Part shown: piece by piece, positions 1-43,899 of the stretch
Layout of the letters: every line of letters begins with the position of its first letter
Numbering within the stretch: the stretch's first letter is position 1
Assembly: GCA_001600815.1 (NCBI GenBank)
Contig: BCKZ01000006.1
Location: forward strand, 496,001 to 539,899
Reading direction: 5' to 3'
Source of the DNA: Alloascoidea hylecoeti
Lineage: Eukaryota
Length of the DNA stretch: 43,899 nt
The notes under the pieces: generated by a model
Told to the model about the DNA's origin: nothing
Seen by the model: only the letters and a program-made list of their open reading frames with translations
The model's database searches: none
Translations under genes and position numbers: made by a program

Positions 1-1
1 C

Positions 2-463
2 TTATACACTCCACATGCACATTCATATACATCATCATCGTCAAACTCCCATCATCACTCATATTCAAGAAGCAATGGTAATATCAGTCTCCCAAGTCCC
101 TTAAATGAATCCAGCAGTCCTAATGGAGGTAACGCTGGTGGTAGTGATGAACAACTAGAAGAGCATATATCATTCCCAGGAGATATGGTTGGATGTCTAA
201 TTGGTAAGAGAGGAAGTAAGATACAAGAAATCCGACGGGTCTCAGGAGCCAGGATTTCTATTGCACAGGAGAATGACCAAGAATCTGGAGAAAGAAGCTT
301 CACAATTACAGGAAGTGCGGCAGCCACGGAACGAGCATTAAAGTTGCTGTATGATCAATTGGAAGAAGAAAAGATTAAACGAACTCAGCAGCAACATTCA
401 GACGAAGAACACGGGGATAGTCTCGAGCCTCTTGTCGGGAGTGTTGATCAATTGAAGATTTGA
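2..463 (+). CDS. KH-domain RNA-binding protein (hnRNP K / Hek2-Pbp2 family), 5'-partial
   Basis: Frame open from window edge; C-terminal KH domain ISFPGDMVGCLIGKRGSKIQEIRRVSGARISI...ERSFTITGS with GxxG loop; stop at 461-463. Confidence 0.85.
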   Translation, partial: LYTPHAHSYTSSSSNSHHHSYSRSNGNISLPSPLNESSSPNGGNAGGSDEQLEEHISFPGDMVGCLIGKRGSKIQEIRRVSGARISIAQENDQESGERSFTITGSAAATERALKLLYDQLEEEKIKRTQQQHSDEEHGDSLEPLVGSVDQLKI

Positions 464-649
464 TGATAAATCAATAAGACAAGTACTGTTTTGATTGTAT
501 ATTTTTTATTTATTTCCACTTTTAATTTTTGTTTACTATGAATTAATTTATTTAGTATGATTAATATTAGTTGCACCCGTACACCCGTCCCTGTTTAAGT
601 TTAAATTTGAAGTTGACTTATGTAGATAGATTTTCTTAATTAAAAAGCG

Positions 650-1979
650 ATGGGTTCAGCCACAGAAATGGATCTGGACGAAACCACTCCAACCCCGGAG
701 ACGAACTCGGAAATGAACTCAGAGACGGATTCTCTGCTGAGGGAAATGAACGAAAGGGCCCAAAGTATGTTGAAATTTTATTTTTGTGTACTCACTGGCC
801 AAAACTCTAATAGAATAAGAAATTGCGCTGTCTCTGCCGGACGACGCTACTGCCCGTTTAAACTCGATGTGTCTTCATCAGCCAAATAATCGTTTTTCGC
901 AGGCTCACAGAAACAGATTCGCACAGATGGACTCCATCGCTTCTCATTATTCGGTAAGGTTCCGTCCCAGGCCTCCGAACAGATCCTTCAGATCCAACAA
1001 ACCCAGTAATGACGTGACAATGACCGACTCCTTCACAATCACTCCAGACGGTAAAAGGGCCATCAACCTTCATAATAGACCAGCAAGTCCTTCAAAGAGA
1101 AGAAGAATCAAAAGTATTATTCACGAAGATGTTTCAAGCGGTAAATACGATATTTTTGGTAATCGTGTATCACCTTCATCTTCTTCGTCTTCTTCTTCTT
1201 CTTCAACGAAACCCCCTCCAAACGTTCCTGTAACAAAGCCTTCTCTTATACCCCTTCCAAAGAATACATCTTCTACCATCGAACAAGATGATAAAAATAT
1301 TGATTCTGTGATTGAAAGATTAGCTTCTCTTCCTTGTGCCCCTAAAACTATCATTAAAGACTCGTCCATTCAAAAACCTTCACGCGCATTAAGTTTTAAA
1401 AAATTACAATCTTTACCAAGCACCCCTAAATTAATTAAAGAACCTTCCAGATTGCCAACTTTGACAAAACAAAAATCTATGGAATTACCTTTGACTACAA
1501 GGCCTTTAAATTCGAGTTCCCGTTCAACTTCACCCACAAGATCCAAGTCAACTACTATGAATATTTTCCCCACAACAACGCATAATCCCTTTCAAATTCC
1601 AATTACTCCAAAATCAAAAACAAATTCCGGGATCCCGAGAGTATTACATTCAGCAACTCCACGGTTACCTTCTGAATTTCAGAGATCTCGTTTTTTACAT
1701 CCAGATTCTTCTTTATCTTTACAAAATAATAATCCATCTTCCCCAATAAGACCAATCTCTTCAAATGCTATGACTAAAATACCAACAAGAAGTCCTAAAA
1801 AGCCACAATCATCATTATCATCATTATCATCATTATCATCATCAAAATCTTTACATACGCATACAAAATCAAATTCTATATCGAAATCTTCAAAGCCGAA
1901 ATCTTTTTCTTCCTCTTTGTTTGCATCTGGTAATACTACACCAAAGAAAACTTCATCATTTAATAAATTATGGAAATGA
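650..1979 (+). CDS. Basic Ser/Thr/Pro-rich protein, probably two exons (650-764, ~820-1979); possible She1/NuSAP-like spindle protein
   Basis: ATG 650, donor GTATGT at 765; acceptor AAG at 817-819 joins in frame to the 867-1979 ORF; short motif RFSQAHRNRFAQMDSIASHY followed by low-complexity basic tail. Confidence 0.6.
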
Positions 1980-2354
1980 TTATCTTTTTTTGTTGATTAA
2001 TTAAATATAGTGTCATCATTTTTTTTATTCATATTTATTATTTTCATATTTATATATTTTCAAATACATATATATATAGCATCATAATATAAACTGTTAA
2101 GTTATTGATCGTTCATAAATATTAATATTTGGTTAAGGTTCGTAATGTAAAATTAGGTATCAGGGAATAAGAAATTCGTCCAAATGAACAGCCTAGTTGG
2201 TATGAAAACACAGATAGATTGACCCATCTTCACAGAGTGAATTCCATGTTTCGTGTGCAAGGATGTATTCTGCATTAAAGGATAGTAATTTGCTATAAAT
2301 GATAGTGAGATAAATCTTTTGTCTGCTACGTTCAATCCTAAACTCCGATAAAAT

Positions 2355-4089
2355 ATGTCCTCGGGAAGAAGATTATCTGTCATCGATTTGGTGAGTGGAC
2401 CTAATGAACAGGTGAGTTTCTTCTTTATCCTTGGAAACACTATATGGGTTTTAACTCATTTTTTACATCTAGTCCCCATTAATTCGAACCCGTACTTTAT
2501 CAACGTCGGGAAATAGGCCATTCAAACTCCCTTCAAGGGTTGGGTCAGTTTCCGCAGGAGGAAGACGCGCTTCATTTTTACCATTGATTGAATCATATAC
2601 TTCAAATTTAAATAGAGCTGACGTCCTTCATGAATTGAGACCTTTTAGGTTAATTGGTTTAAGCCGGAGTCTTCGAGATTGGGATAAATTGAAGAAATCT
2701 GATGATGAATTAAATGAAGCACCTAAAAAGCTTCGAAACTTTTATGATAATCAAAATGAATTGATTGAAAGATATTTATCAATTGATCGTTTATTAGATT
2801 CAGGAATTCAAATAAATATGTTAAAAGTTTATGATTCAATTTCTCATAATAGTAATAATTCAAGAACTAATCAAGTTCCAGGAAATGTTGATCAAGAAAG
2901 TTCATCTTTTATACCAAATAGTCAAGAAGATTCACAAACGGTTTATATTGCAATTATGATTAATTTTGCAATTAATATTTTTTTATTAGGTGGAAAAGGT
3001 GTAACTGCTTTTTTAACAAGTTCAATGTCAATTATTGCTTCTTTAGTTGATTCGTTTTTAGATTTTTTATCAACGTTTATAATTTGGGGCAGTAATCAAT
3101 TGGTTGAACATCGAAATTGGTCTTCAAGAAATAAGTGTAAGTTATGGTTTTTTTGTTAACGTTTATTTAACACAGGTTATCCCTAACATTAACTTTTTAG
3201 ATCCCGTTGGTAAAAAACGTCTTGAACCAATTGGTGTTCTTGTCTTCTCAATCATCATAATTATATCTTTCGTTCAAGTTGCATCTCAATCCGTTCAACG
3301 ATTAATAGATGGTACTAGAGAAGCAGTAGCCGTTGGATTTTCTGCAACTTTAATAATGATCGTTACAATAGTTGTTAAACTTATTTGTTATGTATGGTGT
3401 AGAAGTATTAATTCATCTTCTATTCAAGCACTTGCTCAAGATGCTTTAACTGATGTTGTTTTTAAGTATGTTTTATAATTACTCTCTTGTTTTTCTGTGA
3501 TACTAACATTAATATTATTAGTACTTTTTCAATTCTAATCCCATTGGTTGGTCATCATTTTAATATATGGTGGTTTGATCCCTTTGGTGCTTTAGCTCTA
3601 TCAATCTATATAATCATTTCATGGGGCCAAACGTATGTATTCTTTCCATTATCACCAAAAAGTAATAATATTAACTATTTAAATTTACAATAGCGCTTTT
3701 CAACACATTGAAAATTTAACAGGTGCAAGAGCAGATCAAGAAGATATACAAATGATTTTATACTTGGCAATGAGATTTTCAGATTCGATTAAAGAAATTA
3801 GCATATTAAATGTTTATCATGTTGGTGATGGATTAAATGTTGAAATGGATGTTGTATTTGATGAAAAATTGGTATTAAAAGATGCTCATGATTTAGCTGA
3901 AACTTTACAATATGCTATTGAAACTTTACCAATGGTTGAAAGGGCTTTTGTTCATTTGGAGTATGTATTCTTTTTTTTTTTTTTTTTTTTTGCATTAAAT
4001 TTAAAGTTGACAATTAATTATATCTAACCTTTTTATTTTATCTGTTTAGCTACCGTCCTGATAATTTTACTGGTCATGTTCCTCAATAA
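2355..4089 (+). CDS. Cation diffusion facilitator (CDF/MTP-type) metal transporter, 6 exons: 2355-2411, 2473-3136, 3201-3465, 3522-3632, 3694-3960, 4050-4089
   Basis: All five introns GT..AG with frame preserved (donors GTGAGT/GTAAGT/GTATGT, TACTAAC at 3501); motifs ASLVDSFLDFLS, YPVGKKRLEPIG, ALAQDALTDV, WWFDPFG, AHDLAETLQ, VERAFVHLDY. Confidence 0.92.
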
Positions 4090-4334
4090 TATAATCATCA
4101 ACTATAATAATTGGAATCACTACTTACACGAACGTAATATATAGAGAAAATCCATTTTATAAGATATCGATAGTAGTTGTAAATCTTTTAAAAGTTTTTC
4201 ACCATGGTCCACTGCCATATATAAACCTCATGATCATGATTCATGACTATACAATTACATTTAAACTTACAAAAATAAATAGAGAAGAATAATTAAACAG
4301 TTTTTATTAAATTAAGAACATATGACTATTAAAT

Positions 4335-5501
4335 TTACTCAATATCCTTCTTAAGAGTTCCCAAGAAAGCATGTTTTTCAGCAGGTGTTTGGAATCTACC
4401 TTTACCAAATTTGGAAGCAGTATCAATCCATTTTAATTCAACCTTTTCTAAAGCACGTCTTGATGTGTCCTTGTATAAAGATTTTCTTAATGTTAAAACT
4501 CTCTTCTTAATACCTGGAGTAGAACCTTTAACAATGACGAAATCATTATTAATTTCACCGTATCTAACGAAACCACCTAATGGAGTAATTGTCTTTTGAG
4601 TTCTATCGAAAGCAGTAGCACCACTGTTTTCATCACCAGCTTTACCAATTCTGTAAATTTTGTGGTTAACAGAAGTTCTGTGATGATAACCGTTTTGACC
4701 GGCACGGGCAACTGTGGTTTGAACGTGGGCTGGATGCCAAGCACCAATACAGGCAACTTTTCTTAAACCTCTGTGTGTCTTTCTTGGAAGTTTCTTGGTA
4801 CCCCATCTGTGTGTAACACCTTCGAAACCATGACCCTTGGTGACAGCAATAACGTCAATCATTTCGTCTTGTTCAAAGACGGCATCGACAGAAACGGTCT
4901 TCTCGAAATGATCTCTGGCCCAGTCAACCTTTTCAGAGATTGAACCACCATTGATTTGGATTTCAGCCAAATGTGCTTTCTTTTGTGATAATGGAGTTTT
5001 TCTAATTTGAGTGTGTGCTAAAACTCGGATGACAGTTGATCTCTTCTTGATGCTTTCTAATTTCTCAGAAACGGCAGCACCACCTTCAGCGTATTGTGAA
5101 GCATATTTGGAGAAAGCCTTCTTCTTTGATTTGTACCAGTTCTTGTAGAAACGTCTTTTAACTTCATCAGAAAGATGTTCGGCCCAGACAGTTCCAATTG
5201 ATCTCAAACCTCTTGGGGTTTCAGCATAACCAACAACACCGACAACAACAAGTGGTGGAGTGTCGACAATTGTAACGGCTTCAACAACTTCACGCTTGTG
5301 CATCTTGGAACCAGGTCTGTCTAAATCTCTGACAATTGTAGTCATACCAGCTTTGTAACCGAGGAAAGCAGTCAAAGCAACAGATTTAGATTTATCATCT
5401 TTTGGGAATGACTTAACCTTACCTCTGTGTCTAGCAGCTCTCTTTCTTGGGCGGAATCCAAGGGATCCGTGTCTTGGTGCTTCAAACTTTCTGTGAGACA
5501 T
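4335..5501 (-). CDS. RPL3: 60S ribosomal protein L3 (uL3)
   Basis: [16 protein letters not shown] start, [22 protein letters not shown]; 388 aa, intronless. Confidence 0.99.
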
Positions 5502-5605
5502 TGTTGTTGATGTGATGAAGATGGGAATTGCAAAAAGAAAAGTTTCAATGTATATTAATTAGAATCTATTTCTTCATTGGGATTGTGACTGCTGATAAAC
5601 GTGTG

Positions 5606-5648
5606 AGCCCTAATGTGCATGATATTACCCGGATGTCATTATCACGTG
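5606..5648. promoter_or_regulatory. RPL3 promoter: Tbf1-like, Reb1-like and Cbf1 sites
   Basis: AGCCCTAA (=TTAGGGCT) 5606-5613, TTACCCGG 5625-5632, TCACGTG 5642-5648, 105-150 bp upstream of the RPL3 ATG. Confidence 0.6.
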
Positions 5649-5717
5649 CTGATTTTTTAGAACTATTTGAACTCTATTTATAAATTATATATCGTGAATC
5701 AACGGAATATTAAAACT

Positions 5718-6433
5718 ATTTCTACTGAACCCCAGCAAAACCAACAATCTAAACTAATTAAAGAACGATCACCACCTCTTCATATCACAACCTCCATCAC
5801 ACTTAGCCCTGGAGGAAGAGATATCCTCTCATGTAAGTATCCCCATCCCAAACATCTATAGAGATAATTAACTGATTAAATTGGGCACTTTTATATATAT
5901 ACCTTTTCTGCCAGATTTGCCTTCAACATTCGAATTACGAAGGAAACAGTGGAAATGATAGTTTTTGGTTAACTCCGTGGCCATATTATGTTCAAATCAT
6001 GTTGTTGGAGGACAATTTAATTCAAAACATTGCAAACATGAAAATTACCCTGTCCAGTTTGTAATGGTGAGGTTTCAGTTATTGGTTTAAATTCAAATGT
6101 ATTAATTTTTCACCCTATTATTAATAAATGTCAATAAATATTGATATTTACTTATAGCTACCTTTGGAATTAGCTCCTTATTTCGAGCCTTTTACTCGAC
6201 CTTTGGAATCTTTATTCGCATCAGCAAAAGTAGGTATGCAATTCTATTAACAATGGTAATAACATTGATATGAATAGTTTCAATACAGCAATCTTATAAA
6301 TCTAATAAATCATCAAAAGAGAGTAATTATGATATTACGTTCAAAAGTAACTGATCAAAGCAAAGTAATATTAATGAACTTGTTATGGCCAGAGCTCGAG
6401 ATTGAAAAAAGTACTAGCACTTTTCAATCCTAA
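5718..6433 (+). pseudogene. CST9: Degenerate spliced Zip3/Cst9 (RNF212-type) meiotic RING E3 ligase pseudogene
   Basis: Fragments in order: CQIC...FWLTP-/GHI/-CSNH.../CPVCNGEVSVIGLNSN, intron 6099-6157, LPLELAPYFEPFTRPLESLFASAK, intron 6230-6277, FQYSNL..LRSKV..QSKVI; at least 3 frameshifts in the RING exon, no in-frame ATG (ATT at 5718). Confidence 0.8.
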
Positions 6434-6688
6434 ATTTTATATTACTATTTATTTGTAACTGGTACACATAAATAAACTGCAATCTAACTAAAGATTATTA
6501 AGTTTCATATTAGATTTTTTTTCATAATGAAAATCTTATTAATTTCTTACCAATTATATTGCCATTAGCAAATTTCTGCCCGTATAACTTTTCGGTACCA
6601 GTGTTGGAAATCCAGATCATTAATTGTAAATAATTTACTGTTCCAGATATAATTATTTGTTATTCTTGTTCATATCCTTTATTTCATA

Positions 6689-6967
6689 TCAGAGTCTCAA
6701 TAATTTATGATGCTGTTGAAGAATAACTATGAGCCACTGTTGTAAACCGAAAACATAGCTGAGATATCCGGCCAAACAAAAGCCAAGGTAAGCTCCGGGA
6801 ATATACAAAAAAGCCCACATTGGGTCAAAATCTTCGATGGCAGAACTTGTATCAACAGAAAGGGCATCGGTTGATCCGTTAACGCTGCCAGAATTAGCCT
6901 TTAACGTGGCGGCGGAGACCAAAATAAGACAGGTACTAACAATGGTAAGAAATAATTTTAAAATCAT
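6689..6967 (-). CDS. Small orphan protein with signal peptide and one predicted TM helix
   Basis: 92 aa; hydrophobic N-terminus MILKLFLTIVSTCLILVSAA, Ser/Asn-rich spacer, hydrophobic WAFLYIPGAYLGFCLAGYLSYVFG. Confidence 0.5.
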   Translation of the reverse strand: MILKLFLTIVSTCLILVSAATLKANSGSVNGSTDALSVDTSSAIEDFDPMWAFLYIPGAYLGFCLAGYLSYVFGLQQWLIVILQQHHKLLRL

Positions 6968-7286
6968 GAGTGGTGATAGTGAAGAGGAAGAAGAAGTAAA
7001 TAATTTACAAGAAGGTTTTATTTATACCTTACATATTTACTATTATTATGTATATCTAGTTATCAACTTCATCATTAATGGCATTGCAGGCCATTTGCAA
7101 TGGCTTATATATATGTAAAAATTATAAATGAAGTTTAATTGCACGTGATTGAGATGAGATGCATATGCATATCATCGTATAATATAAAAAATCCCAAACC
7201 TTTCAGCCTTGAAACACCTATCATAAATGATCAAATTTCAGAGTCTTCAAATTTATTATTACATAAAATAATATGACACTTTTATA

Positions 7287-7973
7287 TTATACATCTGGAA
7301 ATCCGTATGGACATGAATCATGATCAATGCTCACTTTTATTGCTGCCAAAGCGGATGTGAGGATATGAAGCGCAACAGAAGCTGATGTTATATTAAATGT
7401 ATATTTAAGGGAGGGATATGCAAATAATGTAAGCAAGAAAACTGAAAAATTAAGAAATAAAATCTCTCTAATACATGATAAAAATATGTATTTTTTTTGA
7501 GTCAAGACGTCAAGAACAATGCCGATTATAAAAATAGTAATTGGGCCTATATAAAGAACGTAGAAAAGTATGTCGCCGGCACTCACAAAAGAACTTTTCT
7601 CTTTAAATGTCCCAATTTTTTTTTGAGCCCTAAGATCTTTCTTTGGGGTTGGTTGTACAAAATGATTTTTCATCAAAATCAGGAATATCCAAATTTTTAT
7701 CATTGTTAATTACAGTTGTAGTTGATACATTGGACTTTGGTGAATCTTTAATGGCGTCTCCCGATTTTACCATCGTTTTATCTGAGTGTACCATTGATTC
7801 CTTCTCTTTCTTGAGAATATCAGACTGTGGCAATTCAGGATCATCACTTGATCTATAGAAGTATTCAATTCATCCAATACTTCATTTAAATCAACTTTTG
7901 ATGATGATAAAGGCTTTGATTTAAGTTCATCAATTTTATCATTCAATTTATTATTTTTATTTGAATAAAATAA
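7287..7973 (-). pseudogene. Disrupted continuation of the Gag-like ORF ending in a multi-TM segment
   Basis: Gag frame stays open ~68 codons past its TAA, overlapped by ORF 7630-7833, then ORF 7287-7703 with 2-3 hydrophobic helices. Confidence 0.5.
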
Positions 7974-8732
7974 TTATAAACCGGTAATTCTCCTCTTAAT
8001 TCTTTTACAAAAATCTTTATATTCCGGATTATAACCAATAAATTCACAATTATTTAAATATGATATTTTAGCATTGATTAAATCATAATTATCTTCAATC
8101 CAAGTTGATCTAAATAAATTAGTTTTAATCTTATTAGAAATTTCTTCATCCATTTTTGTTAATAATAAAAACTTAGAATCAACATCATTAAAAAATTCAA
8201 TAATTTCATTCTTATTCATATTAATATTTAATTTTTTTGATAAAAGATATTTATAAATTTCAAATGAATCTTCTAAACCAACTTCATCATATCTTTCAAC
8301 TAAACATTTAATAATTCCATTAATTGTTTTTAAATTTCTAATAATTATTGAATCTTCTTTTGATAAACTATTTAAAATCATTGAACGTAAAATATGAAGA
8401 TTTTTTCTATGAGAAGAATCAGATACTTCTGATATTTTATAATCAAGATATTTGTTACATAATCCAAGAGCTTCTGCATTACATTTAACAGAGTCGATAT
8501 AGTTATCAATACCTCCATAAGACTCTATATCCTTCAACTTAATAATTTCAGGATGCGATTCGAATGAATTAACATTATGGTCAGTAGAATCGATATCATT
8601 ATGAACAGACTCAAGAGGTGTCATCTCCGACGAAGTAGATGCCAAATCATTATCAAAAACCTCATCCGAAACAGAAAATGCCTTGTTCAATTTTGTTTTA
8701 TCATTATTTTGGAATTCATCGTTGGGTTTCAT
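7974..8732 (-). mobile_element. Ty1/copia Gag-like (Retrotran_gag_2/UBN2-type) ORF, no pol or clear LTRs
   Basis: LRSMILNSLSKEDSIIIRNLKTINGIIKCLVERYD...YLLSKKL...EIIEFFNDVDSKFLLLTKMDEEISNKIKTNLFRSTWIEDNYD follows the helical pattern of copia Gag capsid domains. Confidence 0.65.
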
Positions 8733-9746
8733 ATTTGTGGGGTAGTGACTTTTCTGAAGAAGCTTTATTAAATACTTTGGACTAATTGTTAGTTTAAATT
8801 ATCTATTCTTGATGGTTGAACTGAACACCAAGATTATAAATTTAACAGAAAAGCCCCATAATAATAATTTCAATAATTCCTTGTAAAAAAAAACGTTTTT
8901 CGAGCACCAATTCCAATGTTAACCCCATGACCAAATTTTGGTAAGGTCAAGTTTAGCTGGAAAATGTAATATGGGCATGATAATATGTCCCATTGTTCAT
9001 AGAATAGTCTAGATTTTTTTATAAAGCTACATTTTTAGTGAAAAGTGAGAAATTGAAAAGATATATCATATTTTATTATGCGACTTCAGCACAAATTTAA
9101 TTATTTAAAACATTCTGAGCATGTAGAGATCTTCTATGATTCCAATATCGAGTGATTAAAACGGAGTTTAAAGCTCGGAACTAGGAAGTTCAATATCAAT
9201 ACAATATGGCTTAGAAGAACCCACAATACTACAAGAATTAAAAATAAAATTAATCAAAGAAGATTTAATTCTGAGATTAAACAGATTAAACAAATTATAA
9301 TGATACTATTTATAATAAATTATATTGGTTTATGGTATAAAAATCACGGTAGATATAGTTATATACATATGTGTATTGTATATTATAATCATGAAAAAGA
9401 ACAGTATATTTAGTTACTGTATAAGCAAAGTTATATATTATACGTAAAATGTAAAGTTAGTATGATTTTAAAGAGAACCTTAAGCTTTATAAATTAAGCC
9501 TATGCGATAATAGTATATCATCAAAATTGCTATATAAAAATGCAAAAATGTTATAAAATTTAATTGATATAAAAAGGTCTATTCCCAGATTAATAATGAT
9601 GATTTATATTTTCTGTTTTCTGTTTTTATTTATTTTTATTTCGTTATACGTTATAATATGTTTTCGTTCATGTGTGATTTTTTAAAGACCAAGTGATTTC
9701 AATTATAACAATTTTTCTTTCTTTACAATCTTGATGATTTTAATTC

Positions 9747-10901
9747 CTATTGTGAATCATCAAACATACCAAGAACAGCTCTAATACAAGTTCCATCATG
9801 CATATAATCAAAAGCTTTATTAATATCATTTAATGGAACACGATGTGTTATAAATTCATCAACATTTAATTTTCCTGTAAGATAATCTTGTACTAAACTA
9901 GGTAATTGAGTTCTACCTTTAACACCACCAAAAGCACTACCTCTCCAAACTCTACCAGTAACCAATTGGAATGGTCTTGTAGAAATTTCTTGTCCAGCAG
10001 CGGCAACACCAATAACAATTGATTGACCCCAACCTTTATGACATGCTTCTAAAGCTTGTCTCATAACATGAACATTTCCAGTACAATCAAATGTAAAATC
10101 AAGACCACCATCGGATAAATCAGTTAATTCAGCAACAATATCTTTACCTTTTGGTAATTTTGTTGGATTTACAAAATCAGTTGCACCAAATTTAAAAGCC
10201 CAATCTTTTTTATCATCATTAATATCAACAACGATAATTTGTTTAACATTTCTTGCTTTTGCACCTTGAACAACAGATAAACCAACACATCCAGCACCAA
10301 AAACAGCAACAGTATCACCTTCTTGAACATTAGCAGTAATTGTAGCAGCACCATAACCAGTAGTAATACCACAACCTAATAAACAAGTTTTATCAAAACC
10401 AGCAGATCTATCAACAGCAACAACAGAAATATCAGTTACAACAGTATATTGAGAAAACCCAGAAACACCCATATAATGTAATAAATCTTTTCCTTTACAT
10501 TTAAATCGAACAGTTCCATCAGGTAAAAGACCTTTACCTTGAGTTGCTCTAATTTTTCCACATAAATTAGTTTTACCAGATTTGCAAAATTTACACTCTC
10601 CACATTCAGGAGTATATAAAGCAATAACATAATCACCAACTTTAACATTAGTTACATCATCACCAACAGATTCAACTACACCAGCAGCTTCATGACCTAA
10701 AACAACAGGAAATTCACCTTCAGCATCTTTACCGGATAATGTATAAGCATCAGTATGACAAACACCACAGTTAACAACTTTAATACGAACTTCATGGGCT
10801 CTTGGAGGTAATACTTCAATTGTTTCAATTGATAAAGGTTTTCCTGCTTCCCAAGCAACAGCTGCTTTACAGGTTATAGTTTTACCAGCGGTTTCTGACA
10901 T
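9747..10901 (-). CDS. SFA1: S-(hydroxymethyl)glutathione dehydrogenase / class III ADH (formaldehyde dehydrogenase)
   Basis: [61 protein letters not shown]. Confidence 0.97.
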
Positions 10902-11124
10902 TTTTTAAATATAATAGTAATTGATATAAATAAGAAGAGGAAGAAAAGAAGAAAAGAAGAAAAGTAATGGATTTTATAATTTTTCAAAGCTTCAAGGATT
11001 TTAGAAACGGTCGGGGTAAAAGTTCCTAAAACGGTAATAGGATGCATATGCTTAATTTTCTTACAAATTATATTTAGTTAAAAAGTAGTAAAATGTTACT
11101 ATCATATCAAGTTAAATAGTATTA

Positions 11125-11880
11125 TTAATTTATATGATTTATCAAATGGGAAATGATTGGTTTGTTTATAAAAAAAAAAAAGTTATATATATTGCGATAT
11201 ATGTAAGGAAAATTTGCTAACATAAAATAATTAGTATAAAATCTATAAAATTTCGGCCATTTATTCTAACTTTTGTTTATAGAGTAGATCTGTTCAACGT
11301 TGCGATATGATTCGATGATATCTAGTTTATCAAATGTGAGATGACTGGTTTTTTAGACAAAAGGTTATGATTACGATGTTTGTATACGTATTTGCGAAGA
11401 TAAATAATATAGGAAATAAACTAGTCAGGTTTATGTAACTTTCGGCCACTTATTCCAAATTAGCGATTTGTTTCATGTGATAACTAGCTAGTGGGTTCAA
11501 TAATGAAAAAAAATAAGGTTATGACATATTTAAAGTAGAAAAGTTTGACCGTATCTACCAGGTAAATAAAAAATAACTATATAGTCAATACTATACAACT
11601 TTCGACCACTTATTATACCAAATATGCGATCGATGTAAATCTGTTCAAACTTGTGTTACTAGTGTTCAGTAATATATAATTTATCAAATGAGAAATGATT
11701 GTGATAAATGAAAGAGTTATAGCAAAATTTTTAACGTAAATAATTAGTTGGGTCTATATAAAATTTGGCCACTTATTCCAATAGGTTTGTTCAATAATAT
11801 AATTAAGATTCATAAAATAGGAAATGATTAAGAAAAAAAGGTTATATGTATAGTAAATTGGCTATCATAAATAATTGTAG
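11125..11880. repeat. Degenerate tandem array, ~4-5 units of ~160-190 bp
   Basis: TTYGRCCAYTTATT core at ~11252, 11441, 11601, 11764; TTATCAAATG.GA.ATGA.T at ~11139, 11327, 11681; ATCTGTTCAA at ~11288, 11639. Confidence 0.75.
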
Positions 11881-11891
11881 AATGAATTAAT

Positions 11892-12419
11892 TCATACAAA
11901 TTTTGGTCGTTTATTCCAATTTTGCAATATAGCGTCTGTACCAGTTGCAACAGTTTGATACTCAATAATGTCAGAATCAATGAAATTTCTCTTTTTAGAT
12001 GTAGATGGTTTATCAGTTAATAAATGACCATATGTATTAAAGTTTGATGATGATATAGTTATTTCTTGTGATATTGTGTTTGTATTTAAAGGAACAGTTG
12101 GGTAAAATACTAATCTACCAAAAGGTAAGTGTAAAGGTAAGATTGGTATATCAATATTAGTATAATTATTAAGATGATCCATGTTTATATCTGTATCCGT
12201 ATAATATTCATTTCCAGTTTTAGTTTCAGTTTCAGTGTCAGTTTCATGATTAAGATCATGATTTTTAAGATTAGATTCAAGAATAATAATTGAATCTTGA
12301 TTTATTGTAACAGATTTATTTACTAAACTTATGGGATCAATTTTAAAAACTTCAATATGATATATAGTATTATGATTATTATGATTATTTTGATTATTTT
12401 GATTATTTTGATTATTTTG

Positions 12420-12467
<48 letters not shown>

Positions 12468-13019
12468 TGATTTTAATTGTAATTGAATTATATCACCTTT
12501 AGTTAAAACAATAAAATTTTGAAGTAATCTTTCTTTAAATAAATGAGAATTAAAATCATTAAAATTATCAATTGAGGATAATATTTTAAGGAAGATTTTT
12601 TGACCTATTGGTATTTTTAAAGAATTAGATTGTAAATGAATAATTGAAGAAGGTTGTAATTGTAATTGATTCATTAACCATAGAGGAAGAAATACAAATT
12701 GAGTTTCTGGATCATCATTGTTGATATGACAATGGGTATATCGATGGATTCCAACATGGGTTGATAGACGTAGATGAGGATTTATTATTTTAAATACAGG
12801 ATTTTGAGGAAATGAATCTAAGAAAAAGTGAAAAGTGGAGATTAGAATTTGTTAAGAATATGAATATCCAAGCAGTAAAAATAAATACATACTGTTTATA
12901 ATTAAGTCAAAAGAGGTTTGCGATAAGATTATCATACCGGTATAATTTGCCTCCTGTTTCTGTGGAAGGGATAAAGAAGATAAATCGGATACGGGATAAC
13001 ACATGAAACGTTTTAACAT
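11892..13019 (-). CDS. Highly divergent Ufd1-like (UT3 domain) protein, 2 exons (13019-12893, 12817-11892), ~350 aa
   Basis: Intron 12892-12818 GTATGT..TAG in frame; FMCYPVS...ANYTGMIILSQ...THVGI...VFLPLWLMNQLQLQPSS...IPIGQKIFLK...LQNFIVLTKGDIIQL...LHLPFGRLVF parallels Ufd1 motifs. Confidence 0.75.
12372..12468. repeat. Coding microsatellite (AAT)n/(AATAATCAA)n giving a poly-Asn/Gln tract
   Basis: Visible triplet and 9-mer repeats inside the UFD1-like exon. Confidence 0.9.
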
Positions 13020-13175
13020 TTTATAGAATGTAATATTTTCATTAATAATAAATTGTTTATAGACTGTGGTATGCCGATTGATGTAATGTATGGAACACAA
13101 AAGGAAAAAGAAAGTAAGGTTGTGGATAAGAAGGATTTTCAGAAAATAGGCACCACCCAAATTAAAAATATCATC

Positions 13176-14034
13176 ATGGCGCCTCATGGACAAGCCACGG
13201 TAGGTACAGACCCCCATTTAACGGAGTGACCACTACGGATAGCATACTAATGACAAGACAGAGCAAGTTGAAAATGACACTCAAGATGAGCATCAACCGG
13301 CTTCGAATGAATCAGCAGAAACAGAGCGCACTTGCCAAACAGCAGCGCCGATCGATGGCGGAGCTGCTTGAGCAGGGCAAGGAGGAGAGCGCACGGATCC
13401 GGGTGGAGAACATCATCCGGGAGGACATAAACATCGAGCTGATGGAGATCATGGAGTTATACTGCGAGCTGCTGTTGGCTCGGATGGGGCTGTTGGAAGC
13501 CAAGTAAGTAGCCATGTTAATGCTGAGCACGGATGGGCCATTGATACTGACAGACACAGGGAATGCGACGTTGGGCTGGAAGAGGCTGTTTGCTCCATCA
13601 TTTACGCAGCTCCACGCACCCAGGTCCGGGAGCTGCAGCAGGTCCGCGACATGCTGATGATGAAGTTCGGCAAGGACTTCGCCATCCACGCCATGGAAAA
13701 CGCCGGCGGCGTGGTCCCGGAAAGAGTCACCAAACGCCTTTCTGTTGAGCCGCCCTCGCGGGAGCTGGTTTCGTTGTATCTGATGGAGATTGCGCGCGCC
13801 TACAGGGTCCCGTTTAGCGACCTGCACGACTCGGATGGCAGCGACGGAGGGGACAAATTCGCCACCCCCGTGGCAGAGGACGCGGTGTCGGCCGTCCACC
13901 CCGACCCGACCGAAACCGAGCCTCCCAGGAAGCTTCCTCTGCGGCAGCCTCTGCGGCCGAAAAAAGTGCCCAGCGCAGACGACAAAGAGCTGGACGACCT
14001 TAGAAAAAGGTTTGATGCGCTGAAGAAGTTGTGA
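13176..14034 (+). CDS. IST1: ESCRT-III-associated Vps4 regulator Ist1, 3 exons (13176-13199, 13262-13503, 13560-14034)
   Basis: Introns GTAGGT..CAG and GTAAGT..CAG with TACTAAT/TACTGAC branch points; ARIRVENIIRED, ELYCELLLAR, EAVCSIIYAAPR, C-terminal MIM LRKRFDALKKL. Confidence 0.93.
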
Positions 14035-14203
14035 GCTAATAAGTGATATCATAATTGAATTGTATGTAATTAGTAAAGGCCAGCCGAGCAGCCGACCTGT
14101 CAACAATAAATTACTGCAGTAGATTTAATTGTCGACGTAAATCTAAACATCCTTTTCTTTTCCGTCCCATCCTTTCTTTTTGCAGAACTGCCCTATTCGC
14201 ACA

Positions 14204-17200
14204 ATGGACTCAAACAGTGGAAACCATCTTCTTTTGGGCTTCATAAATTCCGATCATTTCTCTTCTTTTAAATGCGTCGCATATCTCGAAAGGTACGCTT
14301 CGAACATAGGAATTCACCACTACATTTGTAACAAGTTGAAGTCCTATGAATATAACGAAATTGAATTCTTCGTCCCCCAACTCTGTCAACTATTAGTCAC
14401 CGTCGAGACGGAAAGTATGGCTTTGGAGGACTTGATACTCTCGTTGAGCCAAGATCACCCCCACTTTGCCTTATTGGTACGTCATAGTTCCATTTCCATT
14501 TCCATTTATATCCATACTCATATTTATATTCATATTTATATTGATATATTAACTGTTTTATAGGTCTTTTGGCATCTACAAGCACACAGATTAGATCTCT
14601 CGGATGACCCCCAATGCTACGGTTTCCAAACATGTCGTAGGGTACTAAATCAACTTCAATATATCTTATTTAAAGGTTTCATACCGCGTGAATTTAAAAA
14701 ATTTAGAGAAAATTCAACTCCAGCCTTAGTTCTATCTTCCGCTATTGCCTGTGCGGTTGCCATGCCTTCCATTGGTGATTATATTGCTCCTATCGCTAAA
14801 TCCCAAGGTAAAAAACAAAGAAGTTTCGTGTTCCAAATATTAAACCACATTAAGGGGAAATCAAAGCTGATTTCTTCTGCTACATTGCCAACACCATCAT
14901 CATCAAATAACCAATCACAATTGCAAAGAGTTGGCAGTACTATTACTAATCCTGAAGTCAATAGAAATCAAAAAAATCCTAAATCCACTCAATTTATATC
15001 TTCAAATGAAAATGATCAATTATCCTCTCCTAGACCTTCATCTGTTAATTCAATCGCTACATGTTCTGTTTCTTCAACTTTTTCAAAATCAAAATCTGAT
15101 CAAGATCCTGATTCGGATTCAAATACTGATCGTGAAGATTTAACTTCTTCAATTACAAATTATAATAGTAATAACAATATCAATATCAATATCAATAATA
15201 ATAACAGTAGTATTATGAATAGTACTATGAGTCCTATAACACCAAAATTTAATCGTAATAGCATATGGCCACTTAATCAATTACCTTTTTATTCAAATGT
15301 TGATACAAATTCAACACCTGAATTTTCTAATATTCCTCAATTTCAAGATCCAAATGATTTAGGAACTCCTAAATTAGAAGAACAATCATATTTCGACTCT
15401 TTCATTCCAACAAATACTTCTCAAAATTTATATAATCAACGTTTATCTTCCCCATTTCTTAATTCACATCAAAGAACTTTATCATCATCATCATTATCAT
15501 CAAAAACAAAAATTCAATTATTAAAAACTAATTATTTTAAAAATGAAACTCAATTTTTAATGGCTTTAGAAACAATTGCAATTAGATTATTAAATGTACC
15601 AAAAGAAGCAAGATTATCAACTTTAAGAGCTGAAATAACAATGCTTAATAAAGATTTACCATTACAAGTTGATATACCAATTTTATTACCAAGATCAAAA
15701 AAATTTTATCAAAAACCTTTTGGAAAATTAAATAAAATTGTTAGAATAAGTCCTGCTGAAGTAAATGTTTTAAATTCTGCTGAAAAGGCACCATTTTTAT
15801 TATTAATTGAATATTTAAAAGATGATTTTGATTTTGAACCATTTAATGATGAAAATTCTAAAATTTTAAAAAATTTATCAAAATCAAATTTAAAATTAAA
15901 ATCAAATTTAAATAAAAAAAAAAGTAATTCAATTTCAAATTTTTCAAATTATAGATTTGATTGGGGATTTTCAAGTCCTCAAAGATTTCTTAATGAAGAA
16001 AAAATTAATAATAATAATGATAATGATAATGATGATTATGATAATGATAATGATAATGATAATGATATTTATGACAATAATGAACATGAACATGAACATA
16101 AAAATGATCATGAAAAAATTAATACGGATTTAAATTTAAATTTAAATGATATTGAAGGTGGTGATATTGGTGATATGTCCGTTGTTAAATTAACAAATAC
16201 AATAGAAGAAACTATTAAAATAAATCATAATCTTAATAATTATAATAAAAATGAAGGATTAGGTATACAAATACCACAATCACCAACAACACTCGAACCT
16301 TCAGAAACAGAATTAACAAGTCCTTTAAGATCAATTTCACCAGATTCAACAGATATTGATGCTACTGAATTAGCTACACATATGAGAATTGCAGTTACAA
16401 TGTTATCACAATTAGAACATAAAAATCAAACATTATCTTATAATGAAATAAAAAATATTAAAACAAAAATTATATCAAGTATGAAAAGTATGCAAAATCA
16501 TTCAGCTTTTACAAATTTTGATGTTATATCTTCTGAAGTTGGTGATAGAAAATTAGAAAATGATATGAAAACTGGTGGAATTGCTTCAAATAAACATCAT
16601 CATAATTCAAGTAATTCAAATAATTCAAATAATTTTAACAATAATAAAAATAATTATTATTTAGGTGAAGATTGGACAACAAAAAAAGAACGTATTAGAA
16701 AGGAATCAATTTATGGTCATTTACCAAATTGGGATTTATTCTCAGTTATTGCTAAAACTGGAAATGATTTAAGACAAGAAGCTTTTGCTTGCCAATTAAT
16801 TCAAGCAATGTCAAAATGTTGGGAAGTTCAAAAAATCCCTGTTTGGGTTAAACAAATGAGAATTTTAATAACTGGTGGTAATACTGGTTTAGTTGAAACA
16901 ATTACAAATGGTATTAGTATTCATACTATTAAAAAAGCTTTAACAAATTCAATTGGTTCTAATCCAAAAGGTCATATTCCTTCATTAAAAACACATTTTA
17001 TAAAAACTTTTGGTAATCCATCTTCAATTCAATATCAAAGAGCAATTGATGCTTTTGTAAGGTCATTAGCTGCTTATTCAGTTATCTGTTATATCTTACA
17101 AATAAAAGATAGACATAATGGAAATATCTTATTAGATAAAGCAGGTCATGTAATACATATTGATTTTGGATTCATGCTTTCAAATTCTCCTGGTAGTGTT

Positions 17201-17560
17201 GGTTTTGAAGCAGCTCCTTTCAAATTAACACAAGAATATTATGAATTAATGGGTGGATCACAAACATCTGAAAACTTCATATTATTTAAAAATTTAGTTC
17301 GGGATTCATTTAAAGCTTTAAGGAAAGAAGCAGATGGAATAATTATATTATGTGAAATGATGCAAAAAGATTCAATTTTACCTTGCTTTATCGGTGGTTC
17401 TTCTACTTCACAACAGTTAAGGAGTAGGTTTCAATTACATTTAACCGATGCTGAATGTGATAACTTTGTTGAACAACATTTAATTCAAAAATCACTTGGA
17501 AGTTTTTACACAAGATTGTACGATCAATTTCAATTGTCAACACAAGGAATATATAGTTAA
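14204..17560 (+). CDS. PIK1: Phosphatidylinositol 4-kinase type III beta, 2 exons (14204-14476, 14564-17560)
   Basis: [13 protein letters not shown], intron GTACGT..TAG in frame, [50 protein letters not shown]. Confidence 0.96.
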
Positions 17561-17679
17561 TTAAGTTTAATGTATATAGAAACACCCGAACACCGGCCAA
17601 TATAAAAATGAAATTTTTTCTCCTCTTCTTCTTTTTTAGATGGCCATCGACGACGGTCCACTCAATCACCAAAATATTT

Positions 17680-19526
17680 ATGATGACTGTTGAAACTTTT
17701 GAAAATCCTGCTAACGCTTTAAAATTGCTCGATGAGTATAAATCTCGAGATGGTCTTGATGTTCATACCTTAATGGACTCAAACATCAGAGGTGGCTTAA
17801 CTTATAATGATTTCTTATTACTTCCCGGAAAAATAGATTTCCCTTCTTCTGAAGTTTCTGTTGAATCAAAATTGACAAAGAAAATTTCCTTAAAAGCTCC
17901 TTTTGTATCTTCTCCAATGGATACCGTTACTGAAGCTGAAATGGCTATTCATATGGCTTTATTAGGTGGTATTGGTATTATTCATCATAATTGTACTGGG
18001 GAAGAACAAGCCGCAATGGTTAGAAAAGTCAAATTATATGAGAATGGATTCATTTCTGATCCTGTTGTTATTTCTCCTACTAAAACTGTTGGAGAAGTTA
18101 AGAAATTAAGAGAAGAATTGGGCTTCTCCGGATTTCCTGTTACTGGTATGTTTAAAAATTTTTTCACTCCTATAATTAAAATTTTTATTTTTTTTTTTAT
18201 TTTTTGATTATAAATGGCACCGAAAAATTTAAAATGATGTTAAACTTTTTCATAAACTTTCGTTCTTCTGTATTGATCAAACGATCGTGAGGATACTTTT
18301 TTTTCTGATTACTTTTATTTCGCTCCATTTATCATATATATGGAATATTTTTATTTTCAAAAATAATTTTTTTTTGCTTTTTACTAACACAACTTGTGAC
18401 TCTTTTTTAAGAAAATGGTGAATTCCCGGGAAAATTAGTTGGTATCATAACCACCAGAGATGTTCAATTTCATGAAGATCCATCAACTCCTGTTTCAGAA
18501 TTAATGACAACAGATTTAATTACAGCTCCACATGGTGTTGACCTTCTTCAAGCTAATGATATCTTACGTAAATCAAAGAAAGGTAAATTACCCGTTGTTG
18601 ATGGTAATGGAAACATTGTTTCCTTATTATCTCGTACAGATTTAAAGAAGAATCATAATTTTCCTTTGGCTTCTAAATCCCCTGATTCAAAACAATTATT
18701 AGTTGGTGCTGCTATTGGTACAAGACCAAATGATCGTGAAAGATTGGCCTTGTTGGTTGAAGCGGGTCTTGATGTTGTTATTTTAGATTCATCTCAAGGT
18801 AATTCTGTTTTCCAAATTGATATGTTACAATGGATTAAGAAAACTTTCCCCAATCTTGAGGTTATTGCCGGTAATGTCGTTACAAGAGAACAAGCTGCTT
18901 CTTTAATTCAAGCCGGTGCTGATGCTCTTAGAATTGGTATGGGTTCTGGTTCAATCTGTATCACTCAAGAAGTCATGGCTGTTGGCCGTCCACAAGGTAC
19001 TGCTGTTTATGCTGTTTCTCAATTTGCTAATAGATTTGGTGTACCAACTTTAGCTGATGGTGGTGTTCAAAATATCGGTCATATTACTAAAGCAATTGCT
19101 CTTGGCGCTTCTTGTGTTATGATGGGCGGTATGTTGGCTGGTACCACTGAAGCACCTGGTGAATATTTCTACCGTGATGGTAAACGTTTAAAGGTTTACA
19201 GAGGCATGGGCTCAATTGATGCAATGGAAAAGACTGGTTCACATGATAATGCTGCTACTTCAAGATATTTTTCAGAATCTGATTCAGTATTGGTTGCACA
19301 AGGTGTATCAGGATCTGTTGTTGATAAAGGATCAATATTAAAATTTATTCCTTATTTGTATAATGGTTTACAACATGGATTACAAGATATTGGTGTTGAA
19401 TCTGTTAGTGAATTTAGACAAAAAGTTGACACCGGGTTTGTCCGTTTTGAGTATAGAACTGCTTCTGCTCAAGCTGAAGGTGGAGTTCATTCATTACATT
19501 CTTATGAAAAGAGATTATACAGTTAA
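17680..19526 (+). CDS. IMD4: Inosine-5'-monophosphate dehydrogenase, 2 exons (17680-18145, 18412-19526)
   Basis: [29 protein letters not shown]; intron 18146-18411 GTATGT..TACTAAC..AAG inside FPVT/ENG. Confidence 0.95.
18230..18310 (+). ncRNA. SNR54: Intronic box C/D snoRNA, snR54-like (guides 18S Am974-equivalent)
   Basis: Box C-like ATGATGT 18234-18240, 13-nt guide AACTTTCGTTCTT 18255-18267 complementary to 18S AAGAACGAAAGUU, D'-like CTGT, box D CTGA 18305-18308; snR54 is hosted in the IMD4 intron in S. cerevisiae. Confidence 0.88.
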
Positions 19527-21222
19527 TTTCTAAAAAGACAATGATTATTATTACTAGTGATATTGTTTATGCTACATTATATATCGATCTGTAATTAATA
19601 ACTTTAATGTTTGGAGACTTTTTTTTTTGGAGAAATAAAAAAATACTATAGAAAAAGGACATTGAAAAATTAGATATTAGATTATATATTCCACATTTTG
19701 AATATGAAAATTTAAAAAGATATATATATTTATAATTTATATTGTAATTGTAATTGTATTATCAGAACTTGTGTTTATATACTTTTCTTAAAGAGCTGAT
19801 GAACAGCTTCTAATATCTTAACTGTTACACTGAGTAATCAATAACATTTCAAAATATAAATTGCTATCTTTGTATAAATATTTCATTCATCAAAATAACT
19901 AATATATGCTGCATATATCATCCGGTAATAACAGAACAGAAAATTAGATGTGTGTGCAATATTTATCATCATAACCGAATATTTAGTTTAAATAGTGACC
20001 GATATTGATCTTTTTTATTTATTCAATCATTGACAATTTTGGAATGCATTCTTAATTTCATGTATATTTTATCTTAATTTGTAATCAAAATGTAAATAAA
20101 TTTGCCATATATTATTTGACTTAAATCAACACTACAGTGCATTTCTATGTTGTCCTATGACCTCTAGATTTGAACTATTCAGAATCAAATTTTGAGCCAG
20201 AATCTAAAAGATCTTTCCACTACATGCATCCTCATTGGAAATTAAAGGATATATATCATTTTTTTCTGTTAAATAAGTCAATTACCTTTTGGTTTAATAT
20301 CTTTGACCACTTCAAATGAAATTTTAACTCTGACAATAAATTTGAAAACTATGTGGACGCTTGTACTCCGTTTTCTGATACATCTTTTTTATGGTAAATC
20401 TATACCTTATGAGAATTGTCTGGTCTGGTAGTGGGTGCTCTGTTTCTGCGAATTAAGAATAATATTTCAAGATCCCCTCTTGTCCCAGATTTGTCATAAA
20501 TATTAAAAAGTTCAAACAATCGAGCTATTATTAAAGAAATTTCTTTTCAATGAGAGATTATCTCTTCCTTAAATTTTAAATTATATATATATTTTTATAG
20601 CCCACAGGGAAATATTTAAACTCGAGAGGCATAAATTATATAAATATCAATATCGATTTTATATGCTCTTATTGCATGAAATTCTTATATAATTAATATT
20701 GAAGAGGTCAGGTTCATAATCATTCTTTCGTAATTGATTAAAATCATTTTATAGGTAAATAATCTCTAGTTTTTAATTCTACTCATAGGTAATAAATATA
20801 CAAGTAGTATATCAATATTAATTCAACCATAGGATGCCAAATTTAATAACATCAACTAGCATCCATTTTTCTAGATCCCTGGATAGTTATGTGAAATTAT
20901 GAATATAGAAGTTAACAAACCTGCGATAAATTGATAAATAGATAAATATAGATGTGATACAAATTTTATTTGCAAAAGAGAAAATTCTTAAAAAGTTTCA
21001 GGATTTGTTCTCGTCTAGCTATAGTAAATTTTTTAACGAATCCTAACTAGCTAACATAACATAACAGAAATTTCAATTGCAGCTTGAAGTATTATAAGTA
21101 AGTTAAACATCATTAATTATAGAAATATTAAAGGGATCAAGATTAGAATACATGTTTGCTAACGATTAAGGAATAGCTGATTACTAATTAGATTTTAGGA
21201 GCTTAGGCTTCAAATTCAGACA

Positions 21223-21795
21223 TTAAAACATCACACTGGACACAAAAATACAGACAAAAACTAAACCACCATGTTTCCAAGCGGATTTAGGCTCTATTAA
21301 TATCATTGCTGAATTATTTTTGGCGTTATGTGACTTATTAGATACATGTCCATGACCAGCAGCAGCTACACCGATTGCACCTCCAGCTGCTGCACCACCT
21401 ACTCGTCCACCCGAGCTCGATCCACCATTTGAATTAGAGGGAGTTTTGGGGGTAGTTCCACCTGAGCTCGATCCAGACCCTGCTTTTGGAGAGTAAGGGG
21501 GAGGAGGGTCATTGTTTCCACCTTTTGTTCCTGAACCAGAAGAACCACTATTTGGAGTATATGGTGGAGGGGGGTCATTATTTCCACCCTTTGTGCCTGA
21601 ACCACCCTTTGTGCCTGAACCAGAAGAGCCACCCCTACCTCCTCCATGGCCACCTCCGCCTTTCCTCTTAACTAAAGATATAGCTACAGGATTTCCTTCC
21701 TCATTTGAAGTAAGTTTGCTTAGTGTTGCAGTAAGTCCGAGGGATATGTGAAAAATAAGTACTAGAAGGAATAACTTTTGGATGGAAAATTGCAT
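21223..21795 (-). CDS. Gly/Ser-rich secreted protein, probable GPI anchor or C-terminal TM
   Basis: Signal peptide, Kex2-type LVKR, two GSGTKGGNNDPPPPY repeats, NNSA followed by hydrophobic C-terminus. Confidence 0.75.
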   Translation of the reverse strand: MQFSIQKLFLLVLIFHISLGLTATLSKLTSNEEGNPVAISLVKRKGGGGHGGGRGGSSGSGTKGGSGTKGGNNDPPPPYTPNSGSSGSGTKGGNNDPPPPYSPKAGSGSSSGGTTPKTPSNSNGGSSSGGRVGGAAAGGAIGVAAAGHGHVSNKSHNAKNNSAMILIEPKSAWKHGGLVFVCIFVSSVMF

Positions 21796-23525
21796 GAAGT
21801 TTTGGATTTTAAATGATATATATAAAAGAGTATCAGTAGGATTTTGATATTTATATTTCTATATAAATGTTACATCTCCTAAGTTGCATAAAAGTTTTCC
21901 CAAAGCAGGTCGGCAGCAGTGCAGCATGGCCCCAACGCAGATCATTTGCGAGGCTGTTCGTAATTTGCTGACGCATCTTGGGTGCAACAGGGTCACCAGA
22001 TAAGTTATATTGGCTCTCGGCCCAAACCTCCGCCGGCGAGCTGTTAAGACCGAGAATTCCAATTTACGGCTCTTGGTGGATGACGTAAGGAACAGGCGAA
22101 GTAATCAAGTAATCCTCAGTTCACTGATTTTCACCTTAATTTGCACTTAATTTTAACCTTAATATCAACCCATCGACATCCGCATAGCATAGCCTAGCTA
22201 TATGTTCAAGTCACCACTTTATAACTAATATCGAAGCCGTATGTGAAGGAAGCAGAAAGAAAAGAAATGCATGTTAATATACGAAATCGGATGTGTCAAT
22301 CGTGTTTGATTATATCCAACTAATATGTAGTGTAGCTAATCTGTAACTGAAGTTCCAAAATCCTGATATCGTTACAACTATAGACATCAATAGAATGATA
22401 CAGAAACCGAAGACAACATATAGAGATTGGACTATAGGCATAAAGAGTAGATATTCCCCATAATAAAACTTATCCACTATCGGCAAATAGCTGGTAGACT
22501 TATAGAAAAAGATGAAATTGAAAATTTACTATTTGTGTCTTATTATTATGTTATAATTATCATTAATTACCGCATTACTATATAGCTGGGCCTTCAAATT
22601 TATTCCTATGAAACTTCATCTTATTCCCGATCAGTTCTTTATTAGATTCGATAGATATATCTAAAAGTATTTATTTAAGATTTGTTTTTGCATAATATAT
22701 TCCTTAAATATATGCATATTATTAATTTCGCACTATACGTTATATAAATGATAATGAATTATTATGAAGTAGAATGATTAACTTCTCCATATCTTATCAC
22801 CAGCTACTTATAACAGTCAAAGTTATATGCTTTGAAATATCAACATCTTGCAAATTCAATACAACCCTTCATTGCACAGCGGTAGCATATTAAAACGGTG
22901 CACGATTATCAATAAACAATGATCATTATCAATAAGCAATAATATCGAATTAAATGTAAAGGAACTCATTATCCGAATATTCTTGAGGACATTATTATGT
23001 CTTTGTCACATTTTAACACTACTTTAAGTGTTCTATAAATATATATTGTATTATCTAGTTTAGGGAGACAAGCAGAGATAACTTAGTCTAGTTCTTGACA
23101 GACGTCTGTATCTGTTTCCACTTTTATTTTTTAACTTTTCATATATTTTCCAATTAAATTATATAACTAGAAACTATGTAAATTCTGAGTAAATCTCTAC
23201 TATATATAGTGAAATAAAAACCTCTCTTTCTATTCTTCTTATTTTTGTGTATTCTTGACACTCTTCTTTCTTCCCTTCTTATGTACCTAGACCACCTTAA
23301 AAGTAAATTTTTTTTTTTTAGATATATTTTACTTTTTCAAGTTTTTAGAGATTAGAATCCCCCAATTAATCTCATTTAATATTTGTGGTGGTGTCCCTGC
23401 AAATCTAATATTTTTTCTTAGCTCTAGTGCCTTTTTGATCAAAGCCCATTTTTTTCTATATGGCACATATGTATATTGTATTTTTACTATGTTATTGATA
23501 GTTTACTTAACACTGAGAAGAATTT

Positions 23526-23619
23526 GACAGGCTGTCCGAGCGGTTAAGGAGATTGACTTGAATACATTAGTGTTATCAATTGGGCTTTGCCCGCGTAGGT
23601 TCGAATCCTGCGTCTGTCG
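23526..23619 (+). tRNA. tRNA-Ser(UGA) with 12-nt intron (23563-23574)
   Basis: Acceptor GACAGGC/GTCTGTC+G, anticodon stem ATTGA/TCAAT with TGA at 23559-23561, long variable arm GGGCTTTGCCC, GGTTCGAATCC, downstream poly-T; 82 nt mature. Confidence 0.95.
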
Positions 23620-24596
23620 TTAATTTTTTTGAACTTTTGGAAGCTGCATTGTCCTGCCGCCACTTCGTGGTAGTGATCGAGCCTCTTTTTTTTATTTATC
23701 TAATAACCTTTTATTATAACTGTAAAAGTTTATACGTAAATAGTATTACGCATACCAGTAAATTGCTCTACTATTCAAATAAATTAAATAGTTTAATTTA
23801 CCCTTTTAAAATAAAGTATTTAATATATAAACATATTATACATATCTAAATTGTAATTGTTAATGTAGATCTGATAAAAAAGAATTTGTGATAAAATGTC
23901 ACTTTTAAACGTTAACTGATATGCATATCTATTTATATTCGAAAGAAAACCCGTTTTTAACCAATTTACGATTCTCATTATATATTTTCATGTTATTGTA
24001 TCAAGCGCAAATCAGAACTTGCAATTGCCATTTCGATTCTCTCCTGTGTATTATATTTTCTTCAAGTTCCATGTGAAAAAATATTGTAGCTGATTTAGGT
24101 AGCAGTTAAAATTATTTAAAATATCTTTCGTGAGAAAATTCGGGTTAATAGTCGAAATTAAGTGGTTTATTAAGACACATAAAAGTGAATTTCAGTCAAT
24201 ATTGTTTATCTTTTCAGTTTATTCCATTGGCTGCTTTGAAAGATATTTATCTATATCTTTAGATCTATCTAAACTTACGTATTTTTCTTCAAGCATATAT
24301 TAAATTCACATATCTTTCATTACGGGTATCAAATTTCACAGCTTAAGAATTAGATGTGTGTAACGTAATATTTCCAGTAATCACTACTGTATTTGACTTT
24401 AAAATAAAACTAAATATTAATATTAATGATAATGATAATAATTATCTATAAGATCTATGTAAATATGGACTAAATGACATGCGAATTATTTATAAATATA
24501 ACATAAAAAAAGTAAATCAAGTTGCCTTAGTAAAAAACAAGATATAAATACTAAGCAGTAGTAAAATATATCTATAGTAAAAGCCTAGTTATATAA

Positions 24597-27500
24597 TCAA
24601 TTTTTAATAACCTTCTCATCACCTGGCTTTGATTCAAAGACTTTAGATGGTTCTTCATGTCTTTCTTTTCTTCCTCCTTTAAACCAATTTTGGAAGTCCA
24701 AGATTGATTTCAAACTCCATACTTTAACTCTGAACAAGTAGTACATCCCCAACATTGCAACTACATTGAAAATGATATAGACAAACATGAATCCAAAGTT
24801 TCTCCACCTATAACTCCACCTAATATTATATGCTTCCATGACCGTTTCTTGTGAAGTATAAGCACAGTATTGACAATTAGAAGTTGCGCTCACATCCTTC
24901 ACATAACCACCATTATTATCAATATATGTATTTAAGAAAGCACCACAAGTTTGTCCTTCTGGAGGTGTAACAATATTATATTCTGATTCCCCGCATACAA
25001 GTTTACGATTGTGAACTAATGGNGAAACAAATGATTGAACAAAGTATGTGAAAGGTGAAACTTTATACATAAACGTCCAGAAACCAGGCATCAAATTGTA
25101 GGGTTGCAAGATACCACAGAATAACATTAACATAGGGAAAATTAATGAATTGATAACAGAAGCTGATGGGACGTTTGGTGAAAAGTAAATAATCCAGAGA
25201 CCAAAAGTAACATAATAAATTGGGAACATAATAACAAAAACTAAGAAAAAGTAACCACATTCTTGTGGTCTACCAGAGAAGTGAGGACCCCAGTAGAAAC
25301 AAGCCCAACAGATGAATTGACAAATCATACACCAGATAATTTCCCAAGAAGCTTGTGCAAGTAGCAGAGTTGACCAGTGGAAAGTGTTTGAAGCAGATTC
25401 ACGGACTTCAAATAATTCTCTAGAAGCATAAGCAAAAACGTGAATTTGATTAATCATAGCCAAAGCAACAATCAACATCATGAAAATGACAAGTAAAGGT
25501 TGAGAAGCACCAGCAACTGTATGGTTAATACTAATAAAAGAAAATCCAACAAATAAAGAACAAACAATAGACTCGAAGAATTTGGCAAAAATATAAACAG
25601 GAGACCTCCAGAATTGAAGACCAGTTCTTCTGAAAACACACCAATATTGGGTAAACCAATTAGTTGCAAATTTGCTTGTTAAATTATGTTCACCAGTGTC
25701 AGCCTTTTGTCTCATTGGTAAATCGTGATGTAATTGAGTAATAACAGCTGTTTCTTTTGCAAACTCAGGAGAAGTGATCCATAAATCATGCCAATCACTA
25801 GATGCAGAAGCTGTAGCACCAGCGCCGATACAATTCAAAATATACTCTGCTGGATTTTCGGATACACCACATTCAACACCAGATTGTCTTTCAAAATATG
25901 ATAACATTGTAGATGAATTTGGACCAATATCTCCAAAGTAAACTGTCTGACCACCTTTCTTCAACAATAATAATCTATCAAAAACTTCAAATAGTGTTGC
26001 AGATGGTTGATGGATAGTACATAAGATAGCTTGTCCCGAATCTGCCAAAGCACGTAAGAACTGAATAATGGACCAAGCTGATTGAGAATCAAGACCAGAA
26101 GTGGGTTCATCAAGGAAGAGAAGTAAAGATGGCTTCGCAACAAGTTCAACACCAATAGACAATTTCTTTCTCTGTTCTACATTCAAACCACGACCAATTT
26201 TACCAATAATAGCTTCCGCATAATCTTGCATACCTAGAAGATTGATGATTTTTTCTACATATTCATGTTTCTCAGAGATCGGAACTTCAGCTGGTTGACG
26301 GAGTTCGGCAGCAAAACGTAAAGATTCTCTCACAGAGTATTCAGCTAAATGTAGATCTTGCTGTTGAACATAACCGGTCCTTCTCTGGAAAGATGCATCT
26401 ATTCCTCTACCATTAACAAGCATATCACCAGTGATAACTCCAAAATTTATACGTTGTGACAAAACATTCAATAAAGTGGTCTTACCAGCACCAGATTCAC
26501 CCATAAGAGCTGTCATCGTACCTGGCTTTACGTAACCTTGGATATTGTTGAGCAATTGTCTAGTGGCACCTTCATATGGAATAACATAATCAACATTTTG
26601 CCATGAGAAAACATCTTTCTCAGCAATAGCTTTCTCAAGATCTACACCAGGTCCATTTAAGATTTCAATCATTTCATCACGAGTCGCAACACGACTATCT
26701 GCTGTTTCTTTATTAGTATCAGGCATGAATCCACGCTTAAAGAGTAACATATCACCACCAGCAGTTACACTTTTAACGAACTCTGAAAATGCCACATTAA
26801 TAATAGCAAAAGCAGCACACCAAGCAATATTGATACCAAAGTTTCTCCATACATGTTTAAATTCAAAACTATAGTTATCCTTGATATAATCTTCACCGGT
26901 AATAAATGTTTGACCTGGTTTACTACCAGTAAAAGCACACACCTGATTAGAAGCAGAAACAGATTCATAACCCGTGCCTGAAGGAACCACCTGATCACAA
27001 GACATCTCTCGATGGTGAAATTCAGTAGCAACCAAACTTTCCAAACTATATCTTAAAGGATTTATCCAATTGATCCATTTGGCCCAATGATGCATTTCTG
27101 GTAAAGGAATAACAAACCCCGTGTATATACAAAGAATCAGAACTGTGAGACCAGCAACAGCATGGGCTGTCGTACCATCTGTAGTCAAAGTAGCCACAAT
27201 TTTGAATAGGAACGACATACATTGTTGAGCCTGAAGTAAGAAAGCAAAATACATAAAAAAAGTTCCTGCAGAGTGTCTCAAGTGTGGCATCCAATAGGTT
27301 GTTAATACTAAAATTATAACTGCAACAATTTTGGTTGGAAATTCAGTGATAATCTCTTGTATTGCTTCAGCAGATTGATGATACATTGAATAACTCTTTT
27401 GCTTCAAAATAATAGGACGAAATGAAAAAGCATGGGAAATTTCTGCAAGGGAAGTAGCAGCACAGTAAAATAAACAATAGAATAAGATACCACCACGAGA

Positions 27501-29090
27501 AAAAGCACCAGATGTTCCTGACGGGATATTCCAATAACACGAACCAATAATCAAACCTTTAATAATAAATGTACTAAGATAGATAAGTTGATATGAAATT
27601 TCACCATGTTGTCTTTGAAAACCTCTTGTAACCAAGTGTTTGATCTGTGAAGGATAAGAAACAACAAAACGGGATTTCTTTCTTTGAAGACTTTCTTTTC
27701 TTTGAGCATTGACTGCTTCCAATCTAGATTTGGTTTCCTCATATGTATGAGAACCTGTATAATCATCATATTCAGCAAGACATTCTTGATATTCAGGAGA
27801 ACTTAACCAGTATTGCTCGAATTCTTGAGCTGTAGTTGGGACTTTCTCTTCCATACCCTTTTGAGGAAATCTACCATTAGGATCGGTAACAGATGTTAAA
27901 AATTCAGGAGTAGTCATTCTTGAAGGACAATCCCAACCCATCCTTAAGAAATAATCTTTGGCTTTTGTGGCAGGGCCAAAATAAATTTGTCTACCAAGAT
28001 ATAGGATTGTAACTTTATCGAATAATGTGTAAATATTTTCACCAGCTTGGTAAATTGCAACAAGAGCAGAGTTATTTAATAAATTCGTAGCTGTACGGAT
28101 AGCCTGGGCGAATTCCAAAGCTGTAGAAGCATCAAGACCTCTGGTAGCATTATCCCAAGCATAAATAGATGCGTTACAAGCTAAAGCCTCAACGATAGAA
28201 ACTCTCTTTCTCTCACCACCGGAAACACCACGAACGAAATCATTTCCTACTTTAGTATTATATGTATGGCGTAAACCAAATACTGTACACCATAAATCTC
28301 TCATTGTATCAATATACTCGGGACGATTTAAACCATCGACTCTTGTTGCAGGAGTTTTCATCTTCAAAGCGAAATCAATAGTATCCTTAACTTTCAAATG
28401 AGGGAAATGTGTATCTAGTTCAGGATTATAAACAACGTATCCTTTATACACCTCCATCATTTGTTCTTGGCTAAGACCATCGTAAGAGAATTCTCCCGTT
28501 ACAGACACAAGTTCTGAAGTTTCACCAGAACAACATTTTAATAGAGTAGAACAACCAGCACCTGGTCTACCAATAACAAAACACATTTCACCAGCTTTGA
28601 CTACACCAGTGACATTTTCGATAATATTTCTCACGGGTTTCTTTTCCCTTTTGAATAACTTTCCAGGGAGACTAAGAAATCCTCTTGCCATTTCTTCAAC
28701 AGAAGGACCATATGCAGCTGACACATCCACACCAGTTGCAGTAAGCCCTTTGAAAGCAACACCAGCCGCACTATCTTCAATTCCTTGTTCGAGACCCTTT
28801 GAATTCAAATAGTGGAGTAAGACTTGAAGATCGAAATCATCAGGATCCACTTCGAAACGACCTTGAGCAGCAACACGTCTTGATAAAGACCTAGCTAAAG
28901 ATTGGATTCTTTCAACGGCGTTTTGATCACTTAAAACCGTACGCAGATGCTCGGAAAAAGCCTCTTCTTCGTTATTTCCTTCCAAATCTCTTGTTTTTGA
29001 ACGACTCATTGATAAATTATTTTTGGGTTTATAAGAAGCAACCTCTTCATTATCACCCTTGAAACTTTCTACAGACGAATCTGAAGCCAT
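24597..29090 (-). CDS. PDR12: Full-size PDR-family ABC transporter, Pdr12-like (copy 1)
   Basis: NBD-TMD-NBD-TMD; GRPGAGCST, VSGGERKRVSI, WDNATRGLD, GESGAGKTT, LNVEQRKKLSIGVEL; Pdr12-like GVDVSAAYGPSVEEM. Confidence 0.88.
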   Translation of the reverse strand: MASDSSVESFKGDNEEVASYKPKNNLSMSRSKTRDLEGNNEEEAFSEHLRTVLSDQNAVERIQSLARSLSRRVAAQGRFEVDPDDFDLQVLLHYLNSKGLEQGIEDSAAGVAFKGLTATGVDVSAAYGPSVEEMARGFLSLPGKLFKREKKPVRNIIENVTGVVKAGEMCFVIGRPGAGCSTLLKCCSGETSELVSVTGEFSYDGLSQEQMMEVYKGYVVYNPELDTHFPHLKVKDTIDFALKMKTPATRVDGLNRPEYIDTMRDLWCTVFGLRHTYNTKVGNDFVRGVSGGERKRVSIVEALACNASIYAWDNATRGLDASTALEFAQAIRTATNLLNNSALVAIYQAGENIYTLFDKVTILYLGRQIYFGPATKAKDYFLRMGWDCPSRMTTPEFLTSVTDPNGRFPQKGMEEKVPTTAQEFEQYWLSSPEYQECLAEYDDYTGSHTYEETKSRLEAVNAQRKESLQRKKSRFVVSYPSQIKHLVTRGFQRQHGEISYQLIYLSTFIIKGLIIGSCYWNIPSGTSGAFSRGGILFYCLFYCAATSLAEISHAFSFRPIILKQKSYSMYHQSAEAIQEIITEFPTKIVAVIILVLTTYWMPHLRHSAGTFFMYFAFLLQAQQCMSFLFKIVATLTTDGTTAHAVAGLTVLILCIYTGFVIPLPEMHHWAKWINWINPLRYSLESLVATEFHHREMSCDQVVPSGTGYESVSASNQVCAFTGSKPGQTFITGEDYIKDNYSFEFKHVWRNFGINIAWCAAFAIINVAFSEFVKSVTAGGDMLLFKRGFMPDTNKETADSRVATRDEMIEILNGPGVDLEKAIAEKDVFSWQNVDYVIPYEGATRQLLNNIQGYVKPGTMTALMGESGAGKTTLLNVLSQRINFGVITGDMLVNGRGIDASFQRRTGYVQQQDLHLAEYSVRESLRFAAELRQPAEVPISEKHEYVEKIINLLGMQDYAEAIIGKIGRGLNVEQRKKLSIGVELVAKPSLLLFLDEPTSGLDSQSAWSIIQFLRALADSGQAILCTIHQPSATLFEVFDRLLLLKKGGQTVYFGDIGPNSSTMLSYFERQSGVECGVSENPAEYILNCIGAGATASASSDWHDLWITSPEFAKETAVITQLHHDLPMRQKADTGEHNLTSKFATNWFTQYWCVFRRTGLQFWRSPVYIFAKFFESIVCSLFVGFSFISINHTVAGASQPLLVIFMMLIVALAMINQIHVFAYASRELFEVRESASNTFHWSTLLLAQASWEIIWCMICQFICWACFYWGPHFSGRPQECGYFFLVFVIMFPIYYVTFGLWIIYFSPNVPSASVINSLIFPMLMLFCGILQPYNLMPGFWTFMYKVSPFTYFVQSFVXPLVHNRKLVCGESEYNIVTPPEGQTCGAFLNTYIDNNGGYVKDVSATSNCQYCAYTSQETVMEAYNIRWSYRWRNFGFMFVYIIFNVVAMLGMYYLFRVKVWSLKSILDFQNWFKGGRKERHEEPSKVFESKPGDEKVIKN

Positions 29091-29313
29091 TTTGCTAACA
29101 GGATCAATGTGTTAGTATCTATATTTAAGTTTAAATTGACACTTGCAGTATACTTACCATTAACTTATAATTGTGATATCAATTGCAATGAAAAATGAGA
29201 ATAGAAAATAGAGTAACGAGGAAATCCAGCTGCTTATATACATTTGAAATAAACTACTGTTTAGGATGAGTATTAATTTCAATTAGCAATCTTTGAGTGA
29301 ATAAAAAGATAAA
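28375..29313 (-). repeat. Left arm of long inverted repeat (portion matched within the window)
   Basis: Reverse complement matches 42961-43899; the same antisense 71-aa ORF occurs at 28597-28812 and 43462-43677. Confidence 0.95.
29095..29157 (-). other. 5' leader intron of ABC transporter copy 1 (63 nt)
   Basis: GTAAGT...TACTAAC...TAG ending 4 nt before the ATG. Confidence 0.85.
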
Positions 29314-31018
29314 CACTAGAATAAGTATCAAAATAAGATAAATGCAAATAATTTTCGGTCAAGGTTAGGCTTTAAGCCGGTATACATGCATACGCACATA
29401 CCTATACAACCAACTGGATTTCTACAACGGAACAATTCGGCGGTTCTGATCTGAAAATGAAGTCATAATTGGAACTATGCCTCTATTTTTTTATGAACAT
29501 ATCTGTATTTTCGGTTTTCACCAGAAGATGGCACAGTGTATCTACACTGAAAATGTTAAATATAAAAAATAATAATGATAATTAATTTTGGAGGATAACA
29601 AGTATATTCTTTTTCTAACGTCAACTACTGATGCTTAATTCAGATTCAGCAGGTGGTAGTTGTTATCCGCCACGGCCGAAATATGTATCGGCAACCGTAT
29701 TATTTTCAGCCGGGTTTACATATAATAACACGGCTGTCATTAGACTCCTCCTTTTTTTTTGTCATAATCGATGGAACGCCTTTCTATATTCGTGTGAATC
29801 TGCCGCAGTTAGCAATCGCTAATTACTACACATTCACTTGTTTCTAGATGAATAATAGCTGCTCTTTTCATTCCCACGTAACTATAACATAATTTCTTCA
29901 ATTTACAACCGATAATATGTAGATGTTTATACGAATATAGCTAAATATTCCTAATTATTACTGATATTCATATTTATAGGTACTTGCAATTGCATACGGG
30001 AAGTAGATGTATAATGCAATATTAATATAAATAGTTCTTTGTTTAAATTTCTGATCGATCGATATCTCCTCGACTTCTTCAAGATGTGATTACACAGGAT
30101 CTCTGAAATTGAAAGCGTTGAGCAGGAAAGCCCAGATATTACATATATTTTATTATGTAGGTATTTTCGCAATTTTGTATGATAATTAGAACAATAAACT
30201 ATGTAATACGTACAAAACTGTATATTAATATAACGCCAGGTATCTCTGGAGATATGTTTGCGGTGGTGACACAAATCTGACTTGCATTGAACAGTTGAGT
30301 TCTGCTGTTAAATATTAGCCTGATGTTTAGAAGCTATAGAAAGATTTTACTAGTATTCCTAGGACGATTAAATTTTGTCATAGCTAAAGAAGAGTATATC
30401 CTTACTTATCATACTACATCTGCAGGTATCTCATCGATCTTTGAAAGTGCGTGTCGCACTGCGTCCTAAATATAAGTGAAGGCTCAATCGGATCTTCCCC
30501 ACATATTCTATTCCTGATGACTGGACCCAACGGAAGACAAGGTTAGCAATTGTTTTAAATTTTAATGCCAGTTTCAATTGAAAGTGCATAAACATCTATG
30601 CAATTGGATAGGCCGGAACCTTTAAGCTGAAAAGTATATGATAACGTTGAACAAGTCACATGACCATTAAACATTGAACCCGGAAGAGATCTACCAAACT
30701 TACGGATTACATAGATTATATAGTTTAGATTTTTAAGAAAGAAAAGCTTTTGGTCTTCAAGAGTGGATTCTTTAATCCTAACAAGTTATTGATTGGACTG
30801 AAAAAGTGACAAGTTTCAGACAGTTCATCATTTTTGGTTGAGTTATTGTCCATTGAGTTTTCGGCTTCCGAGATATAATTGTGAGAGTCTGCGTTTTCTT
30901 TTGATAGTTGTTCCCTTTTATCTTTAGCAATTTCTATTTATGGTGATGATATATACACACACGCATTCTAAAATATACGCAAGGTTGAATCTTTTACACT
31001 TTTTCGTACTTTGTATAA

Positions 31019-32836
31019 ATGCATCCAACCTTTCAAATTATGGCAAAGAACAAAAAATATCTAAATGTTGTTATTGAAGGATGCTGTCATGGTGATTTGA
31101 ATAAAATATACGATTCCATAAAACGTCGTAATAAACCTGTTGATCTTGTCATCATATGTGGTGATTTTCAAGCCGTTAGAAATGAACAAGATTTAAATTG
31201 TTTAGCTGTTCCACCAAAATATAAAAGGATGGGGGATTTCAAAGAATATTATAATGGTAATAAAAAGGCACCTTACTTAACTATTTTTATTGGTGGGAAT
31301 CATGAGGCAAGTAATTATTTGTGGGAATTATACTATGGAGGATGGATTGCACCACAAATGTATTATATGGGTGCAAGTAGTGTTATTAATGTAAAAGGTT
31401 TGAGAATCGCTGGATTGTCGGGTATTTGGAACCAAGCACACTTTAACTTACCTCACTATGAGAGAGTTCCCTTTGATAGAAGCTCAGAGAGGTCGATTTA
31501 TCACATTAGAAGGTTTGATGTTACTAAATTAGCATTAATAAGGAATGGTTTAGACGTTATGATTACGCATGATTGGCCTCAAGGTATTGAACATTACGGG
31601 AATTTAAAACAACTTTTATCAATTAAAAAGCATTTTAGAAGAGATGTTGAAAAGGGAGAATTGGGATCTCCTCCCGCAAGGGATTTATTGAAATTATTGA
31701 GGCCTGCCAATTGGTTTAGCGCTCATTTACATGTTATGTTTAAAGCAATTGTCAAGCATGACAGAGGGGATAAAATTACTAATGGAAACTTATTAGATGA
31801 AGCTAAAATTAATGATGATGAGATTAGTATTGCTTTAGATATGGTGGAGGATGTGCATCAAGGGAAGATCAATAATGATGAAATTGAATTAGATCTAGAT
31901 ATAGAAGAAGACTCACCAAAGGTAAATTCCAAAGTCACTGAAAAACAACTTGTTACTGGAAATGACACTTCTGGAAAACAGATCAATTCAAATGAAATTG
32001 AGTTAAATTTAGATGACTTGAATGATACAGATGAGAAAAGGGCATCATCACAGAAACTAGATTCTAAGCCTTTGAACAACAATGGATCAAACTTGGATAT
32101 AGACAATTCACAAAATTCTAACACTGAAATAGAATCTAATACCAACAAATCTGGTGGACTTTCGACATCAACAGAAACAAAAACAGAAACACTGGAGAAT
32201 TATAAACCTCCAATAAATGAAGTTCAGTATTGGGAAACGACACCCAAATCTTCAGTAACTCATTTTCTAGCTCTTGATAAGTGTCTACCGCGACGTAACT
32301 ACCTTCAATTTGTTCAAATACCAATAACATCACATTCCCAAACGTGGGGTAAAAAGCGAAGACGATCCTCTTCTGCTTCGTCAAATTCTTCATCAAAATC
32401 CAATAAATCTTCAGACACCCCAAGATTAGCTGGATCTCTAACATATGATCCTGAATGGCTAGCAATTACACGTGCAACACATAAATATTTTAATACCTCT
32501 TTGACACCCTCTTCTAACTCTGGATCAACTCCAAATAGTTTATTACAGAGAATCCCAGATATTTTAACAAATTCAGATCCTGTAGAATCAAAAATTGAAC
32601 GTTCAAATCTGTTAAAATTAATAGATGATGAATTGATTTGGGTTAAAGAAAATATAGTTGATAAAAGTCTTCTTGGTATCCCAATGATTATTGATAAAAG
32701 CGCACCTTCTCATAGCAGTGAATTCCAAAAAAAGTTTAATACAAGAGAACAACCACCAGAATATAGAAATAAAATGACAGATTATATTTGTGATTTATTA
32801 AAGATTGATAATAAAGTATGGAAAGGCGATCGTTAG
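31019..32836 (+). CDS. DBR1: RNA lariat debranching enzyme
   Basis: EGCCHG, ICGDFQAVRN, FIGGNHE, RSIYHIR, THDWPQ, WFSAHLH, FLALDKCLPRR, YDPEWLAI; start could be the second Met at 31040. Confidence 0.96.
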   Translation: MHPTFQIMAKNKKYLNVVIEGCCHGDLNKIYDSIKRRNKPVDLVIICGDFQAVRNEQDLNCLAVPPKYKRMGDFKEYYNGNKKAPYLTIFIGGNHEASNYLWELYYGGWIAPQMYYMGASSVINVKGLRIAGLSGIWNQAHFNLPHYERVPFDRSSERSIYHIRRFDVTKLALIRNGLDVMITHDWPQGIEHYGNLKQLLSIKKHFRRDVEKGELGSPPARDLLKLLRPANWFSAHLHVMFKAIVKHDRGDKITNGNLLDEAKINDDEISIALDMVEDVHQGKINNDEIELDLDIEEDSPKVNSKVTEKQLVTGNDTSGKQINSNEIELNLDDLNDTDEKRASSQKLDSKPLNNNGSNLDIDNSQNSNTEIESNTNKSGGLSTSTETKTETLENYKPPINEVQYWETTPKSSVTHFLALDKCLPRRNYLQFVQIPITSHSQTWGKKRRRSSSASSNSSSKSNKSSDTPRLAGSLTYDPEWLAITRATHKYFNTSLTPSSNSGSTPNSLLQRIPDILTNSDPVESKIERSNLLKLIDDELIWVKENIVDKSLLGIPMIIDKSAPSHSSEFQKKFNTREQPPEYRNKMTDYICDLLKIDNKVWKGDR

Positions 32837-33408
32837 CTACAATTTCTCAAATATATTAATAATATTTGTATAAATAGGATACTAAGATGCACATATTTGT
32901 TAAAGTATGATGCCATGTAACATTGTGGTTAAAGTTAGTAATTTATTATTCATAATGTATTTATAAATCTATATCCATCTAGTTATATATTATAATACTC
33001 AGTCTCGGTTATTTACATGAAAAGAGTTCGACGTTTAAAACAATTGTAACTTTAAGTTATACTACGCTGTATATAAAAATCATAATCTAGATATAGTTAG
33101 TGGAAATATAAACACATACGGCTTGTATTTATATCTTTGTCTCATAGCTTCAGTCTATTCGGCGGTGGTTGATAAAAGGAAACTAAATTTTACGCGTCCC
33201 ATTTTTTGGAGGTTTTCACTTGGCCAAGGAACCTACACCTACGGACTACAGCGCTCAATAAATAAATATAGCTAGTTTATCTAAACTTATTAGTATTAAA
33301 ATTAATAACTCAGTATATAGCTGAAATAAAACAGGTAATAATATCGTCCTTGATCGCGATCGGAAGTGCAAGTAATACTCACAAGTTACAACTTGATATA
33401 AATTGTTA

Positions 33409-34866
33409 TTAACCAAAAATTTGTAATCCTGTATCAGCAATATCTTCTTCTGCTTCATTACCACTTTCACCTTCAGAATTATCATTTCTCAAATTAACTT
33501 TTTGTCCAAGTAATCCACCAAAGAGTTCATCAATTTCATTATTATCCATGGGGTAATAATCTGGTCTTGGCGGTTCATAATTTTGTAATTTCTCTTGAAC
33601 AGTGTATCTCAACTTTCTTCCTTTTGAAGCTTTTGTATCAACATTTTTCTTCACCTTAGTTTTTGACACTGTCCATTGTAACGTATTTGAAGCATTTGTG
33701 TCAACCATACGCTTATCGACCAATTCGCGTAATAAGGATCCATAGAAGTCGGAATCATCAAAAATATGTTCATTTTCATGAAGATTAGAATCGACAATAA
33801 TTTTGGTACTTTTCTTTCCGTCTGTTTCAGTCGATACATACCCAATTGGAGTTATACCAGCTCTATTGAGCCGCGAACGTTTTATTAGACGACTCATATC
33901 AGCAAGACCTGAATTAACTTGAACAGCCGCTGATTGATTAATAGTTTTAAATTTTGAAGAATTTAAGGAGCCGCTTGCAGACTGAACTTTTTGTGACCAT
34001 CTTGTTAAAACAACATCTCTATATGCTTCTAATTGTCTATCAAGATTGGAAACATTATTAAATGCAGTTTCCAAGTTTCTCTTTTTCGATATTTTTGGTA
34101 GTTTATCTTTCGATGAAACAACTTTATCACTTACCATCAGTTTTTTCCTTATTTTAGTTATACCATTTAGTAATGAATATAAATTATCTTCAATTTTTGA
34201 AAGTGAGCCAGTATCAATATCATCCTTAATCCTTGATATCGTAGATAAATCCATTGGAAATGTATTTGAAGCTGTAAGTGATTTTTGAAAATTTATCCTT
34301 GCATCTAAAATATTTTCAAAAACATTATGTTGATGCTTGGCTGCAAACCCCTTTTTTATATCGGTTATGGTTGAGTTTGTTATTCTATTAATCATATTTT
34401 TATTTTCTGATGTTATTAGCTCTTGTAATTTTTTTCTCTGTTGTACTTCAGTTGCCGATTTATCAGTAGCAAATTTCTTTGTATCTTCATAATTATCTTC
34501 TATTTCTTCATCTTCAGAATCGGTTCTCAGGGAAATTGAACTATCACTTTCAGAGCCATTCTGACTTCCCTCACTTGTGATATTACTCCCAGTATCCGTT
34601 GAATTACCATCATCATCATCTTCTAGTTCCCCGGTTCCGAATAAATCTTTCCTTGAAACAAGTTTCCCTGTGTAATTTTCACCTAATCTAACGCTGCTGT
34701 CCCTCAATTTACTCTTCCCAACTGTTATATAATGCTCAGAAGCTTTAGCATCTTCGTCACTATCTGAACTACTTTCATTGTGTTCGAATATTTCACCATC
34801 TGACTCATCTACATCAAAACTAAATGTAGAAGTATGTTTGGATTTATCGACCATTTTCAAAACCAT
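33409..34866 (-). CDS. BFR2: SSU processome factor Bfr2 (AATF/Traube family)
   Basis: EHYITVGKSKLR, LDARINFQK, IFDDSDFYGSLLRELVD, VDTKASKGRKLRYTVQEKLQNY, IDELFGGLLG. Confidence 0.94.
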   Translation of the reverse strand: MVLKMVDKSKHTSTFSFDVDESDGEIFEHNESSSDSDEDAKASEHYITVGKSKLRDSSVRLGENYTGKLVSRKDLFGTGELEDDDDGNSTDTGSNITSEGSQNGSESDSSISLRTDSEDEEIEDNYEDTKKFATDKSATEVQQRKKLQELITSENKNMINRITNSTITDIKKGFAAKHQHNVFENILDARINFQKSLTASNTFPMDLSTISRIKDDIDTGSLSKIEDNLYSLLNGITKIRKKLMVSDKVVSSKDKLPKISKKRNLETAFNNVSNLDRQLEAYRDVVLTRWSQKVQSASGSLNSSKFKTINQSAAVQVNSGLADMSRLIKRSRLNRAGITPIGYVSTETDGKKSTKIIVDSNLHENEHIFDDSDFYGSLLRELVDKRMVDTNASNTLQWTVSKTKVKKNVDTKASKGRKLRYTVQEKLQNYEPPRPDYYPMDNNEIDELFGGLLGQKVNLRNDNSEGESGNEAEEDIADTGLQIFG

Positions 34867-34940
34867 CTTTAATATTAGCTTTTAAATTGTCGTAAAAGTG
34901 TTTTTATAGGTTTTTATAGGTTTTTATAAGTTTGCATTAT

Positions 34941-34972
34941 AAAGATTTTTTTCAACCATCAACTCCGGGTAA
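34941..34972. promoter_or_regulatory. BFR2 promoter: RRPE-like and Reb1-like sites
   Basis: AAAGATTTTTTTCA and CCGGGTAA (34965-34972), ~75-105 bp upstream of a ribosome-biogenesis gene. Confidence 0.5.
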
Positions 34973-35941
34973 CTTTAAGGTGAGATGCGGGTGTATGGGT
35001 GATTTTGGGGAAAATCAAAAAAATATGTGAACAACTTTTGGGAAAACCAAAAAATTTAATACCCCTCGCGTAAAATGTGACCACAACACCAAAATCACTT
35101 CAATTATGTACCAAAGATGACAGAAGGTAGATAAATGGCAAATTTAAATCTTTTTATCTCTGCTTATTAACTATGTAGTAAGTCTTAGAACTTCGTGGCC
35201 ATACAAAGGGTCAGGTTTGCATATAAATCGGGTGAGCAAAAGCAATAAAAACTTGCCTTATATAGATGCATACATGCAGATATCAGATAATATATTACTT
35301 CATATGGTATTATAATTGCATTCATATTGTTTTAAATCTAGCTTCACTAAGTAATATACTAAATAAACGTAAAACATTATAGTACGCGACAACACCAAAG
35401 TAACATTTTAACTGGGGATGCCATTTACAGCAGAGTCCAAGATATCTTTAAATGGTTCAATGTATCAACATGTATGAAACTTAAACATTATATCTGTAAC
35501 ATATTATGGAACTAAATCTTTGATTATATTTATGAAATTGATTCAATTACGCATAGTTCTTCCCCCACAAGGAACTGTTCCTTTTATATTAGATATTTCT
35601 ATTCTAATCTCTAACTAGTGGTGTGGATAATAAAGCTTTATTTTCGTCTGTTCTATTTTGCTCCTATTAAATATTGTGTGAAATGTCTTAATAGAGCCTC
35701 GTTTTTTATAATTACAATCCCTTTTCGAATGGGTTCTGAAATAAGGTTTAGGTTACTCTATATTATTCATGAAAATTAACTTCATTGTGATGGGAAATTT
35801 TAATGAGTAAAAGTTGATGTGCATTAATATTTATTTTTCAGGTTTAGGATCTAGATGATTTTGAAGATAATAAATATAAACCAACAGTTCTGTTTTTTCA
35901 TTGAACAGTTTAACAGTTTAATTATAGAACTCTAAAAAGAC

Positions 35942-36397
35942 ATGGACACTTCAAATCCTGAACAACCTTCGAATTCTACAACAGAACTCGAGGAAGTTTG
36001 CACGCATGGACATCTCGTACGGGTTAGAGAACAGGTCCCTTCATGAAATCTCCCCACATATTCAGAACTAGAGATAGTCAAACAACAGGAGTTGGAAAGT
36101 GTCCCACCTTATACCAAAACATCAGTGAACACCCATGATAAAGGCTACTATGACTCGAATAATGAATTGGTTCTGTATGAAGATAACATACTATCAAAAC
36201 AACAAGCATCATGGACTAGTTCTGTTAACATGAAAAAAATAAAATCCAGAAAACAAAAGCACAAGACACAGATGGGCACCTTAAGCATAGACCATGATCA
36301 TTACAGATATTCTTTAGAACCACCATCTGTACACAGACCTGGTCTACAACCAGCTAATGCTTCTGATACAGAAAAAAAGAGAAGCAGAAGACTTTAA
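35942..36397 (+). pseudogene. Rcr1/Rcr2-like PY-motif protein remnant with in-frame stop
   Basis: ATG 35942 in frame with ORF 36092-36397 but TGA at 36044; LPTY and VPPYTKTSVNTHDKGYYDSNNEL resemble the Rcr VPxYTETANExDLGYYD motif. Confidence 0.5.
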
Positions 36398-38172
36398 CTC
36401 CATATACTTATGAACATTACAGAGCTTATGTGAGCGAAAAGTTTGCAACGCCAAACAATTCTTCAAACAGGAACCCCTGATAATTCAATTAATAGCGATA
36501 GATAGTCTAGAATTATTCCTTTTTTGAACCATTTTAGTCTCAAATCTGACGATTGGAATAGTCAATCAAGTAATAATTCTGGTAAATAAAGTATTGGATT
36601 TGCAAATACTAATTTTAGTGGTCAGTCAAGTAGGCTAACTATATTATATTCGAACGCATACGAATATTACTCGAATTCTTATTCATATTATAGTGATTAA
36701 CTATTCTTTTATTATTCGTTATTTCTGTTGCTGTTCTTTATTATTTGTGTGCCTATTATCTCTATATTTTAATCTTTAATCAAATATATTATCCAATAAA
36801 TTACTGCTCATATTAATATTGACTTAATAGTAAAATCTTATTTGTGCGCCAGTCACTCTGAAATACAAATTTTTAGCATTCATGGACAGAATGGGGTGAC
36901 TCCGTATAGCAATAAGCATATGATCGTGGGATGATAAGTGTGGCACATTTAGTTAGGAGGATCAGACTTAACTTTTCCTTCTGCTGGAGAGACCCAATCT
37001 CCGGGAATATAATCCAACATTGTGTAACAACAGTAATCACTTAAGTTCTATCCCTTTCATTCACCATCTTTCCGCCCAATTCTAATAGTTGGAGAAATTT
37101 TGATATGTCAAAGATAATTTATATATTAAAGAAGGATAATGTAACTATGCATCCATAATCTTGATTTATACATTCTGAGATGTGGGGTCTCCCCGTTTTG
37201 TCGAACTTCCTTCCTTCAGTATTTTCCCAAACTATATATAGCTATATAGAATAATGTCTTTAGTCCTGTCACAGTCTATTACAATCATGTCCTCGTTCGA
37301 TATGAACTGTGTGTAATATTATAGAAGAAAACCATCTGTAGTTTCACCACCAATTATAAATGGATCTACTACTGTAATTGACTGCTAATTATATCGAGCA
37401 GGTAGAGTATTGAGATATGAATTTGAGCAGTAAATTTTTAATTAATATATGGAAGTCATAATGGAACACTCCATTAGTACCAGCATAACTGGTTGTAGCA
37501 TCTATTTTATTTTTCTACTGTTCAGAATACAATTAAATATTTCAAAGTGGTGGAGGAGTTGGATATTTAAGATAAACGAAACCAATAAAATCTGATTCTA
37601 ACCAAATACAAAAACGCTGCAAATATTATAGAATGCTGCTAATCCCTTAGATAATTGTTACTATGCTTTATTTTTTTATTAGTTCTTGATTAAAAAGTAT
37701 TTGGGTGATGGCATAATTTAGTCATGTCTTCGATAAATTATTTCTCCAAACTGGTGATAATGTTCAAGCTTCGCTAACCAAGTTTAGTTATATTAATGGA
37801 CTCCATCGAATTCCTTGCTTTTGAATCACCCTTCATTTAGCCAGAATGAAATTCTAATTTTAAATAGAACTACCCAGTTGAGATGCATATGGTTAAAGAT
37901 TTAGGATTCGGCCGAGTTGGATTTGGTATTCTTAACTGTGGTAGGATCACAAGATGGAAATATAATCGTCAAAGACATAAAACATCGTTATCTATTTATA
38001 AGTATAGTTATTTAAGATAAAGCTAATCTTTGTTACCAATCACGGCATGATCATATGAGCATAATAGTAAGTAGCAAGGAAAGAAAAGCAGTATTATGGG
38101 AAGGGGAAAATGGTTAAATGAAGAAGGTTATCAACAAACGACAAATTGCGATAAGGGCACCATATATCTCAT

Positions 38173-39277
38173 TCATAATCTAGAAATGTTGGAATCAAAT
38201 TCTTCTACTAATTTCACAACACCTTCAGCAGCTCCATACGATGATTGGTAACCTGCTCCACCTGCTCCGTAATTGTGAACAACTTTCCCAACACCAATAA
38301 TGTATTCCTTTTCCAATCTAATATTTCCTTCTCTGTAAGGTCTTAAACCGACTTGGACCCTTACAATATCAATTTCCTTGCCTCCCTCTACTAACTCTGG
38401 AGCATATTTGATCGCTCGTTCAATGGTTCGCTTTTTTAAACCTTCATCTGGTTCACCATCGTAAACATGGGGTAGAAAGCAACCTCCAATAATTGTTCCA
38501 CCTTCTTTCCTAGGCATCATATAGATTGCTTCGCTTGGATAGTCTTTAAACCCCCCTCTGTAAAAAAGCCTTTTTGAATTGTTTCTTAATAGAAGAACCT
38601 GTCCTCTAACTGGGTAAACCTTTTTGTCCTCTACACCTCCAAGTTTTCCAGCTAGTAGACCAGTACAATTTATAATAACATCAGGATTCGAAACTGAATG
38701 GTGGTAGTCATTTGCTTCCCTAATGTGATTGATATGAACTCTTTTATAAACCCCTCCCAAATTGGAAATCTTGCTAAGAAGAAAATTGAGGTAAATTGAC
38801 GTTGAAATGACAACTGTTTTGAATCTATAACCGAATAAAATACCATCATCTTGAAGTTCTTTTTTTGGAAGTATTTCAAAATCTTCAACAAGGTCTTTAT
38901 ACCAAGGGAGTTCTCTCTCTACGGTATTGTCATCCTTATGAACCCAATAGTCTTGGGTTTGAATACAGATTCCAGAGGCTGGCTCCTCTCTGGCGAGTCT
39001 CATCAACTCCGGATAAGAAACAGCATCATAATGTTGGAGTCTGTATTCATCCTTTAGAGCGAAACTCATCCAATTCGCGCCAGCCCATGGACTTGTGTAG
39101 TAGAGATCTAAATCACCTGGTAGATGTCGAGCAATAATTGTAACATCATGACCTTTCTTCAAGAGCAAATAAGCGGATGTGAGGCCATAGACCCCAGCAC
39201 TAGAATATTATTAGTCATAACTACACTACTTTTGCAGAAGAATTTATCACATACCCAACGACAACGATTTTAGCCAT
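38173..39277 (-). CDS. D-amino acid / D-aspartate oxidase, peroxisomal, 2 exons (39277-39255, 39199-38173)
   Basis: Intron 39254-39200 GTATGT..GACTAAT..TAG restores MAKIVVVGAGVYGLTSA; YTSPWAGANW, PVRGQ, VGLRPYR, HNYGAGGAGYQSSYG; C-terminal SRL (PTS1). Confidence 0.95.
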
Positions 39278-40334
39278 TATTATCTTAGTTAAGAGTAAAT
39301 AATCGATTAAATTGATATATAGAAGGAAAGAAGAAAGGGATGCAAAATGTGGTTTAAATAATGCAATTATACCTCAATGCTTCAATTTCAACTGGCCATA
39401 ATTTTCTTAAGCTTGGAGAATCTGATGCAGATTGATCAGCATAATTATAATCCTACTTAATCAGGAAATATAGTATTCAGTTATTTGTTAAATTTTTGAA
39501 ATAAGATTTGCTTCAACTAGGGTCCCTGGCCTGAAAATGATATTAATGGGAACGTGATTAATATTAAATTAAATATCATAATTACCAATCACAACCATGA
39601 ATATAAAACTCCGAGCCGTTTGTATGAAGGTAATTAACTTATATAAGTATCTGATAATCATACGTTAATTATTATCGAAGGTGTGCCGGTATAATTATAA
39701 GTAACAACATAGTATCTATGTTTGGGAGTTGTTTGAACTAGGACGACGTCAATTGTCAATGATTTGATTTAAATTTACAAGTAACGTAAACCGTTACCAA
39801 CTTACCATCAAACAAAATACCACCCGAAATCGACACAGAGACTAATATTAAAAGCAATATTAATCAATATCTAGGTATAATAAAACGGCGGTGATTGAGG
39901 GCTACAACTCAACTCGGGTCCCCTACCCGTTAACAAAATAGAGAATAGATATAACCGTACGAGCTCATCAATCGTGATATCGATGTAGGCTATATACATC
40001 ATATCTACTGTAACTTATTATATCCAAACTTGAACTTGCTTTCATTAATGTTTGCTTAAATTCAAATTTACAGATGTTAATTAGAATATTGCGGCCAGAT
40101 TTAATTAAGGCAACTATGGCTACTATTATGCAGTATAATGATAATTCAAGGTAAACTCATAAATTATATCGATAATTAAATATATTTTTATTCATTCTTT
40201 TAGCTAAATTATAGGATCATATATTACGTAGAATATATATATCATTTTATAATGTCTGTGTTGACTTATAATTAACGTTCAAAATGGTATATTAACGATA
40301 AAAACGACCATTAACAGTTATAAATGTTTAGATA

Positions 40335-41456
40335 TTAAATATCATAAATAGAAAAACTTTCATCGATACCACCTTTCCAACTCAAGTGTTGTTGATCAGT
40401 AATTAGATCATTATCAGTACATGTAGTTGGATTATTATCAGTAATTAGATCATCATCATAATTCATTATTATGTCAGATAGAGAGTCTCTAATTGATCTC
40501 GAAATTTCAAGAGGAGCAGTAAAGTCAATTGCAAATGCCGTTATAGCAGATTTACAATTGGTTTTATTATTAATAATACTTGATTCATCAGGTATTCCCT
40601 TAATTCCATGGAATACCTGATCGAGTGCAGAAGATGATCCAAATTGTTTGTCAAAAATTCCAGTTGTTGCATTATAAACCAACTTCTTATACCTTGATCC
40701 AGGCCCATTAAATCGTGTGTACACAAATGGTGGATCCATGCAACCAATATCAGAAACCTCCGAGACTTTTGGAAAATTAACATTCAAGCCAACTCCTGGG
40801 TGAAGCATTTTCTTTCCATTATCAAAGAGTCGAAAAATATGGTTTGTCAATTCGACTACCTTTCGAGCGTAAATATTAGCCGAGAGGTTTGGATCATTAG
40901 ATAATCCATCCAAGTAACTGCTACTTGCGTTGGGTGGTTTATTAGAACCTGAAAACGATATAGCAGGAACATTTCGTGCTATCCCATTGTATGCTCCAGC
41001 AATAGTTCCTGAACTAGTCAAAGACATTGGGCCTATATTATTCCCTTTATTCGGTCCTGATATTACCAAATCAATTTCAATCTCTTGAAAGTATAGGGGG
41101 AAAACATAATCGAAGGCAAATGCAACACAAGCAGCTGTTGTTCCATTAAAGTACCAAATATTTTTATCCCCTTTATCATGACCCCAGGATGGATCTCCTG
41201 CTTTTAGGATTCCGTATATATCATCTCTCTCTAAGGTGGGTGATGATGGATAGACAAATCTTCCACCTTGTCCCGATTGATCTGTAGCAGGTGCCACCAA
41301 TATAACATTGTGTCCTTGATTTCTTAAGGAATTATAGGTAGCTCTTATATTCGTCGATACCCATGAGTCATCATTTGTCAGTAAAATATTTTTTGGTATG
41401 AACGTGTTGAGTGAAGTTAAGGAAATGAGATAAGAAAAAAGATGACGAAACTTCAT
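40335..41456 (-). CDS. Secreted SurE-family acid phosphatase / 5'-nucleotidase
   Basis: Signal peptide, NILLTNDD, VAPATDQSGQG, DLVISGPNKGNN, SGTIAG, LNVNFP. Confidence 0.9.
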   Translation of the reverse strand: MKFRHLFSYLISLTSLNTFIPKNILLTNDDSWVSTNIRATYNSLRNQGHNVILVAPATDQSGQGGRFVYPSSPTLERDDIYGILKAGDPSWGHDKGDKNIWYFNGTTAACVAFAFDYVFPLYFQEIEIDLVISGPNKGNNIGPMSLTSSGTIAGAYNGIARNVPAISFSGSNKPPNASSSYLDGLSNDPNLSANIYARKVVELTNHIFRLFDNGKKMLHPGVGLNVNFPKVSEVSDIGCMDPPFVYTRFNGPGSRYKKLVYNATTGIFDKQFGSSSALDQVFHGIKGIPDESSIINNKTNCKSAITAFAIDFTAPLEISRSIRDSLSDIIMNYDDDLITDNNPTTCTDNDLITDQQHLSWKGGIDESFSIYDI

Positions 41457-42960
41457 ATTTCAGTATCTGTGTATCGTATCCTCCGATTCAACAATAAATA
41501 ATGATATTTTTTTTAAATTTTATAATTGTTTAGAAAAAAATAATGATGCTGTGCTTTAATATTCTACAATATACATTCCAACTATAATTTAGTGAAACAA
41601 CATTAACGTTTCCCCTAATTAACCAACTTACACGTTTCAAACCTATTTATGTATCATATTCTTATAATTATAACATTTTAGTTGTAGTTCAGAATCCATA
41701 AGGGATAAAAATATTATACATAAGCTTATGATAATGTTTATGCAGTCATCCCACTTAATCTAGGCCATGTGATGGACTAAAATTTAGACCATGCTTTAGG
41801 CGAAATAATTGGCTTCGTGATGATGGAATGATCAGCGTCGTAGAACACTAATTTTGGGCCACCTTCAATAGCCACATTTTAATTCTTCTACATGCATATA
41901 GATACTAGGAACGCATATTTAGAAAACCACACAATACCTTATCTCAATAAGTGAATGCAGATGTGTGCTGTAATATTTCCTCATGGAGTATTATGTAGAA
42001 TCGCATGCATATCTTCTGGAGACCAAAATTTCGAACGGGAGAAAAAAGTTTAAGTGGCCCGCAAAAAGAATTCAAAATCAAAAATATAGTGATTACTTTC
42101 CAAAACTAACTATGCATCATAATATTCATAAAATTTTACAATATAAATGCCACTGAGTTATCGGAGTAAGATTCTATGCACGGTGGGTTTGTGGCTACCC
42201 AAATTTAATGCATATGCCATTACCTCTGAATTAGTAAATATAAGTTTTAATTTTTCATATACTGGAATTATGTGTTACCGAAAACATTTAAATTAGCATC
42301 ATTATATTGCCTCCGATACATACGGCTTGCTACATTATATACATGTGGTTCACAGCCGTCTTTCCGTATGCAATTGCATTATCTATTGTAATTTGAACTA
42401 ATGTTAGAATAACGTAGCTCTAGGATTTAAAAGAGAAGCTACATTTGCCCATTAGCAGGTGTATTTATAACCGTTGATTGTTACTGCAGCTGATTCACAC
42501 CAATGAAAAAGCGTTCTAGATTTATTAGTAATGGAAAGCTGTATTATTATATGTAAAATCGGCTTAAAAAATTGGTTGCCGACACTAACGTTAACGATTC
42601 ACACACAATTTCACAGTAACCATGCCATGGTCAGCTTAAGGTGTTGGAAAAGGAATATACCTGTTATCTTTTAGCAATTATTTTTATTATGTATTTGACA
42701 TCTATAATATACAGAAATATATATTGTGTCATTTTCCGACAAAGACCGAGAGGACAGGAGTATTCATAAAAAAAATAGAGGCATAATTCTAATATTTTAT
42801 CTTCATTTTCAAGTCAGCAATACCGAATCTTCCCGTTGTATAAATGCCATAATTATAACTATTTCTGAATAATATCGGTATATGTGCAGATAAACCTCGG
42901 ATTAACCAAAATTATTTACAAAGAAATGATTTTGATACTCTTTTTTATATATTTTATTAT

Positions 42961-43899
42961 TTTATCTTTTTATTCACTCAAAGATTGCTAATTGAAATTA
43001 ATACTCATCCTAAACAGTAGTTTATTTCAAATGTATATAAGCAGCTGGATTTCCTCGTTACTCTATTTTCTATTCTCATTTTTCATTGCAATTGATATCA
43101 CAATTATAAGTTAATGGTAAGTATACTGCAAGTGTCAATTTAAACTTAAATATAGATACTAACACATTGATCCTGTTAGCAAAATGGCTTCAGATTCGTC
43201 TGTAGAAAGTTTCAAGGGTGATAATGAAGAGGTTGCTTCTTATAAACCCAAAAATAATTTATCAATGAGTCGTTCAAAAACAAGAGATTTGGAAGGAAAT
43301 AACGAAGAAGAGGCTTTTTCCGAGCATCTGCGTACGGTTTTAAGTGATCAAAACGCCGTTGAAAGAATCCAATCTTTAGCTAGGTCTTTATCAAGACGTG
43401 TTGCTGCTCAAGGTCGTTTCGAAGTGGATCCTGATGATTTCGATCTTCAAGTCTTACTCCACTATTTGAATTCAAAGGGTCTCGAACAAGGAATTGAAGA
43501 TAGTGCGGCTGGTGTTGCTTTCAAAGGGCTTACTGCAACTGGTGTGGATGTGTCAGCTGCATATGGTCCTTCTGTTGAAGAAATGGCAAGAGGATTTCTT
43601 AGTCTCCCTGGAAAGTTATTCAAAAGGGAAAAGAAACCCGTGAGAAATATTATCGAAAATGTCACTGGTGTAGTCAAAGCTGGTGAAATGTGTTTTGTTA
43701 TTGGTAGACCAGGTGCTGGTTGTTCTACTCTATTAAAATGTTGTTCTGGTGAAACTTCAGAACTTGTGTCTGTAACGGGAGAATTCTCTTACGATGGTCT
43801 TAGCCAAGAACAAATGATGGAGGTGTATAAAGGATACGTTGTTTATAATCCTGAACTAGATACACATTTCCCTCATTTGAAAGTTAAGGATACTATTGA
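42961..43899 (+). repeat. Right arm of long inverted repeat, runs off window end
   Basis: Matches reverse complement of 28375-29313 with no mismatch noticed by eye. Confidence 0.95.
43184..43899 (+). CDS. PDR12: Pdr12-like ABC transporter copy 2, 3'-partial (leader intron 43117-43179)
   Basis: ATGGCTTCAGATTCG = MASDSS..., same sequence as copy 1 to the window end. Confidence 0.9.
   Translation, partial: MASDSSVESFKGDNEEVASYKPKNNLSMSRSKTRDLEGNNEEEAFSEHLRTVLSDQNAVERIQSLARSLSRRVAAQGRFEVDPDDFDLQVLLHYLNSKGLEQGIEDSAAGVAFKGLTATGVDVSAAYGPSVEEMARGFLSLPGKLFKREKKPVRNIIENVTGVVKAGEMCFVIGRPGAGCSTLLKCCSGETSELVSVTGEFSYDGLSQEQMMEVYKGYVVYNPELDTHFPHLKVKDTI

Follow-up and report, generated by a model that had tools for sequence, protein, structure and literature searches.

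A broken RING exon beside RPL3 is probably a decaying duplicate of a Zip3/HEI10-type gene

In Alloascoidea hylecoeti, a broken RING exon lies next to RPL3, which encodes a ribosomal protein. The exon is a real pseudogene and probably the decaying duplicate of a Zip3/HEI10-type gene whose second copy, with an intact RING exon, sits elsewhere in the same genome. The first-pass annotation of this DNA had recognized a ZIP3/CST9 pseudogene here and had taken it as evidence that Zip3 has disappeared from the lineage, which in turn would point to loss of the ZMM pathway or of meiosis. Homology to the protein P0003 and lesions that are real bear out the relic of a RING gene, likely of Zip3/HEI10 type. 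The loss, on the other hand, is not supported: an intact RING exon, P0003, exists, and its end is letter for letter the variant contig found in sequencing reads.

Zip3/RNF212/HEI10 proteins are E3 ligases (SUMO and/or ubiquitin) in which the RING recruits the E2 enzyme, and they mark and stabilize recombination sites destined for class I (ZMM) crossovers.

RESULTS

The relic neighbors an intact RPL3 gene

The window, i.e., the whole stretch of 43,899 nt that was analyzed, is AT-rich (32.5% G+C, with one N) and of budding-yeast type, and its gene layout consists of long single-exon genes and a few short introns. Features of the locus are collected in Table 1. The best match of RPL3, which neighbors the relic and lies outside it, was PDB chain 7pzy_k (E = 1.7e-223, residues 1-388 aligned). 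Upstream of RPL3 we noted CCCTAA at 5608-5613 and CACGTG at 5643-5648, which we take to resemble, respectively, the Tbf1 and Cbf1 sites that yeasts other than those of the Saccharomyces group have in the promoters of ribosomal-protein genes.

Table 1. Features of the RPL3-side locus, in window coordinates
Feature	Position	Strand	Details
RPL3 (uL3) gene, intact	4335-5501	-	388 codons and a stop; open frame
Broken RING exon	5882-6098	+	Homologous to P0003 residues 1-73
CQIC, first zinc-ligand pair	5909-5920	+	Frame of 5876 (three-frame translation)
First lesion cluster	5975-5988	+	1 nt missing near 5975-5977 (-1); alignment to P0003
GHI	Around 5980-5988	+	Frame next to that of CQIC
CSNH, ligands 5 and 6	5989-6000	+	Third frame, other than that of CQIC
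Second lesion cluster	6001-6026	+	Extra codons at 6001 and 6007; 2 nt missing near 6025
Extra base C	6050	+	Directly before CPVC; shifts this pair out of the frame of CQIC
CPVC, last zinc-ligand pair	6051-6062	+	Three-frame translation and alignment to P0003
Patch common to both copies	6068-6232 (165 nt)	+	6068-6110 and 6201-6232 identical; 6111-6200 variant
Putative intron 1, GTATTA...TAG	6099-6157	+	59 nt; donor non-consensus, same in both copies; P0003 frame enters and stops
Exon 2, LPLELAPYFEPFTRPLESLFASAK	6158-6229	+	24 codons; open in both copies
Putative intron 2, GTAGGT...TAG	6230-6277	+	48 nt; second copy diverges at 6233, the G of intron position 4
Last open frame, starting FQ	6278-6433	+	51 codons and TAA; possible helical or coiled-coil part

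Several other features of the window were recorded. A cation-efflux (CDF) gene at 2473-3999, with Pfam domains Cation_efflux and ZT_dimer, has introns at 3137-3200, 3466-3521 and 3633-3693 and is open for 448 codons when spliced. The sole tRNA gene, a 96-nt tRNA-Ser (anticodon TGA), lies at 23525-23620. At 13200-14000, over an IST1-like gene, G+C content rises to 52-67% per 100 nt against the window mean; this island, which includes a GTAAGT intron near 13506, may reflect biased gene conversion, introgression or foreign origin. Positions 42961-43899 and 28375-29313 form a perfect inverted copy (939/939 bases) that reaches the window end and comprises the 5' end and upstream region of a 1504-codon PDR-type ABC transporter gene; it may have arisen by recent inverted duplication or from a join made in assembly. 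CTG codons are scarce, with 6 in seven window genes, too few to tell the genetic code.

The RING exon of the window copy is disabled

Three-frame translation recovered all of the RING motif pieces reported by the first-pass annotation (CQIC, GHI, CSNH and CPVC), scattered over three reading frames between 5909 and 6062. Its count of at least three small indels likewise holds, as three lesions break the frame, with two of their positions in need of revision: the indels had been put near 5978, 5988 and 6045, and alignment to P0003 places them near 5975, 6025 and 6050, the exact placement of lesions in the window copy being alignment-dependent. Codon differences that keep the frame were found at 5983, 6001, 6007 and 6066, with a codon missing at the last. 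Two zinc ligands are gone altogether, as GTG stands for Cys33 of P0003 and the codon for His35 is absent. The window copy also has no start codon, with TGG at the methionine of P0003 and an in-frame TAA upstream at 5873-5875.

When five single-frame pieces of the window copy were compared with Pfam, no RING family was detected and four of the five pieces matched no family; the stretch 6042-6134 gave two zinc-ribbon matches only, both sub-threshold (E = 0.044 and 0.068). The pattern CxxC/CxxH/CxxC, read in any frames, occurs at four window sites (three distinct sequences) against 0.13 expected from 200 shuffles, and by itself this bare pattern is weak evidence because it is insufficiently rare. 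Self-BLAST detected no second RING copy within the window.

The first-pass annotation had also proposed an ATT start near 5718, followed by an exon 1 and a first intron from 5833. This model was abandoned: the methionine of P0003 lies nine residues before the first cysteine, inside the RING exon, and therefore no upstream exon is needed. The candidate exon itself (5718-5832, plus strand) has no Met in frame, and no Pfam family was found for 5661-5861.

A nameless 86-residue protein carries the intact RING exon

To search for relatives, positions 5876-6430 read in one frame, with X at stops (query P0002), were compared with 1,835,955,588 proteins in a full HMMER search. A single protein, P0003, reached E ≤ 0.001 (E = 6.4e-05); it is nameless, 86 aa long, the sole member of its cluster, and encoded on an NCBI contig of 4950 nt. 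Its order is Met, CQIC nine residues on, LTSCAHILCSNH, CPVC, the residues encoded at 6069-6110, a few more and a stop. All eight zinc ligands are kept, and the frame is open across 73 codons. Since P0003 stops soon past the residues equivalent to 6110, it represents a RING exon that a gene caller read into the intron.

Homology between P0003 and the window copy was evident in two further comparisons. By tblastn, P0003 matched the window in two pieces in different frames, 5900-6049 and 6042-6125, with a joint E of 2e-17. A frameshift-aware alignment of P0003 residues 1-73 with 5860-6100 scored 211, against -10.8 ± 11.2 (maximum 24) for 60 shuffles, and over residues 7-73 the two are identical at 49 of 67 positions. 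Word-based protein searches in the "longer" length class returned 2, 30 and 16 candidates, none of which scored as a relative; the protein atlas, queried with the broken piece, gave no usable match, and no mention of the P0003 motif strings was found in the literature. The structure model of P0003 had a mean pLDDT of 45.9, too low to be of use in comparing folds.

An N-terminal RING (zf-RING_5, PF14634) is thus present in P0003 and absent from the window copy. The window copy is homologous to an intact exon, retains the intron, and bears disabling lesions that independent reads confirm, as described below; it is the relic of a RING family member and not a member itself.

Independent reads reproduce the lesions and reveal a second sequence

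Ten sequencing runs were listed in the run search, six of which, from three studies, contain the stretch or part of it; none is recorded as RNA. Contigs of runs X1, X2, X4 and X5 were compared with positions 5500-6700. X1 and X2 are isolate runs, possibly from the window's own strain or source, with contigs built separately from reads, and X4 is a wood-decay metagenome, which is independent but contains mixed organisms. In X1, X2 and X4, representing three studies, a single contig covers 5500-6097 with no differing letters and no gaps, and the X5 contig is identical to the window over 5976-6232. Reproduction of the indels in contigs of three studies means that they are not errors of this assembly, and assembly error was accordingly rejected as the source of the frame breaks.

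Downstream of 6067, the reads contain a second sequence. In both X1 and X2, short shared contigs interrupt the path at 6068-6110 (43 nt) and at 6201-6232 (32 nt), and three of these four have about double depth (18.4 and 16 versus about 9 in X1; 45.5 versus about 20 in X2), the fourth, the 43-nt contig of X2, being undoubled (25.3 versus 22.7). In X4, one contig with twice the depth of its flanks spans 6068-6232; relative to the window it carries 12 substitutions and 8 gap letters, and 6111-6200 in the form that the window has was not seen in this metagenome. The alternative path of X1 and X2 did not appear in the comparison, probably because it falls below the 88% threshold. The second sequence diverges from the window at 6067 and again at 6233, so a patch of 165 nt is common to both, with different flanks on either side.

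When the differences of the X4 variant were applied to the window and translated, the product was exactly the last 23 residues of P0003, its intronic part included. Because the variant path is the end of P0003 and the contigs of the isolate runs split at these positions too, the intact copy seems to belong to the same genome. An intact copy elsewhere is the outcome that the first-pass annotation had set in advance against its own pathway claim, and it has largely been found: the intact RING exon is there, on a second copy known in part.

A small RNA or a repeat element was considered as the origin of the patch and rejected. Rfam gave no matches over 5500-6800, and the patch is therefore no known RNA gene; in addition, its translation matches P0003. 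A metagenome scan with the exact 31-mer of 6068-6098 returned no stretches.

Two additional stretches of the locus resemble or adjoin other contigs. Between RPL3 and the relic, 35 of the 38 letters at 5739-5776 match another single-depth contig of 2.2-3.7 kb in X1, X2 and X4; that contig extends 1290 nt downstream and is therefore not the second RING copy at a collinear distance. In X1, X2 and X4, the contigs with their start at 6203 have the same length, 769 nt, and terminate near 6971 (about 6941-6971), which points to a further branch point there, and perhaps to another patch common to a second locus.

The downstream exon is open in both copies

The first-pass annotation had described the peptide LPLELAPYFEPFTRPLESLFASAK and, after it, an open frame from FQ; both are present (Table 1). 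Its "two clean introns" were upheld in part: both gaps bear stops, and neither is clean, as their donors, GTATTA and GTAGGT, contrast with those of the five frame-restoring introns of the window, which are GTAAGT (one), GTATGT (three) and GTACGT (one). In GTATTA, position 5 is not the G common to all five, and GTAGGT has at position 4 a G that is found in none of them. Judged by these sequences, both introns are putative, that of the intact copy with its GTATTA donor included. If spliced as modeled, the gene would have about 148 codons by our count.

Between the copies, exon 2 shows seven substitutions in 72 bases, which alter three residues; neither an indel nor a stop interrupts it, and all five indels between the copies fall within 6111-6144. 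This distribution fits an intron at 6099-6157 together with coding constraint on exon 2 in at least one copy.

The post-RING part (6158-6433) had no relative in the word-based protein search or the HMMER search and no Pfam family. Its translation, P0001, likewise gave no Pfam family and no PDB match, and a metagenome protein-pattern scan matched 46 stretches, none of which was confirmed. A single-sequence model of P0001 contains helices at 3-29, 42-63 and 66-76, with a mean pLDDT of only 49.6, again too low for a comparison of folds.

The condition of the second copy bears directly on whether the lineage retains Zip3. This copy is known from the RING exon (as protein, 86 residues) and the 165-nt patch only, and therefore it may be broken further on. 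If it were also dead downstream of the RING exon, or unspliced, there would be two relics and functional Zip3 would have been lost in the lineage. We consider this unlikely. It would agree with the non-consensus GTATTA donor common to both copies, with the failure of the HMMER search to return any further exon-like protein of the second copy, and with the repeated losses of ZMM genes in yeasts reported in the available part of PMC11460703. Against it, the second copy has its Met, eight ligands, 73 open codons and a Pfam score above the cut-off, and its exon 2 is open and free of indels; missing HMMER matches tell little, given that short internal exons without a start are not called as proteins. 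Our preferred reading is that the second copy would be intact over its full length.

The intact exon is likely of Zip3/HEI10 type

Against Pfam, P0003 matched zf-RING_5 (PF14634; E = 1.4e-10, 41.4 bits, cut-off 27.9), and the next RING model, zf-C3HC4, was far weaker (E = 0.0019). PF14634 is named as the RING domain of S. cerevisiae CST9 in the available part of PMC6638150, and the Zip3 and HEI10 groups share an N-terminal RING, a conserved helical segment, a coiled coil and a variable tail (PMC3405992). When P0003 was compared with 177,635 distinct PDB sequences, the best match was HEI10/CCNB1IP1 (9ges_A), a weak one confined to the RING (E = 0.13); among these sequences there was accordingly no significant alignment of P0003 to a named Zip3, RNF212 or HEI10. 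In the intact copy, the RING lies at the extreme N-terminus and the sixth ligand is His. Pfam family, ligand pattern and best PDB match suggest that the family is likely Zip3/HEI10-type.

It is, by comparison, doubtful that the relic derives from another RING gene that happens to fall in zf-RING_5. That model is a general RING model, the clusters nearest to P0003 in the protein atlas are unnamed fungal zf-RING_5 groups, which provide a lead only, the HEI10 match is weak, and a gene of about 148 codons is short. Arguing the other way are the wide gap between zf-RING_5 and zf-C3HC4, the N-terminal position of the RING with its His ligand, the fact that among solved RINGs it is a meiotic ligase that matches best, and the link of PF14634 to CST9, as far as the available text of PMC6638150 goes. 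The Zip3/HEI10-type assignment is therefore the one we retain.

The two copies are probably paralogues

In the reads, one single-depth contig without branches joins the broken exon to all of RPL3, from 3994 (X1), 4193 (X2) or 4086 (X4) to 6097, and the 31-mers of RPL3 are common to no second sequence. An allele, or the second parental version in a hybrid, of a gene as conserved as RPL3 would share 31-mers with it and would thereby break the contig, so a paralogous locus is favored over an allele, short of proof. The broken and intact forms could otherwise be two alleles, or the parental versions of one locus in a hybrid, with the broken form a heterozygous null; this we judge improbable, slightly more so than the readings above. 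The depth of the two forms is roughly equal, the intact form lies on a short contig, as is often true of alternative haplotypes, and contigs sum to about 25-27 million letters per isolate run, all of which would agree with an allelic pair; RPL3 and the broken exon nevertheless stay on one unbranched contig in three runs, and both flanks of the 165-nt patch are unlike. Two paralogues in one genome are therefore what we infer.

Finally, that the RPL3-side copy still functions through unusual splicing or programmed frameshifting is barely credible, for although the frame 5876-6064 is free of stops over 62 codons in spite of the lesions, a start codon and six of the eight ligands are missing from it. 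To rebuild the RING, three shifts, not all in one direction, would have to take place within 80 nt; no frame contains the codons of two of the ligands, and no single-frame piece contains a Pfam RING.

DISCUSSION

The explanation that we favor, a decaying duplicate with a second copy elsewhere, can be outlined as follows. The living form of the gene would encode Met, nine residues, a RING of the form C-x2-C...C-x-H-x2-C-x2-H...C-x2-C, and, past a short intron, an exon of 24 codons. The RPL3-side copy is unable to encode a RING protein of this kind, with no start codon, three indels that spread its four ligand pairs over three frames, two zinc ligands lost, and a G at position 4 of the second intron donor. 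The second copy, with the intact RING exon, would lie elsewhere in the genome, on the 4950-nt NCBI contig. The near-identical patch at 6068-6232 suggests that the copies may still exchange sequence: in the X4 metagenome, the patch at the RPL3-side locus is apparently in the form of the other copy, and this sharing presumably results from ectopic gene conversion between the copies.

A more radical possibility, which we also regard as unlikely, is that both copies are dead or dying, that this wood-dwelling yeast is shedding Zip3 and perhaps ZMM, and that conversion between relics is still patching 165 nt in a manner polymorphic among wild strains. In a milder variant, the conserved GTATTA donor may mark a meiosis-regulated intron, such that the surviving copy is switched on only in meiosis.

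The intact copy resembles Zip3/Cst9 and the Zip3/RNF212/HEI10 family (PANTHER PTHR22663, PMC3405992) in its N-terminal PF14634 RING, the domain given for CST9 in the available part of PMC6638150, in a post-RING part that is helical in a low-confidence model, and in having HEI10 as its best solved relative (E = 0.13). It differs from that family in that the gene is much shorter, with the variable C-terminal tail not seen, in its two short putative introns with non-consensus donors, and in that no named member aligns with it significantly; the window copy, moreover, has no working RING.

Relics of this kind have precedents. According to the available part of bioRxiv 10.1101/750497, Zip3, Msh4 and Msh5 are pseudogenes in Aspergillus nidulans and A. 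rugulosus. As described there, those Zip3 relics share with the RPL3-side copy a recognizable ZMM-type RING, frameshifts, a start-codon change and altered splice sites; there, however, the pseudogene has no second copy and its decay is accompanied by that of Msh4 and Msh5, whereas here an intact RING exon persists elsewhere. In budding yeasts, the portions of PMC11460703 and PMC9851511 available to us report ZMM losses in Lachancea after L. kluyveri and of SPO16 and MSH5 in K. lactis. The present case is similar in that a crossover-designation gene is decaying in a budding yeast, and it is unlike them, to the extent that these sources describe their cases, in that those losses are lineage-wide while here a single copy, out of two, is demonstrably dead. 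Zip3 relics and yeast ZMM losses being already known, the RPL3-side relic is a new case, and an ordinary one.

The polymorphic patch between the copies would illustrate ectopic gene conversion in a population of wild yeast, cleanly and on a small scale. For the family, our results indicate that the RING exon of a Zip3-type gene can escape annotation in intron-bearing budding yeasts, as the intact exon is recorded only as a nameless 86-residue fragment. According to the available part of PMC6638150, the CST9 homologue of Candida albicans "lacked" the RING domain; by analogy, a separate unannotated RING exon may explain this. Mainly, the finding serves as a correction: one broken meiotic gene does not amount to the loss of a pathway where a second copy exists.
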